NCBI GenBank assembly: GCA_033764955.1
Contig: JANRIL010000044.1
Span: 41,944 to 105,943 of the forward strand
DNA: 64,000 bases
Origin: Cyanobacteriota bacterium
GTDB lineage: Bacteria; Cyanobacteriota; Cyanobacteriia; Thermostichales; Thermostichaceae
Direction: 5' to 3'
A program made the translations under genes and the position numbers. This document shows, piece by piece, positions 1 through 64,000 of this stretch; within the stretch, counting starts at the first letter, position 1, and each line of letters begins with the position of its first letter. Under the pieces are notes generated by a model. It was not told the DNA's origin. It saw only the letters and a list, made by a program, of their open reading frames with translations, and made no database searches.

Positions 1-733
<733 letters not shown>

Positions 734-954
734 TCAGGGCTACCTTTGATTTAAGCAGGACAAGGGATCCCTAGTTGCTCTATTTTGCCCATCTCAATCT
801 GGAGCAAGGGGGCTAGAGCGCAGACAACATCCTGCTCGGTCTGGCTGATTGCCTACGATCCCATGAGTCCCCACCGTTGAGGGTCTTCAGTCACTACGGA
901 GACAGTCAGGGGAATGTGACTAGGGAAGGGATCCCTTGATAACGCTTATCATGA

Positions 955-972
955 GAGGTAACAAAATGTAAC
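955..972 (-). promoter_or_regulatory. HLR1-like (RpaB) direct repeat in pgm/hydrolase intergenic region
   Basis: Minus strand GTTACATT-TT-GTTACCTC resembles (G/T)TTACA(T/A)(T/A)-N2 repeat. Confidence 0.45.
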
Positions 973-1006
973 AGACCTCCCACGTATTCTTTTCTCAGGA
1001 GCATTT

Positions 1007-1894
1007 GTGCTGACTGCTTCCCCACCCCTTGATCGTTTGACCTGGACATGGCAGGGTTACCCCATTCAATACACCGTGATGGGATCCGGTCAGCCGCTGC
1101 TGTTGATTCATGGCTTTGGCGCTTCTATTGGGCATTGGCGTCAGAATATTCCGGTGCTAGCGGAGGCAGGCTATCAGGTCTGGGCGATTGACCTGTTGGG
1201 GTTTGGCGGTTCAGGGAAACCTCCGATTGCCTACAGCCTATCCGTCTGGCAGGAGATGCTCAAGGATTTTTGGCAGCAGCACATGCAAAAACCCACTATC
1301 TTTGTGGGCAACTCAATTGGAGGGCTGCTCAGCTTGATGATGGTGGCGGATCATCCTGACTTGGCGGCGGGAGCGATCTTGCTCAACTGTGCGGGCGGAC
1401 TCAATCATCGCGCCGACGAACTCAACCCTTTTCTTGCCCTGATCATGGCTAGCTTTACCCGCCTGGTGGCAACGCCGATCATCGGGGAATGGCTGTTTGA
1501 GCAGATTCGGCAAAAATCACGGATTCGTAGCACCTTGCAGCAGGTTTATTGCCATCCGGCGGCGATCACCGATGAGTTGGTGGATTTGCTCTATCAACCC
1601 GCCTGTGATGTAGGGGCACAAAAGGTGTTTGCCTCGATTTTGACGGCTCCGGCAGGCCCCCGCCCAGAAGAACTGTTGCCTAAGCTGCGCCATCCCCTGC
1701 TGGTGTTGTGGGGAGAAGGGGATCCCTGGACACCTATTCAACGGGGCAAAACTTTTGAACAGTATGTTTCGAATCTCGATTATCAATTCATCGGCATTCC
1801 TGAGACCGGACATTGCCCCCATGATGAGCGCCCGGAGTTGGTGAACCGCTTAATGCTCGATTGGCTCGACCAACGGTTCTCTAGGCAAAACTAG
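1007..1894 (+). CDS. Alpha/beta fold hydrolase
   Basis: HGFGAS oxyanion motif, GNSIGG nucleophile elbow, GHCPHDE catalytic His; GTG start with AGGAG upstream. Confidence 0.9.
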   Translation: MLTASPPLDRLTWTWQGYPIQYTVMGSGQPLLLIHGFGASIGHWRQNIPVLAEAGYQVWAIDLLGFGGSGKPPIAYSLSVWQEMLKDFWQQHMQKPTIFVGNSIGGLLSLMMVADHPDLAAGAILLNCAGGLNHRADELNPFLALIMASFTRLVATPIIGEWLFEQIRQKSRIRSTLQQVYCHPAAITDELVDLLYQPACDVGAQKVFASILTAPAGPRPEELLPKLRHPLLVLWGEGDPWTPIQRGKTFEQYVSNLDYQFIGIPETGHCPHDERPELVNRLMLDWLDQRFSRQN

Positions 1895-1910
1895 CCGGGA
1901 TCCCTTTTGT

Positions 1911-4100
1911 CTAGCGGTTCCCCCAACGCAGCACTCCCCATAGATTTGAGTAGTCATCCGTCCAGAGGGGATCCGTGGGCTGAGGGGTTAATCGCTGCCA
2001 GCGGGAGTCGGAGGCCAGCCTCGCCAAATCAGCATCCTCAGGACTTGCCATCACCACCCATTCGGAGGGCAAGTGACCGTTTTGCTGGGCGACAAGCGGC
2101 AGGGATAGATCCCCCTGGTGCCAAGCCCATAGGTTTTCTTGGGCGGCCAGTCTCGCCAGGAGGGGAGCAAGCTCTAAATAGCGATTGGTGATATTGAAGA
2201 TCAGCCACCCGTGGGGATTGAGGTGGGCTTGATAGATCTGGAGGGCTTCGTGGGTGAGCAAATGCACCGGCACGGCATCGGAACTAAAGGCATCCAAGAC
2301 AATCCAGTCATAGTGGGTGGTGCTGGCCTCCAGGCTCAATCGTCCATCCCCTACAATCACCTCGACCGCCGCCTCGGCCTGAGATAGATAGGGAAAATAG
2401 TGGCGGGCAAGCTCTTCGACCAGCGGGTCAATCTCAAAAAACGTCCAGGATTGCTGGGGGGTGGCATAGGCCATGAGGGTACCAATTCCCAAGCCCAAGA
2501 CCCCTATCGTTGTTAGGGATCCCTGGGGGCGAGCCGCAAACAGTTGCCCGACGGGGCCAGCTTGCGTGAAATAGGTGAGGGGTAGGGTGGGCTGATCCAG
2601 ATTGACCATGCCGTGTAAAGTCGTGCCATGCAAGAGTCGCCGCCAACGGGGAGTGGGGGAGGCGGAGTCAGCAGGTTGTGCACTTTCTACCACCCGATAT
2701 AGCCCAAAGAAACTGCGTTGGCTGTCTACCACCTCGGCACTCAAGCCGATCAGGGGTTGACTGAGCAGCAGCAGCAACAGGCCAGCACCGATCGCCTGTG
2801 CCCAGCGCGGTATCCTCAACACCTGGCTGATCCCCCAGCCCAGACCGATCACCAGTAAGCGTCCGATCCATCCCTGTTGCCACGAACTGGGATCCCAACC
2901 CAGCAGTAAAACGGGTACCAGCAACCCCAAGCTGAGGGGAGGGATCCCTCGCCAGAACCTAGGGATCGCTGACCACCCGGATAACAACAAGACGGATAGC
3001 AGCAGGGCAAAGGGATATTCCACCACACTGTTGAACAGTAAAGGGGCAACAATCGCGTTGAAGATCCCCCCCACCCCCCCGCCCAGGGCAATCCAGAGAT
3101 AAAATTCGGTCAGATAGGTGGCAGAGGGGCGCAGGCGAGCCAGTTGCGCGTGGGCATTCCAGGTGGCCACCCCAAAGGTGAGCAAATGCAGTGGCAACAG
3201 CAGCCCAGCCGGACGGACGATATTCAAAACTTGCGCCCCCAGTACGAGCGTCACCAAGCCGGGGAGGATGCCTGTCCAGATCGCTGACGGCCAGTGGGGA
3301 TCCCGCCCAAACACCGCCATAAAGGTTGCCAGATAGAGGGCAAGCGGAATTGCCCACAGCAGGGGAATCGCGGCAATATCGGTGGTTAGATAAGTGGTGA
3401 CCCCCAGCAACAAACTGGAGGGAATCGCCGCCAAAATCCCCCAGCGCCAGCGCTCCCGCCAAGTGGGTGGAGGCGAGGGATCCCCTTCTCCCGCCGGATC
3501 TTTCTCCTGATCGGCACGAGCCGGGGATCCCTTCAGGTTCAACATCATCACACCAATGCCCAGCGCCAGCAGTCCATAACCCCAACTCCAAAGGGAGCGT
3601 TGCTGCGTGAGAGAGAGCAGAGGTTCCAAAAGCAAGGGATAGCCCAACAATCCCAACAGACTGCCCGCATTGCTGGCCACATAGAGAAAATAGGGATCCC
3701 GACTGGGGGCATGGAGGCTAAACCACCGTTGGAAGAGAGGCGCTGTGATAGCCAAACAAACAAAGGGGAGTCCGACGGTCAAAGTCAGCACCGCCAATAA
3801 CCAGAGAATGGGTTGATCGATCGATAAAACGGGGAAGCGCAGTCCAATCGGTAAACTCAGAGCGGCCAAACCCCAGAACAGCAGGTAACCGATCCGTTGT
3901 TGAGCAAAGCTTCTCCATTGACTCAGCCAATTTGCATAGCTATAGCCCAGCAGCAACGCCATTTGAAAAAAGAGGAGGCAGGTATTCCAGACGGCTGGGG
4001 ATCCCCCCAAGAGAGGCAAAACCAGCTTGCCCACCATCAACTGCACCCAAAACAGCAAAAAGGCACTGAAAAAAACAAGACCAGAAACGAGAATTAGCAA
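1911..4100 (-). CDS. Fused multi-TM / spermidine-synthase-like SAM-dependent methyltransferase
   Basis: ~13 hydrophobic helices, then LHGTTLHG, VLGLGIG, FEIDP, GDGR, VLDAFSSDAVPVHL, WTDDYSN. Confidence 0.85.
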   Translation of the reverse strand: MLILVSGLVFFSAFLLFWVQLMVGKLVLPLLGGSPAVWNTCLLFFQMALLLGYSYANWLSQWRSFAQQRIGYLLFWGLAALSLPIGLRFPVLSIDQPILWLLAVLTLTVGLPFVCLAITAPLFQRWFSLHAPSRDPYFLYVASNAGSLLGLLGYPLLLEPLLSLTQQRSLWSWGYGLLALGIGVMMLNLKGSPARADQEKDPAGEGDPSPPPTWRERWRWGILAAIPSSLLLGVTTYLTTDIAAIPLLWAIPLALYLATFMAVFGRDPHWPSAIWTGILPGLVTLVLGAQVLNIVRPAGLLLPLHLLTFGVATWNAHAQLARLRPSATYLTEFYLWIALGGGVGGIFNAIVAPLLFNSVVEYPFALLLSVLLLSGWSAIPRFWRGIPPLSLGLLVPVLLLGWDPSSWQQGWIGRLLVIGLGWGISQVLRIPRWAQAIGAGLLLLLLSQPLIGLSAEVVDSQRSFFGLYRVVESAQPADSASPTPRWRRLLHGTTLHGMVNLDQPTLPLTYFTQAGPVGQLFAARPQGSLTTIGVLGLGIGTLMAYATPQQSWTFFEIDPLVEELARHYFPYLSQAEAAVEVIVGDGRLSLEASTTHYDWIVLDAFSSDAVPVHLLTHEALQIYQAHLNPHGWLIFNITNRYLELAPLLARLAAQENLWAWHQGDLSLPLVAQQNGHLPSEWVVMASPEDADLARLASDSRWQRLTPQPTDPLWTDDYSNLWGVLRWGNR

Positions 4101-4277
4101 AGCAAGCTAGGCTCCAGGTCAAGGGATCCCTGTTTATCTTAGTGATCCTAGTCAGCAAATCCACCCCTTCTCCAGACGGATCTGGCTATTCAATCGAAAC
4201 CGTGGGAGCCTGGGCTGAGTCTAATCACTGATCACAAGTCATTGGCCAATCCACAGTTCTGCACAGAGGAGATGGAC

Positions 4278-5339
4278 ATGGGCAAGCACTTTCCGCCACA
4301 TTTATGGACACTGGTATTCAGCAGCTTGAGCCTGCTATTGCCCGCTTGTCTTGCTCAAGATGCTTCGCTCTCTAAAGTTTTGCCAACCCAGGCAGAGCCC
4401 CTTTCGTTATCCGCCTCTGCTCAATCCACGACCATCTCATCTACCCGTTTGCGACAGGCCGCTCGTTACTCCGCTCGCAAGGGAGGATTATCGATGGTGG
4501 TTTGGCAGGGCAATCGGATCCTTTTTGAGCAATATGAACGGGGCTTTAGTGCCGACAGTGCCCACCCCATCTACAGTGGAACCAAAAGTTTTGTGGGAGT
4601 GCTGGCAATAGCCGCCAGTATGGATGGTCTGCTCAGCTTTGAGGAGTTGGTCTCAGACACGATTCAAGAGTGGCAAGCTGATCCGCAACGGTCTGAGGTG
4701 ACAATTCGCCAACTCTTGCAGTTGATCAGTGGGGTGGATTCTGGAGAACTTGGTCAACCTCCCACCTATGCTGAGGCGATTGCCTATCCGAGTCTGGCGC
4801 AGGCAGGCACAACCTTTGATTATGGGCCTGTTCCTTTTCAGGTATTTGGTGAGTTGATGCGGCGCAAGCTGCTGGCAGAAGGGAAAGATTTGCCCACTTA
4901 CTTGCAGCAACGCATTTTTGACCCTTTGGGCATCACCTGGGCAGATTGGGAAGTGGGGGAGGACGGCTACTGGAATGTATCGTCGGGAGCGGTCATGCAG
5001 CCCCAAGCATGGGGAACCTTTGGCCTGTTGCTGCTGGGGCAAGGGGAATGGCAGGGGGAGACGATTTTGGATGCTCAGCTCTTGGCCAGTAGTTGGCAAG
5101 GGACGGATCCCAATCCTGGCTATGGCACCACATTTTGGTTAAATGCCCCAGGCATCCTACCCGATGATCAACCGGGGAACCCGATAGGGGCGGGGCCAAG
5201 CGACACGGTGATGGCCGCCGGAGCCGCCGGACAACGGCTTTATGTGATCCCTTCCCAGGATGTGGTGATCGTCAGGCAGGGCTTGGCGTTGCGAGGGGAG
5301 TTTGTGGACGCTGATTTTTTAAGAATTTTATTTCCCTAG
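4278..5339 (+). CDS. Secreted serine hydrolase, beta-lactamase/AmpC family
   Basis: SGTK (SxxK), FDYG, AAGAAGQRLYVIPS; signal peptide; GAGGAG RBS favours ATG 4278. Confidence 0.85.
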   Translation: MGKHFPPHLWTLVFSSLSLLLPACLAQDASLSKVLPTQAEPLSLSASAQSTTISSTRLRQAARYSARKGGLSMVVWQGNRILFEQYERGFSADSAHPIYSGTKSFVGVLAIAASMDGLLSFEELVSDTIQEWQADPQRSEVTIRQLLQLISGVDSGELGQPPTYAEAIAYPSLAQAGTTFDYGPVPFQVFGELMRRKLLAEGKDLPTYLQQRIFDPLGITWADWEVGEDGYWNVSSGAVMQPQAWGTFGLLLLGQGEWQGETILDAQLLASSWQGTDPNPGYGTTFWLNAPGILPDDQPGNPIGAGPSDTVMAAGAAGQRLYVIPSQDVVIVRQGLALRGEFVDADFLRILFP

Positions 5340-5363
5340 AAAAATGGTTCTTTATCCGAATCC

Positions 5364-5825
5364 TTACTGCCATTCGGGCTTGAGGGTGGCAAAGTTTCCT
5401 TGGTCTGTTCCCAGATGACAATCAACACAACTGGTCACCCGCACGGGGCGAGGAAAATCCACTTGCAGATGCAGGGCTTTGAAATAGCGAGAGTCTGCCA
5501 ACCGGAAGGGAACCGACTCCCGCGTCAGCAACGATTTTGAGTTTTGTTTCAGGTAGTTCCAGGCCAATTGCAGAGGGACACCCGTGGGTAAGGGAATCTG
5601 CTGTCCATAGTGATTGTTATCCAAGAGCAGGCGTTGCCAGGTTTGGCTGGGCATGACTTCGGCGGGCAAAGCCAGATGGCAGCTGCCACAGGCTTGCACA
5701 TAATTACTTTGCTCGATTTGGGCTTGGGTCAGGGAGGACTGGGCAGCAACCTGCCAACCCAAGAGTAGCGAGATAGCCAGGATCCCGATTCCGATCCTCA
5801 AGCGATAGTGGCGGTAGGGTCGCAT
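5364..5825 (-). CDS. Diheme cytochrome c (DHC family)
   Basis: Signal peptide; CGSCH and CVDCH heme motifs; HYG motif. Confidence 0.85.
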   Translation of the reverse strand: MRPYRHYRLRIGIGILAISLLLGWQVAAQSSLTQAQIEQSNYVQACGSCHLALPAEVMPSQTWQRLLLDNNHYGQQIPLPTGVPLQLAWNYLKQNSKSLLTRESVPFRLADSRYFKALHLQVDFPRPVRVTSCVDCHLGTDQGNFATLKPEWQ

Positions 5826-5933
5826 GGCTAGTCTCTCCTTGGTTTGGTAAGCCTGTCATCCATCATCCACCCCTTTAGACGGACTGGCTTTTGACGATAG
5901 TTCCTCTCCCCCACTCAGGTGGCATTGGGGAAG

Positions 5934-7154
5934 CTAGGGGCTAGGGGATCCCTCGACCATCACCGGAACGGCAGAATTGAGGGTGGTGCCATTGCCCAGT
6001 TGTCCAGACAGGTTATATCCCCAGCAACGGGCGGTTTGATCGGTGAGCAAAGCACAGCTATGCCCCTCTCCCAAACTGAGGGCAATCGCGGGGGGCAAGC
6101 CCTTAACCGTGACAGGAATCGGGGAGCTTTGGGTGGTACCATCCCCCAACTGACCTAAAATATTGGCTCCCCAACACTTTACCGCCCCACCTGCCACCAC
6201 CGCACAGGCATGGTAACTGCCCGCTGCAATCGCCTGAGCCTCGCCGATCCCATTCACAAAAACGGCTGCCCCCGGCACATCCAGGGATCCATTGCCCAGT
6301 TGCCCAAAATCATCCACCCCCCAGCACCGCACCCGCCCATCCCGCAAGAGGGCGCAGGTGAACCGGTTTCCCGCCGCCAATCCCTGCCCATTCACGACCC
6401 CTTGCATCGGTATCGGCTGATAGGATCCCGAACCCAAGCCAAAATCTCCCCAACAACTGACCCCTCCGGTTGGCAACAAGCCACAGGTATGGACAGCCCC
6501 CGCCGCCACCCCCACCACCGCCCCCAGATGGCGTACCGCCACGGGCTGAGCCGCCGCCGTCCCCGCATCTACAATCGTGCCCACCTGCCCTAACAGATTG
6601 GATCCCTGGCAATAGATGGCGGGTGGCTGCGACAAAAAACAGGCATGATGTCGCCCCAGCGAGATGGACTGGACGGGATCCCCCAGAGGGACGGCGGTGG
6701 GTTGAGGGGTATGAACGGCGCTCACCTCCCCAGAGGGCAACCTATCGGATCCCCAGCAAACAGCCTGCCCGGTTGCACGCAAGGCACAGGTTTGGGATCC
6801 CTCAGCGGCGATGCCAATCACCTGACCCACCCCTGCCACCCGCACCGGACGTAAAACGGGCTGCTGAGCAGACAAGCCCAACTGCCCCTGTTGATGGGAT
6901 CCCCAACAAAACACCTCTCCCCCCACCGACACGCCACAGGTGTGCTGTCCGCCCGCTGCAATCGCCTTGAAGGTCAAGCTCTCAGCAGAATAGCTGGCTT
7001 GACCACCCACCGACTGACTGAGCAGCAGAAAACCCACACCGCCCCATAGCCAGCCATAGGGATCCCGCCACCCCAAAATAGGCCGCAGAGAATTTCTGCC
7101 CGCCAGGGCTGAGCTAGTCAATCTAGAAAAAAAGAACCCAAACAAATCAGGCAA
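5934..7154 (-). CDS. RCC1/BLIP-II repeat beta-propeller protein
   Basis: Repeated AAGxxHTC...GxVxCWGxNxxGQLG units; start codon uncertain. Confidence 0.85.
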   Translation of the reverse strand: MPDLFGFFFSRLTSSALAGRNSLRPILGWRDPYGWLWGGVGFLLLSQSVGGQASYSAESLTFKAIAAGGQHTCGVSVGGEVFCWGSHQQGQLGLSAQQPVLRPVRVAGVGQVIGIAAEGSQTCALRATGQAVCWGSDRLPSGEVSAVHTPQPTAVPLGDPVQSISLGRHHACFLSQPPAIYCQGSNLLGQVGTIVDAGTAAAQPVAVRHLGAVVGVAAGAVHTCGLLPTGGVSCWGDFGLGSGSYQPIPMQGVVNGQGLAAGNRFTCALLRDGRVRCWGVDDFGQLGNGSLDVPGAAVFVNGIGEAQAIAAGSYHACAVVAGGAVKCWGANILGQLGDGTTQSSPIPVTVKGLPPAIALSLGEGHSCALLTDQTARCWGYNLSGQLGNGTTLNSAVPVMVEGSPSP

Positions 7155-7178
7155 GGGAATTGTTCAAATCAATGACCA

Positions 7179-8300
7179 CTAGAACTCCGTCTGGGCAGAG
7201 TCCAGCAGCGATTGTAACTGATCGAGGGCTTCCTGGGCAGATTGAGCCTGCTCCGAAAGGGACTGTACTACCTGGGTGCTGGATTGAGCTGCCGTCACGG
7301 TACTGCTACTCTTGCGTTGAATCCGATCCGCCAATCCCCGAATTCGGCTACTGGCTTCTGTGGTGCGCCCTGCTAATTTACGAATTTCTTGGGCAATGGC
7401 GCCAAAGCCCCCGACCGAACTACCGGAACGATTGGCTTCCACGGCGGCGTTAAAGGAGAGCAGGCGGATGTATCCGGCCACTTCCACAATCAAGTCAGCG
7501 ATGGTGTTGATTTCCCGTAACTCCGTTTGCAGATCTTGACTACTGCGGGAGATTTCTTCCGCCAGACTCCGCACGGCTTCCACCCCTTCAAACGTGGCCG
7601 CAAAGGTGGATCGCCCTTTTTGCGAAAGCAGTGTACTGATATCCAAAATGCGCGAGTTGAGCATCGCCAACTCTTCAGAACGAGCTTGAGCCGCCTGTCG
7701 CTCCACTTCCAGCGCCAGATTTTGTGCCAAAATTTCCGACTGCTGCCGCTCTAGATCCTGGGCATAGCGTTGACTGCGTACCCGTTCCTTTTCCAAAACC
7801 ACCATCACCTGCTTCATATTGTCTTGCTGCTCTTCAATCTTGCGCTTGGTTGCCAGGTGGACTTGTGCTTGTGCCACCAATAAAATGGGCAGATCCAGGA
7901 GGCGATAGTCATTGGGGGCATATTCCACCACAACGGGGTCATAGATTGTTTCTTCGGGGCGCTGAAAAGCCAGAGTGGAGGCATCCACAACATTGCTCTC
8001 CCCTGGCAACAAGATAAAGTCCCGTTGGTGATATTCAATCATTGAGCTAATCGGACGCTTCAGAAACACATCCAGACCATAGGGGCGACTGAGCATCCAC
8101 TCCAAGATGGCTCGCCGCGTCAACATCCCCAACAGCTCGCCATCCCGCAGCACCACCACTCCACAGAGTTTGTTGTCGTCCTCAAGGCGGCGGACGACGT
8201 TTTCACAGGGAGTCTCCTCCGTCACCTGAAAATCGATTAAATCGAGGTCTTTGAGCTTGGCATCGGTGGAGAGTTCGTTCATGGTTACAACGGTTGTCAT
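7179..8300 (-). CDS. Soluble CBS-domain + methyl-accepting chemotaxis signalling domain protein
   Basis: N-terminal CBS-like GVVVLRDGELLGMLTR; coiled coil; MCP tip LLSFNAAVEANR...GFGAIAQEIRKLA; no TM. Confidence 0.8.
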   Translation of the reverse strand: MTTVVTMNELSTDAKLKDLDLIDFQVTEETPCENVVRRLEDDNKLCGVVVLRDGELLGMLTRRAILEWMLSRPYGLDVFLKRPISSMIEYHQRDFILLPGESNVVDASTLAFQRPEETIYDPVVVEYAPNDYRLLDLPILLVAQAQVHLATKRKIEEQQDNMKQVMVVLEKERVRSQRYAQDLERQQSEILAQNLALEVERQAAQARSEELAMLNSRILDISTLLSQKGRSTFAATFEGVEAVRSLAEEISRSSQDLQTELREINTIADLIVEVAGYIRLLSFNAAVEANRSGSSVGGFGAIAQEIRKLAGRTTEASSRIRGLADRIQRKSSSTVTAAQSSTQVVQSLSEQAQSAQEALDQLQSLLDSAQTEF

Positions 8301-8771
8301 AAGAGTACCTCTATGGAAAAGCCCTGCTCTGACCGCTCAAGTTAGTATTAGCTCAAGATCTACCTCTAAGAACCGGGAAATTTAGGCCACAGCTACCCCC
8401 AATCTCCTTCTCCCTATTTTTAGAAGCCTATGCAGACTGAGAGGCTTCATTCTAGGAGGTAGACAATAGGAGTTGGACAGAGGATGGCTAACAAAAATGA
8501 TGGGCAGTAAGGATCCAACCCCTCGGAGCAAGCTTCTCCGTAGTCATTCCTGCCTTATCAGTAAATCTTTTAACTCTTATTTAACACGAAGTCTGAGCGG
8601 CGATAGTTAAGCGGCGCTTAAGGGAAGCCTCAACAAAGGGTTGTCCCCAGAAAATTGTTACTAAAAACCTAGTTTAGGAGGGGAAAGCGGGATCCGGTTC
8701 CCCCACAGCCTGAAGGAGATTTTTCAGATTGTCCAAAGGGGTGTGGACTCGCGATGGTGACCCCTTCAGGG

Positions 8772-9287
8772 TTATTGAGGGGGATCCTGGGTTTCGGCTG
8801 GAGGGGGGGTAGGTCTAGACTGGGATCCCGTCAGCATCGCCTGTAACAACAGCAATCCTACCCCCAGGTTGATGGCTACATCCGCCACATTAAAGACAGG
8901 AAATTGGATGGCAATCACATTCAAGAAATCCACGACGTATCCGGTGGCAAAACGGTCGATGCCGTTGCCCACAGCTCCCGCCAAAATCAGACCATAACCG
9001 ATTTGTTCCCGCCGAGGCAGGGGAAAGCGCAGGGCGAAGATCAGCAACCCCACCGCCACCGCCAACGAGATCCACTTGAGAAAGCCCCCCGACTCCTGAA
9101 ACAGACTCCAGGCAGCTCCCGTATTTTCCACATAGGTGAGGTGAAACACCCCTGGCCACAGTTCGATCTCTGGTCCTGGCAACAACCGTGCCACTGCCCA
9201 CTGCTTGGTGAGGCGATCCAAAAGAATGGCGACAAGCGCCGCCAGCCAAAACCCAGGGTTAGGGAGACGAGTCAATCGGGCAATCAA
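8772..9287 (-). CDS. lspA: Lipoprotein signal peptidase II
   Basis: DRLTK, ENTGAAWS, GAVGNGIDR, VVDFL, FNVAD. Confidence 0.95.
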   Translation of the reverse strand: MIARLTRLPNPGFWLAALVAILLDRLTKQWAVARLLPGPEIELWPGVFHLTYVENTGAAWSLFQESGGFLKWISLAVAVGLLIFALRFPLPRREQIGYGLILAGAVGNGIDRFATGYVVDFLNVIAIQFPVFNVADVAINLGVGLLLLQAMLTGSQSRPTPPPAETQDPPQ

Positions 9288-9363
9288 GGGATCCTCACCA
9301 GCAACAGCACAAACTCAATCGAAGGGCAGCATCATGACTAGCGGATCCCTATCCTAAACCGAG

Positions 9364-10578
9364 CTAGGGGGTTTCGGTTTGTTGCCAAGCCCACTGTGCG
9401 GCCAACCAGACCGTTTGGACGGGAACTTTGGCCTGTCCTGCTAGTTTGGCACAATCCCGAAACTCCGGTTGCCCATTCACAATCTGCCCGTACTGGCGAG
9501 CCACTTTCATCCCCACCTCCCCATAGCGAGTGGAAACCTTGACTATTTCTCGCGCCAGCAGGGTGCGTTGTTGCTGGCAACGGCGGATCCCGAGGGTGGT
9601 GGTTTCGCGGAAGATAATCTGTTCGCACAAGCTGGCACGGTCGGGTGGCACGATCACGCTCAAGAGAGTGGCTGAGCGGCTTTGTTTCATGGTGATAGCT
9701 TGGGTAAACACATCGAGGGCACCCGCTTGAAACAATTGATCAAAGACATAGCCAATGATCTGAGGGTTGAGATCATCAATTTGGGTTTCTAGGAGGGTGA
9801 CGGTTTCCGTCAGATCGAGACCGCTGCTTTCCCCTAGCCATAAGCGAAGAATGTTGGGAATGGCGAATTCTTTGGTGCCGGCTCCCCGCCCGACTTTTTC
9901 CACCCGCAGGGCAGGACAGGGGCCAAAATCACTGGCTAGGGTGACGGCCAGGGCGGCTCCTGTGGGGGTGACCAGTTCCGCTTCAATGCCATTGCTATAG
10001 ACGGGCACACGGGCATCTTCCCAGAGTTGAATGACGGCGGGTACGGGTACGGCCAACTGACCGTGAGCCACCTGCACCCAACCTCCCCCGATCGGATGGG
10101 GAGAGCAGATCAGTTTTTCCACCTTGAGCCAGTCCAACCCCAGGCAGGTGCCAACAATATCTACAATCGCATCCACCGCTCCCACCTCATGAAAATGCAC
10201 CTTGGTGATGGGTTGCTGATGCACTTTGGCTTCCGCTTGCGCCAGTTTATAAAAAACCTCCTGGCTGCGGAGCTTGGCCTGGGGAGGCAGCGTAGCTGAT
10301 TCGATCATCTGGCGAATTTCCGGCCAGTGGCGGGCATGGGGATGGTCATGATGGGATCCCTGGGCATGGGCATGTTCTGACATGACATCGACGAAGACAT
10401 GTTTGGCGGGTTGGCCGCAGCGATGCACATCGCTCACCGTCAGTTGAAATTCTCCGGCTAAGCCTAGGCCGCGCAACTGCTGGGTGAGATAGTCAATCGG
10501 TACTCCACAATCAATTAGCGCCCCCAAGCACATGTCTCCGGCAATGCCTGCTGAGCAATCTAAATAGGCAAGTTTCAT
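9364..10578 (-). CDS. larC: Nickel pincer cofactor biosynthesis nickel insertase
   Basis: DCSAGIAGDM, His-rich insert, VHFHEVGAVDAIVDI, ELVTPTG, ETQIDD, ETTTLGIR. Confidence 0.92.
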   Translation of the reverse strand: MKLAYLDCSAGIAGDMCLGALIDCGVPIDYLTQQLRGLGLAGEFQLTVSDVHRCGQPAKHVFVDVMSEHAHAQGSHHDHPHARHWPEIRQMIESATLPPQAKLRSQEVFYKLAQAEAKVHQQPITKVHFHEVGAVDAIVDIVGTCLGLDWLKVEKLICSPHPIGGGWVQVAHGQLAVPVPAVIQLWEDARVPVYSNGIEAELVTPTGAALAVTLASDFGPCPALRVEKVGRGAGTKEFAIPNILRLWLGESSGLDLTETVTLLETQIDDLNPQIIGYVFDQLFQAGALDVFTQAITMKQSRSATLLSVIVPPDRASLCEQIIFRETTTLGIRRCQQQRTLLAREIVKVSTRYGEVGMKVARQYGQIVNGQPEFRDCAKLAGQAKVPVQTVWLAAQWAWQQTETP

Positions 10579-10620
10579 AAGCTTGAGCGTCTCGATGAGC
10601 TTGTTCTGGCTGTAACCCTA

Positions 10621-12576
10621 TTATTTATCCCGTTCAATACCGCCGCGCACCTCTGTCTCCCCCTCTGGCCCCTCCCAATTAAAGTTGTCAATCCGCAGTT
10701 CGACAGCTCCGGTTTGCCGAACCGGATTAAACTGTACCGACAGGCCGTAGGTGCGGCGGTCATAGCCTAGGGTATAGGTGGTATCTACCCGTTGTCCCGA
10801 TTGCAAATCCACAGTAGTTTGTGCCCCAACTCGGATCGGTCCATAAATTTGCTGGAGAAAGCCAAGAATGAGTTGTTCACGGGTGGTAATCCGGTCAAAC
10901 AAAAAGGGAGATGCCCCCGCCAAAAAACCGTTGGAATAGGTAACGTTAATATTGGTGAAATCAAACGCATCCGCTTGAAAATCTCCCAAAATAGCGTTGA
11001 AGCCAATCGTGCCTGACACATAGCTTTGGGCTTTGCCATCGGAGTAAAACGACTGACTGCTACTCACCCCCGTATTCAGCCACAATCCCTGCTCAATCGG
11101 CGTCGGACTAAACCGCAGCGTCATGGGGGATCCAACCGCTAGGGATCCCTCTGTTTCGGCTTCCGGCGACCAAAGGGCAAAGGAACGGCTGAGGGCTGTG
11201 CCCAGTTGCAGGCGGGAGAGTTGTAGGCGTTCGGTGGTGGTTTTCGCCAAAGTCGGATCGGCGTCAATTTCGGCTTGACCGAGGGCATCAATTTGATCGG
11301 CAGAAATTTGATAGCTGAGATCGATCCCCGTTTCTCCCATCGGAATGACGGGGGAACTGTAGGTGACCCCCAACCGATTTTGCACGATCTGAAACCCCAG
11401 CAACCCGCTAAAAAAGCGTTGACGATGGGCGTAGGTATAGGTGACTTGGCCGCCATCCCCCGTCGGAATTCGTTGTTCGATCTGTATCCGAAGGCGATCC
11501 GCCAATTCTTCAAAGACGAGGCCGCGCAGTTCGGCCAAAACATGGGTAGCTTGGCCGTCGGGATAGGCAACCCGCAGCCTGGTTTGCACCCCCACCCCAT
11601 CCAGCAACCCTTGATTACTGCCCAATAACCGTTGCGGATACAGTTGGGGGGAGAGAACGAAGCTAAAACGGGGATCCCTAGATAGCTCAAAGTTGGGCTG
11701 AATCGTCAAGCCTCGCCGCTGATCTTCGCGGTCGAAGTCATCATAAAAAATCGAGATGGGTGTTTGCCGCTGAAATTGATCGAGGCGAAAGCGAAGGGGG
11801 ACGGGCAGAAAAAAAGCCTGGTCAAAAGCCAGTTGACCCGCCTCAGCGTTGATAATGCTGCTGCCATCCGCTTGTCGTTGGGAGGTGACTAGAGGACTGC
11901 GGATTTCGAGTTCCGGCGGATCGAGGGGATCGTTGGTAATGCGAACATTTTCTCCCTGCCAGTTTTGGGCATCAAACCGAATCCGCTCCGCTCGAAAGCG
12001 AACGATACGCGCTCCAGGGCTGGGGGAAGGGCTGGGCAAGGGATCCCCGATCCGATCATTGGTCAGTCCTGCGTTGCGGGTATCGCTGGGCAGGCTGGCG
12101 ATATCAATCTCCCCGGAGGCTTGGTCGAGGGATCCCGTTTCTTGTGTGAAATCGTAGGTGAGGCGTTCTCCCCTAATCACTTGTTGTCCCAATTCCACCT
12201 GCACATTGCCCTCGGCGGTGACGGTGCGTTGCTTGAGATCAATCCGCATCCGCTCGGCTCGCAACCGCGAACGCCCCAGTTTCATCTCGACATTGCCAAT
12301 CGCCTCAAACACCTCCTCCACCGGATTGAAGGTTTGCTGATCGGAGCGCAGTTGCAGAGCTTGGGCACTCAGGTGTAGCGCGGGGGCGGCGGGATCCGAG
12401 GGGGGTAGGGGGGTAGGAAGGGGCTGAAGCTGCTGAGCTTGGGGGAGGGGCTGACGCAGTTGCTGGGCTGCTGAGGGGGGCTGCTGAGCCATCAGGGATC
12501 CCTCTGGCCGGATAGGCAGGGTAGCCACAGCCAAGGGATCGGTGAATAAAGGCAGCAGGAGAGAAAAAAAAGGCAT
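10621..12576 (-). CDS. LptD/OstA-like outer-membrane protein (DUF3769-type)
   Basis: OstA-like N-domain (AIGNVEM...AEGNVQV), C-terminal beta-barrel with SPFLFDR and YDRRTYG. Confidence 0.75.
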   Translation of the reverse strand: MPFFSLLLPLFTDPLAVATLPIRPEGSLMAQQPPSAAQQLRQPLPQAQQLQPLPTPLPPSDPAAPALHLSAQALQLRSDQQTFNPVEEVFEAIGNVEMKLGRSRLRAERMRIDLKQRTVTAEGNVQVELGQQVIRGERLTYDFTQETGSLDQASGEIDIASLPSDTRNAGLTNDRIGDPLPSPSPSPGARIVRFRAERIRFDAQNWQGENVRITNDPLDPPELEIRSPLVTSQRQADGSSIINAEAGQLAFDQAFFLPVPLRFRLDQFQRQTPISIFYDDFDREDQRRGLTIQPNFELSRDPRFSFVLSPQLYPQRLLGSNQGLLDGVGVQTRLRVAYPDGQATHVLAELRGLVFEELADRLRIQIEQRIPTGDGGQVTYTYAHRQRFFSGLLGFQIVQNRLGVTYSSPVIPMGETGIDLSYQISADQIDALGQAEIDADPTLAKTTTERLQLSRLQLGTALSRSFALWSPEAETEGSLAVGSPMTLRFSPTPIEQGLWLNTGVSSSQSFYSDGKAQSYVSGTIGFNAILGDFQADAFDFTNINVTYSNGFLAGASPFLFDRITTREQLILGFLQQIYGPIRVGAQTTVDLQSGQRVDTTYTLGYDRRTYGLSVQFNPVRQTGAVELRIDNFNWEGPEGETEVRGGIERDK

Positions 12577-12658
12577 GACCCATCAAAAAGCGGGCGGAGG
12601 GAATAGAAACAACGCTCTAACGTTAGGGTAGCGGCAAGGCTGACTACTGGCTTGCTGA

Positions 12659-13519
12659 TCAACTGGGTAGGTTTGGCAAGGGTGAAGAAGGCAGCAATAC
12701 CCGATTGAGTTTGCCAGAGCGGTAGCCCTCTAGATCGAGACTGACATAGAGAAATCCTGCTGACCGAAAGGTCTCCACCAAGCTGGGAAGATCGGTGGTT
12801 TGCATAAAGGTCAACAGATGCTCTACAGGTAGCTCAATGCGGGCGGTATCCTGCTCCGAGCGCACCCGTACCTGTCGCCACCCCAACCCGCGCAGATAGC
12901 GCTCGGCGGCGGCTACCCGTGCTAACTTGGCGGCGGTGATGGCCTCTCCGTAGGGAAAGCGAGAACTTAGGCAGGGTTGAGCGGGTTTATCCCACCAGGG
13001 CAAGCCGAGATGGTGAGATAGCTGCCGCACCTCCAGTTTACTGATACCCCATTCGGCGAGGGGTGAATAAACCCCTCGTTCCCGCGCCGCCTGCACCCCT
13101 GGCCGATAATCCTGCAAATCGTCGGCATTCAAACCATCCAAGACAACCGCGTAGCCGCGCTCCCTAGCCCACTGGCGCAGGGTATCATGCAGTTCTCGTT
13201 TACAGAAGTAGCAGCGATTCACAGGGTTGGCGGCGTAATCGGGATCCCCCAATTCGTCGGTTTCGACAATCTCGTGCCGCAGTCCCAGATAGTCGGCTTG
13301 GGCGATGGCCTCATCCAGGTCTTCCGGCATCAGCGATACGGAGTTAGCGGTGACAGCCACCGCTTGGGATCCCCAGACATCGTGAGCCAACTTCGCCACC
13401 AGCGTGCTGTCAATGCCACCGGAATAGGCCACCACCACCGGGGACATCCCCCCAATGGACTGATGCACTCCGGCTAGCTTGGCGGCTAAGGCTGGACTCC
13501 AATCAATGAACGGACTCAT
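12659..13519 (-). CDS. larE: ATP-dependent sulfur transferase, LarE family
   Basis: PP-loop AYSGGIDS, NRCYFCK, DYRPG, PCLSSRFPYG, GYRSG. Confidence 0.92.
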   Translation of the reverse strand: MSPFIDWSPALAAKLAGVHQSIGGMSPVVVAYSGGIDSTLVAKLAHDVWGSQAVAVTANSVSLMPEDLDEAIAQADYLGLRHEIVETDELGDPDYAANPVNRCYFCKRELHDTLRQWARERGYAVVLDGLNADDLQDYRPGVQAARERGVYSPLAEWGISKLEVRQLSHHLGLPWWDKPAQPCLSSRFPYGEAITAAKLARVAAAERYLRGLGWRQVRVRSEQDTARIELPVEHLLTFMQTTDLPSLVETFRSAGFLYVSLDLEGYRSGKLNRVLLPSSPLPNLPS

Positions 13520-13708
13520 GATCTCGTGATCACCCTAAACTGTTTTTGATTCATGCTTAGTATCCCCCCATTTCCCCAGTTCCTCCAATGCCCATTAGGG
13601 AAGATTCCGCGACGGTCTAGCTCGACAACGGCCAAAAAGCAGCCGAAGCCGAAGCAAACAAATGGCTGGATGAATGGTGTATGGGTTGTGAATGGATAGT
13701 CATTCTGT

Positions 13709-14590
13709 ATGTTTCATTTAGCTTTATGGTTAACCTCCATGTTTAACTTGATGTTGAAAAGATTGCTGAAGTTCTGCTTGTGGCGGGTTGGACTTTATTT
13801 CATTTTGGGTTTGATCAGTTTGGTGATGATAGGACCACTTTTATGGTTGTTGAGTACGTCACTGAAATCATCTGGCGAAAATATTTTTGCCTATCCACCA
13901 CAATGGTTACCGCAGTTCCCCACCTTGGCTAACTTTCGCCAAGTATGGCAGAACTACCCATTCTTCCGCTATTTGCTGAATAGTTTAGGAGTGGCTGTCA
14001 TCACCGTGATAGTGAATTTATGGTTATCGGCACTGGCGGCCTATCCGTTAGCTCGCTTTCAGTTTGTCGGCAAGTCGGTTTTTTTCTGGTTAATGGTGGG
14101 ATCCCTGATGATCCCTTTTCAAATTACAATGATTCCACTTTACATATTGGCGGTTCAACTGAACCTCCGCAACTCCTACTTGGGTCTAATTTTTCCCTAT
14201 GCCGTCTCTGGTTTTGGCATCTTTTTGCTGCGACAAGCTTTTCTCTCCATCCCGCGTGAGTTAGAAGAGGCTGCCCGTATGGATGGGGGATCCCCTTGGC
14301 AAATTTGGCAGCACATTATGTTGCCAGGGATCCAACCGGATCTGATCACGTTGGCCATCTTTACGTTTGTGGGAATGTGGGGAGACTTTCTCTGGCCTTT
14401 GTTAATGCTTGATGAGCCACAAATGTTTACATTGCCTTTAGGAGTAGCCTCTTTAGCCAGTGCGTTTGCCTCCGATTGGCGACTGATTGCCGCCGGATCC
14501 ATCCTGGCTATTCTGCCTGTTACCGTTATTTTTATGGTGATGCAGCGATATATCATTCCCAATGAAACCAGCAGTGGATTGCAGGGATAA
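13709..14590 (+). CDS. Carbohydrate ABC transporter permease
   Basis: 6 TM; EAA loop ELEEAARMDG; WGDFLWPL; start may be a downstream ATG. Confidence 0.9.
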   Translation: MFHLALWLTSMFNLMLKRLLKFCLWRVGLYFILGLISLVMIGPLLWLLSTSLKSSGENIFAYPPQWLPQFPTLANFRQVWQNYPFFRYLLNSLGVAVITVIVNLWLSALAAYPLARFQFVGKSVFFWLMVGSLMIPFQITMIPLYILAVQLNLRNSYLGLIFPYAVSGFGIFLLRQAFLSIPRELEEAARMDGGSPWQIWQHIMLPGIQPDLITLAIFTFVGMWGDFLWPLLMLDEPQMFTLPLGVASLASAFASDWRLIAAGSILAILPVTVIFMVMQRYIIPNETSSGLQG

Positions 14591-14677
14591 TAGGGTTCAA
14601 AAAAGCTCAATCTCAATCTAAAATCAGCAAAATATAGATTGGATATGGATTCAATTGAGTTAAGGATAAATCTCAGA

Positions 14678-17047
14678 TTAAATCTCAATATTTGTCTCAG
14701 ATCGAGAAGAGGCATCTGGGATCCAGACGCGAAAGTGAGTCCATCCGGCTTGGCTGCTGACCACGATATCTCCCTTTAATTGATTGACCAACTGTTTGAC
14801 CAACGCTAATCCTAAACCCGTGCCACCGTGCTTCCAGCGATCCACTTGGCGAATCCGATAAAACTTGTTAAATAGCTTGGGTAGCTCCTCATGACTAATC
14901 TCACTGCTATTGCTAACAATCAGTTGGATACCTGATGACAGAGAAGATAACTCTAGCCGAATGAGACCTCCATCTGATGTATATTTGATGGCATTTCCAA
15001 TCAATTCTCGTCCAATTCGATTGAGATAGGATAGATCTGACCAGAAGGGTTCCGTTACATTCAGGCAAGCCAGAAGAATTTGCTGCTGTTTTTGCTCAGC
15101 TTGCAGATTTACCGACTGGATCAACTCAGATATCCACGCTTCCAAATAAATCGGTTCTGCATACAGTTCTTGCTGGCTAAATTCTTCTTTTTGCAGATCC
15201 AATAAATCATTGATTAACGTGATTTGTCGCTCACACTCGGAGATTGCCAACTGATAATAGGTTTGCTTCTTTTCAGGATCTGAAGTCATCTCTAACAAAC
15301 GCAGCGCCATCCGCATACTGGTGAGGGGAGTACGCAGTTCATGAGAAACGGTGCTGACAAAATCATCCTTCAGTTCATTGAGAGCTTCTAATTCCCTAAC
15401 TTGTGCCTGCACTGCTTGATAAAGCCGTGACTGACGAATGGCGATAGCACATTGATTGGCAACCTGCTCGACAAGGCGCACTTCCTGCCAGTTAAAATAG
15501 TCATGATTGGCACGAAATAACCACATATCTCCCAACATTTCTTGGTCATCCCGAAGTGGACAAGCCAAAATAGCGTATTGCGATTCATCCCCTCGTATGG
15601 CCGTATCGAGGTTGACCACAAAACACCACTGAATGGATTTTCCTGCCAGGAGGGTGCGATACGGTTCTACGTAAGGTTTTATTGAAATCTTTTTACCCTG
15701 TGCTGGCATCACTTTTTCTACCTGAGGTAAGCTGGGCAGATACTCACAATAAATTGTGCTCGACATTTCCTGAGGATTAAATATCCCCGTGTCACAGCAC
15801 ATTACCCCCAGTTCGGATCCCAACTCTTGCACGGCTGATTGTAATATTTGTTGTTCATCCAAACTATCCCGTACTTTGTCAGTAATCCGCCGTAGAAGTG
15901 CCTCAAAATCAAGGGATTTTTCTAACTGCTCCGTGCGATCTTGAATCTGTAACTCTAGGCTCAAATTGAGAGATTGAACTTGCTGATAAAGCTCAGATTG
16001 TTGAATGGCAATCGCTAACCGGTTGGCTAATTTTTGCAGGAGTTCTTTTTCCCAGGCTTGCCATATCCGCTGGTTTTGGCACTGATGAATCATCACAAGA
16101 CCCCATAAATAGTCACCCTGAAAGAGAGGGGTGACCAAACTAGCTGTGATTTGGAATTGGTTGAGTAGATGAGCATAGCAAGGATCCAGGGTTGCGCTTG
16201 CTCTATCCTCAATGGCATGAACGGTGGGCCGAGAAATGCTGGGATCCCTTCCCTCTGCTGGCCAGACCGAGCTTAAGCAGGCATCCGCTATCGATTGTCC
16301 GGCTATGGAGAACAGGGGATCAACAACCGATTCTTCAATGATGATCAGATGATCCTCCGCCTGTCGCTGACCAATAACCACACGATCGGCGTGTAAAATG
16401 GTACGAATTTCCGTAACTGTTGTATGCAAAATATCCTTCAGATCGAGCGACTGGCGAATTTTTTGCATAATCGCACCCAGCATTTTTTCGGCAGCCAGTT
16501 GATCCTGTAGGCGATCTTCTGCTCGTTTGCGTTCACTAATGTCTTGAAAGGTACAAATAACATGCTGAATTTCCCCCTGCTCGGTTAGGCGCGGTTCAGC
16601 ATTGACCAATAGCCAAATCCGATCCTGATGACGAGGGCGATAAACCCCCATCACTACATGGCGAATTGGTTGCCGGGTGGCAATCGCTTGGGGAACCGGG
16701 TGATCGGGGCCAGGAAAAGGTGACCCATCTTCGTGGATGACATGCCAATCGGGATCAAAAGAGGTTTTGCCCAACAGTTGCGCTTCGGTTAGCCCCAGTA
16801 AGGTGAGCGCCTGCTGGTTACTGGCTAAAATTTCAGCTCCTGCTCCCTGCACCAAAACCCCCAACTCCAGATCATCAATCATGGCTTGAAAGCTGAGATT
16901 GATTGGGGATCCTAGGGAGGCTCCGGGGGCAACTGGCGATGACCGACTAGCCAGGGATCCCTGTCGCCATCGGCTGAACTGCACCACCAATTCCCCCAGC
17001 CATTGCTGGATTTTGAGGCTGATATCAGTCAGGGAACAGGCAGTCAT
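14678..17047 (-). CDS. PAS-GAF(cyanobacteriochrome-like)-GAF sensor histidine kinase
   Basis: PAS; GAF1 with DACL, PCY and LWGLVMIHQC; H-box SHELRTPL; NAIKY; GGTGLGL. Confidence 0.9.
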   Translation of the reverse strand: MTACSLTDISLKIQQWLGELVVQFSRWRQGSLASRSSPVAPGASLGSPINLSFQAMIDDLELGVLVQGAGAEILASNQQALTLLGLTEAQLLGKTSFDPDWHVIHEDGSPFPGPDHPVPQAIATRQPIRHVVMGVYRPRHQDRIWLLVNAEPRLTEQGEIQHVICTFQDISERKRAEDRLQDQLAAEKMLGAIMQKIRQSLDLKDILHTTVTEIRTILHADRVVIGQRQAEDHLIIIEESVVDPLFSIAGQSIADACLSSVWPAEGRDPSISRPTVHAIEDRASATLDPCYAHLLNQFQITASLVTPLFQGDYLWGLVMIHQCQNQRIWQAWEKELLQKLANRLAIAIQQSELYQQVQSLNLSLELQIQDRTEQLEKSLDFEALLRRITDKVRDSLDEQQILQSAVQELGSELGVMCCDTGIFNPQEMSSTIYCEYLPSLPQVEKVMPAQGKKISIKPYVEPYRTLLAGKSIQWCFVVNLDTAIRGDESQYAILACPLRDDQEMLGDMWLFRANHDYFNWQEVRLVEQVANQCAIAIRQSRLYQAVQAQVRELEALNELKDDFVSTVSHELRTPLTSMRMALRLLEMTSDPEKKQTYYQLAISECERQITLINDLLDLQKEEFSQQELYAEPIYLEAWISELIQSVNLQAEQKQQQILLACLNVTEPFWSDLSYLNRIGRELIGNAIKYTSDGGLIRLELSSLSSGIQLIVSNSSEISHEELPKLFNKFYRIRQVDRWKHGGTGLGLALVKQLVNQLKGDIVVSSQAGWTHFRVWIPDASSRSETNIEI

Positions 17048-17260
17048 GCCAGATGCCTAAAGTCTAAAAACTATTGCACACCAAAATGGTGAGAAGCGTG
17101 GCTAATTATTCAAAATCATCCCTTTTTTCGTGGTTGAGACGAAAATATCAAGATTATTCAGCGCATTTTCGCACGTTTTCGCACTTCAAAAATATCGGAT
17201 GGCAATGGAGTTTGCTTCCCTCTTTCTCCTTTCACAGAGCCTTTGGAAGGTTATTCTCAT

Positions 17261-17671
17261 TTACCCTGGGCGGGAAATGGCTTCCCTTAACTTACCCCAC
17301 CAGATCACCGCTATTTCAATTTGGCTAAAAGGAATACCAATTTGTTGTGGTAAAAATAACAAGACAATCTTTCGGCCTTTGGGTGGTTTGAGTAAAGGCC
17401 AGTCAAAAATCTGTTGATCCACCTGTAACTGAATCTGATTGACCGCTGTGAGATCGAGGGTTTGCATGGCTTGTGGTTGTGGGTGGGCGGGTTTACCCCA
17501 CGTCAGGGTGCTTCCTTGCCAACCCAGCACGGACTCCAGATCATACTTGCTGCGATCAAAGGCTTTCGCCCATTCCCGATAGGCTTCCACCTTGCGATAT
17601 TCTACCCAGCCCAACCCAGCTAACAGTGAAAATGTGAACAGCAGGGGTAACCACAATACACCGCGTTCCAT
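17261..17671 (-). CDS. Conserved hypothetical single-TM protein
   Basis: N-terminal TM then EYRKVEAYREWA..FDRSKYD; AAGGAAGG RBS. Confidence 0.75.
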   Translation of the reverse strand: MERGVLWLPLLFTFSLLAGLGWVEYRKVEAYREWAKAFDRSKYDLESVLGWQGSTLTWGKPAHPQPQAMQTLDLTAVNQIQLQVDQQIFDWPLLKPPKGRKIVLLFLPQQIGIPFSQIEIAVIWWGKLREAISRPG

Positions 17672-17803
17672 GACGATTGCCTTCCTTGTCTAAAAGGGAT
17701 CCCTACTCTTTTGGCGGTATCGCTTAAAACTAGTGATTCCCGAAAACCTGCACTATAGTTGCAGTGGGGATTATGACTCAACGCAGGTGTTAGGAGCTTA
17801 GCT

Positions 17804-17989
17804 GTGGACTTTCCCGAAATTCAAGCCCTCGTGGAACGGGCACTGGAAGACAAAGAACTCACCCGTGCCGAAATGGATGAAATCGTGGCCGCCATCACTG
17901 CTGATGGAGAGGTTTCGACGGAAGAAGCTCAGTTGATGGAACAAATCCGTGAAATGGTTCTGCGGCGAGAGATTCGCGTGGTGGACTAA
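17804..17989 (+). CDS. Small acidic hypothetical protein (61 aa)
   Basis: AGGAG RBS before GTG; helical acidic sequence with ADGEVSTEE loop; overlaps leuD end. Confidence 0.65.
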   Translation: MDFPEIQALVERALEDKELTRAEMDEIVAAITADGEVSTEEAQLMEQIREMVLRREIRVVD

Positions 17990-18588
17990 GGGGCAACTCC
18001 CCATCTCAGGTAAGGTAAATCTGTCGCCACCTCTCGAATGCGGGGGGCTGAGGCTAACAATTGCCCGCAAGCATCCCAACTGCCACTCAGCAACATGCCA
18101 CGGGATCCCTCATTCATTTGCAGAGGAGCCTGCTTTTCGCTCCAGCGAACCTGCATGGTTGTTAGATCAATCGTGATGGAGATCTGGGGATCTCGCGCCA
18201 CCTCCGCTTGCAGTTGCTTGACCACCTCGGAGACCGCTACCACACAAGGGATCCCCATCGCCAAGCAATTGCCGAAAAAGATCTCCGCAAAACTTTCCCC
18301 CACAATGGCGCGGATCCCCCAACGGGCAATCGCCTGAGGAGCATGTTCGCGGCTGGAACCACAACCAAAGTTGCCATTTACCAGCAAAATCTCGGCTCCT
18401 TGATAGGCCGCTTGATCAAAGGGATGGGATCCCTGAGCTTGGGCGCGATCATCCTTGAAGACCTCGGATCCCAGCCCATCAAAGGTGACACAGCGCAAAA
18501 AACGCGCCGGAATAATCCGATCCGTATCAATATCATTGCCGGGAAGAGGGATCCCGCGTCCCGTTAGGGTGGTGACTTGGCTAGCCAT
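17986..18588 (-). CDS. leuD: 3-isopropylmalate dehydratase small subunit
   Basis: DIDTDRIIPARFL, NFGCGSSREHAP, SFAEIF. Confidence 0.97.
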   Translation of the reverse strand: MASQVTTLTGRGIPLPGNDIDTDRIIPARFLRCVTFDGLGSEVFKDDRAQAQGSHPFDQAAYQGAEILLVNGNFGCGSSREHAPQAIARWGIRAIVGESFAEIFFGNCLAMGIPCVVAVSEVVKQLQAEVARDPQISITIDLTTMQVRWSEKQAPLQMNEGSRGMLLSGSWDACGQLLASAPRIREVATDLPYLRWGVAP

Positions 18589-18673
18589 GATCCAAAAATC
18601 TCAGACAACTGGTTTAGCTAGCTTAGCGCACCGAGGATCCCTGCTCTGTCTATTCGTTGTCTAGGCGGATGCT

Positions 18674-19774
18674 CTAGCTGGCTAAGGCTGGATAGTCGGT
18701 ATAGCCCTTGGCATCCCCGCCGTAGAGGGTGGTGGGATCCAGAGGATTTAACTCACTTTGCTGACGGAAACGTTCCGGCAGGTCGGGGTTGGCAATAAAC
18801 AACCGCCCAAACGCTACTAAATCCGCCTGCCCAGAGGCTAACACCTGATTTCCTCGCTGCCAGTCATAGCCTTCATTCACCATCAAGACTCCCTGAAAGC
18901 GTTGCCGGAAATAGGAGATCGGGATCATCACGCCCCCATAGCGCAAATCCGCTTCACTGGCTTCTCGCAGGTGGAGATAGGCCAGACCAAAACGGTTCAA
19001 CGCCTCGACTGCATAGCCAAAGGTGGCTTCGCTGTTGGAATCAGACATGCTGTTAAACGTACCCCCAGGGGAAAGCCGCACCCCCACTCGGTTAGCCCCC
19101 CAGACTTGGCTAACCGCTTCGGTCACCTCTAAGAGAAGACGGGCGCGATTTTCAACGGATCCCCCATAGGCATCACTGCGATGGTTCGTCCCATCCCGCA
19201 AAAACTGATCCAGCAAATAGCCATTTGCCCCATGCACCTCTACCCCATCAAATCCGGCGGTCAGGGCATTGGCGGCGGCCTGTCGATAGTCAGCAATAAT
19301 ACGGGGAATTTCTGATGTTTCCAGCGCCCGTGGGGTGACATAGGGTTTGGAGCCTGTATAAGTTAACACCTCTCCTTGGGGAGCAATTGCGGAAGGAGCT
19401 ACGGGTAACTGGCCGTTGGGCAGTAAGTCAGGATGCGAGATTCTGCCTACATGCCAGAGCTGCAAAAAGATCCGCCCCCCCTTAGCATGAACCGCATCGG
19501 TCACCAGCCGCCACCCTTCTATCTGCTCCGGTGAATGGATGCCTGGGGTGCCGGGATAGCCCACTCCTTCGGGAGAAATTTGGGTGGCTTCGCTGATCAA
19601 CAAGCCTGCCGAAGCCCGTTGAGCATAATGCAGGGCATTGAGGGCAGTGGGGGCATTGCCCGCGCCCGCTCGATTGCGGGTGAGGGGAGCCATCACCATC
19701 CGATTGGCTAGTTGGTAAGGTCCCACCTGTAGGGGGGAAAATAAATCTACGGTTTGAGGTTCTAAGGTTAGCAT
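18674..19774 (-). CDS. nemA: Alkene reductase (Old Yellow Enzyme, NemA/XenB type)
   Basis: MAPLTRNRA, QLWHVGR, HGANGYL, GVRLSP, ANPDLPER, GYTDYP. Confidence 0.9.
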   Translation of the reverse strand: MLTLEPQTVDLFSPLQVGPYQLANRMVMAPLTRNRAGAGNAPTALNALHYAQRASAGLLISEATQISPEGVGYPGTPGIHSPEQIEGWRLVTDAVHAKGGRIFLQLWHVGRISHPDLLPNGQLPVAPSAIAPQGEVLTYTGSKPYVTPRALETSEIPRIIADYRQAAANALTAGFDGVEVHGANGYLLDQFLRDGTNHRSDAYGGSVENRARLLLEVTEAVSQVWGANRVGVRLSPGGTFNSMSDSNSEATFGYAVEALNRFGLAYLHLREASEADLRYGGVMIPISYFRQRFQGVLMVNEGYDWQRGNQVLASGQADLVAFGRLFIANPDLPERFRQQSELNPLDPTTLYGGDAKGYTDYPALAS

Positions 19775-19802
19775 CGCTTTACTTCCTACGAGTTGGGGTA
19801 GT

Positions 19803-19818
19803 TGATTAGACTGGTCTA
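19803..19818. promoter_or_regulatory. Degenerate second NemR-type operator upstream of nemA
   Basis: TGATTAGACTGGTCTA shares GACTGGTCTA with the 20497 operator and contains the TAGAC-TG-GTCTA palindrome. Confidence 0.5.
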
Positions 19819-19877
19819 TTCCTATACAGTCAATAACAGGTTGACCGGCTACCTTTTGGCTTGCTATCGCTTAGCCC

Positions 19878-20486
19878 TTAGGGATCCCTTTTCCCTGATC
19901 CTGGTTTTATCAACACATGATCAAATAAAATTGAGATAAAGGCATCAATGGGTTCTAAGCTTTTACTCACCTTCATTTGTAACAACGCTCCCTCCCATCC
20001 ACTCATGCAAAACTCTGCCAAAAGACTGACATTCAAGTTGCTTGGAATTTCTTCCTGCTGCTGAGCCTGAGCCAAACATTGAGCAAATTGTTGTCGCCAT
20101 TGGGCAAATACTTCAGCCAATTTGCAGCGAAAACTCTCCAGTTGATCCCCTAATTCTTGCCCCAGGTTTCCCAACAGGCAACCCTCCCGGCACTGCAAGG
20201 AAGCAAAAGCCTCCCGCTTGTCGGTAAAGTAGCGACGCAACCGCGTCAGCGGCGAATAGGTTATGTCCAACAGATAGGCATCCAAAACCCGTTGATGGGC
20301 GGCGGCCTCCTGCTCAATCATCTGCAAGCCAAAGTCTTCTTTGCTGGTGAAGTAGTGGTAGAAGGATCCCTTGGGTACTCCGGTGGCCTGCAAGATCTCC
20401 TGGATGCCAGTGTGATGAAACCCCTTCTCGCGGATGATCTGGGTGCCTGCCTGCAAAAGTAACGCACGGGTATCAAGCTTGTTCAT
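19878..20486 (-). CDS. nemR: TetR-family regulator, NemR type
   Basis: GVPKGSFYHYFTSKE HTH; GCLLGNLGQE with the redox Cys; upstream of nemA; start set at ATG 20486. Confidence 0.85.
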   Translation of the reverse strand: MNKLDTRALLLQAGTQIIREKGFHHTGIQEILQATGVPKGSFYHYFTSKEDFGLQMIEQEAAAHQRVLDAYLLDITYSPLTRLRRYFTDKREAFASLQCREGCLLGNLGQELGDQLESFRCKLAEVFAQWRQQFAQCLAQAQQQEEIPSNLNVSLLAEFCMSGWEGALLQMKVSKSLEPIDAFISILFDHVLIKPGSGKRDP

Positions 20487-20492
20487 GACTAA

Positions 20493-20522
20493 AGAGTAGA
20501 CCAGTCGGTCTAGGGCTGTCAA
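20493..20522 (-). promoter_or_regulatory. sigma70 promoter with NemR operator in the spacer
   Basis: TTGACA-18nt-TACTCT; operator TAGACC-N4-GGTCTA at 20497-20512. Confidence 0.8.
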
Positions 20523-20532
20523 GAGGGTGGGT

Positions 20533-23115
20533 TCAATCGCTCGCTGAGTCAGGAGAGTGGGAGGAGTCTGGGGATCCCTGGGTGGGGGAAAACAGTTTTT
20601 CTAGAACTTGATTCAAGGTGGATTGCATCGTGATGCGTTCTTCATAGGCGGCCAAAATCCGTGTTAGTTGGGGCAAGCGATCCCGTTCCGCCTCTAGAAA
20701 AAGGGGCTGAATGTAGAGGAGGGCATTTTGAATAGGAATGACCAACAGCGTACCGTAATTAACACGGGATCCATGCTCACTCCACAGGGATATTTGCTCA
20801 GAGATCTCAGGATTTTGATTGATGCGAGCTTCCACCTGTTCAGGGCCGTAGATCAAGCGTTGCCGCGAAAATTCATAGACAACGAGTTGTCCATAATGCT
20901 CTCCATCACAACGGGCTGCCATCCAGGCAATCATATTTTGTTTGCTAAAGGGAGTAAATTGAGACAGCAAGACAAATTCTGGTTCATTTTGGGCATTGGG
21001 CAATTCGGGCAGAGTTAAAATCAAGTATTGTGGCTGCATTGGTTGCAGTTTTTCATGGCGATATTGATTCGGAATTTGCCAGAGATCTTCGCGGTTATAG
21101 AAAATTTGTGGATCCACCATATGGTAGGTGGCATATTGCTGGGTTTGAATACGAAAGAGGTCTTGGGGGTAGCGCAGATGATTCTTCAGATCATCGGGCA
21201 TCTCGGCAAAACGATGAAAGAGATCAGGGAAAATATGCTGGTAGGTACGAATTAAGGGATCCCCCTCATCCACCACATAAAAATCAACGCTCCCATCATA
21301 GGCATCAATGATTACTTTCACGGAATTGCGAATGTAATTGAAAGCATGGAGAGAGGCGGCTGGCTCGGAATAGGGATAGTAATTTGTGAGGGTATAAGCA
21401 TCCAAAATCCAGTAGAGCTTTCCCTGGCTAATCACTAAATAGGGATCCGCGTCGTAGTCTAAAAAAGGAGCTAGGTGTTGAACCCGTTCTCGAATTTGCC
21501 GACGAAAGAGGAATTTGGTTTCTGGGCGAAACTCACGGCTGATTAAAATCCGTAGATCTCGGAAATGCCAAGCAAACATCAGGCGTTGCCAGAGGTGAGG
21601 TACGGGCACTCCCCCGGATCCCTGATAGTTGCTATAGATATATTCATCGGCTTCGGGATAGTCCAGTTCGCGGGCGGAGGTGCCGACAAAAATATCGGTG
21701 TCCGTCAATTCTCCGTAATAAATAGCTGGGTTACGGATGGTCATGGCTTCGTCCACAAGGGAATTCACTGATTTGGGAGGCAGATCAGAGATGAAGAAGG
21801 CGGGTAAACCCTCCGAGGTGACAACATTGACCGGACTGAGAGCCAGACCATAGCCGTGGGTATAAAAAAAGCGTTGGTTGATCCAGGTTTGAGCGGGTTC
21901 GGGCACACGCTGATAGTCCAGTTCGCGGGCAGAGTGCATCACTTGACGCAGTTCTCCGCCAATCCGATAGCGATCCACATCCACAAAGGGAAATTGATAG
22001 TAAGGGCGAATTTCCTGCAACTGTCGATAGGCGGCCAGCAGGGGATCCGGATCCCAGAGGCGAATATTTTTGATGGTGGGATCATTGGCCTGAATGTCTT
22101 GGGCGGTGAGTTGTCCCAAATCTTGAAAGGGCTGTACTTGGACATGTTCCAGATTAAATGCTTGGCGGGTAAAGCGGATAGTGTGTTCAATGTAGGGGCG
22201 TTCCCGCTCCAGTTCGTTGGGAGCCACAAACACCGATTGAACAAACTCAGGGTAAATATCACCCGTCAATTCCGCAAGCAATCCGTAAGACACCGCCAAA
22301 ACTGCGGGAGCAATCAGGCACCATACCCAAGGACGACATTTGAATTTGAAACGGACAATTTGTGGGTTAATCTGACGCAACGCAATCCAGGCAAACCCGA
22401 TAGCATTGAGGAGCGCGACCCCCGCCAAGAAGGTTTCGGCAGGCAGTTGAGCATGAATATCCGTATAGCTGGCTCCATAGTTAGCTCCGCGCGGCGAATA
22501 GAGTAGCTCGTAGCGGTTCAGCCAATGTCTCCAAGCCACGATAGCAAATAGGGATCCCCCCAGGAGGATCAGGTGGCGCTGAGCGGGCAAGGGTAGGGCA
22601 AACTGGAGCCGCCGCTTGCCAAAGCCCCATTGGGTGAGATAGCCAATCCCCACAATCACCAGCAGGATGACCAGCAGACTAAAGCACCAAGATTGCAGCA
22701 TTTGCCAAAAAGGCAGGCTAAACAAGAAAAAGCTGATATCCCGCCCAAAAATCGGGTCTTGGATCCCTACCTCCACTTGATCGATCCAGGCCATGACGGT
22801 GAACCATTGGCGAGCCAAGATCACCGCAAATCCCCCCGCCAGCAGGAGGATAAGAGTTCCTAACCCCGGTCGCTTTTCCGGCCAGAGGGGTCGGAGATTT
22901 GCCCACCACACCCATGCCCCCAGACCAAAAGCCAGCAGCCCTACAAAGGCTCTTGCCCCCACCCCTAAAGCCAACGTTGAAGCATAGCCCAATTCTTCAA
23001 ACCAACTAAACTCAATCAGGAGGGCACTCAGGCGATCCCATGCCAAACCCGCTAGCAGCAGTGTTGCCAGCAGCCACAACCCCACGCGGAGCCATCGACG
23101 AGGTTGGGATCCCAT
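20533..23115 (-). CDS. UPF0182 family membrane protein
   Basis: DPIFGRDISFFLFSLP, GASYTD, NIRLWD, YTHGYG, NYIRNSVK, FYNREDLW. Confidence 0.93.
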   Translation of the reverse strand: MGSQPRRWLRVGLWLLATLLLAGLAWDRLSALLIEFSWFEELGYASTLALGVGARAFVGLLAFGLGAWVWWANLRPLWPEKRPGLGTLILLLAGGFAVILARQWFTVMAWIDQVEVGIQDPIFGRDISFFLFSLPFWQMLQSWCFSLLVILLVIVGIGYLTQWGFGKRRLQFALPLPAQRHLILLGGSLFAIVAWRHWLNRYELLYSPRGANYGASYTDIHAQLPAETFLAGVALLNAIGFAWIALRQINPQIVRFKFKCRPWVWCLIAPAVLAVSYGLLAELTGDIYPEFVQSVFVAPNELERERPYIEHTIRFTRQAFNLEHVQVQPFQDLGQLTAQDIQANDPTIKNIRLWDPDPLLAAYRQLQEIRPYYQFPFVDVDRYRIGGELRQVMHSARELDYQRVPEPAQTWINQRFFYTHGYGLALSPVNVVTSEGLPAFFISDLPPKSVNSLVDEAMTIRNPAIYYGELTDTDIFVGTSARELDYPEADEYIYSNYQGSGGVPVPHLWQRLMFAWHFRDLRILISREFRPETKFLFRRQIRERVQHLAPFLDYDADPYLVISQGKLYWILDAYTLTNYYPYSEPAASLHAFNYIRNSVKVIIDAYDGSVDFYVVDEGDPLIRTYQHIFPDLFHRFAEMPDDLKNHLRYPQDLFRIQTQQYATYHMVDPQIFYNREDLWQIPNQYRHEKLQPMQPQYLILTLPELPNAQNEPEFVLLSQFTPFSKQNMIAWMAARCDGEHYGQLVVYEFSRQRLIYGPEQVEARINQNPEISEQISLWSEHGSRVNYGTLLVIPIQNALLYIQPLFLEAERDRLPQLTRILAAYEERITMQSTLNQVLEKLFSPTQGSPDSSHSPDSASD

Positions 23116-23518
23116 ACTCTTTTCCTCCCTACAGTAACCCCGCCAGCAGACCCAGAATCGTTGGGACTAGCGGAAAGAAGCATCTATTTATCCCATAACA
23201 ACCCATGATCCAGGATGGATAGATAGTGAGGTTGCCCATTGGCATTGGAATTTGCATTGGAAATAAAGTATTGGGCAACGGTTATTAAGCCCCAATCTAT
23301 CTTAATCTTTGCAGCAGGAATTGAGCTGCCCCTCTGTCTACTGCTTTGCGGATCCCATCCCCCCTGAGCGCGGGATGGTTATCTTTAAGTGATGGAGAGA
23401 TTTAGCATGAGGAAGATCGGGGACAGTTGAGACCGATTTCTGAAGGGGAAAAGAAAAAGGTTTTGCAGATCTTTTCGGATGGATCCATCTCTGACCTGTT
23501 TCCAGCTAGGAGGAAATC

Positions 23519-23951
23519 ATGAAACTCTATGATCTAGATTTTTATGCCTGGACTCAGGAACAAGCCAAGCTTCTGAAATCAGGGCAATGGGATCAATTAG
23601 ATAGATATTGCCAACTTGGTGGAGGAGATTGAGTCTTTAGGCAAACAAGAACGACGGGAATTGATGAATTGGCTAGAGATCTTGATGGGACATCTGCTGA
23701 AGTGGCAGTTTCAGCCCCAATGTCGGGGCAAAAGTTGGGTGGTGACCATTGTCGGACAACGGCAGGAAGTAGAGGAGTTGATTGAGGATAATCCTAGCCT
23801 CAAACCTGATCTGGTAGCCAAAGAAACTCCGCTATCCCAGAAAGATCTGCCGGCGCAGTGCCCCTATACTTTTGAGCAGGTGATCGATCCTGGATTTTAT
23901 AAAGTTTTACCATCACGATTCAACACTTCTGCGATTGAACAACACCCTTAG
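23519..23951 (+). pseudogene. DUF29 family protein, frameshifted
   Basis: AGGAGG RBS; MKLYDLDFYAWTQEQAKLL...LD; AGAT duplication at 23599-23606 shifts frame; continues IANLVEEIESLGKQERREL...HLLKWQFQP. Confidence 0.85.
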
Positions 23952-24073
23952 ACAGCGAATGGGAAGGCTAGTCAGAAAAACTCTCTCCTTCTCCAAGAAG
24001 CTGGAGAACCCTATTGGGATGATCTTCAACTTCTTGCATCACTACTATGCATCATTATTTGTATAGGACTACC
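23932..24073 (+). mobile_element. IS1-family remnant (transposase C-terminus and right end)
   Basis: RLNNTLRQRMGRLVRKTLSFSKKLENPIGMIFNFLHHY* then ACTACC (reverse complement GGTAGT). Confidence 0.8.
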
Positions 24074-24138
24074 CTGAAGCCCGTTGGCAAAACTGGCGAA
24101 AAAGGCAACTCACAACATGACATTAGGCGGATCAGGGC

Positions 24139-26643
24139 TTAGGAACGGGTGCGACTGGCGGCCACCAGGCGGGGTAAAACCCGTTCGCCGTAGCGCAGGA
24201 GCATTTCTAGAGAGGCTAGGCGATTTTCCCAAGTGTTAACGCGGTAAGCCTGTTGCAGAGACTCGGAGCGCATCCAGTTGGCAAAACCATCCCGCAGGGT
24301 AGCTAGGGATCCCTGGGTGGCGGCGAGTTGAGCAGGACTGGGATCCCCGACCAAGCCATTGAGATCTTGCTCCACCTGCCTGATGGCAGCAAGCCACTCC
24401 GAACGCCCTGGTTCTGGGATCCGTATCTGGTTTTGATTGAGCAAAAATTGCCACTCCTGCTGCAAAACCTGGAAGCGAGCTTGAGCGGCTCCAAAGGGGT
24501 TGCGATGGGGAATCTGGCTAGAGGAAATGGCGGATCCACTGAGAATTTGCTCAAGTTCTTGGGTGAGTTGACGCGCGGCAAACAGGGCATAGCCTCCCGT
24601 GGGCAGATCGCGCACCACCTGCATCTGATCCAAAAATTCCACAGCAGGCAGATCCAGCAAATTGACGCTGGGTAAATAAAGGGTGGGAGAACGGCGGACA
24701 ATCTCTAGGTTGGGTTCCACCAACTGTGCCAAGCGGCGGGTGTTTTGGGCATAGGTGAGGGGAACCAGCAAATCAATGTCTCCCGCTGCAATCCATTTCT
24801 CCCAGTCCTGTTGCAGTTTTTGCACCCGCTCATTTTCGGGCAGAGCATAGACCGCCGCCGATAACACCACATGCGGATCGAGTTTTTGAATCGCTTGGGC
24901 AACCTCGCCGACAAACTGGTTGATTTGCTGAGTGCGAAACTGCGTCCACAACTGATAGAGAGAGCGATCCTGGGTGGGATCCACATCTAAGGGATCCACA
25001 TCCGTCAGTTGGCGAAACTGCTGACGAGCCGCTTGTCCATAGCCAAAGGTGGCACGACTGGAGGCATTTTGAAAGGGATAACGAATATAGTCCAGTTGGA
25101 TGCCATCCACACCATAATCCCGAATCATTTCGGTGATCAGCCCTAATAGATAGCGGCGCACCTCTGGATTGGCGGGATCTAGCCAGGTTTCCACCTGACC
25201 ACGGGGAAACCATTCTTGGCGGTCATCCAGGTTAGCCCAGGTGGGATGGGCGGTTAACACCGGGCCGATATAGCGTTCCGGACGGCTGATCTCCGGCAAG
25301 ACGTTGTGGCGAATATTGCCCACCGCGAACGTCCACATCCAGGCATGTAGCTCAATCTGTCGCTCATGAGCCAGCTTGACGGCGGCGGCTAAGGGATCCC
25401 AGCCACGGGTGAGGGGGTTTTGTTCCGGGGCTAACCGACTGGGGTAGATAGGAAATCCAGCGTTGATGGTTTCAAAAAAGACCGTGTTGATGCCCGCTGC
25501 TGCCAACCGATCAAAAACGCGGCTCAAGCCCAATTCGGATCCCGCCTCGACAATCGTACCTCGATCTAACCAAATGGCTCTCACCTCCGGCAGAGCTGTT
25601 AGACGATCCACCGGATAGTTTTGCCAGAGATCCGCCCGTGCCTGTTCAAACTCCCGCCGTGCCTTCACATGTTCTCCGGCTTCTACCCATTTCAAGAGGT
25701 TGCTGGTCACGTCGCGGGCATGGTCAACTACACCCGCAAACTGCGGCGAAAGGGAGGATGTGGAGGCTTGGGTGGCTTGGGTCACTAACAGCGCACTCTC
25801 CACCCGTCCCAAGAGGCTTTGCAGTTCTTGCCGCATCGCCAGGGCTTCTAAGGTATTGATGGGTTGAGGAGGGGGAGGGGAGGGGGTTCCCTGTCCTCCA
25901 GGCTGATTGACTACCGTCAGCCCTTGCAGATATTGCAGGGCAGCTTGTAGCCATTGTTGATCCTGTTGGGCGGCCTCCGGCTGATCGATGGATCCCCATT
26001 TCCAGCCTAAATAGACACTCCGACGGGTGGCAATCACCGCGTAGGGATCCCTAGGGCTTTCTCCCCACTGAGCGATTAAGCGGCTATCTACCCCCGCCGG
26101 CAGTAGGGATCCCCCTCGGATGGGAGTGAAATCGGTCACAAGGCTAGCCCAACTGCTGTCGGCAAAGGGGGTGAGGCGGATCCCCTCAGCTTGGCGCAAT
26201 TCCCCACTCCAGTAGGCATCGATTAAAGCCCGCCAAGCGGATTTGTTTTCAGCATCTACCTCGAGCGGCCCACTGATAATCAGACGTCCTTGCTGATTTT
26301 CCATCCAATTGATCAGGGCTTGGGTTTGATCGGCGGTCAACTCACCCAGATTGGGTAAAAACAAAATCTTCAGGCCAGCCAATCCATCCTCATTGATCTG
26401 CTGGGCAGCCATGACTTGATAAGGGAGGTTGCTGCGATCCAATCGTTGTTGAAGGAGCGTCCATGCTCCACCCCCACTTTGCCACACTCCTAAGCGAGCT
26501 TCTTCCTGCGCCTGAGAATGGAGGGATCCCGGCCATGACAGCAAGGTTAACCCTACCAGCAGCAATCCCAACCCTGTGCTGAGCAACCGCACTAGCCAAC
26601 GGCCTTGTTCCCTCCCCCATTGCCCAAGAGGTTTCTCCCCCAT
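24139..26643 (-). CDS. GHL10/DUF187 glycoside hydrolase-like protein
   Basis: EVRAIWLDRG, IELHAW, WLDPANPEVR, DGIQLDYIRYP, QQDW; N-terminal TM; start uncertain (26643-26727). Confidence 0.85.
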   Translation of the reverse strand: MGEKPLGQWGREQGRWLVRLLSTGLGLLLVGLTLLSWPGSLHSQAQEEARLGVWQSGGGAWTLLQQRLDRSNLPYQVMAAQQINEDGLAGLKILFLPNLGELTADQTQALINWMENQQGRLIISGPLEVDAENKSAWRALIDAYWSGELRQAEGIRLTPFADSSWASLVTDFTPIRGGSLLPAGVDSRLIAQWGESPRDPYAVIATRRSVYLGWKWGSIDQPEAAQQDQQWLQAALQYLQGLTVVNQPGGQGTPSPPPPQPINTLEALAMRQELQSLLGRVESALLVTQATQASTSSLSPQFAGVVDHARDVTSNLLKWVEAGEHVKARREFEQARADLWQNYPVDRLTALPEVRAIWLDRGTIVEAGSELGLSRVFDRLAAAGINTVFFETINAGFPIYPSRLAPEQNPLTRGWDPLAAAVKLAHERQIELHAWMWTFAVGNIRHNVLPEISRPERYIGPVLTAHPTWANLDDRQEWFPRGQVETWLDPANPEVRRYLLGLITEMIRDYGVDGIQLDYIRYPFQNASSRATFGYGQAARQQFRQLTDVDPLDVDPTQDRSLYQLWTQFRTQQINQFVGEVAQAIQKLDPHVVLSAAVYALPENERVQKLQQDWEKWIAAGDIDLLVPLTYAQNTRRLAQLVEPNLEIVRRSPTLYLPSVNLLDLPAVEFLDQMQVVRDLPTGGYALFAARQLTQELEQILSGSAISSSQIPHRNPFGAAQARFQVLQQEWQFLLNQNQIRIPEPGRSEWLAAIRQVEQDLNGLVGDPSPAQLAATQGSLATLRDGFANWMRSESLQQAYRVNTWENRLASLEMLLRYGERVLPRLVAASRTRS

Positions 26644-26939
26644 CGGGATTATCCCTTTTAGTCTGGGTATCTGCCAGTGGACATGGGGCATAATGACTCC
26701 TCGACGGGCAACTATCTTCAGACGCAAATCGGACGCTCAACTTCACGTTTGTCGCCCTCTTTCAAAACGGGCAAAGAGAGCTTCGCTGAAATAGTATCCC
26801 TTCCTTCACCAATTAACCATCCCCAATATTGAATTCCGGACATTGAATAGACTGCTTTTTAGGCGAAGCGACTCACTAATCAGCAGAGATCATCGACAGG
26901 AAACGATTCCTCGAAAACTATTCATAAGAAAGGTGAATT

Positions 26940-26968
26940 AAAAAAGCATGTCTTTGTAGGACATGCTT
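26940..26968 (-). terminator. Intrinsic terminator downstream of hli
   Basis: AAGCATGTC-7nt-GACATGCTT stem followed by a T-run on the minus strand. Confidence 0.55.
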
Positions 26969-27095
26969 GTGGTTAAAGATAAATTGAAGGCAAAGGCTTC
27001 AAGGCCAGGAATTTATGTTCTATCAGATACGCTGATCTCGCTTCAGCCTAAAACTCACTAGGGGGAGGAACGTTAGTTAACCATTAAATCAGTGG

Positions 27096-27248
27096 TTACA
27101 TCAATCCTAGCCAAGCAGCAACACCTTGGCCGGTGGCCGCTTCAATGACAATAGCCAGCAAAAAGCCAATCATGGCCGCCCGACCATTTAGGCGCTCGGC
27201 GTATTCATTAAAGCCAAATTTGGGTTCGGTAAGATTGGGGTTAGACAT
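27096..27248 (-). CDS. hli: High-light-inducible protein (CAB/ELIP/HLIP), 50 aa
   Basis: Below ORF-track cutoff; MSNPNLTEPKFGFNEYAERLNGRAAMIGFLLAIVIEAATGQGVAAWLGLM; ExxNGR motif; AGGAGG RBS. Confidence 0.95.
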   Translation of the reverse strand: MSNPNLTEPKFGFNEYAERLNGRAAMIGFLLAIVIEAATGQGVAAWLGLM

Positions 27249-27292
27249 GGGGTCCTCCTGAGAAAATCAAGAATGCAGCATTTCGTGATTCC

Positions 27293-27317
27293 AGTATAGT
27301 TTACATTTCTTTGCATT
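27293..27317 (-). promoter_or_regulatory. hli promoter: -10 TATACT with adjacent HLR1 (RpaB) repeat
   Basis: + strand TTTACATT-TC-TTTGCATT at 27300-27317; minus-strand TATACT at 27293-27298. Confidence 0.7.
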
Positions 27318-27388
27318 TTCAACGGTAGCGACGGGGGATCCCTTCGGCTTGTTGCCCAGAGGGTTCTTTTCCCCTCAGGTGATTGTTC

Positions 27389-28444
27389 TCAGTAAATCAT
27401 CTGCACCGACAAAAGAAAGGAACTGCCCAACAGCAGGGTGCCGAGGAGGCGTCGCCAACCCAAACAGGGGATCTCCATCAACACGCCACCGGCGCTCACA
27501 CAGAGAAGGGGCAAGATCACCAACCCTGAGCGGGCGCTGGCCTGTAGCCAGTTGACGGATCCGTGGCTATGGAGCAGGAGCATCGTCAGTTCTAGGCCAA
27601 TATAAATCACGGCAGCCAGACTAATCAGAGCTTGCTGGCGATGGCTCCACGGCCAGACCAAGCGCACCAACGTCAACCCCAATGGCAGCATCAGCGCCGC
27701 CAACACAGCCAGCCCACTTTGCCAGACCACCGCTGCTCCGAAGGTATCGTGCAGAGGCTGCACCCAAGCCGGGATCCCGCCGTACCAGATAGCGTTAATC
27801 AGGATGCTACCCCCCACCAGCATCACCCCCTGCCAGCGATAGCGAGGCCACCCCTGGCTTGTCCAGAGCAATGTAAGGAGAAGGGCAATCGGCCAAGCCC
27901 GCGCACTCAGGCTACAGGCTAAGGCTAAGCCGATAAATCGTCTGGGGAGCCTCACCTGACAAGCCCAAAACAGCAAGGCCGCCGCAAAAATTTCACTGCC
28001 CGGTTCTAACCCTTGACTAATCACCCAAGGACTCAATCCCCACAAACCGGCGCTCCAAAAATTTCCCTTTACCCAGCAGCCCAGCAGGATCAGTAAGCAA
28101 CCCAAAAGCGCCACCCCCTGCAAAAAGAACGAGCTGGGTAATTCTGGTGCCGGAACTTGGGCAATAAATTGGCTAAATCCCTGATAGAGGGGTAACTCAG
28201 GAGGACTATGGCTGAGTCCAGCGTCCATGTCACTGGTGGTTTGTAAGATTGGCAGTGAGCGCCACCATTGATGATGAAAACTGGGCTTTTGCAGAGTCAG
28301 GCGCAGACGTTGGCTGATCAAAATGACCATGCCTACCCAAAGCAAGGTGGATCCCCATATTGTCCAGGATTGCCTACGAGGCAGATCGACGGACGAACGG
28401 ATCCGGCGGCGACTCAAAGACTGGTTTTTGCGTTTCCAAGACAA
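27389..28444 (-). CDS. Hypothetical multi-pass membrane protein
   Basis: Long ORF with ~9-10 hydrophobic segments; no motif recognised. Confidence 0.65.
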   Translation of the reverse strand: MSWKRKNQSLSRRRIRSSVDLPRRQSWTIWGSTLLWVGMVILISQRLRLTLQKPSFHHQWWRSLPILQTTSDMDAGLSHSPPELPLYQGFSQFIAQVPAPELPSSFFLQGVALLGCLLILLGCWVKGNFWSAGLWGLSPWVISQGLEPGSEIFAAALLFWACQVRLPRRFIGLALACSLSARAWPIALLLTLLWTSQGWPRYRWQGVMLVGGSILINAIWYGGIPAWVQPLHDTFGAAVVWQSGLAVLAALMLPLGLTLVRLVWPWSHRQQALISLAAVIYIGLELTMLLLHSHGSVNWLQASARSGLVILPLLCVSAGGVLMEIPCLGWRRLLGTLLLGSSFLLSVQMIY

Positions 28445-28556
28445 CGGGCAACCCCCTACTGACAGTTAGCTTGCTTGGAGGCCAGCTATGGGCTGTGTCT
28501 GTCCTAACCACAACTCCCCTGACATCATAACGAGCGAGGGATAAACTCGTCGGTAA

Positions 28557-29078
28557 TCAGCGGGTTAACTGGAGATCTTCCGCCGTCGGGCAACCCGCCG
28601 CTTGCCAAGCGCGGATCCCTTGGGCGGTGGCTCCATCCGATATATCCCGCGGGATCCCTTCCGGTCGCAGCACTTGCAATCGGCTCAACACCAGGCTGCT
28701 GGTCGGACTAGCCTGAAAAACTTCAGCTCGATAGGCGAGGGAGAGGCTGTCGGTACGTCGGTTGTCCCAGGTGTCTGGCGAATCCACCCCGACCAATTGG
28801 CGTTCTAAGGTTGAAAAATAGATCCCATAGCCCAACGGTTGACTGGGATCCACCGCTAAATCGAGAGGGGAGGGGAGGAGGGGTTCCACCTGAGGAGGGC
28901 TGACCAAAATCAGGCGAAATTGGGCGTTGGTGCGAGTTAAGACAAGATTGACAAAGCGGGGCAATTGGCTGGTCATCCCTTCCGCCCAAGCATTTACTTC
29001 CGTTGGGCAGGCAAGCGCGGGCCACGATAGGCTGATCCACGCTACCCAGAGAATAGGGATCCCTACCGTTCCTTTCAT
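28557..29078 (-). CDS. Hypothetical exported protein
   Basis: ATG overlaps pyrF stop (ATGA); signal peptide ending [18 protein letters not shown]. Confidence 0.7.
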
Positions 29079-29770
29079 AACCCCGCCCTGATTTCTGCCC
29101 AAGCTACTTCTGGGTCAGGGGCTTGTGTGATCGAGCGCCCAATCACTAAGTAATCGGCTCCGGCGGTGAGCGCCTGTTGAGGAGTCCAAACCCGCGCCTG
29201 ATCTTGAAGACCATCTTGAACACGCCGGATGCCGGGAGTCACCAACAGCCAATCTGATCCTAACTGCTGACGGAGGCTGGCCACCTCCATGGGAGAACAC
29301 ACGGCTCCGCTACAGCCGGCCCGTTGCGCCATTTGGGCAAGATGCAGAGCATAGTCCGGCAAATCCAGGGCAATGTTGAGATCGTGCCTCAGCTGAGCTG
29401 GGCTGAGACTGGTTAAGACGGTGACGGCCAAAAGCTGGCAAGGGGATCCCTGTGCTGCTGCTACGGCTGCCTGCAACATCGCTTCTCCTCCCGTGCTGTG
29501 GAGGGTGAGCATATCTACCCCTAGGTTGATCGCGGCCGCTGTGGCACGGGCTACCGTATGGGGAATGTCATGTAGCTTAATATCGAGAAAAATTTTTTTT
29601 TGGCGTTGCTTGAGTTGGCGGATGACAGGCCAGCCCCCCGCTGTAAACAACTCTAGACCCACCTTCCACCAGACTACTTCTGGAAGACGCTCCAGCCAAG
29701 CCAAAGCTTGCTCTTGGTCAGCCACATCCAAAGCAACAATAATGCGTTCTGCCAACGTCAACTGAGACAT
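29075..29770 (-). CDS. pyrF: Orotidine-5'-phosphate decarboxylase
   Basis: [34 protein letters not shown]. Confidence 0.97.
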
Positions 29771-29797
29771 AATCAGCCCTACGGGACTATAGCCAGC

Positions 29798-30025
29798 CTA
29801 AAGGGATCCCGCCTGGGAGGAAAGAGGGGGAGGATCGGGGGTTTTGCTTAAACAGGGGGATTGAGCCGCCTGCCGAAATGTTTCAATGGATTCCACATGA
29901 TTGCAAAAGCCACAAAAAGGGCAGTATAAGAGATCCCCGATGTGGGGGGCAATGTCGGCATGACTCCACCAACGTCCGCAGGCTTGGCAATGGCAGTGGT
30001 AGAGATACTCCAGGGAGATTTTCAT
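29798..30025 (-). CDS. Small Cys-rich zinc-ribbon protein
   Basis: CHCQACGRWWS...CPFCG. Confidence 0.65.
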   Translation of the reverse strand: MKISLEYLYHCHCQACGRWWSHADIAPHIGDLLYCPFCGFCNHVESIETFRQAAQSPCLSKTPDPPPLSSQAGSL

Positions 30026-30086
30026 GATTTTTCATGAGGAACAGAATTAGTTCAACAGAAAAGATGATTAGTGTGTATGGAAAGAG

Positions 30087-31886
30087 CTAGGGATCCCTGG
30101 CCGTCAGGGAGGAAATGTGACGGCGTTGTGGATCCCCCGTGGGGATGGCCGCCAGCAGTTGCCGCGTATACTCCCGTTGGGGATCCCGATACAGTTGATC
30201 AGCAGGGGCGATTTCTTCCAGACGGCCTCGGTTCATCACCAAAATCCGGTCACTCATAAACTGCACCACACTCAAATCATGGGAGATAAACAAATAGGTC
30301 AAGTCCAGATCGGTTTGTAGCTGTTTGAGAAGATTGAGCACCTGTGCCTGCACCGAGACATCGAGGGAGGATACGGCCTCATCACAAATCAGCAGGCGGG
30401 GCTGACTGGCTAAGGCACGGGCAATACAGATCCGTTGCCGCTGCCCTCCCGAAAATTCATGGGGCATCCGCGACAATGCTTGGGGATCCAAGCCCACCTT
30501 GATAAACAACTCCTCTGCCCGTTGCCGACGCACCATGGAATTGTCCCCGAGCCGATGCAAAATCATCGGCTCCAGCACACTCTCCCCCACCGTCAGGCGC
30601 GGATCGAGAGCGGCTGTCGGATCTTGAAACACTAACTGGATCTCGCGCCGCCGCTGCCGCAAGCGTTGGCGAGACAGCGCCAGCCAATCCTCCCCGTCGT
30701 AGCGAATGGATCCCGCCGTAGCTTGAGTCAGTCGCAAAATGGTTCGCCCTAGGGTGCTTTTCCCGGATCCCGACTCCCCCACCACTCCTAAGGTTTCCCC
30801 CGGATATATCTGAAAACTGATATCGTCCACGGCGCGAATGTCCCCAATCCTTTGCCGCCATACCCCCCGCATCGGGAAATGCACCTGCAAGCCCTCAACC
30901 TGGAGGAGGGGAGGACGTGATTGCAGCCGTTGCAGACGAATGGACATTTCTCCGCTACTCACTTCCAGCAAAGGGAGGGGTTGGAGAGGGATAGATGAGG
31001 TCGGCATCTCTAGCTGACCATCCTGCCGCCGCATCGTCCTGACCCAATCCTCGGTGGTGGGTAGGCGGTGCAGGCGGCGACCCAAAACCGGACGACAGGC
31101 TAACAATCCTTGGGTATAGGGATGTTGGGGATGAGCAAAGACGCTGGATATGGGAGCCGCTTCCACTTTTTTGCCTCCGTACATCACCAGCACCTGATCC
31201 GCTAGTTCAGCCACCACCCCCCAGTCATGGCTAATCAACAAAATCGACATCTGGCGCTGTTCTTGCAACTGGCGCAATAATTTGAGAATCTCTGCTTGAA
31301 TGGTCACATCCAGGGCAGTTGTCGGTTCATCGGCAATCAATAAACAGGGGTCACAGGCAATAGCACAGGCAATGGCCACCCGCTGCCGTTGTCCTCCCGA
31401 CAATTGATGGGGATAACGCCGCAAAAGGGCACTCGGTAATTGCACTTCTGCAAACAAGTCTGCTGCCCGTTGTTCTGCCTCGCGCTGATTCATCGACAAA
31501 TGGGTACGAAGAGTCTCTTGTAACTGATAGCCACAGCTATAGACAGGGTTGAGGCTTTGACCCGGATCCTGAAACACCATCCCCACCTGCCGTCCGCGAT
31601 AGGTTTGCTTGGGGCGGGCTGAGCTATCTAACAAATTCACCCGGTTTCCTTGGGGGGGAGTTAACCAGGCGGATCCACTCACTATCGCTGGGGTTGGGGT
31701 CAGCCCCATCAAAGCCAACGCTGTCATGGTTTTGCCGGATCCCGACTCCCCGACAATGCCGAGGGTCTCTCCCACCTTCAGGTCAAAGCCGATGCCATCC
31801 ACCACGGACACCCGTTGCTGCCCTTGGGGAATTGTCACAACCAAGTCTTTCACCTGCAAAAGAGGGGGGGCTGAGGGCTGGGTCAT
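30087..31886 (-). CDS. Fused two-domain peptide/nickel ABC transporter ATP-binding protein
   Basis: Two GESGSGK Walker A and two SGGQRQR signatures; HPYTQGL. Confidence 0.93.
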
Positions 31887-31971
31887 CCGATCACAGAAAT
31901 AGGTAGGCTATCGTTAGGCGCGATTATAGGACAAACCGGATCCCGACTCTAGCCCACAACCCTTGGCGGAT

Positions 31972-32050
31972 CGACCAATCTCACCGGACGCAAATAACCT
32001 TTGCAACTCAGCCGATCAGCTTGGGGCGGTGCAGCGACTTGTTATTATGT
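31972..32050 (-). mobile_element. Integron attC-like recombination site
   Basis: Minus strand R'' ACATAA(TAA)C, 5-nt AAGTC, L'' GCTGCACC ... L' GGTGAGA, 6-nt TTGGTC, G|ATCC; canonical spacing with one extra base in L''. Confidence 0.7.
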
Positions 32051-32104
32051 GTCGTGTATCGGCTTTTGAGTTGCGCTGATTCGTAACCATCTAAAGGGCT
32101 GCTT

Positions 32105-32752
32105 TCAAACTTGAAGCCAATTTCGTAAAATATTAACCACTACTGGAGCGAAAGGCTCCAATTGTCCCTGTTGAGGTTGTGTTAGCTCGTCAATCAACAA
32201 TGCTAGAACTTCTTTATCTCCTTCCAGTCCTTGGTTTGGATCTCCATAACACTTCCATAACAACACGTTGGATAATTGTTTGCGTTTCTCGATCAAAGAA
32301 CGGTTATTGTTCTCATGGTCGCCCAAGTTTAAGACTTGAATGGTATCGATTGCCCGATTACTCAACCCCTCAACCCGACCACTAATTTTAAATCGCAGTT
32401 CTGTTTTACATTCCGTCATCAGAGGAGTTAGGGGTAGGTGCTGCGATTTATGAGCATCGCCACATTGATTATGGGTATTACAACTAGCCACAATATTTAA
32501 AAAGTCGAGCGTGCGTTTAGGATTCAGTTTTTGAGCTTCTACATGCTCATTATGGCAATCATCAATGTCTTGGATTCGCTGGCAGCAATAGGCACAAAGG
32601 TAAAACTGCTCCTTGAGAGCATAGTCTCGAATCGTTGCACGAAGGACTTTCCCCTCTTCTGTTTTGTCTAGGTCATCGTATACGCCATGAGGGTTCTTCT
32701 TCTTCCAAGTTGTCAAACAAGACGGTTCAGCCCCTTTACTAATGGTTCGCAT
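32105..32752 (-). CDS. ptuB: HNH endonuclease, PtuB (Septu / retron Ec78 effector type)
   Basis: EQFYLCAYCC, HNEH, NIVASC..CGDAHK, TIQVLNL; overlaps the ATPase stop. Confidence 0.8.
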   Translation of the reverse strand: MRTISKGAEPSCLTTWKKKNPHGVYDDLDKTEEGKVLRATIRDYALKEQFYLCAYCCQRIQDIDDCHNEHVEAQKLNPKRTLDFLNIVASCNTHNQCGDAHKSQHLPLTPLMTECKTELRFKISGRVEGLSNRAIDTIQVLNLGDHENNNRSLIEKRKQLSNVLLWKCYGDPNQGLEGDKEVLALLIDELTQPQQGQLEPFAPVVVNILRNWLQV

Positions 32753-34103
32753 GACGTAATTTTTGTTTACAGAGCAATAATTTAGCTTTGACCAATTCGA
32801 GATGATTGGCAGGTAGTTCCTCGGTTAATCTGGCAAGCAATTGTTGAGCCTCCGTTAGCTTTGAATCCTGTATGGCATCTAGTAAATCATTTAGTTCAGT
32901 ATCAATTTTCTCGTTACGGATGCTAGTATCCATGACATCTAATAAAACCGTATTAGCATCTTGTCCATACTGGGAAGGCAATTGTCGCAACTTACCATCA
33001 GCTAAGGAGTAAACCAAAACATTTTTACAGTCGCTGATTATCAGAGGTGAATGGGTCGTCAGTACAAACTGACAATTTGGGAAAGTTGCAATCAAGCGAT
33101 CGCACAGGCTTCGTTGCCAAGAGGGATGTAGATGCAAATCAACTTCATCAATCAAAACGATACCATCACCTGCTAAAGGATTTTCTAGAGCAGGATTCAG
33201 CATGGCTAGACGGCGGGCAATATCACCAACAAGAGCCATTAGTGACTTTTCGCCTTGTGAAAGTTGGGCTACGTTCAGGGGTTTACCATTTTTGTCAATT
33301 GCCATGTAAAGACGAGGTTTACGATGGACTCTAAGATTGTTTATATGGGGCATAAACTGGCTAATAGCGGTGCGAACGGCGGTTAACTGCCGATCTTTAT
33401 TATTGCGTTCGTTTAACAATCGCCATACATCTTGATTAGTTTCAGCTAGTGGTCTTAGTTGGTTCAGAACCTCTTCAGGAATTCCTGATTCATTTTCGGT
33501 ATCTTCCCGCTCTCGGAACCATTCAAAAAAGCGACGAAAGTCAACGCCCTGACTTAAGGAATTATCGTAACCATCCAATTGCAAAAAGGTATGCTTAGTC
33601 CTAATTTTTAGTGGAATATCGAGGACGACACGCTCGACAGGGTAAAACGCAATTAGGGGCAAGCTAGTTTTGTCATTATGAGTGAGTGCATCACGATAAC
33701 GATTGGCTAAGCGAGTGCAGTTGTTTAGGATGCTACTATATTGAGCCCTTCGCCCTTTTCTGTTTTTTGCAAGAGTCCATTTGAAATAATGATCGATCTC
33801 GCTTTGATTGGAATTGTTCAACAATCCAGAGGAGTCACAAATTTCTATTTCAATGCTGGCCGCATTGGCAGTGTTGAGTATGGCATCTTCAGGAATAGGG
33901 TTACCACTGCCTTTTTCTGTACGTAAACGAGCAGTAAACCAGCTAAGAGAGGTTGCTAAGGCTTTCAGTACAGAGGTTTTACCAGCGCCGTTATTACCAA
34001 CAAAGACAGTAATATTGCTGGGGTTTCGCTCAGTGGGCGCTAAGGGAATTTCCAGACTTTTAAACAGCCCAATATTATTTAAGATGATCCGTTGGATTTC
34101 CAT
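32739..34103 (-). CDS. ptuA: ABC/AAA ATPase, PtuA (Septu / retron Ec78 effector type)
   Basis: GNNGAGKT, FFEWFREREDTENE, LSQGEK, LIDEVDLHLHPSWQ, TTHSP; start ATG 34103 (track extension lies in a MITE). Confidence 0.85.
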   Translation of the reverse strand: MEIQRIILNNIGLFKSLEIPLAPTERNPSNITVFVGNNGAGKTSVLKALATSLSWFTARLRTEKGSGNPIPEDAILNTANAASIEIEICDSSGLLNNSNQSEIDHYFKWTLAKNRKGRRAQYSSILNNCTRLANRYRDALTHNDKTSLPLIAFYPVERVVLDIPLKIRTKHTFLQLDGYDNSLSQGVDFRRFFEWFREREDTENESGIPEEVLNQLRPLAETNQDVWRLLNERNNKDRQLTAVRTAISQFMPHINNLRVHRKPRLYMAIDKNGKPLNVAQLSQGEKSLMALVGDIARRLAMLNPALENPLAGDGIVLIDEVDLHLHPSWQRSLCDRLIATFPNCQFVLTTHSPLIISDCKNVLVYSLADGKLRQLPSQYGQDANTVLLDVMDTSIRNEKIDTELNDLLDAIQDSKLTEAQQLLARLTEELPANHLELVKAKLLLCKQKLRHANH

Positions 34104-34141
34104 AGGGGTAAAGTTCAAACCTCTGAGGTCTCTGATGTTTG

Positions 34142-34254
34142 GGTAGTGGTAAAAAGGAAAAGACTTAAGAGGGGTCGTAGGTGCATTGCCCTTATATGGG
34201 GGCGAGGCCCCCAAACCCCCAACCAACTCCCATCCTTACTCTTTTAGAACTACC
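34142..34254. mobile_element. IS1-type MITE (113 bp) with 8-bp target-site duplication
   Basis: Ends GGTAGTGGTAAAAAG / GGTAGTTCTAAAAGAG (inverted); GATGTTTG at 34134-34141 and 34255-34262. Confidence 0.85.
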
Positions 34255-34268
34255 GATGTTTGTAGTAA

Positions 34269-34361
34269 TACGGTTGATTTACTTAAAAGTGAAAAAACAA
34301 AGCCTCTATAACAAGGGTTTTTTCAGGCCAGATTGTCTCACCCTTATCCAAATCAACCATA
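34269..34361. mobile_element. TA-bounded MITE-like inverted repeat (93 bp)
   Basis: TACGGTTGATTT...AAATCAACCATA with imperfect complementarity extending ~30 bp. Confidence 0.6.
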
Positions 34362-34520
34362 TCTCAAATATTTGAAGGCACTTACCCTTAATCATGCGCT
34401 CAAAATGGTTGCTCGGAACTAGTTTTATCTTAATTCATGATGAGGGGAACCACAGATACATAACTAGATGCTCCCCTGCTTGCCAGCAAAATGCTGCTCG
34501 CCCATAGTGGGGTTTTGCTA

Positions 34521-34832
34521 TTAAGCCGATGATTCTTCAGACTCGGCTTCTAGCTCCGCCTGCAACGCCTGCCATGCCTCTGGGGTGAGGGTGTTCAAGG
34601 CTTCCTGTAACTGTTCTTTTTCGTAAACCTGCTTTTGGTGGTGAAAGGTCATGTGACCGGAGGTGACTCGTGTCAGGTAATGGAGTACCCAGCCGAGACA
34701 CCCCAACAAAAGGATCCCACTACTCCAGGCTTGAGCTGAGGATCCCCAACCCAAGGCTTGCATCGCCCCATAGAGGGATCCCCCTGCCAGCAGGAGATAA
34801 CCACCCCAGAGTAAAACGTCCTTCCTACGCAT
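34521..34832 (-). CDS. DUF3007-like membrane protein
   Basis: MRRKDV start, 2 TM, W..YLTRV...MTF..Q..YE, acidic C-helix; downstream of ndhB. Confidence 0.75.
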   Translation of the reverse strand: MRRKDVLLWGGYLLLAGGSLYGAMQALGWGSSAQAWSSGILLLGCLGWVLHYLTRVTSGHMTFHHQKQVYEKEQLQEALNTLTPEAWQALQAELEAESEESSA

Positions 34833-34860
34833 GATAGTGAGAATCCTTAAAACATTTCCG

Positions 34861-36435
34861 CTAGCTGAGGGTGGGTGGGATCCGATCGGCTGGAGGGAGT
34901 GTCTCGGTCAAGTTTCCCATGACAGCGGCGGGGGAAATCCGCAAAAAGGGACTGGCTTCAATCGAGGTGGTGGTGATGTTGAATAGAGGATTGGAGAGGA
35001 TCCCGACCACAATCGTTCCCACGAGCGTGACCAGCATTCCCGTCTGGATCAGTCTCATGCCATCCAACGTCCAATCCACATCGGGATAGTTTTGCACAGA
35101 GCTAGACATTTCCTGGGGTTCTTTGACCACCATCGTCTTGATCACCCGCACATAGTAATAGATGGAAATCACACTGGTGACCAAGCCCACCAAGACCAGC
35201 GTATAGGCTCCTGCCTGCCAGCCCGACCAAAACAGATACAGCTTGCCGAAGAAGCCCGCCAAGGGAGGTAATCCACCCAAGGAGAGCATACACAAGCTCA
35301 GGCAAAGGGTGAGGAAGGGATCCTTTTGGTAGAGTCCGCTATATTCCGTGATTTCATCGGTTCCGGTCTGCAAGCTGAAGAGGGTGACGCACAAAAACGC
35401 CCCTAAATTCATCACCAAATAGACGAATAGATAGAAAATTAGGCTGGCGTATCCGGCCTCGCTGCCAATCACTAAGCCGATCATGGCAAACCCCGCCTGC
35501 CCAATCGAGGAATAAGCCAACAGCCGCTTCATACGGGTTTGGGCGATTGCCACCACATTGCCCAAAACCATACTCAAAATGGCTAGCACCGCAAATACCG
35601 TCTGCCATTGCTCACTCATGGTGGCAAAGGTGGTCAACAGAAAGCGAATCGCCAGGGCAAATCCCGCCGCTTTGGATCCCACCGACAAAAAAGCCACAAC
35701 CGGAGTGGGTGCCCCTTCATACACATCGGGCGTCCATTGGTGAAAAGGAACCGCCGCCAGCTTAAAGCAAATCCCCGCAATGCACAGCACCAAGGCAATA
35801 ATACCCGCCAACCCCGCTTGGGAGAGGGTGGGAGCAATCGCCTCTAGGTTGGTTTCTCCCCCCGATAAGCCGTAGAGTAAGGACATGCCGTAGAGAAAAA
35901 TCGCGGTGCTGCTGGCTCCGATCAACAAATATTTGAGGGCTGCTTCCGAGGAGCGGGGATCCCGTTTCATATAGCCCGCCATCAGGTAACTGGCAATTCC
36001 CAACGTTTCCAGCGCCACAAATACCATGATCAAATCGGTTGCCCCCGCCAGCAACATGCCCCCCAGGGTGGCGGTGAGCAGCAGGACATAAAACTCTGCC
36101 GTTGGGGATCCCGCCAAAAAGACGTACCGCTCTGACATCATCACCGTCAAAATCGCCGTCAAAACCACCAAACCTCGAAACAAAATGCTGACGGGATCCG
36201 CCGAAAAGCTCCCGAAAAACCCTGACATATCGGGATGCTGCCACTGCAAGACCAGGGTCACCAAGGCTCCGATCAACCCAATAATCGCCAGCCCCGCCAA
36301 GGATTGACGACGTTGACCAGTCCCCAGCAAATCCACAATCAAAACAATCATCAAGGTGAGGGTGACCACCGTTTCAGGAATAATCGTGCCCGCATTTAGA
36401 TTTTGGAGGTTTTGGGTTAGGGAGAATACATCCAT
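34861..36435 (-). CDS. ndhB: NAD(P)H-quinone oxidoreductase subunit 2
   Basis: [55 protein letters not shown]. Confidence 0.97.
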
Positions 36436-36685
36436 AAGGATTTGACCGACACGGTGAATCTAGGGTGCGTCTTCACGCTAAAGCTTTTTTGCCCAAGAGA
36501 CAAGTTCAAAGGTAAGGGCTGCTCATTAAGCAGCACTACGAAAGCGGATTTGTCCTGTTGCTGCTCTGGCCAGTCAGCCATATTTCAGTCTTTCCCGCAA
36601 AAGATCTGGCGGTTTTGGCCTCTGGAATCGTCAAAGGTATTGAGTAGGATGAATAGCAATCAATGGTTATTGTGGGGAAAGAGCG

Positions 36686-37096
36686 ATGAAACCACTGGTA
36701 CGTTTGGCGGTCTGCTCTGGCTTAACCCTCATTCTCTTGGGATTGAGCGCCTGTCAAAAAACACCTCCCCCGCCACCCACCCCTAGCGAAGCTCCCCAAC
36801 TCAGCCCAGCCGAGATTGAAGCGATCCGCGAGGAGGTGAAACAAAAACTACGGGAAGAAATCGAAAACGAAGTGGATGCGGTGCAACAGCAGGTGGAAGA
36901 ACGGGTGCAAGAGCAGGTAGATGCGGCCAAACAAGAAGCTCAGCAACAGATTCAGGAAGCGAAACAAGAAGTAGAAGAACGGGTAGTGGAAAACAAACAA
37001 CAGGTGCAGCAGCAACTTCAGCAAAAAATTCAAACCACTCTTGAAGATCGCCCCCGTCTGCGGGAGCGTCTGCAAGAAAAAGCTGGATCCCCCTAA
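36686..37096 (+). CDS. Hypothetical lipoprotein with Q/E-rich coiled coil
   Basis: Lipobox LSAC, Pro linker, repeats like VEERV-EQ. Confidence 0.7.
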   Translation: MKPLVRLAVCSGLTLILLGLSACQKTPPPPPTPSEAPQLSPAEIEAIREEVKQKLREEIENEVDAVQQQVEERVQEQVDAAKQEAQQQIQEAKQEVEERVVENKQQVQQQLQQKIQTTLEDRPRLRERLQEKAGSP

Positions 37097-37449
37097 CGAC
37101 CTCCCCCCGTGAAAGAGCGCTCCTGAGTTTGGGGAGCGGCTTCGGCGGCCTGTTGTCCAAAGGCGGTGGCCGGTTCAAAATGAGGAGGTAGGGGTGGATC
37201 CAGGAGTGGATTCACTACGATCCAAGTGCCCCAACCCAACAAGCCCAGCCCACTTATCACCGCCGACATCAGCAGTAGCGATACCCACGGAAACCGCCAG
37301 CTACCCATCAGCCAGGAGGTTGATGGGCTGGGATCCCGTCGCGAAGAAGGGATCCCGCTATACCGTCGCTGCCGCAGCAGCCGACCACAACGGCGACAAG
37401 CATGATCGGTGTCATAGGCAATGCCTTGGCAGGCGGGGCAACGGCGCAT
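37093..37449 (-). CDS. Zinc-ribbon single-TM hypothetical protein
   Basis: CPAC...CRRCG then one TM helix. Confidence 0.6.
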   Translation of the reverse strand: MRRCPACQGIAYDTDHACRRCGRLLRQRRYSGIPSSRRDPSPSTSWLMGSWRFPWVSLLLMSAVISGLGLLGWGTWIVVNPLLDPPLPPHFEPATAFGQQAAEAAPQTQERSFTGGGR

Positions 37450-37554
37450 GGGGGGATGGCAGGATTCTGAGCAGAATCATACTGAAGTTTGCGGGGAATG
37501 GGCTACCCGGCTTTTCTGGCCGGCAAAGGCAGGCCAAACCGTCGGGAAAACCTC

Positions 37555-38232
37555 TTAAAAATTGGCTTGGTGGCGGATCAGGCTCAAGAACTCTTCGCGG
37601 GTGCGGGGATCCTCCTGAAAAACCCCCACCATCGAACTGGTGACCGTCCAGGATCCCGGTTTTTGCACACCCCGCATCACCATACACATGTGGGAGGCTT
37701 CGATCACCACTGCCACCCCCTGTGGTTCCAAAACCTGCATGAGAGATTCGGCAATTTGACGGGTGAGGCGCTCCTGCACCTGCAAACGGCGGGCATACAT
37801 TTCCACAATGCGGGCAATTTTGCTCAATCCCACCACTTTTTGGGTGGGAATGTAGGCCACATGGGCGCGTCCGATAAAGGGCAGCATGTGGTGTTCACAC
37901 ATACTAAACAGGTTGATGTCCCGCACCAAGACCATCTCATCGTGCCCCACATCAAAGATTGCCCCGTTCACCAGATCTTCCAGAGATTGGTCATAGCCAT
38001 TTGTGAGAAATCTGAGGGCTTTGGCCACTCGTTTGGGGGTTTTGAGTAATCCTTCCCGACTGGGATCCTCCCCCAAGCCCCGCAGCAGGGTTTCCACCGC
38101 CGCCACCATCTCCGGATCCACGGCTTCGTTGGTTTCCTCCTCAATCAGGTCAGCGGTAACCGACTTAACCACCCGCTTTTGAAAACTATTTTTGTCGTTG
38201 AGGGAAGGATTTCCACTGTGGGCAATGGTCAT
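37555..38232 (-). CDS. folE: GTP cyclohydrolase I
   Basis: [45 protein letters not shown]. Confidence 0.97.
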
Positions 38233-38372
38233 AACCTGAGCATCTCCAGATGATAAAGAACAAGAACGTAACGACCCGTTCGCCTCCCTTGTGGCTGACC
38301 TGACTTTTCAGAACATCCTGACGAGGGATTGGCCAGGAAAATGGAGGCATGCGATGAGTCAGGGCGAGGGCT

Positions 38373-39104
38373 TCAAAAGACCCCTCCCGCTGGCATCAAG
38401 ACCATCTCTTCCACCACGGCACCAGGGGACATGAGCACCAGATGCAACAAAGAATCCGCCACCTGATCAATGGTCAACATCTGGCTGCGATCAAAATTGG
38501 CTTGGACGGTGGGGCTATCCCAAAGGGGAGTGTTGACCGAGCCGGGACAAAAAGCAGTAACGCGGATCTTGTTGGCGCGCTCTTCCTGGGCAAGCGCCTG
38601 CGTCATCCCCAGCAGAGCAAATTTACTGGCACAGTAGGCGCTCCATCCGGGGAAGGCTTGTTTGCCCGCAATCGATATCACGTTAATGATTTGACCTCCT
38701 CCCCGTTGACGCATTCCTGGTAACACCGCTTGAATGCACAAGAAAGCTGCCGTCACATTGAGGTTGAATACCCGCTGCCAATCCGTTAAGGGCGTGGCTG
38801 CTGTCGTCCCCGTGTAGCCGATGCCCGCATTGTTGATCAGCAAATCACAGGATCCCCACTCCTTTAGTAAAGCATCCAACTGAGACGGAACCCGCTCCAC
38901 ATCGCTCAAATCGACAGGAAATGCTTGTGCGGTTCCACCCATCTGTTCTATTTCTTGAACCAATGCTTGCAAATCAGGGGCAGAACGAGCCACGACAGCC
39001 ACGCTAAAACCCTGGCTAGCCAGACGTAAGGCAACAGTTCGACCAATGCCCCGACTGGCTCCAGTGACCAGAGCTTTCTGGACACCGTTCTGAGTATGAG
39101 ACAT
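38373..39104 (-). CDS. SDR family oxidoreductase
   Basis: TGASRGIG, NNAG, YCASK. Confidence 0.92.
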   Translation of the reverse strand: MSHTQNGVQKALVTGASRGIGRTVALRLASQGFSVAVVARSAPDLQALVQEIEQMGGTAQAFPVDLSDVERVPSQLDALLKEWGSCDLLINNAGIGYTGTTAATPLTDWQRVFNLNVTAAFLCIQAVLPGMRQRGGGQIINVISIAGKQAFPGWSAYCASKFALLGMTQALAQEERANKIRVTAFCPGSVNTPLWDSPTVQANFDRSQMLTIDQVADSLLHLVLMSPGAVVEEMVLMPAGGVF

Positions 39105-39132
39105 GTATTGTGTGGGAGTCTGAGAAGGTATA

Positions 39133-39588
39133 TTAACAAGTGTAACACTGATTGGCTTGCCAAGCCCGCTTGAGGAAGGCTTGCAACTGTTGACGGGCTT
39201 CCGGCAAGGGTATGGATTGCTGGATCAACGGCAGGACTTCTTCGGCATAGGCGGGCTGAAAGGCGTCCGCAGGCCAGAGCAAGTCGCTGGTTTCCAGCAG
39301 ATTCCATATCTGTTGATGGCCGGGCTGAGTGATATCCCTGCTCACCAGCCATAGGGGACGCACCCACAGCATGGCACGGGATCCCCCGGCTGGGACAGGG
39401 CTGGCTTCCTGGATCAATTCTCCATAAAGCACCTGATCGTGGATCCGCAAGCTCAAAATTGGGCGACTTAGGGATCCCGTGTCAGGGAGTTCAGGGGGAG
39501 ATAGATCCTGTGCTTTAACAAGCGCCGGCTGGCATTGAGCAGGCAGTTGGGGCCGCATCATCCGTTGGTCAGGGGGTGTGGAGGGCAT
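39133..39588 (-). CDS. Conserved hypothetical protein
   Basis: LYGELIQ...WVRPLWL...DLLWP...EEVLPL; co-oriented with SDR/folE. Confidence 0.7.
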   Translation of the reverse strand: MPSTPPDQRMMRPQLPAQCQPALVKAQDLSPPELPDTGSLSRPILSLRIHDQVLYGELIQEASPVPAGGSRAMLWVRPLWLVSRDITQPGHQQIWNLLETSDLLWPADAFQPAYAEEVLPLIQQSIPLPEARQQLQAFLKRAWQANQCYTC

Positions 39589-39656
39589 CGATAGACTTGA
39601 GATGGTATTTTTCTCATCAAATATCCTAACGGTTTCAATCAGGCAAGGACTTAACC

Positions 39657-40877
39657 ATGATGCAGGTGGAGAGGGCTTTTCAGGTGATTATGGGATCCAT
39701 CCATCCCTTAGAGCCGGAGTGGATCAGCACTAGCGCCGCCCTAGATCGGATATTGGCCGAAACGGTGCTGAGTCCCTCGGATTTTCCGGCGGCGGATATC
39801 TCCAGTATGGATGGGTATGCGATGCGCTATCAGGATGGGTGCGCGGCTCCCTGTGAACTCCAGGTGATGGAGACTATTCCCGCCGGTCATCTGCCCAGCC
39901 AAACGGTGCAAGCGGGACAAACCAGTCGCCTGTTTACGGGATCCCTGCTTCCCCCTGGAGCCGATACCGTGATTATCCAAGAAAATACGCAGGTGTTAGG
40001 GGATGGACGGGTGAAGATTGTCCAACCTGCTAACCAGTTGGGGCAATTTGTCCGAAAACAGGGGCATTACTGCCGACAAGGGGATCCCATCCTGCGGGCA
40101 GGGTTGGCGTTGGGGCCAGCGGAGTTGGGGGTGTTGGCTGCACTGGGGCGGTCGGTGATTCCGGTGGGGCAACGACCTCAGGTGGCGCTCTTTTCGACAG
40201 GTAATGAGCTGGTGCGGCTGGATCAACTCCCTCAAGCGGGGCAGATTGTGGATTCTAATCAGTATGCTCTGTGGGCAGCCATTCACAAGGCGGGCGGGAT
40301 CCCCACCTCATGGGGGATTCTCCCTGATGATCCCCAATGTTTAGGCACCACCATGCAGTCCAGCATCCAACGGGCGGATGTGGTCATCTCCTCCGGTGGG
40401 GTTTCGGTAGGAGACTACGACTATGTGGAAAAACTCTTGGCGGAATTGGGGGGGCAGATCCTTATTCATAGCATCGCCATTAAACCAGGTAAACCCCTCA
40501 CCTTTGCCATCTTTGAGAAGGATCCCCACCGCCGCTGTTATTTTTTTGGCCTCCCCGGAAATCCTGTTTCTGCCCTCGTCACTTTTTGGCGGTTTGTGCA
40601 GCCCGCCCTCGCCAAACTGCAATCCCAAGCCCCCCCCTGGGATCCCCGTTGTCTAACCGCCCTGGCTCAGAGCGATCTCTCCGGCGACGGCAAGCGGGAA
40701 ACCTATCTCTGGGGATCCCTCAACTGGCAGAGCGATCCCCCCTTATTTACCCCTGTGCTGGACTATCAATCCGGTAACCTAATCAACTTAGCCGGATGTA
40801 ATGGGCTGGCGGTTGTGCCCGTGGGGGTGACGGGGATCGCTGCCCAACAACCTGTGCGGGTGATGCTGCTGAAGTAG
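39657..40877 (+). CDS. moeA: Molybdopterin molybdotransferase
   Basis: SMDGYA, STGNEL, DSNQ, SGGVSVGDYD, IKPGKP, GLPGNPVS. Confidence 0.96.
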   Translation: MMQVERAFQVIMGSIHPLEPEWISTSAALDRILAETVLSPSDFPAADISSMDGYAMRYQDGCAAPCELQVMETIPAGHLPSQTVQAGQTSRLFTGSLLPPGADTVIIQENTQVLGDGRVKIVQPANQLGQFVRKQGHYCRQGDPILRAGLALGPAELGVLAALGRSVIPVGQRPQVALFSTGNELVRLDQLPQAGQIVDSNQYALWAAIHKAGGIPTSWGILPDDPQCLGTTMQSSIQRADVVISSGGVSVGDYDYVEKLLAELGGQILIHSIAIKPGKPLTFAIFEKDPHRRCYFFGLPGNPVSALVTFWRFVQPALAKLQSQAPPWDPRCLTALAQSDLSGDGKRETYLWGSLNWQSDPPLFTPVLDYQSGNLINLAGCNGLAVVPVGVTGIAAQQPVRVMLLK

Positions 40878-40884
40878 GTTGCCT

Positions 40885-40919
40885 AAAAAAGGGATCCCCT
40901 CGTTGTCAGAAGGGATCCC
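40885..40919 (-). terminator. Intrinsic terminator built from two GGGATCCC octamers
   Basis: Minus strand GGGATCCCTTC-TGACAAC-GAGGGGATCCC-TTTTTT, 40 nt after the 40959 stop. Confidence 0.7.
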
Positions 40920-40958
40920 GGTCAATTTCAGGGTCTTTATTGGGAAAGCCGCCGGAGT

Positions 40959-43118
40959 CTAAAAAGTTGCTGGGGTACAGCCGGAGGGAGTAGCGGCGGC
41001 AAAGGTCGCTGGTGAGATAAAGGTGAGGGTGCCGCCGCCATTGGTGAAGGAGGTGCCGTTGTTATTGGTGGAGAGAGTGATCAAAGTAGGGGTAGTGCTC
41101 ACTCCGTCGGAAACTCGGAAGGTACTGCTGTCACTCTGGCGCAGTTCAAAGTCGGTTGTGCTAGTGCTGCCACCTTGATTCCCTTGGAACCATCCACAAA
41201 ACACCGAGGTGCGGCGGGAACGAGCTGCTAGACTGCCATTGCCACTCCCTGACGTATTGATGTTGCTAGTCAGAACGTTATCCTTTACCGTGGCATACAT
41301 CTCGCTAGTCGCATTAAAGTCAGGATTAGTGCGTAGACGGATCCCTTCTCCTAAAGTATTGCTAATAGTGTTATCACTGACAGACACCTCTAGCAAGCCT
41401 GTATCATCTGTCGCTAAATCAATGCCTCGATTGGCTTCAGAGAGAGTATTTTCATAAATCAGTACGTTGGCTTTAGCACTATTGGCTCCATCATTGGGGG
41501 GATCATCACGGTTAAGACTAACACTGATGCTATTAGCTCCAACACCTGTAACGGTATTCCGATAAATTTGCATCTCTTGAACTATCGAACTGCCACGTGG
41601 ACGGATATGAATGCCGTTGTCAACCGCTGCCGTAATTGTATTGTCATGCAGATTGCTAGTAGTGACTTCCGCCGTACCTAACAGTCCAAAACTTATCGAT
41701 TTGTCAGGCATATTAGTGATTGTGTTGTTGTGTAGGGTGATGGAGTCGAAAATAGCTCCTGTATCCCCGTTAATATCAATACCATCAGCGCCCCCAACCA
41801 CGATCCCATTATGGATAACGGTATTCTCTTGAATCAAGTATGTGCCGGATGCCGTACTACTACATGTGGTATAGCCAGAGAATGGCCGGCAGAGATTGAC
41901 TTCAACTCCATCAACTCGATAGTCGGTAAAGGGGGTAGTAGTTTCAATCAAGTTGCCAGCAATGATGGCGTTAATACTGCCGGCATTGTTTCTCACAAAA
42001 ATTCCTGCTTCTAGGTTCGTATCTGTGGTTTCCTGGCGAGTATCACTAACCCTATTATCAGTGATCGTAATATTTCCTGTGATATCACTGACGAAAATTC
42101 CTTCGCCCAAAGCACTAGTTACCCGATTATCTTGAATAGTAACGGTTTCACCATTCTGAAGACTAATTCCTCGTTTGGCATTATTGGTACTGATAGAACA
42201 GCGCACTGTATGTCCATTGCCCTGGAGAGCAATCCCATCTTGACTAAAGTTTTGGATCTGTAACCCTTGGATCATAAGATTATCTGCTGAACCTGATATA
42301 CCACTGGTCTTGCTTCCTGCACTAGAGCCATCAATGACAATCCCTAGGCTATCTGTGCTGCAATCAGATCCGGGTTGGCTCAACCCATCAACGGTTACAG
42401 AGGTAGTTAAGATGGGTAAGGGGGTGAGAACACTGATTATTTGGGGGGTTGATCCAGGGATATTGAAAGAAATAGTTGTCCCGGCTCCCGTAGCATTAGC
42501 CTGCTCCATAGCAGCTCGTAAACTGCATTCACCGAAAGAGGCGGTTTCACAAATGCCATCCGCTAAGTCAGCATCCGAGGCATCAGTAACGACATTCACA
42601 ACAAAAAACTCGTCGTCTTGGCAGGGAAAGTCCACAATATTATTAGGTTTTAGGTCATAAAGAAATTTTACCTCAGCCTTGATCATAGCCTCTGTTGGGC
42701 AGTTGATATTTTTGGGAGGCTCTCTCAGAATAGCGACCGCAAAAGCAATAGCGGCGTCAGTAGAATCAGCATCCTCATCCTCATCAAAATCACTGCTGCT
42801 TAATACCTGGGCATTATTACTACTGAGTTCAGCATCGGTCAGAATCAGACCAAAGCGAGAAAACACCTCCTTTTTAACTTGCTGATTGGTAGGGCTAGTA
42901 ATATTGTTGGGTGGCTCCTGTAAAACAGCGATCCCAAAGGCAATGGCGGCATCTGTTGAGTCAAAAGTTGCGGAGGATCCCTCAAACCAAACTTGGGTAG
43001 ATTGCGAGGGGTTTTGGTCTTGGGTGGTGGGCAATGAAGAAGTACAACCTAAGAGGGCTGAACACATAGCAGGTAGGAAGACCGACCAGCCCCAACGATT
43101 TGCTATGGATTTTGACAT
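40959..43118 (-). CDS. Lipoprotein with CSLREA-like motif and right-handed beta-helix repeats
   Basis: Lipobox LLGC; CSLRAA motif; many GI/N-T-I beta-helix turns; start set at MSKS. Confidence 0.8.
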   Translation of the reverse strand: MSKSIANRWGWSVFLPAMCSALLGCTSSLPTTQDQNPSQSTQVWFEGSSATFDSTDAAIAFGIAVLQEPPNNITSPTNQQVKKEVFSRFGLILTDAELSSNNAQVLSSSDFDEDEDADSTDAAIAFAVAILREPPKNINCPTEAMIKAEVKFLYDLKPNNIVDFPCQDDEFFVVNVVTDASDADLADGICETASFGECSLRAAMEQANATGAGTTISFNIPGSTPQIISVLTPLPILTTSVTVDGLSQPGSDCSTDSLGIVIDGSSAGSKTSGISGSADNLMIQGLQIQNFSQDGIALQGNGHTVRCSISTNNAKRGISLQNGETVTIQDNRVTSALGEGIFVSDITGNITITDNRVSDTRQETTDTNLEAGIFVRNNAGSINAIIAGNLIETTTPFTDYRVDGVEVNLCRPFSGYTTCSSTASGTYLIQENTVIHNGIVVGGADGIDINGDTGAIFDSITLHNNTITNMPDKSISFGLLGTAEVTTSNLHDNTITAAVDNGIHIRPRGSSIVQEMQIYRNTVTGVGANSISVSLNRDDPPNDGANSAKANVLIYENTLSEANRGIDLATDDTGLLEVSVSDNTISNTLGEGIRLRTNPDFNATSEMYATVKDNVLTSNINTSGSGNGSLAARSRRTSVFCGWFQGNQGGSTSTTDFELRQSDSSTFRVSDGVSTTPTLITLSTNNNGTSFTNGGGTLTFISPATFAAATPSGCTPATF

Positions 43119-43319
43119 AAAAAAAGCTGCTCCTGCCGAGGTTATTTGAGGAAATCTCAGGTTTTGAATGATTAGGGATCCGCTACTCGAATACCTTACG
43201 ACGAGGATCAAGTTCTTCAGGTTATCAACAGGTTGTCTTTTAGCGAAGGATGGATATGGTTCTTCGTGAACTCGTTGAGGGTCATGCCGATGTTCCCTAA
43301 TTGGGATCCTCAGGAAACG

Positions 43320-43362
43320 GTAGTCTGTAACACGGTTTCTTCTGAAAGGGTTTGGTTATAGT
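43320..43362 (+). promoter_or_regulatory. Putative NtcA-activated promoter
   Basis: GTA-N8-CAC (one mismatch to GTA-N8-TAC), 23 nt, then TATAGT. Confidence 0.55.
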
Positions 43363-43383
43363 TTGGGACAACAAAATAAAGCA

Positions 43384-43573
43384 GGCTTCTAGGGTTCCGG
43401 TTAAGCGACTTCACCTACCTAATTCTGGGGATGGCAAGTTAACTTAATGTCTGGGTCGAGAGAAGCAGCCACAACTCTAGATAACCTCTAGGTAAGGGCA
43501 ACCCGTAAAGACAGCCGTCGATATGTCTGGTTACTTTTACGTGTGGTGACACGGCGGGATAAAAGCCCGGGAG
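43384..43573 (+). ncRNA. Guanidine-I (ykkC/yxkD) riboswitch aptamer
   Basis: GCTTCTAGGGTTCCG...GGTCGAGAGAAGC P1; ACACGGCGGGATAAAAGCCCGGGAG P3; upstream of guanidine hydrolase. Confidence 0.92.
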
Positions 43574-43607
43574 AGCAAGCCTTGAAAGGTTGTGCTTTCC
43601 TGGGCTT
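43563..43607 (+). terminator. Riboswitch expression-platform hairpin
   Basis: AAGCCCGGGAGAGCA...TGCTTTCCTGGGCTT overlaps P3; weak U-tract (CAGTATTT). Confidence 0.65.
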
Positions 43608-43672
43608 CAGTATTTGAAGACTAGGCTCAAGCCAGCAACCCATCCACACTCTGTTGTTTCTGACTGACTCCT

Positions 43673-44860
43673 ATGTCGATGACTTCCGATTTTTCTTCCC
43701 CTTCCCCTCGCGCATCCCGTGAAGCAGAGCAAGCACTAGCCGCTGAAAGTCGGATCCCGTTAACGGGGTGGCAGCAGGAGGTGGATCGCGGATTGGCGCT
43801 GGGGTTAGAGGCGGCTGAGAGCATCAATGATCGCTCCATTCCCACTTTTTCACGCGGAGAATTGCCTCATTTTGCGGGCATCAATACCTTTCTGAAGGCT
43901 CCCTATTGTGAAGATGTGCGACAGGTGGGCAATTATGATGTAGCCGTCGTCGGGATCCCCCATGATTCCGGTACTACCTATCGACCGGGTACCCGTTTTG
44001 GCCCCCAAGGGATCCGCCGTATTTCTGCTCTCTACACCCCCTATAATTTTGAATTTGGAGTGGATTTAAGGGAGTCGATTACCCTCTGTGATGTAGGGGA
44101 TGTTTTTACGATTCCTGCAAACAATGAGAAATCATTCGATCAAATTTCTAAGGGAGTTGCTCATATTTTTGGATCGGGAGCCTTCCCGATTATCTTGGGG
44201 GGGGATCACTCTATTGGATTTCCCACTGTGCGTGGGGTCTGTCGCCATTTGGGGGATAAAAAGGTAGGCATTATTCACTTTGATCGGCATGTCGATACTC
44301 AAGAGACCGATTTGGATGAACGGATGCATACCTGCCCCTGGTTTCATGCCACCAATATTAAGAATGCTCCTGCTCAGAACTTGGTGCAATTGGGAATTGG
44401 TGGTTGGCAGGTTCCCCGTCAAGGGGTAAAGGTTTGCCGAGAGCGAGCCAGCAATATTTTGACGGTTACCGATATCACCGACATGGGGCTGGATGCAGCG
44501 GCTGATTTCGCTCTAGAACGAGCGATGGATGGTACGGATTGTGTCTACATTAGCTTTGATATTGATTGTATTGATGCCGGATTTGTGCCAGGGACAGGGT
44601 GGCCGGAACCGGGGGGACTGATGCCAAGAGAAGCTCTCTATTTGCTGAAAAAGATAGTCAGACATGCACCCGTTTGTGGTTTGGAGATAGTTGAGGTTTC
44701 TCCTCCTTATGACATCAGTGATATTACGTCTTTGATGGCAACCCGTGTTATTTGTGACACCTTAGCCCATTTAGTTATTTCCGGTCAGCTACCCCGTTCA
44801 TCAAAGCCAAGTTTTATTTACCCCGAGGCTCCCCCTGAAATGACTGGGGAATGGAGGTAG
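43673..44860 (+). CDS. gdmH: Ni-dependent guanidine hydrolase (ureohydrolase family)
   Basis: GGDHS, HFDRHVD, ERMHTCPW, SFDIDC, GTGWPEPGG; riboswitch and hypA/hypB context. Confidence 0.9.
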   Translation: MSMTSDFSSPSPRASREAEQALAAESRIPLTGWQQEVDRGLALGLEAAESINDRSIPTFSRGELPHFAGINTFLKAPYCEDVRQVGNYDVAVVGIPHDSGTTYRPGTRFGPQGIRRISALYTPYNFEFGVDLRESITLCDVGDVFTIPANNEKSFDQISKGVAHIFGSGAFPIILGGDHSIGFPTVRGVCRHLGDKKVGIIHFDRHVDTQETDLDERMHTCPWFHATNIKNAPAQNLVQLGIGGWQVPRQGVKVCRERASNILTVTDITDMGLDAAADFALERAMDGTDCVYISFDIDCIDAGFVPGTGWPEPGGLMPREALYLLKKIVRHAPVCGLEIVEVSPPYDISDITSLMATRVICDTLAHLVISGQLPRSSKPSFIYPEAPPEMTGEWR

Positions 44861-44865
44861 GGTTT

Positions 44866-45252
44866 ATGCATGAAACCGATATGACTCGCGCCTTGATCGT
44901 AACCGTAAAAGACTGGATGGAAGCACAATCCCAACCCATTCGGATTACCCATGTTCACCTAATCGTGGGACAGTTTACCTGTGTAGAGCCTGTCAGCCTT
45001 CAATTTAGTTATTACCATCAAACTATCGGCACCTTTTTAGAGGGATCCCAATTGGTTATTCAAGAGGTTCCTCTTGTGGCCTTTTGTCATCCGTGCCAGC
45101 AAACCTATCTACCTCAAATCGGATCCCGCTATGCTTGTCCAAGTTGTGGGAGTGCAATGGAAGATATCCGATCGGGACGAGAGCTAAAAATTGATCGGAT
45201 TGAATATCAGCCTAATCAGCCATTAGAGGTTATCTATGCATCAAACTTTTGA
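44866..45252 (+). CDS. hypA: Nickel metallochaperone HypA (GhaA role)
   Basis: MHE N-terminus at ATG 44866; CHPC and CPSC; SGREL. Confidence 0.93.
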
Positions 45253-45943
45253 AGCCGCGATCGGATCGAATCTACTCCATGCTAATCAACATTTAGCCGC
45301 TCATAATCGGGCTAATTTTGATGCCTGGGAACTCATTTGTTTGAACCTAATGAGTGGTCCTGGAGCTGGTAAAACTTCTCTTTTAGAACGGACATTGGCA
45401 GAATTAGTCGGTACCCTTGATGTTGCTGTCATTGAGGGAGATATGACTACACAATTGGATGCCGAACGTCTACGAAAATATGGATTTCCTGTGATTGCTA
45501 TTAATACGGGACGAGCCTGTCACCTGGATGCAAAAATGGTAGCAGGTGGGTTAGTTCAACTGCAAAATTATGCTGACCCTAAACTGATTGATTTGTTGCT
45601 GGTTGAAAATGTTGGTAATCTGGTTTGCCCTGCTGAGTTTGAGGTGGGAGAACATGCCAAAGTGGCTTTGTTAAGTATCACAGAAGGCGAGGATAAACCC
45701 CTGAAATATCCGATTATGTTTCAAGCCGCTGACTGTGTATTGATCACCAAAATTGACTTGGCTCCCTATCTAGAAATTGATTTGGAACGGATAAAGTCTC
45801 ACATTCAAGAAGTTAATCCTCACGTTCCAATTATTCAAGTTTCATCCCGTAGCGGAGTTGGTTTGGAAGACTGGTTAGATTGGATTTTATACAAAATTAC
45901 TAGTCGATCCCAGCTATCTACTTTTGCCCAAGTCGCTTGCTAA
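45236..45943 (+). CDS. hypB: Nickel-insertion GTPase HypB (GhaB role)
   Basis: [37 protein letters not shown]. Confidence 0.95.
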
Positions 45944-45970
45944 GTATTACTGATTTTTGGAGGAAAGAAT

Positions 45971-46993
45971 ATGAACCTTAGGTATGGAATGAAACGCTGG
46001 ATCCCTTGGCTGCTAACCTGTACATGTGGAATGGCAATGTTACTTCTCCTTTGGAGTGGGGGAGTTTCTCAAGCTGCTGATCCGATTGTGATTGGTTATA
46101 GTAATTGGGCTGGCTGGTGGCCTTGGGCAATTGCTGAAGAAGAGAAACTTTTTGAGAAGAATGGAGCCAATGTGGAGATGCGTTGGTTTGATGGCTATCT
46201 TGCTTCTATGGAAGCTTTTGCCGCAGGCCAACTGGATGGGAATTGCCAGACGCTCAACGATACCATTTCTTTTGCCGCTGATGCAGTTAATGGAGAAGTC
46301 GTTGTTTTGGTCAATGATAATTCAGCCGGAAATGACAAGATTATTGTGGCTGAAGGAATCAACACAATTCAAGATCTAAAGGGCAAAAAAGTTGCCGTGG
46401 AAGAAGGGGTTGTGGATGATTTCTTGCTCTCATTAGGGCTGCAAAAGGCTGGTATGACTCGTAGTGATGTAGAAATTGTTCCCTTGGAAACTGGAGCAGC
46501 GGCGGCGGCTTTTGTTGCGGGTCAAGTGGATGCGGTTGGAGCTTTCCCGCCTTTTTGGGCTACAGCTTTGGAGCGAGAAGGTAGCAAAGAGCTGTTTTCT
46601 TCGGCTGAATTTCCGGGAGCGATCCCCGATTTACTGGTGGTTAGTCAAAAGCTGATTGATGAACAGCCCGAACAAGTTCAGGCTCTAATCAAAACTTGGT
46701 TTGATACGTTGCAGTTCATGAAGGATAATCCTGAAAAATCAGATCAAATCATGGCTAAGCGAGCTGGAGTTACTCCTGAAGAATTGAAGTTATTTAAGGA
46801 TGGAACTCGCTTTTTTTCTGTGCAAGATAATCTGGAGGCATTTAGCCCTGGAGATAATATGAAGCACATGCCTTATGCTGCTCAAGTCATGACAGATTTT
46901 ATGGTGAGTGTTGGATTCATTGAAAAGGGTCCGGATCTGAGCAAAATTTTTAATGACACCTTTATCAAAGCCTATGCAGAAAGCCTACCATAA
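45971..46993 (+). CDS. ABC transporter substrate-binding protein (probable guanidine importer)
   Basis: Signal peptide; SNWAGWWPW, NDNSAGND; operon context. Confidence 0.88.
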   Translation: MNLRYGMKRWIPWLLTCTCGMAMLLLLWSGGVSQAADPIVIGYSNWAGWWPWAIAEEEKLFEKNGANVEMRWFDGYLASMEAFAAGQLDGNCQTLNDTISFAADAVNGEVVVLVNDNSAGNDKIIVAEGINTIQDLKGKKVAVEEGVVDDFLLSLGLQKAGMTRSDVEIVPLETGAAAAAFVAGQVDAVGAFPPFWATALEREGSKELFSSAEFPGAIPDLLVVSQKLIDEQPEQVQALIKTWFDTLQFMKDNPEKSDQIMAKRAGVTPEELKLFKDGTRFFSVQDNLEAFSPGDNMKHMPYAAQVMTDFMVSVGFIEKGPDLSKIFNDTFIKAYAESLP

Positions 46994-47043
46994 TAATAGT
47001 CAGTGAGCAGGACAAAAGGATGATATTAAGAGGATCCTAACCG

Positions 47044-47871
47044 ATGAAAAATGCCACTCAAGCCTCTCCCGGTCATCAGCAAACCTTAAGTCCTACGGTT
47101 TTCTGGCGAATTGCCGAAGATATTCCAAAATCACTCCAGATTACGCTAAGCATTCTTTCTGTTTGTTTGCCATTTTTGGTATGGTTTGTAATTTCTTTGA
47201 TGGTGAACTCTAAGTTTTTACCTTCTCCCTGGCAAGTGGTTTTGGCATTGGGTAATCTCTGGGAGTCGGGTTACCTACTTAAAGATACATTCATGAGCTG
47301 TTTGAGGGTGGGCTTAGGCTTCCTTTTGGCGGCTATGGTTGCTATTCCGATTGGATTAGCTATGGGATCCTTTGCCAGCATCCGTGCTCTTTTAGAGCCA
47401 ATGGTGGGGATATTTCGCTATATGCCAGCACCCGCCTTTATTCCTTTATTGATTATTTATCTAGGGTTGGATGAAACGCCTAAAATTACCCTGATTTTTA
47501 TTGGCACAGTCTTCTTTAATGTTCTGATGATTATGGATGCCGTTAAATTTGTTCCCAAAGATCTGATTGAGGCAACCTATACTCTGGGCGGAAAACGATC
47601 TCAGGTGCTTTTCCAGGTAATTACTCCGCATGTCATTCCCAGCATTTTAGATACCCTGCGGGTGAATATGGCAACATCCTGGAGTTTGGTGATGGTGGCT
47701 GAGCTAGTAGCGGCTAATGAAGGGTTGGGAAAACGAATTCAGTTAGCTCAGCGATTCTTCAAGACGGATGAAATTTTTGCCTGTTTGATTGTTTTGGGTT
47801 TGATTGGTTTTTTATTGGATGTTGGTCTGCAAGCCATGCTTCGTCTCACTTGCAGGTGGGCGGTGGACTAA
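47044..47871 (+). CDS. ABC transporter permease (NitT/TauT family)
   Basis: FLPSP, RYMPAPAFIPL, EATYTLG, VAEL. Confidence 0.9.
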   Translation: MKNATQASPGHQQTLSPTVFWRIAEDIPKSLQITLSILSVCLPFLVWFVISLMVNSKFLPSPWQVVLALGNLWESGYLLKDTFMSCLRVGLGFLLAAMVAIPIGLAMGSFASIRALLEPMVGIFRYMPAPAFIPLLIIYLGLDETPKITLIFIGTVFFNVLMIMDAVKFVPKDLIEATYTLGGKRSQVLFQVITPHVIPSILDTLRVNMATSWSLVMVAELVAANEGLGKRIQLAQRFFKTDEIFACLIVLGLIGFLLDVGLQAMLRLTCRWAVD

Positions 47872-47968
47872 CTGAACTTCGATTCTAAGTCAAAAAAACT
47901 AAAGTTAATAGGTAGAAAAAATCAATGACAGACAAGCTTGCTTGATAACACTATCTGGAATTTTGATT

Positions 47969-48748
47969 ATGCATTTAGAAGTTATTCACTTATATAAGCA
48001 ATTTTTAACCCGTCAAGGGTCAATGGTGGTGCTAGAAGACATTAACCTGCATGTGGAAACTGGAGAATTCGTCTGTGTGGTGGGAGCTTCTGGTTCTGGC
48101 AAAACCACATTGTTGAGGATCATGGCTGGACTGGAGCTACCTAGTAGTGGTCACGTCATAGTGGATGGGGAAAAAGTATTTGGTCCTGGCTCCGATCGAG
48201 GGGTTGTTTTTCAAGCCTACACTCTTTATCCCTGGATGACGGTCGCGGATAATGTTGGGTTTGGTCTCAAGCTACAAGGGATCCCTCGTGCAGAACGGCA
48301 ACATCAAGTGGCTTATTATCTGGAGGTCGTTGGCCTAGCTCCTTTCGCGAAATCATTGCCGAAAGAGCTATCTGGCGGCATGAAACAACGAGTTGCTATT
48401 GCCCGTGCCCTAGCCGCTCAACCCAAAATCCTGTTGTTAGATGAGCCGTTTGGAGCACTTGATATTCAAACCAAAATGAATATGCAAGAATTTTTACTGG
48501 ATCTTTGGCAACGAACTGGCACCAGTATTTTTATGATTACTCATGATGTAGAAGAGGCCGTTTATTTGGCTCAACGAATTTATGTTTTAGGTGCTTGTCC
48601 TGGCAAGGTCAAACAAGAGATAAAACTAGACTTTCCCGTACAACGGGACTATCAGCTCAAGCGTTCTCATAAATTTCAAGACTACAAAGATCAAATTATG
48701 GATTTGTTGCGCGGGATCCCTCAACAGCAGGTATCCTCCCCTGGTTAA
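47969..48748 (+). CDS. ABC transporter ATP-binding protein (NitT/TauT family)
   Basis: GASGSGKT, LSGGMKQR, DEPFGALD; ATG 47969. Confidence 0.92.
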   Translation: MHLEVIHLYKQFLTRQGSMVVLEDINLHVETGEFVCVVGASGSGKTTLLRIMAGLELPSSGHVIVDGEKVFGPGSDRGVVFQAYTLYPWMTVADNVGFGLKLQGIPRAERQHQVAYYLEVVGLAPFAKSLPKELSGGMKQRVAIARALAAQPKILLLDEPFGALDIQTKMNMQEFLLDLWQRTGTSIFMITHDVEEAVYLAQRIYVLGACPGKVKQEIKLDFPVQRDYQLKRSHKFQDYKDQIMDLLRGIPQQQVSSPG

Positions 48749-48790
48749 CAAGCTTAGGGATCCCTGACGTGCTGAAGGCGATGTTCAGTA

Positions 48791-49279
48791 GTGGTGTTAG
48801 ACTCATTTCACAAAATGCACCATTCTTCTATGAAAGCTCCTGACTCTCAACCAACCATTCAACTGACTGAAGTCTCCAAGGCTGTCGCTGCTCTGGGTAT
48901 TGGTGCTACCGCCGGAGCTGGAGCATCAGCCCTCGTAGGCGGTATGGGTTTGGTGGTTGCGGGCACAGCAGTGGGTATTGGCATGGCTCCAGTGGCCGCA
49001 GCGGGCGCTGTGGTTGGTACAGCCATGTATGGGGTGAAGACCGCTATTGCACAGAAAGATGTCAATGCTTGGGGAGCTGCTACCCTGGGATTGGGAGCCG
49101 GAGCAGGGCTTTCAGCAGTTGTGGGAGGCATGGGTTTAGCCGTTGCAGGTACAGCCGTTGCGGTCACTATGGCTCCGGTTGCTGCTGCTGGAGCGGTAGT
49201 CGGGCTGGCAGGGTATGGAGTTTCTAAGCTTTTTCAGAAGGAAAAGCATGAAAGCCAAGGTAACTCATATAATAACTAA
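48791..49279 (+). CDS. Gly/Ala-rich (glycine-zipper) membrane protein with two ~50-aa repeats
   Basis: GAGASALVGGMGLVVAGTAVGIGMAPVAAAGAVVG / GAGLSAVVGGMGLAVAGTAVAVTMAPVAAAGAVVG; start uncertain. Confidence 0.7.
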   Translation: MVLDSFHKMHHSSMKAPDSQPTIQLTEVSKAVAALGIGATAGAGASALVGGMGLVVAGTAVGIGMAPVAAAGAVVGTAMYGVKTAIAQKDVNAWGAATLGLGAGAGLSAVVGGMGLAVAGTAVAVTMAPVAAAGAVVGLAGYGVSKLFQKEKHESQGNSYNN

Positions 49280-49294
49280 GCATGATACCTAAAA

Positions 49295-49711
49295 ATGGCA
49301 ACTAAAAAGAAAGAAAAGCCTCATTTTTTGCAACAAGTTGTGAGAGCAGCTATTCGAGGTGGTATTCGACAGATCAACCAACAGATCAATGAAATTATTG
49401 CTGATCCCCAGATCAGCACCCCTGTTCAAGGGAGTGAGGCGTGGTATCGAGACAAGTTGGCAAAAAAGCTGAAAGGACAGGTTGAGGTTGTTACCCCATC
49501 TGGCAGGATAGATATTCTTACGGATCGGGAAGTGATTGAAGTAAAAAAAGCTAGTAATTGGAAGGCAGCTATCGGTCAAATCCTTGTTTATGGAAGAAAT
49601 TACCCTAACCATAAAAAGAGGATTCACTTATTCGGTGAATTAACAAAAAATGATCTGAAAAAAATAAAAGAAGAATGTAACGCATTTGGAATCCTCCTCA
49701 CTTGGGAGTAA
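49295..49711 (+). CDS. Small PD-(D/E)xK nuclease-like protein
   Basis: E...GRIDIL....IEVK....AIGQILVY (QxxxY) motif. Confidence 0.7.
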   Translation: MATKKKEKPHFLQQVVRAAIRGGIRQINQQINEIIADPQISTPVQGSEAWYRDKLAKKLKGQVEVVTPSGRIDILTDREVIEVKKASNWKAAIGQILVYGRNYPNHKKRIHLFGELTKNDLKKIKEECNAFGILLTWE

Positions 49712-49747
49712 TTCAATAGAATCTACTATCTCAAAAATCAGTCAATC

Positions 49748-50548
49748 ATGAGAAACTTCCATTTCCATATTGTGGCTGCCATGAGCTGTATTTTGCTGAA
49801 TTCAACTGCTCAAGCAACTCCATCAAGTGCTGAATGGATCCGAATTAATCTTGAATTAGATTCTCTAGAACCTCAAGCAGGCAATCCAAAAAAATATTCT
49901 CATGACATGCAAAAATTTAATGCTTTCTGTGCCAAACAGATAGAGGATTATCTGATTGATGGTGGAGATATTCACACTAAGACTAAAGATGCATTAACTC
50001 CATTGCACAAGGCAGTGGATTGTCGCTCATTCTCCATGGTAGAGACGCTGCTACAAATGGGTGCAGATATTAATGCACTAGATCATTATCAGAAGCCTCC
50101 TCTAACTTTGTAGATGGAGATTGTAGATGGAGATAGGAAATTCTCTGAAAGAATGGCGGCCTACTTAATCGCTAACGGATCAAAGTTTGATTTTTATGGA
50201 GACGATCAATCCCTACTACATGTGGCTGTGAGTTGCCAGCAAGAGCAAACTGTTAGACAGCTTCTAGAACTGGGGATCCTAGCTAATATCCGAGACTACC
50301 GAGGAGCGACCCCACTTCATCATTTTCCTAAAAATTTAGTCCTCTCACCCCTAAACTCAACTCAGTACGAAGCTATCGTTAGGAGCCTAGTGGATGCAGG
50401 TGCCGATATTCATGCTCATGATAACGATGGATTAACTCCTCTGGCTACCTTGCTTCAAGCTATGGAGGTGTCCTATTTCACTGCCGAGGACAAACAGAGC
50501 TTTGGAAAAATGATGGATATCTTGAAAAAATATGGGGCTACTCAGTAA
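49748..50548 (+). pseudogene. Secreted ankyrin-repeat protein split by an in-frame TAG
   Basis: Signal peptide; TPLHKA, GADIN, SLLHVA, TPLH repeats; TAG at 50111-50113 falls within a repeat and is followed directly by in-frame ATG. Confidence 0.7.
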
Positions 50549-50670
50549 AGCTAAGTCCTTTTGGGTGGGTCAACAAGCTCACGATTCCTCCAGCTCGAAC
50601 CGATTATAGCCATCAGCTAAGTATCTGGCTTGGCACGGTTTGATTGTTCAGAAGGTTGTCCTAAAAGGGG

Positions 50671-51600
50671 CTAGTTCTCCCGTTTGATCGCGCTCTCGTG
50701 CCAACTGCCTAGCATTCGGTCAGAAAATATTGTCATCACGACAAAGATCACTACCCCCAAAGCAGTTGTCAAAAATAAGGCGGCAAACATGCGGGGGACT
50801 TGTAGATTAAAGCTGGAGATCAAAATTTGATAGGCAATGCCCGCCTTTTGTCCCCCGGTGCCCGCCACAAACTCAGCCACCACCGCCCCAATCAGAGAGA
50901 GTCCACCACTGATGCGTAACCCCCCCAGAAAATAGGGCATAGCACTGGGTAAGCGCAGGTAGAGCAGGGTTTGCCAACGATTGGCTTTGTAAAGCTGGAA
51001 GAGGTTGATCAGGTTGTGATCGGCACTGTTGAGACCAAGGGTGGTGTTGGACAAAATCGGGAAAAAGGCCACAATCCAAGCGCAGACCACCATAGCTGCT
51101 AGAGCATTATTCCGCAACCAAATGATAATCAGGGGGGCAATCGCCACAATCGGCGTGGTTTGTAAAATCACGGCATAGGGGAAAAAGCTGCGTTCAATCC
51201 ATTTGCTTTGGGTAAAAAGAATAGAAATTAATAGTCCTGACGACACCGCCACCCCAAAGGCCAGCAGGGTAATCTGAATCGTAATCAGCAAAGAAGGCCA
51301 CAGATCGCCCCATTCCTCGATCAGGGTCTTAAACACCAAAATTGGCCCCGGCAGTAGATAGGGTGGGATCCCCGTTATCCGCACCGCTACCTCCCATCCC
51401 ACCAAAAACAGGATGCCGACAATCGCGGGAGCCACCACCTCCAGGGACAAGAAGCGCCGCCACCCGATAGCAGCTCCAAAGGAGAGAGCAGGGGATCCCT
51501 CTTCTGAGAGTCCGACAGCCGAGGAGAAACTTGCTTTTCCGGTTCTGAGGAGGCTAGAGAGGATGCCGCCCCCCAGAGCCATCAGTTGCCGTAGATTCAT
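50671..51600 (-). CDS. ABC transporter permease (NitT/TauT family)
   Basis: YLLPGP, QTTPIVAIAP, GAVVAEF; start at ATG 51600 with AAGGAAAGG upstream. Confidence 0.88.
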   Translation of the reverse strand: MNLRQLMALGGGILSSLLRTGKASFSSAVGLSEEGSPALSFGAAIGWRRFLSLEVVAPAIVGILFLVGWEVAVRITGIPPYLLPGPILVFKTLIEEWGDLWPSLLITIQITLLAFGVAVSSGLLISILFTQSKWIERSFFPYAVILQTTPIVAIAPLIIIWLRNNALAAMVVCAWIVAFFPILSNTTLGLNSADHNLINLFQLYKANRWQTLLYLRLPSAMPYFLGGLRISGGLSLIGAVVAEFVAGTGGQKAGIAYQILISSFNLQVPRMFAALFLTTALGVVIFVVMTIFSDRMLGSWHESAIKREN

Positions 51601-51655
51601 AACTGCGTCCTTTCCTTGGCTGGATAGAAGCTCATCTGGATGGGCGGAAATAAAA

Positions 51656-52462
51656 TTAGGCAACGCGGCTACTGCTGACTCGCCGCAGATGGTGATCAGT
51701 GCCTGACATGGCGGCTGACAGTTGGGCAGACACCTCACGGCAATATTGGTTGTAGAGGGTGGTTGTGCGAAAGTCTTCTGTGCGGGGATAGCTAGCATCA
51801 ATCCCCAAGTCAGCCACCACTCGCCCTGGACGAGCTGCCATCACCACAACCCGATTAGAGAGATAAACCGCCTCATAAATATTATGAGTCACAAAAATAA
51901 CCGTCCATTGTTTCTGTTGCCACAGATCCAGAAGATCGCTGTTGAGTTTGCTGCGGGTGATTTCATCGAGTGCCCCAAACGGTTCATCCATCAATAAAAC
52001 ATCCGGCTTAGTAACAAGGGCGCGGGCAATCGATACCCGCATTTTCATACCCCCCGACAATTCCCGTGGAAAACACCGTTCAAATCCTCGCAATCCCACG
52101 AGATCCAAAGCTTCTAGCACATCCCCTTGAGAGGTTTGTTTCGGGATCCCGGCTAGCTTGAGGGGCAAGCGCACATTTTCCATCACCGTGGCCCAAGGCA
52201 TGAGGGCCGGCTCTTGAAAAACAAAGGCTAGCTTGCCGGGGTTGGTGGTGGCGGATCCCTCTCCCCAGCTAATGTTGCCACTGGTCATGTTGCCCAATCC
52301 AGCAATGATCCGTAAAACTGTGCTTTTGCCGCAGCCAGAAGGCCCCACCAAACTGACAAATTGGGATCCCTGAATAACCATGTTCATATCCTGCAAAGCC
52401 AGAGTTCCGTTGGAATAGACCTTGCTGACATGGGAGAGGGTAATCGCAGGCTTGGGCTTCAT
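51656..52462 (-). CDS. ABC transporter ATP-binding protein (NitT/TauT family)
   Basis: GPSGCGKST, LSGGMKMR, DEPFGALDE. Confidence 0.92.
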   Translation of the reverse strand: MKPKPAITLSHVSKVYSNGTLALQDMNMVIQGSQFVSLVGPSGCGKSTVLRIIAGLGNMTSGNISWGEGSATTNPGKLAFVFQEPALMPWATVMENVRLPLKLAGIPKQTSQGDVLEALDLVGLRGFERCFPRELSGGMKMRVSIARALVTKPDVLLMDEPFGALDEITRSKLNSDLLDLWQQKQWTVIFVTHNIYEAVYLSNRVVVMAARPGRVVADLGIDASYPRTEDFRTTTLYNQYCREVSAQLSAAMSGTDHHLRRVSSSRVA

Positions 52463-52700
52463 GAAATCAGCATCCTAAACAAGGACAGTGCCTTTAGTCT
52501 AGAACATTCCTCTCTGACAAAAAGCGCCCCAGATAACCAGAAGGGATCCCCATTACCCCCTAACTCCACCTCCCCTCCAGCAAGATTATCTGAGATCATC
52601 GGAGATACAGTGGGACTTCAAGCCGAACAGCAGGCAAAAGGGAGAGGGAATGGGGGGATCCTCAAAAGGGAAGGGAAAGGGAAGGGATTGCCCAGCCAGC

Positions 52701-53264
52701 CTAGGAGTTAGCTGGGGTTGCCATTTCCGGATCCACCTGTCTGAGGGGCTTTTGCCCAGAGGTGGTCGTGGCTAAGTGTTGGCTCAACTGTTGGCTAGCT
52801 AACTGCTGATCGATCCATGCGGCGAGCAGATAATCCAACGAAAACAACCCCCCCCCGTTCATGGCAAAAGCAAGAAAGCAAGCGGCATACAAACTGGATA
52901 GCTCCAGATAGGGAATATTAAAGCCGGCCACCTTGACATGGTGGAAAATCGCCACTGCCATCGTGCTAAACAAAGCCAGCCCTGCTGGACGAACCCACAA
53001 CCCCAAGGCCAGTAAGGGAGCTGCCAATAGCTCGGTATAAGCCGCCAAATAGGCAAAAAACACAGGGTAGGGTAAACCAATCACCTCTACATAGGCGGTG
53101 GCAAATCCCTGAATATCTTCCAATTTGTCCAGGCCATTGTGGATCATCACCAAGCCCGCGACCACTCGCAACAGCAACCAGCCCCAATGAGAGACAGAAA
53201 GGGGCACACTATCAAACTTCAACAGGTAAGTTAGCCACGTTAGGGATCTCTGAAAAAGTGTCAT
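52701..53264 (-). CDS. DoxX family membrane protein
   Basis: LLLRV..G..MIHNGLDK, AAYTEL, GGGLFSLD. Confidence 0.85.
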   Translation of the reverse strand: MTLFQRSLTWLTYLLKFDSVPLSVSHWGWLLLRVVAGLVMIHNGLDKLEDIQGFATAYVEVIGLPYPVFFAYLAAYTELLAAPLLALGLWVRPAGLALFSTMAVAIFHHVKVAGFNIPYLELSSLYAACFLAFAMNGGGLFSLDYLLAAWIDQQLASQQLSQHLATTTSGQKPLRQVDPEMATPANS

Positions 53265-53286
53265 GGTAGGTACTCGCCAATGCAAT

Positions 53287-53304
53287 CATGTAAACCAATG
53301 TAAC
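53287..53304 (-). promoter_or_regulatory. HLR1-like (RpaB) repeat upstream of DoxX gene
   Basis: Minus strand GTTACATT-GG-TTTACATG; extra GTTACATT half-site at 53316-53323. Confidence 0.55.
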
Positions 53305-53411
53305 TTTTCCAAAGAAATGTAACAATCCTGATTGGGCAAGTTTATCTAAACAATTGGCCGATTGGCAGCCATTCAATCGGCAGCCATCCCAAAGGTGGTG
53401 AGTTGTGGGGG

Positions 53412-54689
53412 TTAAGGAATCAGGTCGCGTCCTCTGGTGTCGGCCAATGCCTGAGGATCGGGGACTTCTCCTTCGGTGTAGTAACCTGCGGCTTTTTTGG
53501 CTTCGATTTCCACACGGGCATCAGCAGGGATCAGATCCTCAGGAATCGGGATCCGCTTGACCACCTCAATCCCGGAGTGAGTAATAGCCCGATACTTCAT
53601 GTCACTCATGGAAACCAGCCGATCAATGCGGGTGACCCCTAGCCAGTGCAACACATCCGGCATTAACTCTTGAAAACGCATATCCTGCACCCCAGCCACA
53701 CATTCGGTGCGGGCAAAATAGGCATCCGCCCGATCCCCCCCCTCCTGCCGCTTGCGGGCGTTATAGACCAAAAACTTGGTGACTTCCCCCAGGGCACGCC
53801 CTTCTTTCCGCAAATAGACAATGATGCCTACGCCCCCTGTTTGGGCGGTTTGAACGCACTCCTCAATGCCATGCACCAGATAGGGACGACAGGTGCAAAT
53901 ATCGGAGCCAAATACATCCGAGCCATTACACTCATCGTGAACCCGCACCGCTACGGCTCGTTCTGGATCAGTGATGGCAGCCAGCCGCCCAAAAATATAA
54001 ACCGTTAGACCCCCAATGGGTGGCAAAAATACCTCCAGATCCGAGCGGGTCACCAACTCCGGAAACATTCCCCCTGTTTGTTCAAAGAGGGTGCGTCGCA
54101 GGTCTGACTCTTTGATCTGTAATCGCTTAGCCAATCCTGGCAAATACCAAACGGGTTCAATCGCGGCTTTGGTGACGACCAGATCGCCACCAGCTTTCAT
54201 CACCAGCCCATCCACCTGCAGGCGACCTTTTTGCACAGCCTCTTGCAGCTCCGGCATATTGATATGGGCTTGGGTCACAGCGATGGTCGGGCGAATATCA
54301 TAGCCCTGCTGGTAGAGGGGGGCATAAACTTCCCCCACAATTGCTCCAAAGGGATCCAGGGAGATAATCCGCTCCGGATCAAACCAACTGGCATGAGGAC
54401 CAATAGCTTCCACAGGTGCAGTATTGGTGAGATCCGCCCGATGATCCGATTGCAACGCCCCACTCGCCACCGCCAGCGCTCGATACACGGCATAGGCACC
54501 AGAATGGGTACCGATCACATTGCGATGACTGGGGTTGGTTAGGGATCCAATAATCGGGCCTCGCTGTAGGGGATCCCGTGCTCCCCAAACAATCGGCAGG
54601 GGTTTGGGGCCAAAGGGTGAGGGATGGGAGGTGAGAACAATATGCTTCGATTTGGGTTTGGATTTGGCGTCAGGGGTTGGCTCAGTCAT
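53412..54689 (-). CDS. GTP cyclohydrolase II-like protein, URC1 type
   Basis: N-domain RGPII..RNVIGTHSG.YAVYRALA; VRVHDECNGSDVFGSDICTCRPYL; EGRALG. Confidence 0.85.
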   Translation of the reverse strand: MTEPTPDAKSKPKSKHIVLTSHPSPFGPKPLPIVWGARDPLQRGPIIGSLTNPSHRNVIGTHSGAYAVYRALAVASGALQSDHRADLTNTAPVEAIGPHASWFDPERIISLDPFGAIVGEVYAPLYQQGYDIRPTIAVTQAHINMPELQEAVQKGRLQVDGLVMKAGGDLVVTKAAIEPVWYLPGLAKRLQIKESDLRRTLFEQTGGMFPELVTRSDLEVFLPPIGGLTVYIFGRLAAITDPERAVAVRVHDECNGSDVFGSDICTCRPYLVHGIEECVQTAQTGGVGIIVYLRKEGRALGEVTKFLVYNARKRQEGGDRADAYFARTECVAGVQDMRFQELMPDVLHWLGVTRIDRLVSMSDMKYRAITHSGIEVVKRIPIPEDLIPADARVEIEAKKAAGYYTEGEVPDPQALADTRGRDLIP

Positions 54690-54917
54690 GCCAGAGAACC
54701 TCAGGGGTGAGGAATAGAGAAAAATAGAGAAAACTCAACCGGAGTGGCAGAAGCCTTGGGGTAAAGAGGCATTCTACTGATTTTTGTGAGGGGTCAACAA
54801 GCGACGCCAAGCTGAGGGGGATCCCGGCTTGCTGGAAGGGTGGGGGAAACACCCGCTTCTGCCTGAGCTGGTCAAGAGAATATGGCAAAGTGAAGGGGTG
54901 GAGTTCGGGATCCAGCC

Positions 54918-55331
54918 ATGATTACCTATGCCGATCTGACAGAAAGCCAACGGGAGTTTTATTTGAAGGCGCTGATCGCCGTTGCCCAAGCAGATGAGCA
55001 GCTAGATGAAGAAGAGATCACCTTTTTTAGCCAGATTGCGGTGGGAGTTGGCTTAGAGGGGGAACAAATCGCGCATTTCCTGGAGGGGGATCCCCTAGAT
55101 GTCAGCGAGATTCCAGCCATGCGTAATGCAGTGGGGGCATTGATTCTGCGAGATCTATCGGCGATGGCGGTAGTGAATAATGATCTGCTACCCAAAGAAG
55201 AGGATCTAATCCTTGAGATTGGCAAGGCTATGCAATTTAGCCCTGATGAAGTAGAAGAGTTTCTTAACTGGGCTTTTATGGGATTACAGTGGCAACTCAA
55301 AAGCACTAGCCTACTAGAAAAATATGCTTGA
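54918..55331 (+). CDS. TerB-like protein
   Basis: ALIAVAQADEQLDEEE and MAVVNNDLLPKEE helical hairpins. Confidence 0.75.
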   Translation: MITYADLTESQREFYLKALIAVAQADEQLDEEEITFFSQIAVGVGLEGEQIAHFLEGDPLDVSEIPAMRNAVGALILRDLSAMAVVNNDLLPKEEDLILEIGKAMQFSPDEVEEFLNWAFMGLQWQLKSTSLLEKYA

Positions 55332-55334
55332 GGG

Positions 55335-55904
55335 TTAAAGCCCTGCTTGAGCAACTGATTCTGGGGGTGAGGTTGATTCGCCAGCCACTTCTGGATCAGG
55401 GGAAGGAGTGGGTGAAACAGAGGGAGGCGGTGGTTCCGGTAAAAAGGGCTGGGTCGCCCAAAGGGGGGGAACCGATTCAAGCAAAGGAGAAACCAACTGC
55501 CAGGTTTTGGGTTCTCCCACCTGGGCTAACGTCAGTTGAAACGGTTCTCCCCGTCGCTGATAGCCCCGTCGTTTTTGAGGCGATGGAATCGTCAGGGTGT
55601 AGGTTCCCGTTAGTTGATGGGCTTCTAGCTTTTGCCGAAGGCCAGTGGGTAGGGTTAGGGTTTGGTCTCGCTTGACTTTGACATCCTTTATCTGGACTGT
55701 TTCCTGAAGTTGCGGATAGCCAACAATGGCTTGAAGTGCCGCCGGAGCATGGGTCATTTGATAGTTAAGGGCTTGTTGTACCACCGACTGAGGGGCTTTG
55801 GCTCCACATCCGCTCAGCCAAATCAATCCTAGCAAGGCTATCCCCAGCCATAGGCTGCGCCAGTCTCCTACTGTGTTCTGAATATTTGTTGCCCGCATGT
55901 TCAT
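55335..55904 (-). CDS. Hypothetical lipoprotein
   Basis: Lipobox LSGC; Pro-rich C-tail. Confidence 0.7.
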   Translation of the reverse strand: MNMRATNIQNTVGDWRSLWLGIALLGLIWLSGCGAKAPQSVVQQALNYQMTHAPAALQAIVGYPQLQETVQIKDVKVKRDQTLTLPTGLRQKLEAHQLTGTYTLTIPSPQKRRGYQRRGEPFQLTLAQVGEPKTWQLVSPLLESVPPLWATQPFLPEPPPPSVSPTPSPDPEVAGESTSPPESVAQAGL

Positions 55905-56116
55905 TGCCTCTCCTTGCTGGCTGGCTCACTGACCCAGGGATCCCTACTCTATCTATGGATGGTACTGTATGGGGCTGCCTCGATGCTGAAGGTGAGCCAT
56001 TCCAGAATCTAGCAACTATAAGATTTATCCAGCCTAGATCTGGACCTGCTCGTCCCCAGCAAATGCTAACGATCCGACTACTATGAGAAAAATACCCACT
56101 TGAATCTCCTCTCCTC

Positions 56117-58537
56117 ATGCCCCCCTTAATCCACCCATCCCCCACTCCCAACCTTCAGTCAGAGGAATCTTTCTCCACGCTGCGCCTAGAGGTGCGGGGC
56201 ATGAGTTGTGCGGGTTGTGTCAAGGCGGTGGAAGATTTGCTCTTAAGCCAACCGGAAGTAACAACTGCCACTGTCAACCTACTAACTGGGGTGGCGCTGA
56301 TTGAGTCTCGCACCCCCATCGCGGCTCAGCCTCTAGCCATGATGTTGACGGAGGCGGGCTTTCCTAGCTGCCCCTCCGACACGCCAATTAGGGATCCCCT
56401 CAACCAGAAACCAGCCGCCCAGGGTCATCCAGACTCTCCTCAGCCATTTCAACAAGTCACTGTAGCGGCTCTATTGCTGTTGCTATCGATGGGTGGGCAT
56501 TTTGGATGGTGGGCTCAGATGGGTTGGCCGTTCTTGAGCCATGTGGGGGTTCACGCTGCCCTAGCCACCTTGACCTTGGTAGGACCAGCCCGACCGATTT
56601 TGCTAGATGGCTGGCGAGGTCTGCGTCGCCTTGCCCCGACCATGAATACTTTAGTTAGTTTGGGGGCGCTCACTGCCTATATCACCAGTTGGGTAGGATT
56701 GCTGGCTCCTGAGATGGGTTGGGATTGTTTCTTTGATGAACCCGTGATGCTGCTGGGCTTTATCTTATTGGGGCGCACCCTAGAGCAGCATACCCGTCGG
56801 CGGGCGGCTCGTGCCTTTCAATCATTGCTGGCGCTGCGACCGGATATGGCTCGTTGCCTTGCCAACCCCAATCCACTAGGGGATCCCTTGCCTGGGGAGA
56901 CAGTTACCCAAACTATTCCGGTGGAGCAAGTGGAGGTGGGGCAGTGGTTGCAGGTGTTACCGGGAGAAAAGATTCCCGTGGATGGGCAGATCCACCAGGG
57001 GGAAACGACCGTCAATGAGTCGATGCTCACCGGAGAGTCGTTACCTGTGCTGAAGCGGCCAGGGGATCGGGTGATGGCGGGATCCCTCAATCAGTCCGGC
57101 GTGATTACCCTCGTGGCAACCCAGACCGCCGAGCACACAACCCTAGCCCAGATCATTGCTCTGGTGGAAAACGCCCAAACCCGCAAGGCCCCCATTCAAG
57201 CAATAGCGGATCAGGTGGCGGGTTACTTCACTTACGGGGTGATGGCGATAGCCTTCCTGACCTTTGTCTTTTGGTATGGCTGGGGGATCCCCCACTGGGG
57301 CAGTGCCAACCTTCTGGCCGCCGCCACCGCCACCCACTGGATGCCCAGTCCCCATTCGGTGCAGGCGACTCCCCTCATGGTCAGTCTTAAACTAGCCATT
57401 GCCGTTTTGGTGGTGGCCTGTCCCTGTGCGTTGGGATTAGCCACCCCCACTGCTATTTTGGTGGGAACTGGCATCGGGGCTGAGCGGGGACTGCTGATTC
57501 GAGGGGGAGATGTTTTGCAAAATGTCCACCAATTGGATCGGGTGATCTTCGATAAAACAGGCACCCTCACCCAAGGGGATCCCGTGGTCAGCAATAGCTG
57601 GGTTAGTCAAAGCTCTCAGGATCCCCGCGATCTTTTGCAACTGGCGGCAACGGTCGAAAGTGGCACTCGTCACCCCCTTGCTCAGGCGATTCTGCAAGCC
57701 GCTCACCAGCAAGGGATCCCTCTTTTGGCGGCGGAAGGGTTCACGACCTATCCCGGATTAGGGGTTGCTGCTGACATCGCTGGAGAAGTGATCTGGGTGG
57801 GATCCCTCGATTGGCTGAGGCAACTGGGGCTTTCTCTGCCCTGCCATTCTGATTCATTCTCTCCGGCTGAAGCGTGGATCAACGAGGGAAAAACAGTCGT
57901 AGGAGTGGGATCCCAGAGACAAGGGGTGATGGGCTTGATAGCCGTTGAGGATCCCGTCCGTCTTGATGCGGCTCGCACCCTCCACCAACTTCTGGATATG
58001 GGACTGCGGTTGATGATGGTTACGGGGGATGACGGCGCTGTTGCTAGCCATCTGCGAAATCGCCTAGGGCTTTCCCCTCAAGACATGCCGATTGTGGCCA
58101 ATGTCATGCCCGGAGGCAAAGTAGACGTGATTCGGCACCTCCAGGCTCAAGGAGAACGGGTAGCCATGGTTGGGGATGGCATCAATGATGCGCCCGCTTT
58201 GGCTCAAGCGGACATTGGTATTTCCTTTCATGCGGCGACGGATGTTGCTATCGAAACCGCCGATCTCATTTTGATGCGTAATCGTTTGCCTGACCTGCTG
58301 GCTGCCCTACAGCTAAGTCGAGCTACCTTCCAAAAAATCCAACAAAATTTGTTCTGGGCTTTTGCCTACAATCTGCTAGCTATTCCATTAGCAGCAGGTG
58401 TGCTTTTCCCCCACTGGGGATTTTTATTGAGTCCTGGAGGAGCAGGAGCATTGATGGCAAGTAGTTCTATCAGTGTGGTGATCAACTCCCTTTGCTTGCG
58501 AAATATCCGCTTAGACGATGCGCCAGAAAATAATTGA
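56117..58537 (+). CDS. P1B-1 copper-translocating P-type ATPase (CtaA/PacS-like)
   Basis: [31 protein letters not shown] and MxxSS. Confidence 0.93.
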
Positions 58538-58605
58538 GCAAAACAGACGTGCCCGCTCATAACTCTCCTCCAGTTGCGCTGCCGGATAACTCCTTAAGCT
58601 AGGAC

Positions 58606-58759
58606 TATCCCTCTTCTGTCACATTCCTGAAAAGGAGCCATGAAAGCCATACACAGTAAGGGTTTCTTCTGTTGACAACTTGAAAATGACAAAAGAGTGA
58701 AACGTAGACACAGTAGGACTTCCAGCTTTTGCTGCTCTCAAAGTGACAGAAGAGGGATA
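58606..58759. mobile_element. MITE-like element (154 bp) with perfect 17-bp terminal inverted repeats
   Basis: TATCCCTCTTCTGTCAC ... GTGACAGAAGAGGGATA; TA at both ends. Confidence 0.75.
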
Positions 58760-58760
58760 A

Positions 58761-60095
58761 CTAATAGGGAAGACTGGCTTCAAAGTCGCTAGCTGACTGA
58801 GGAGGGATTAGCCCATTATTTGTAAGTATTGTTTCGATAGTCTTTAAACTTACTTTAAAATGCTCAGCGGCATCTTCCATAGCTGACTCTGAATAATCAT
58901 TGTCTAAATAAGCCTGCAAACTGCTGAGGGGGCAAAGAAATTCTGCCGCAAAAGCACGTTGATACTTCTGTCTTGATGTTCTTAAATCTGTGCTAGCGAG
59001 CCAAGATTCTCCACCATTTCCATAGAGTAAGTAGTCACCAATGAATCTAGACAACTCAAATCTTTTTGCAATTGGATGTCTTTTTCTGGTGTGAAACCTA
59101 AATCCAACTTTCTCTAATGGAACTGCAATTGCAATATGTCGTCGGGTGTGAGGACTTAACGCTTCATACTCAGATTTCTTTAGGCCAAGTAAATCATAGA
59201 GCTGATCATCAGTAACTGTCTCTTCTCTAAGATCCATTTTATTGCGTAGACAAATTGCTACTTCGTTTGCTTTCTGCCAGGGTGCTTTTGAAGATCCTTG
59301 TGAAGGAGAATACTCTATAGAAACTTCAGGTTTTCCATCAAGCCCCGATTCTTGGATCAGTTCAGCAATTATTGCGCTGAGTGGTTTTACTTCTGATATG
59401 TCTTTGCTGTAGGCAGGAGCTACCTCTGAAAATGTTTTGTTTCCCATTTGCCTAGCAAGATTCAGGGCATCTTGCACAAGATTTTCAGGACACTCATCAG
59501 GATCAAAACCCAATTCAGCTTCACAACGACGATATTGACTTGCCTCCGGATCAGCAAGTTCTTCCTGAACTTCTTGCCAAAGGCTAGCTAGTGGAGAGTT
59601 GGCAATCCCTGTTGCTACAAGACGAGATAAGACAGATTCAATAAAAGTCTTGGCCGTTTGCTCAAATTCGAGTAGATTAACTGGAAATGGTCGATCCAGG
59701 CTATTGATGTATCGAACTGACTGTTGATCAACAGCGTTAGATACTTTTGCCCATATCTGCATTAACTCAGTATCTGAAGCGAGTATTACTGTTGGCCAAA
59801 TAAATCCTTGATTCGCTGCTGTAAGCTCGTGCGCCAGCCTATAACTTACTGAAGGTTTAGTTTCTCTTGGAGGAAGAGGCTCATAAAGTAACCTCCACCA
59901 TGAGGAACCCATCCATGCAGCTAGAGGATAAGCGGAAACAAGAACGGTATCGCGGATCGTTTGAGACCAGACATCCTGATTTCTCGTAAGACTGATATCT
60001 CCTACCTTCAGTCCAAACATACCCATCGTCTGTTGGATCTCGGGCGAATCATTTCCACTGGTAAGCCAGTCAAAATTAAGACTTAGCGCGCCCAC
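58761..60095 (-). CDS. Hypothetical protein with C-terminal degenerate ImmA/IrrE-like domain
   Basis: RFELSRFIGDYLL...QRAFAAEFLCP...AEHFKVS aligns by eye with RFTLAHELGH...ANxFAAELLMP...FxVS; GTG start with GGAGGA RBS. Confidence 0.75.
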   Translation of the reverse strand: MGALSLNFDWLTSGNDSPEIQQTMGMFGLKVGDISLTRNQDVWSQTIRDTVLVSAYPLAAWMGSSWWRLLYEPLPPRETKPSVSYRLAHELTAANQGFIWPTVILASDTELMQIWAKVSNAVDQQSVRYINSLDRPFPVNLLEFEQTAKTFIESVLSRLVATGIANSPLASLWQEVQEELADPEASQYRRCEAELGFDPDECPENLVQDALNLARQMGNKTFSEVAPAYSKDISEVKPLSAIIAELIQESGLDGKPEVSIEYSPSQGSSKAPWQKANEVAICLRNKMDLREETVTDDQLYDLLGLKKSEYEALSPHTRRHIAIAVPLEKVGFRFHTRKRHPIAKRFELSRFIGDYLLYGNGGESWLASTDLRTSRQKYQRAFAAEFLCPLSSLQAYLDNDYSESAMEDAAEHFKVSLKTIETILTNNGLIPPQSASDFEASLPY

Positions 60096-60522
60096 TCCGA
60101 ATCCTCCATTGGTTAATTACCTCTTCACAAAATGGATCCTCACTTTGCATGGGATAACCGTGATACACCCCTTGCTCGGCTGACTCAAGCTGTGCTTCTA
60201 GCGGAATTTCACCCTCCATGACACACCATACATTCTTAGGCCACTGTCCTTGAAAGCGATCGCTGACTAGTCCGTTTTCAATACCTCTCTTTAACAACTC
60301 TAGAGCTTCCTGTTTGGTAAAAACCTGAACGGAATCACAGAGAGATTTGCCTGGTCTCGGCGCGGTAGGTGGTGTCAGACCGAAGTCTCCTGGATTCGCC
60401 TTATGCTCAGGATTTCCACCGTACTTAGCCTGAGATGCGAGTTTAGCAAGACTCTCGAAATCACACTCTTCTACCTTCCGTATTTTGCGTTTGGGGTTAA
60501 AATTGCCATTGCGCTTTTTCAT
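60076..60522 (-). CDS. Small hypothetical protein, putative nuclease/toxin
   Basis: YGGNPEHK...WPKNVW...EAQL...YHGYP; overlaps the next gene by 20 nt; ATG 60522. Confidence 0.7.
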   Translation of the reverse strand: MKKRNGNFNPKRKIRKVEECDFESLAKLASQAKYGGNPEHKANPGDFGLTPPTAPRPGKSLCDSVQVFTKQEALELLKRGIENGLVSDRFQGQWPKNVWCVMEGEIPLEAQLESAEQGVYHGYPMQSEDPFCEEVINQWRIRSGRAKS

Positions 60523-60526
60523 AACA

Positions 60527-60697
60527 CTAAGAACACGACTCAGTCCTAGCACACTGTGGGAATGTCCTCATACATCTGAAGGCTTGTAGGATCAATCGAC
60601 ATGTGCCGTTAACCCGGTCTAAAAAATTTAGGACTGGTTGTAGTAAATCATCGGAAGCCTGCTCAAGTTCCTGAATTAATTGCTCACGATTTGTCAT
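60527..60697 (-). pseudogene. Truncated DUF2281-like antitoxin fragment
   Basis: MTNREQLIQELEQASDDLLQPVLNFL then unrelated sequence. Confidence 0.5.
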
Positions 60698-60773
60698 GTG
60701 TTTGTTCGAGTTTTTGGGCAAAGTGAACTGTCTGGCTTCAATATACTAAATACTGAATAGGCCACCTGTTCCT

Positions 60774-62588
60774 TCATTGCTCCCCCATAGCCTTGATCCA
60801 GCCCTGGAGGGTCGTCACTACATCGGCAATGGCTATCTCAGAGGCCACTCCGGTTGCCCGTTGTAGTATCTCCACTTTGCCCTGCTTCAAACTGCGCCCA
60901 GTCGTGATGCGATAAGGGATCCCGATTAGATCCGCGTCTTTGAACTTGACCCCCGCCCGTTCGTCTCGGTCATCCCAGAGGGTCTCGATGCCTGCCTGAT
61001 TCAGTTGAGTAACCAACCTTTCCGCCACCTGCATCTGTTCGACATCCTGAATATTGGGAACCACCACAATGCAGTGATAGGGAGCAATCGCTAGCGGCCA
61101 AATGATCCCGTTGGCGTCATGGGATTGTTCAATCGCCGCCTGTGCCAAGCGAGACACCCCGATGCCATAGCAGCCCATCCAAATCGGACGCTCGGATCCC
61201 GCTTCATCTGTATAGTTGGCACCTAATACTTGGGAAAACTTTAACCCTAATTGAAAGATATGGCCGATTTCAATGCCGCGTGCCGATTCGATGCGTTGGC
61301 TGGGATCGTGAATCGCCCGATCTCCCACGAGAGCGGTTCGCACATCCACCACGGCAGGCAAGGGATATTGGGATCCCCAGTTGGCTCCTCCCACATGCTG
61401 ATGGAGGTGATTGGATCCGGTAATGAAATTTTTCAGGTCGGCGGCGGTTTGATCCACCAGTCGTAGTAGGTGGGGGTGCAGTCCCTTGAGGGATCCCAAA
61501 CAGCTATCGGGCAAGTCGGGCGCGATATAGCCCACCGGAATGGGTGTTTTGCCCTGCCAAGACTCTTGAATGGAGCCATCCGCTAGCGTCAAGGTCAAAA
61601 TTTTGGAGGCGGCAAACTGCTTTGCCATGCGACTAAGGGTATTGGAGAGTTTGACCTCGTTGATGGTTTGGTCGGCGCGGATGCTGACCAGCACGGCCAC
61701 CCGCAAGCCATTGTCATAGACAGCCTGATACAAAATATTTTTGACCATGCTGCTTGCCCCTGCCCCAATCTGCTCCACCATTTTTTCGATGGTTTCTGTG
61801 CCGGGAGTATCTAAGACCTGAAACTGGCTAAAGGGAGAAGGTTCGGGATCCGCAGGCAGAGAAACCGCTTTTTCGACATTAGCGGCATACTGACCATCGG
61901 CGGTGAAAAGCACTTCATCCTCTCCGGCAGCGGCTAAGACCATAAACTCCTGAGAGGCGGCCTGTGGCCCGCCAATCGCTCCGGCATCGGCATCTACCAC
62001 GCGAAACTGCAAGCCACACCGCGACAAAATCGCACAGTAGGCTTGATACATATCCTGATAAATGACTTTCAGACTGTCTTCATCAGCGCTGAAGGAATAG
62101 GCATCCTTCATAATAAATTCTCGTCCCCGCAGCAGGCCAAAGCGAGGACGAATTTCATCCCGAAACTTGGTCTGGATTTGGTAAATAATTTGGGGTAGTT
62201 GTCGATAGGAACGAATCAAATCCCTGGCTAATAGGGTGACTACCTCTTCATGAGTAGGCCCTAATCCCTGCTCCCGTCCCTGGCGATCTTTGAGGGCAAA
62301 CATGATGCCCTCCGCCTGAGTATAGGTATCCCATCGCCCAGACTCCTGCCAGATCTCCGCCGGATGCAACTGGGGAAATAGACATTCTTGTCCACCAATC
62401 TTATTCATCTCCGAGCGCACGATGGCGGAAATTTTTTGAAGAACTCGCCAGAGCAGGGGTAGATAGTTATACACCCCCCCTGATAAACGCCGGATATAGC
62501 CCGCCCTCACCAACAATTTGTGGCTGAGTAATTCTGCTTCTGCCGGATCTTCCCGCAGGGTGACAAATAGCATTTGAGATAGGCGCAT
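60774..62588 (-). CDS. proS: Proline--tRNA ligase
   Basis: [43 protein letters not shown]. Confidence 0.98.
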
Positions 62589-62641
62589 GCCGATTAGCCT
62601 CGTATTCAGCAGGTGGGCAACAGTCGGGAGGAGGAGAGCTA

Positions 62642-63607
62642 TTATTTTATCGCCTTGGCCTGCCGCATCTGCCGCAAACCTGCATAAACTCCTTGCACGT
62701 TATACCAATTTAGGAAAAAGATACGGCACAATTCCAGCGCCAGTTGGGATCCCCCTCGATTGATTAACCATTGCAGAAGCGGAGCCAGTCGTTGCTCATT
62801 CAGCCATCCCCCCAGGGAGAGGATCCCCCAGAGCAGTTGATGGAGGGGGGTCATCTGGATCATCATCCGCACCTGCCAGGTGGGGTGCTTTTGGTAAAAC
62901 AGAATGCCCATCCGTCCCCGTTGCTGCTCTCGATCAATCAAATAGGGAATCTGCTCTAATTGAAAGGGGGGATGCCAGTGGTATCCAGCAGCAGCCGGAC
63001 ATTTGACCATACCTAGCCCCAGTTTCTTGAGTCGCACCCCTAGCTCCAGATCTTCCCAGCCATACAGTTCAAAGCGAGTATCAAAGGGACCATCGCTGTG
63101 CTCAGAGGCTTGATCTAACCAGTAGCGGGGAATCGCCACATTGCCCGTCGCAAAAAAGGCCGCCGAAAAATCCGTTGGTTTGAAAGGTTCCGATAAAGGA
63201 TCGGCAAAGTTGCTGGTGTTGATCACCCGTCCATAGGTAAAAAGGGGGATGGGGGGGACGGTGGGTTGCCAGCCCTGCTGGCGCAACTTTTGGGCATGGG
63301 CAGCCAAAAAACCTTTCACGACTACCAAGTCACTATCAATAAAAACAATCACATCCCCTTGAGCATGGCGGATCCCCAAATTTCGGGCGGCAGACGGTCC
63401 ACGGTGGGCTTGGGTGAGGAGACGAAAGGAAGGGATCCCCCACTGGGTTTGGGTCAGCCATTCCTCCGTACCGTCCGTAGAGCCATCATCCACCACGATC
63501 ACTTCATAGGTGGTGTAGTCTCCCGGCTGTTGCGTTTCCAGCGCCACCAGACACTTTTCCAGAATCGGGCGGCGGTTGTAGGTAGGAATAATGACGCTGA
63601 AATACAC
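62642..63607 (-). CDS. Glycosyltransferase family 2
   Basis: [31 protein letters not shown]. Confidence 0.93.
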
Positions 63608-63728
63608 AGATAGCTTTTGGAGAAGACAGAGGAAGGATCCATCCTTATTCCAATCCTACTACTGGAATTGGTGTGGAATTGGGTTGCATCAGCATTGACT
63701 GAGCCGAGTGCAGACAGAGATGGCTGTG

Positions 63729-63755
63729 AAAAAGACGGGTTAGTAAGCACCCGCC
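63729..63755 (-). terminator. Intrinsic terminator
   Basis: Minus strand GGCGGGT-GCTTACTA-ACCCGTC-TTTTT. Confidence 0.65.
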
Positions 63756-63779
63756 TCTCCCTTGTCTCAACCTTGAACT

Positions 63780-63989
63780 GTGACGTACTCCCATCACCGA
63801 TGCAAACATACAGTGTGGGCTTCTCCATCCTTTTCAGGACTTCGCGTTTTATAGTGAGGCGACGCCCAACCCCACTTGGAAACACCACAGCAAAAGTTGG
63901 TCGGCTAGTCCAAATTGTGCGGAGTACGCTGACCCTGGCTATCATCCCGACACCGACCCTATCGGTTAGGGTGCGGGGCTTCCCGCCGA
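63780..63989 (-). mobile_element. Non-autonomous IS200/IS605-family element (210 bp; no tnpA/tnpB)
   Basis: Preceded by TTAC; left-end hairpin GAAGCCCCGCAC...GGTGTCGGG; right-end hairpin GAAGCCCACAC...GGTGATGGG ending GTCAC. Confidence 0.7.
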
Positions 63990-64000
63990 GTAAGCTAAAA

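Follow-up and report, generated by a model that had tools for sequence, protein, structure and literature searches.

Insertions of integron cassettes by IntI1 at loose G|WT sites on plasmids (GWTMW or GNT) were reportedly described by Francia, Recchia and Hall in the 1990s, and a cassette captured in this way is said to be poorly excisable. Septu is composed of the ATPase PtuA and the HNH nuclease PtuB, which attack phage DNA. More recently, the available portion of the report by Loot et al. (10.1101/2022.09.11.507474) gives 5'-GWT-3' as the genomic attG consensus for IntI insertion, counts 3,400 single attC sites (SALINs) in RefSeq, which are common, names CRGM as the right-hand motif of hotspots for IntI1 in E. 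coli, and states that cassettes inserted in the genome can still be excised. SALINs, attG sites and defence cassettes have thus been described already, and the ptuAB locus in the window (the whole 64,000-nt stretch that was analysed) is compared with them below. With no other R1-type attC in the 64-kb window or on its contig C48, and no intI on that contig, the locus belongs among the SALINs; very probably, an IntI integrase inserted the ptuAB cassette at a secondary G|AT site (GWT, attG), after which the attC decayed.

A Septu cassette between core-type genes

An island of 2,492 nt on the minus strand has a GC content of 0.42 against 0.55 in its flanks (0.39–0.45 along its interior and 0.50–0.60 beyond it) and is a single integron gene cassette made up of a leader, ptuA, ptuB and attC. 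The elements that the first-pass annotation had described, the left junction included, are all present where it had placed them. The locus reads as follows:

34861-36435, minus strand: ndhB, beyond the DUF3007 gene (Proton_antipo_M 2.7e-82)
34521..34832, minus strand: left neighbour, DUF3007 gene (Pfam DUF3007 4.8e-25)
34464..34464, minus strand: final chromosomal G preceding the cassette, presumably the left side of the G|AT target (sequence)
31972..34463, minus strand: integron cassette, from TTATGT to the G of R', 2,492 nt (GC shift, BLAST to locus L046)
34391..34405, minus strand: leader motif TTTTGAGCGCATGAT, candidate cassette-borne promoter or regulatory element (conserved in homologues)
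34269..34367, minus strand: MITE-like leader insertion of about 100 nt with inverted ends GGTTGATTT / AAATCAACC (missing in other leaders)
34135..34256, minus strand: second extra leader stretch with a GGGGGCCTCGCCCCC hairpin (unaligned to the cassettes of relatives)
32739..34103, minus strand: ptuA, ABC/SMC-type ATPase, 454 aa, intact (PADLOC PtuA 2.3e-164, profile positions 1-419 of 421)
32105..32752, minus strand: ptuB, HNH nuclease partner, 215 aa, intact (PADLOC PtuB 4e-94, profile positions 1-212 of 213)
31966..32053, minus strand: attC (match to model R1; alignments to the genome's attCs and to orthologous attCs)
31887..31971, minus strand: right chromosomal flank, from ATCCGCC to the start codon of the ABC ATPase gene (sequence)
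30087..31886, minus strand: right neighbour, ATPase gene with a double ABC_tran and an oligo_HPY domain (Pfam ABC_tran 7.3e-63)

The two cargo genes overlap by 14 nt. The ptuA product matches Pfam AAA_21, AAA_15 and AAA_23 and contains GNNGAGKT and IVLIDEVDLH in its translation, and PtuB has a cysteine/histidine-rich stretch that is read as an HNH motif. By these matches the cargo is a complete Septu (PtuAB) system, which would presumably defend its host against phage. The effector profiles of retron I-A in PADLOC (ATPase_I-A and HNH_I-A) match as well, at weaker scores; a retron reading was dropped, because the PtuA and PtuB profiles give much better scores and all Rfam matches in the island stay below the gathering score. 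An Rfam scan of positions 31500-35000 at E<=10 returned neither attC nor retron RNA, the two matches obtained being sub-threshold (E 0.69 and 5.4).

In many cyanobacterial homologues, TTTTGAGCGCATGAT (with at most three mismatches) recurs some 90-100 nt 5' of ptuA; it is possibly a promoter or a regulatory element, and the expression of ptuAB is presumably driven by a cassette-borne promoter. Scanned for sigma-70 promoters and terminators, the island gave counts not above those of shuffled sequence. The MITE-like insertion is missing from the leaders of three orthologous loci (L041, L046 and L040), and partial copies of it lie at C28:98094-98192, C17:1869-1931 and C38:182524-182627 of genome G000. 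Genome G035 contains several short matches to the second leader stretch.

The boundaries of the cassette can be set to the base. Its first bases are TTATGTATCTG, preceded by chromosomal ...CATCTAG, which gives a left junction of CATCTAG|TTATGT with its G at 34464; the column of this G is invariant in all five aligned loci, and conservation begins there (alignment A2). The right junction reads ...GGTCG|ATCCGCC. When compared by BLAST with the orthologous locus L046, query positions 96-198 and 421-2581 aligned (the cassette occupying 98-2589), and neither flank was entered. Both ends of the cassette fall exactly on the integrase crossover.

The attC site and the same cassette elsewhere

The attC of the cassette was evaluated with a home-made covariance model (R1) built from nine attCs elsewhere in the genome, the candidate being left out; in the alignment of the nine, 9 of the 16 predicted pairs show compensatory changes. 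The parts of the site, all on the minus strand, are listed here:

32050-32041, minus strand: R'' region ACATAATAAC, followed by the spacer AAGTC
32035-32027, minus strand: L'' GCTGCACCG (sequence)
31986-31979, minus strand: L' CGGTGAGA, followed by the spacer TTGGTC
31972-31966, minus strand: hybrid R' GATCCGC, to which the cassette contributes its G only

R1 matches the window at 31966-32053(-) with 26.3 bits (E 2.9e-5), the sole match at E<=10 in 64 kb, and finds no second site on contig C48. The score is low, with a genome-wide E of 0.0017 and a rank of 65 among 75 matches, and the cmsearch alignment is off by 3 nt at the 3' end. The conserved centre of the site is GTTGCAAAGGTTA, which the candidate shares, together with the flanking L'' and L' arms, with the attCs beside the genome's intI genes; L'' GCT(G)CACCG pairs with L' CGGTG-AG and the extrahelical base is present. 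In minimum-free-energy folds with DNA parameters, for the present and the rebuilt attC alike, the L stem alone forms, and the R box is left uninformed. The shared centre and arms place the candidate attC, by sequence, in the genome's own attC family.

Orthologous attCs reach 62-72 bits with R1, against 26.3 for the candidate, which has 10 extra nt in its R'' region by comparison with them (alignment A3) and a 5-nt deletion beside L''; on these differences the candidate attC is judged to be visibly decayed. The attC geometry drawn by the first-pass annotation stands, and its 3-bp duplication needs correction: the insertion in R'' amounts to the 10 nt of alignment A3, of which a TAA duplication is a valid parse of one part.

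The start of the cassette, TTATGT, is the complement of the ACATAA in the R'' region. The 7-mer that now adjoins the spacer (TAATAAC) pairs with the cassette start at 5 of 7 positions, and the ancestral-type R'' ACATAAC, as seen in L041, L043 and L050 (alignment A3), is the exact complement of G plus TTATGT. This complementarity to the R'' of orthologues supports the view, already put forward in the first-pass annotation, that the cassette was probably once circular.

The same cassette occurs between attCs in other cyanobacteria, where its first bases TTATGT are identical. In Limnothrix and Thermoleptolyngbya relatives it begins with TTATGTGTCTG and an upstream attC stands directly before it; in L041 and L057 an attC ends ...CG immediately 5' of TTATGTGTCTG, and in L041 ptuAB is flanked by attCs at 146-241 and 2412-2508. 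Applied to 80 loci of PtuA relatives, R1 gave 17 attC matches at E<=1 in 12 loci, with an attC directly 3' of ptuB in seven (L041, L046, L040, L071 and L050, together with L043 and L082, both weak at 17 bits). These arrangements indicate that ptuAB travels as an integron cassette among cyanobacteria.

The two islands of closest kin (loci L002 and L003 in genomes G004 and G005) gave no match to R1, and their genomes hold R1-type attCs elsewhere (5 and 11 matches); the ptuAB pair therefore also persists without an attC. These islands, and the occurrence of the same ptuAB in many genera of cyanobacteria, with 74-88% identity between the proteins, would accord with an arrival independent of IntI, whether through recombination of transforming DNA (homologous or illegitimate) or through the integrase of another element, with the attC merely carried along. 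Such an arrival is very improbable at this locus, where both junctions equal the integron crossover to the base, the opening six bases are complementary to the ancestral R'', and the ends are explained without direct repeats, a tRNA gene or another recombinase.

Probable insertion at a secondary G|AT site

As the first-pass annotation had remarked, there is no intI in the window, and this holds for the whole of contig C48, all matches to TIGR02249 being on other contigs of the genome. Two of these are intact intI genes, at C9:19-960 (463 bits) and C38:63588-64529 (451 bits; cut-off 265), with an attC array diverging from each, so that two complete integrons are present on other contigs; intI fragments and many scattered attCs are found in the genome as well. 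In the C38 array, the R'' of each cassette complements the TTRRRY that follows the preceding attC.

R1 yields 75 matches genome-wide, of which 61 read GTT at R'. When the triplets are read by eye, with weak matches included and with contig ends that may conceal neighbours, 33 of the 75 are lone and 42 lie in arrays; a non-GTT R' is found in 12 of 33 lone sites versus 2 of 42 array sites (p=6e-4), and GAT in 4 of 33 versus 0 of 42 (p=0.034). GTT is kept in 21 of the 33 lone attCs, so GAT junctions are a minority. Among the lone sites, C28:79100 has GCCGATTG|TTATAC at a GC shift, the complement of its R'' GTATAAC. The left junction of C42:17037 is ambiguous, since TTATGC occurs both 1,966 and 2,245 nt upstream and the GC shift lies near 2,600 nt. 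A HEC-01-like pair is found at C42.

Alternatively, the ptuAB locus might be all that remains of a former integron or cassette array (CALIN) that has decayed, the neighbouring cassettes having been deleted and GTT having drifted to GAT. Decay of the candidate attC, the intI fragments and many scattered attCs of the genome, and the lone site C27:28758, which seems to follow the end of a decayed attC (CTTGGTCG|TTAGGT), would all suit such a history. Nonetheless it is unlikely, because the cassette is separated from core-type genes by just 57 nt on one side and 85 nt on the other (142 nt of spacer in total) with no attC-like or attI-like remnant in either flank, the deletions would have needed to stop exactly at the G|TT crossover on both sides, and the CCGC after GAT is not RRRY, unlike that of attC and attI partners.

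Insertion by IntI at a secondary site is thus the preferred reading. In this process, IntI would have acted through the folded attC of the circular cassette and recombined the circle with a secondary site in double-stranded chromosomal DNA, ...CTAG|ATCC..., in the 142-nt spacer between the DUF3007 gene and the ABC ATPase gene. The circle would have been linearised by crossover at G|TT in the R' box of its attC, as a result of which the cassette now starts with its own TTATGT and ends in the attC plus the ATCCGCC of the target (hybrid R' GATCCGC). The attC would then have decayed through the 10 extra nt in R'' and the 5-nt deletion beside L'', and two small repeats would later have landed in the leader. 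IntI is the presumed agent of insertion, and the target triplet was presumably GAT at that time, although GAT could also have arisen later, by a T-to-A substitution in a G|TT target.

The junctions agree with crossover at 5'-G|WT-3' in genomic DNA outside any att site, and the target does not resemble an integron site, its R' reading GATCCGC with no other R1 match in the window. The central proposal of the first-pass annotation, delivery of the ptuAB cassette by an IntI-type recombinase to a non-integron G|AT site, is supported by the homologous attC, the array copies of the cassette, the homology to a relative's cassette that runs precisely from end to end, the two intI genes and the published GWT consensus. 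At target positions 6-9, CRGM has no match, the sequence being CCAA. The adjacency of DUF3007/ndhB to the ABC gene is absent in 22/22 genomes of the same family and occurs in none among 40 relatives, which yielded no empty site; among metagenome contigs, 285 pattern matches to the DUF3007 protein were obtained, none of them a relative. The rebuilt target CATCTAG|ATCCGCC is therefore inferred. It is plausible that the changes in the attC would lock the cassette in, as the first-pass annotation proposed, but Loot et al. report that cassettes inserted in the genome remain excisable.

The first-pass annotation had further suggested that GATC sites, in a GATC-rich (HIP) genome, may be abundant landing pads for cassettes; by extension GATC, or the abundant palindrome GGGATCCC, might be a preferred target. 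GATC is indeed frequent, at 9.3 per kb, GGGATCCC is present in 4,915 copies, and GATC is found at two of the four GAT junctions (the window site and C42:17037). However, C follows 70,806 of the 179,570 genomic GAT triplets (39%), so that two GATC junctions in four are at chance expectation; neither target is GGGATCCC, one being TAGATCCG and the other a G|ATCCCC junction with an ambiguous left partner; and the consensus in the available text of the attG report (10.1101/2022.09.11.507474) asks for GWT only. The preference is therefore decidedly unlikely and the proposal is set aside, with insertion at a G|AT site as such retained.

Significance and comparison with known systems

It is possible, albeit somewhat doubtful, that IntI routinely scatters cassettes through GWT sites in this cyanobacterium, and perhaps group-wide, that R''/L'' indels fix them, and that integrons are a major source of the defence genes that lie dispersed and domesticated. 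If so, the 33 lone attCs among 75, with their 12 non-GTT and 4 GAT triplets, would be a readable fossil record, in which PtuAB here and the HEC-01-like pair at C42 would exemplify dispersed defence. The locus provides a natural before/after pair, the cassette between attCs in other genera and the cassette alone with a G|AT hybrid junction. It also shows a complete Septu system to be mobile as an integron cassette among cyanobacteria. Dozens of lone attCs in the genome are minable likewise, and a defined attC, its target and two integrases are offered for attG recombination work outside Proteobacteria.

The attG route of cassette spread has been shown in the laboratory, and the accessible text of Loot et al. 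gives natural SALINs as counts, so that natural insertions offer little proof at the level of the junctions; in the present case, both junctions are resolved against the same cassette in arrays. The present locus is like the SALIN/attG cassettes outlined there in having a lone attC plus CDS far from intI and other attCs, a G|WT crossover in double-stranded genomic DNA that resembles neither attI nor attC, and a single orientation. It differs in that their insertions, as far as that text describes them, were experimental, by IntI1-3 in E. coli and V. cholerae, whereas this one is natural, cyanobacterial and of another integrase lineage, and the CRGM motif of their hotspots (IntI1, E. coli) is not matched at the ptuAB site. 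The plasmid secondary-site insertions of the 1990s concern resistance cassettes on plasmids, in contrast to a defence cassette on a chromosome. With CALINs, clusters of attC sites that lack an integrase, as characterised in the available part of Cury et al. 2016 (PMC4889954), the locus shares attC-bearing DNA away from intI; a single attC and core-type flanks mean that it is not a cluster.

In phage-defence integron cassettes, as presented in the available part of Kieffer et al. (10.1101/2024.07.02.601719), an antiphage system likewise lies on an attC-bearing cassette, but those cassettes are in mobile integrons on plasmids and mostly small, whereas the present Septu cassette, of 2.5 kb, holds two genes and a leader of its own and lies outside any integron. 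By their titles and abstract openings, none of the papers retrieved on integrons, Septu and attC deals with a Septu cassette. The proteins show nothing unusual for Septu, with full-length PtuA and PtuB, overlapping genes and ATPase motifs alike. The ptuAB site is a clean natural case of cassette spread by a route described recently, not a new kind of element.

Organization of the ptuAB block

Between a DUF3007 gene and a double ABC ATPase gene lies a block of low GC content (0.39-0.45 vs 0.50-0.60 beyond it) that carries the Septu genes ptuA and ptuB; both have open frames, with the expected ATPase motifs present in the translations and a Cys/His-rich stretch of PtuB that may be interpreted as an HNH motif.

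Features of the ptuAB block and its flanks
34832-34521, minus, DUF3007 gene, left neighbour
left spacer, minus, 57 nt ending ...GGGGAGCATCTAG, with G at 34464
34463-31972, minus, low-GC block
34405-34391, minus, conserved leader motif TTTTGAG(N)GCATAAT
34269-34367, minus, MITE-like element of ~100 nt with inverted ends GGTTGATTT/AAATCAACC
34103-32739, minus, ptuA, 454 aa (PADLOC PtuA 2.3e-164, profile 1-419 of 421)
32752-32105, minus, ptuB, 215 aa (PADLOC PtuB 4e-94, profile 1-212 of 213)
right flank, minus, ATCCGCC..., 85 nt up to the ABC ATPase gene start
31886-30087, minus, double ABC ATPase gene, right neighbour

Many cyanobacterial homologues (loci L032-L085), with or without an attC, conserve the leader motif ~90-100 nt ahead of ptuA; it may be a cassette-borne promoter or a regulator of this Septu lineage, and a promoter consensus scan gave it no support. 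In the window, ~220 nt that are absent from relatives lie between the motif and ptuA. The MITE-like element forms the first part of this extra DNA, and the second stretch bears a GC hairpin. Partial MITE-like copies occur at C28:98094-98192, C17:1869-1931 and C38:182524-182627 (C-numbers denote contigs of the same genome), the last adjoining a truncated intI fragment.

The attC family of the genome

The genome-wide search for intI suggested by the first-pass annotation located two intact integron integrase genes, matched by TIGR02249 (cut-off 265 bits) at C9:19-960(-) with 463 bits and C38:63588-64529(+) with 451 bits; C36, C4, C30 and C38:182.6-182.9k bear intI fragments, and C27 gives weaker, partial matches of 29-34 bits. 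In the DNA beside the C38 intI, neighbouring cassettes are parted by a site of ~95 nt with the layout RYYYAAC-spacer-L''...L'-spacer-GTTRRRY. These sites share the central motif GTTGCAAAGGTTA with the candidate attC of the block; a search for this motif at 2 mismatches gave further sites across the genome. Nine such sites were aligned with the candidate left out (alignment A1), the L stem covaries with compensatory changes in 9 of 16 predicted pairs, and a covariance model with R and L stems, R1, was built from the alignment. R1 has 75 matches in the genome at E<=1 and, in the 64-kb window at E<=10, one match only, at 31966-32053(-) with 26.3 bits and E 2.9e-5; the candidate is thus detected by a model free of it. 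An Rfam scan of the island returned no attC family. By eye, C7:3463, C12:18162 and other sites align with the candidate base for base, and the attC geometry described in the first-pass annotation is therefore right. Among the 75 matches, 61 have GTT as the R' triplet, also read by eye; the candidate has GAT.

By-eye alignment of attC sites
C7:3463 site: ...GCTGCACCGG...GCGTCCGGCGAGC-ACGACC-GTTATGC
candidate attC: GCTGCACCG...GCGTCCGGTGAGA-TTGGTC-GATCCGC

The matches span 32 of 48 contigs, and 33 matches have no other one inside 5.1 kb. For a genome of 3.8 Mb, such a scatter of attCs is unusual. Two chromosomal integrons are complete (C9:19-8473 and C38:54050-64529), each with an intact intI divergent from an R1-type attC array (8 and 4 R1 matches, respectively).

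The ptuAB cassette in relatives

PtuA relatives were found at 80 loci with 59-88% identity, the closest (mostly 74-88%) being cyanobacterial, from Coleofasciculus, Microcystis, Microcoleus, Limnothrix, Arthrospira and others. Across these loci R1 has 17 matches at E<=1, on 12 loci, and in seven an attC lies directly 3' of ptuB (L041, L046, L040, L071 and L050; weak, at 17 bits, in L043 and L082). An attC also precedes the cassette in L041 of Limnothrix (...GATTGCGAACG|TTATGTGTCTGAAATTCC...), as does an attC end in L057 of Thermoleptolyngbya (...GGTGAACTTGGTCG|TTATGTGTCTGGG...); the left junction in the window reads ...GAGCATCTAG|TTATGTATCTGTGG.... In a five-way alignment (A2), the conserved columns start at the G before the cassette, and nothing is common leftward. 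BLAST of the cassette with its flanks (cassette = query 98-2589) against L046 aligned query 96-198 and 421-2581, entering neither chromosomal flank; the unaligned 199-420 is the extra leader DNA. Judged from these sequences, ptuAB is a bona fide cassette in other cyanobacteria, so that the comparison fixes both boundaries in the window.

The ptuAB islands of the nearest-kin genomes (L002, G004:C160; L003, G005:C368) are low-GC inserts of 76-79% DNA identity without an R1 attC; the ...GCACAATCGTTATCC that L002 retains ~60 nt past ptuB may be a remnant of an attC that was deleted. In L040, both cassette junctions are G|TG (left CTAG|TGATGT, right AACCG|TGAGAT; L040:3450-3470, 5610-5625) and no attC lies upstream; this cassette, too, may have entered at a secondary site, there with an unusual triplet at the crossover.

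Probable insertion at a secondary site

In the C38 array, the first six cassette bases complement the cassette's own R'' (GTCTAAC vs GTTAGAC, GCATAAC vs GTTATGC), a rule that the window cassette also satisfies; both of its ends sit on the IntI crossover, and its right partner, ATCCGCC, is unlike RRRY. Recombination of the attC with a secondary site at ...CTAG|ATCC... is the simplest account, with IntI as the presumed agent of insertion. A lost array would find no space here, as the genes on either side are 57 and 85 nt away. No empty site was found in relatives' synteny, a sequencing-run listing or a metagenome DUF3007 scan. The observation made in the first-pass annotation is confirmed. The junctions and the relatives' cassettes agree with the core claim of the first-pass annotation, namely delivery of a ptuAB cassette to a chromosomal G|AT site by an IntI-type recombinase, which we regard as very probably correct.

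All 75 R1 matches were classed as array (another match within 5.1 kb, n=42) or lone (the rest, n=33), and their R' triplets are compared below; triplets were read by eye, weak matches may include false positives, and contig ends can conceal neighbours.

R' triplets of lone and array attCs
non-GTT: lone 12/33, array 2/42, p=6e-4
GAT: lone 4/33, array 0/42, p=0.034
non-GTT, matches >=26 bits: lone 8/27, array 0/38, p=4e-4
GAT, matches >=26 bits: lone 3/27, array 0/38, p=0.07

A low-GC stretch ends on the right at each of the four GAT sites. At C28:79100 the left junction is the sole TTATAC in 6 kb, lying at the GC shift with a G before it and complementing R'' GTATAAC; at C27:28758 a matching TTAGGT directly follows an apparent decayed attC end, and at C42:17037 the left junction is ambiguous. 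A second lone cassette, C28:79100-80193, carries SnoaL-like and cupin genes; its right junction is G|AT (AACG|ATAACA), and its left one, GCCGATTG|TTATAC, is exact. The lone attC of C42:17037-19700 borders a low-GC stretch of ~2.6 kb and has the junction G|ATCCCC; in opposite orientation to this attC, the stretch encodes HEC-01-like genes for an AAA_21 ATPase and a DUF4276 protein (PADLOC HEC-01A 1.3e-70, HEC-01B 5.5e-8).

The further proposal that GATC sites may be abundant landing pads in a GATC-rich (HIP) genome is not supported. GATC density is 9.3 per kb, and the hyper-abundant palindrome is GGGATCCC (4,915 copies; classical HIP1, GCGATCGC, has 109); since C follows 39% of all GAT, GATC at two of the four GAT junctions is the chance expectation, and neither target is the palindrome.

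In an alignment of orthologous attCs (A3), L041, L043 and L050 have ACATAAC as R'', which complements G+TTATGT exactly, and the window attC has 10 extra nt at R'' and a 5-nt deletion beside L''. The TAA duplication proposed for R'' explains 3 of these 10 nt, and a 7-nt imperfect repeat explains the remainder. At R', four of six orthologues have GTT, L040 has GTG and L050 has ATT; the window has GAT, and its R box can pair at only 2 of 7 positions (GATCCGC vs the complement of TAATAAC); R1 scores the window attC at 26 bits vs 62-72 bits for orthologues. Poor excision, which would lock the cassette in, is plausible from these sequences but uncertain, since Loot et al. describe inserted cassettes as sometimes excisable, precisely or not (10.1101/2022.09.11.507474).

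According to the same preprint, IntI1-3 put cassettes into double-stranded genomic attG sites of consensus 5'-GWT-3', and single attCs lacking integron integrase (SALINs) are frequent in genomes (Loot et al., 10.1101/2022.09.11.507474). The window element is of the same kind as described there, here with a defence cassette; it offers a tidy natural example of a SALIN probably formed by attG insertion, through a mechanism that is already known.
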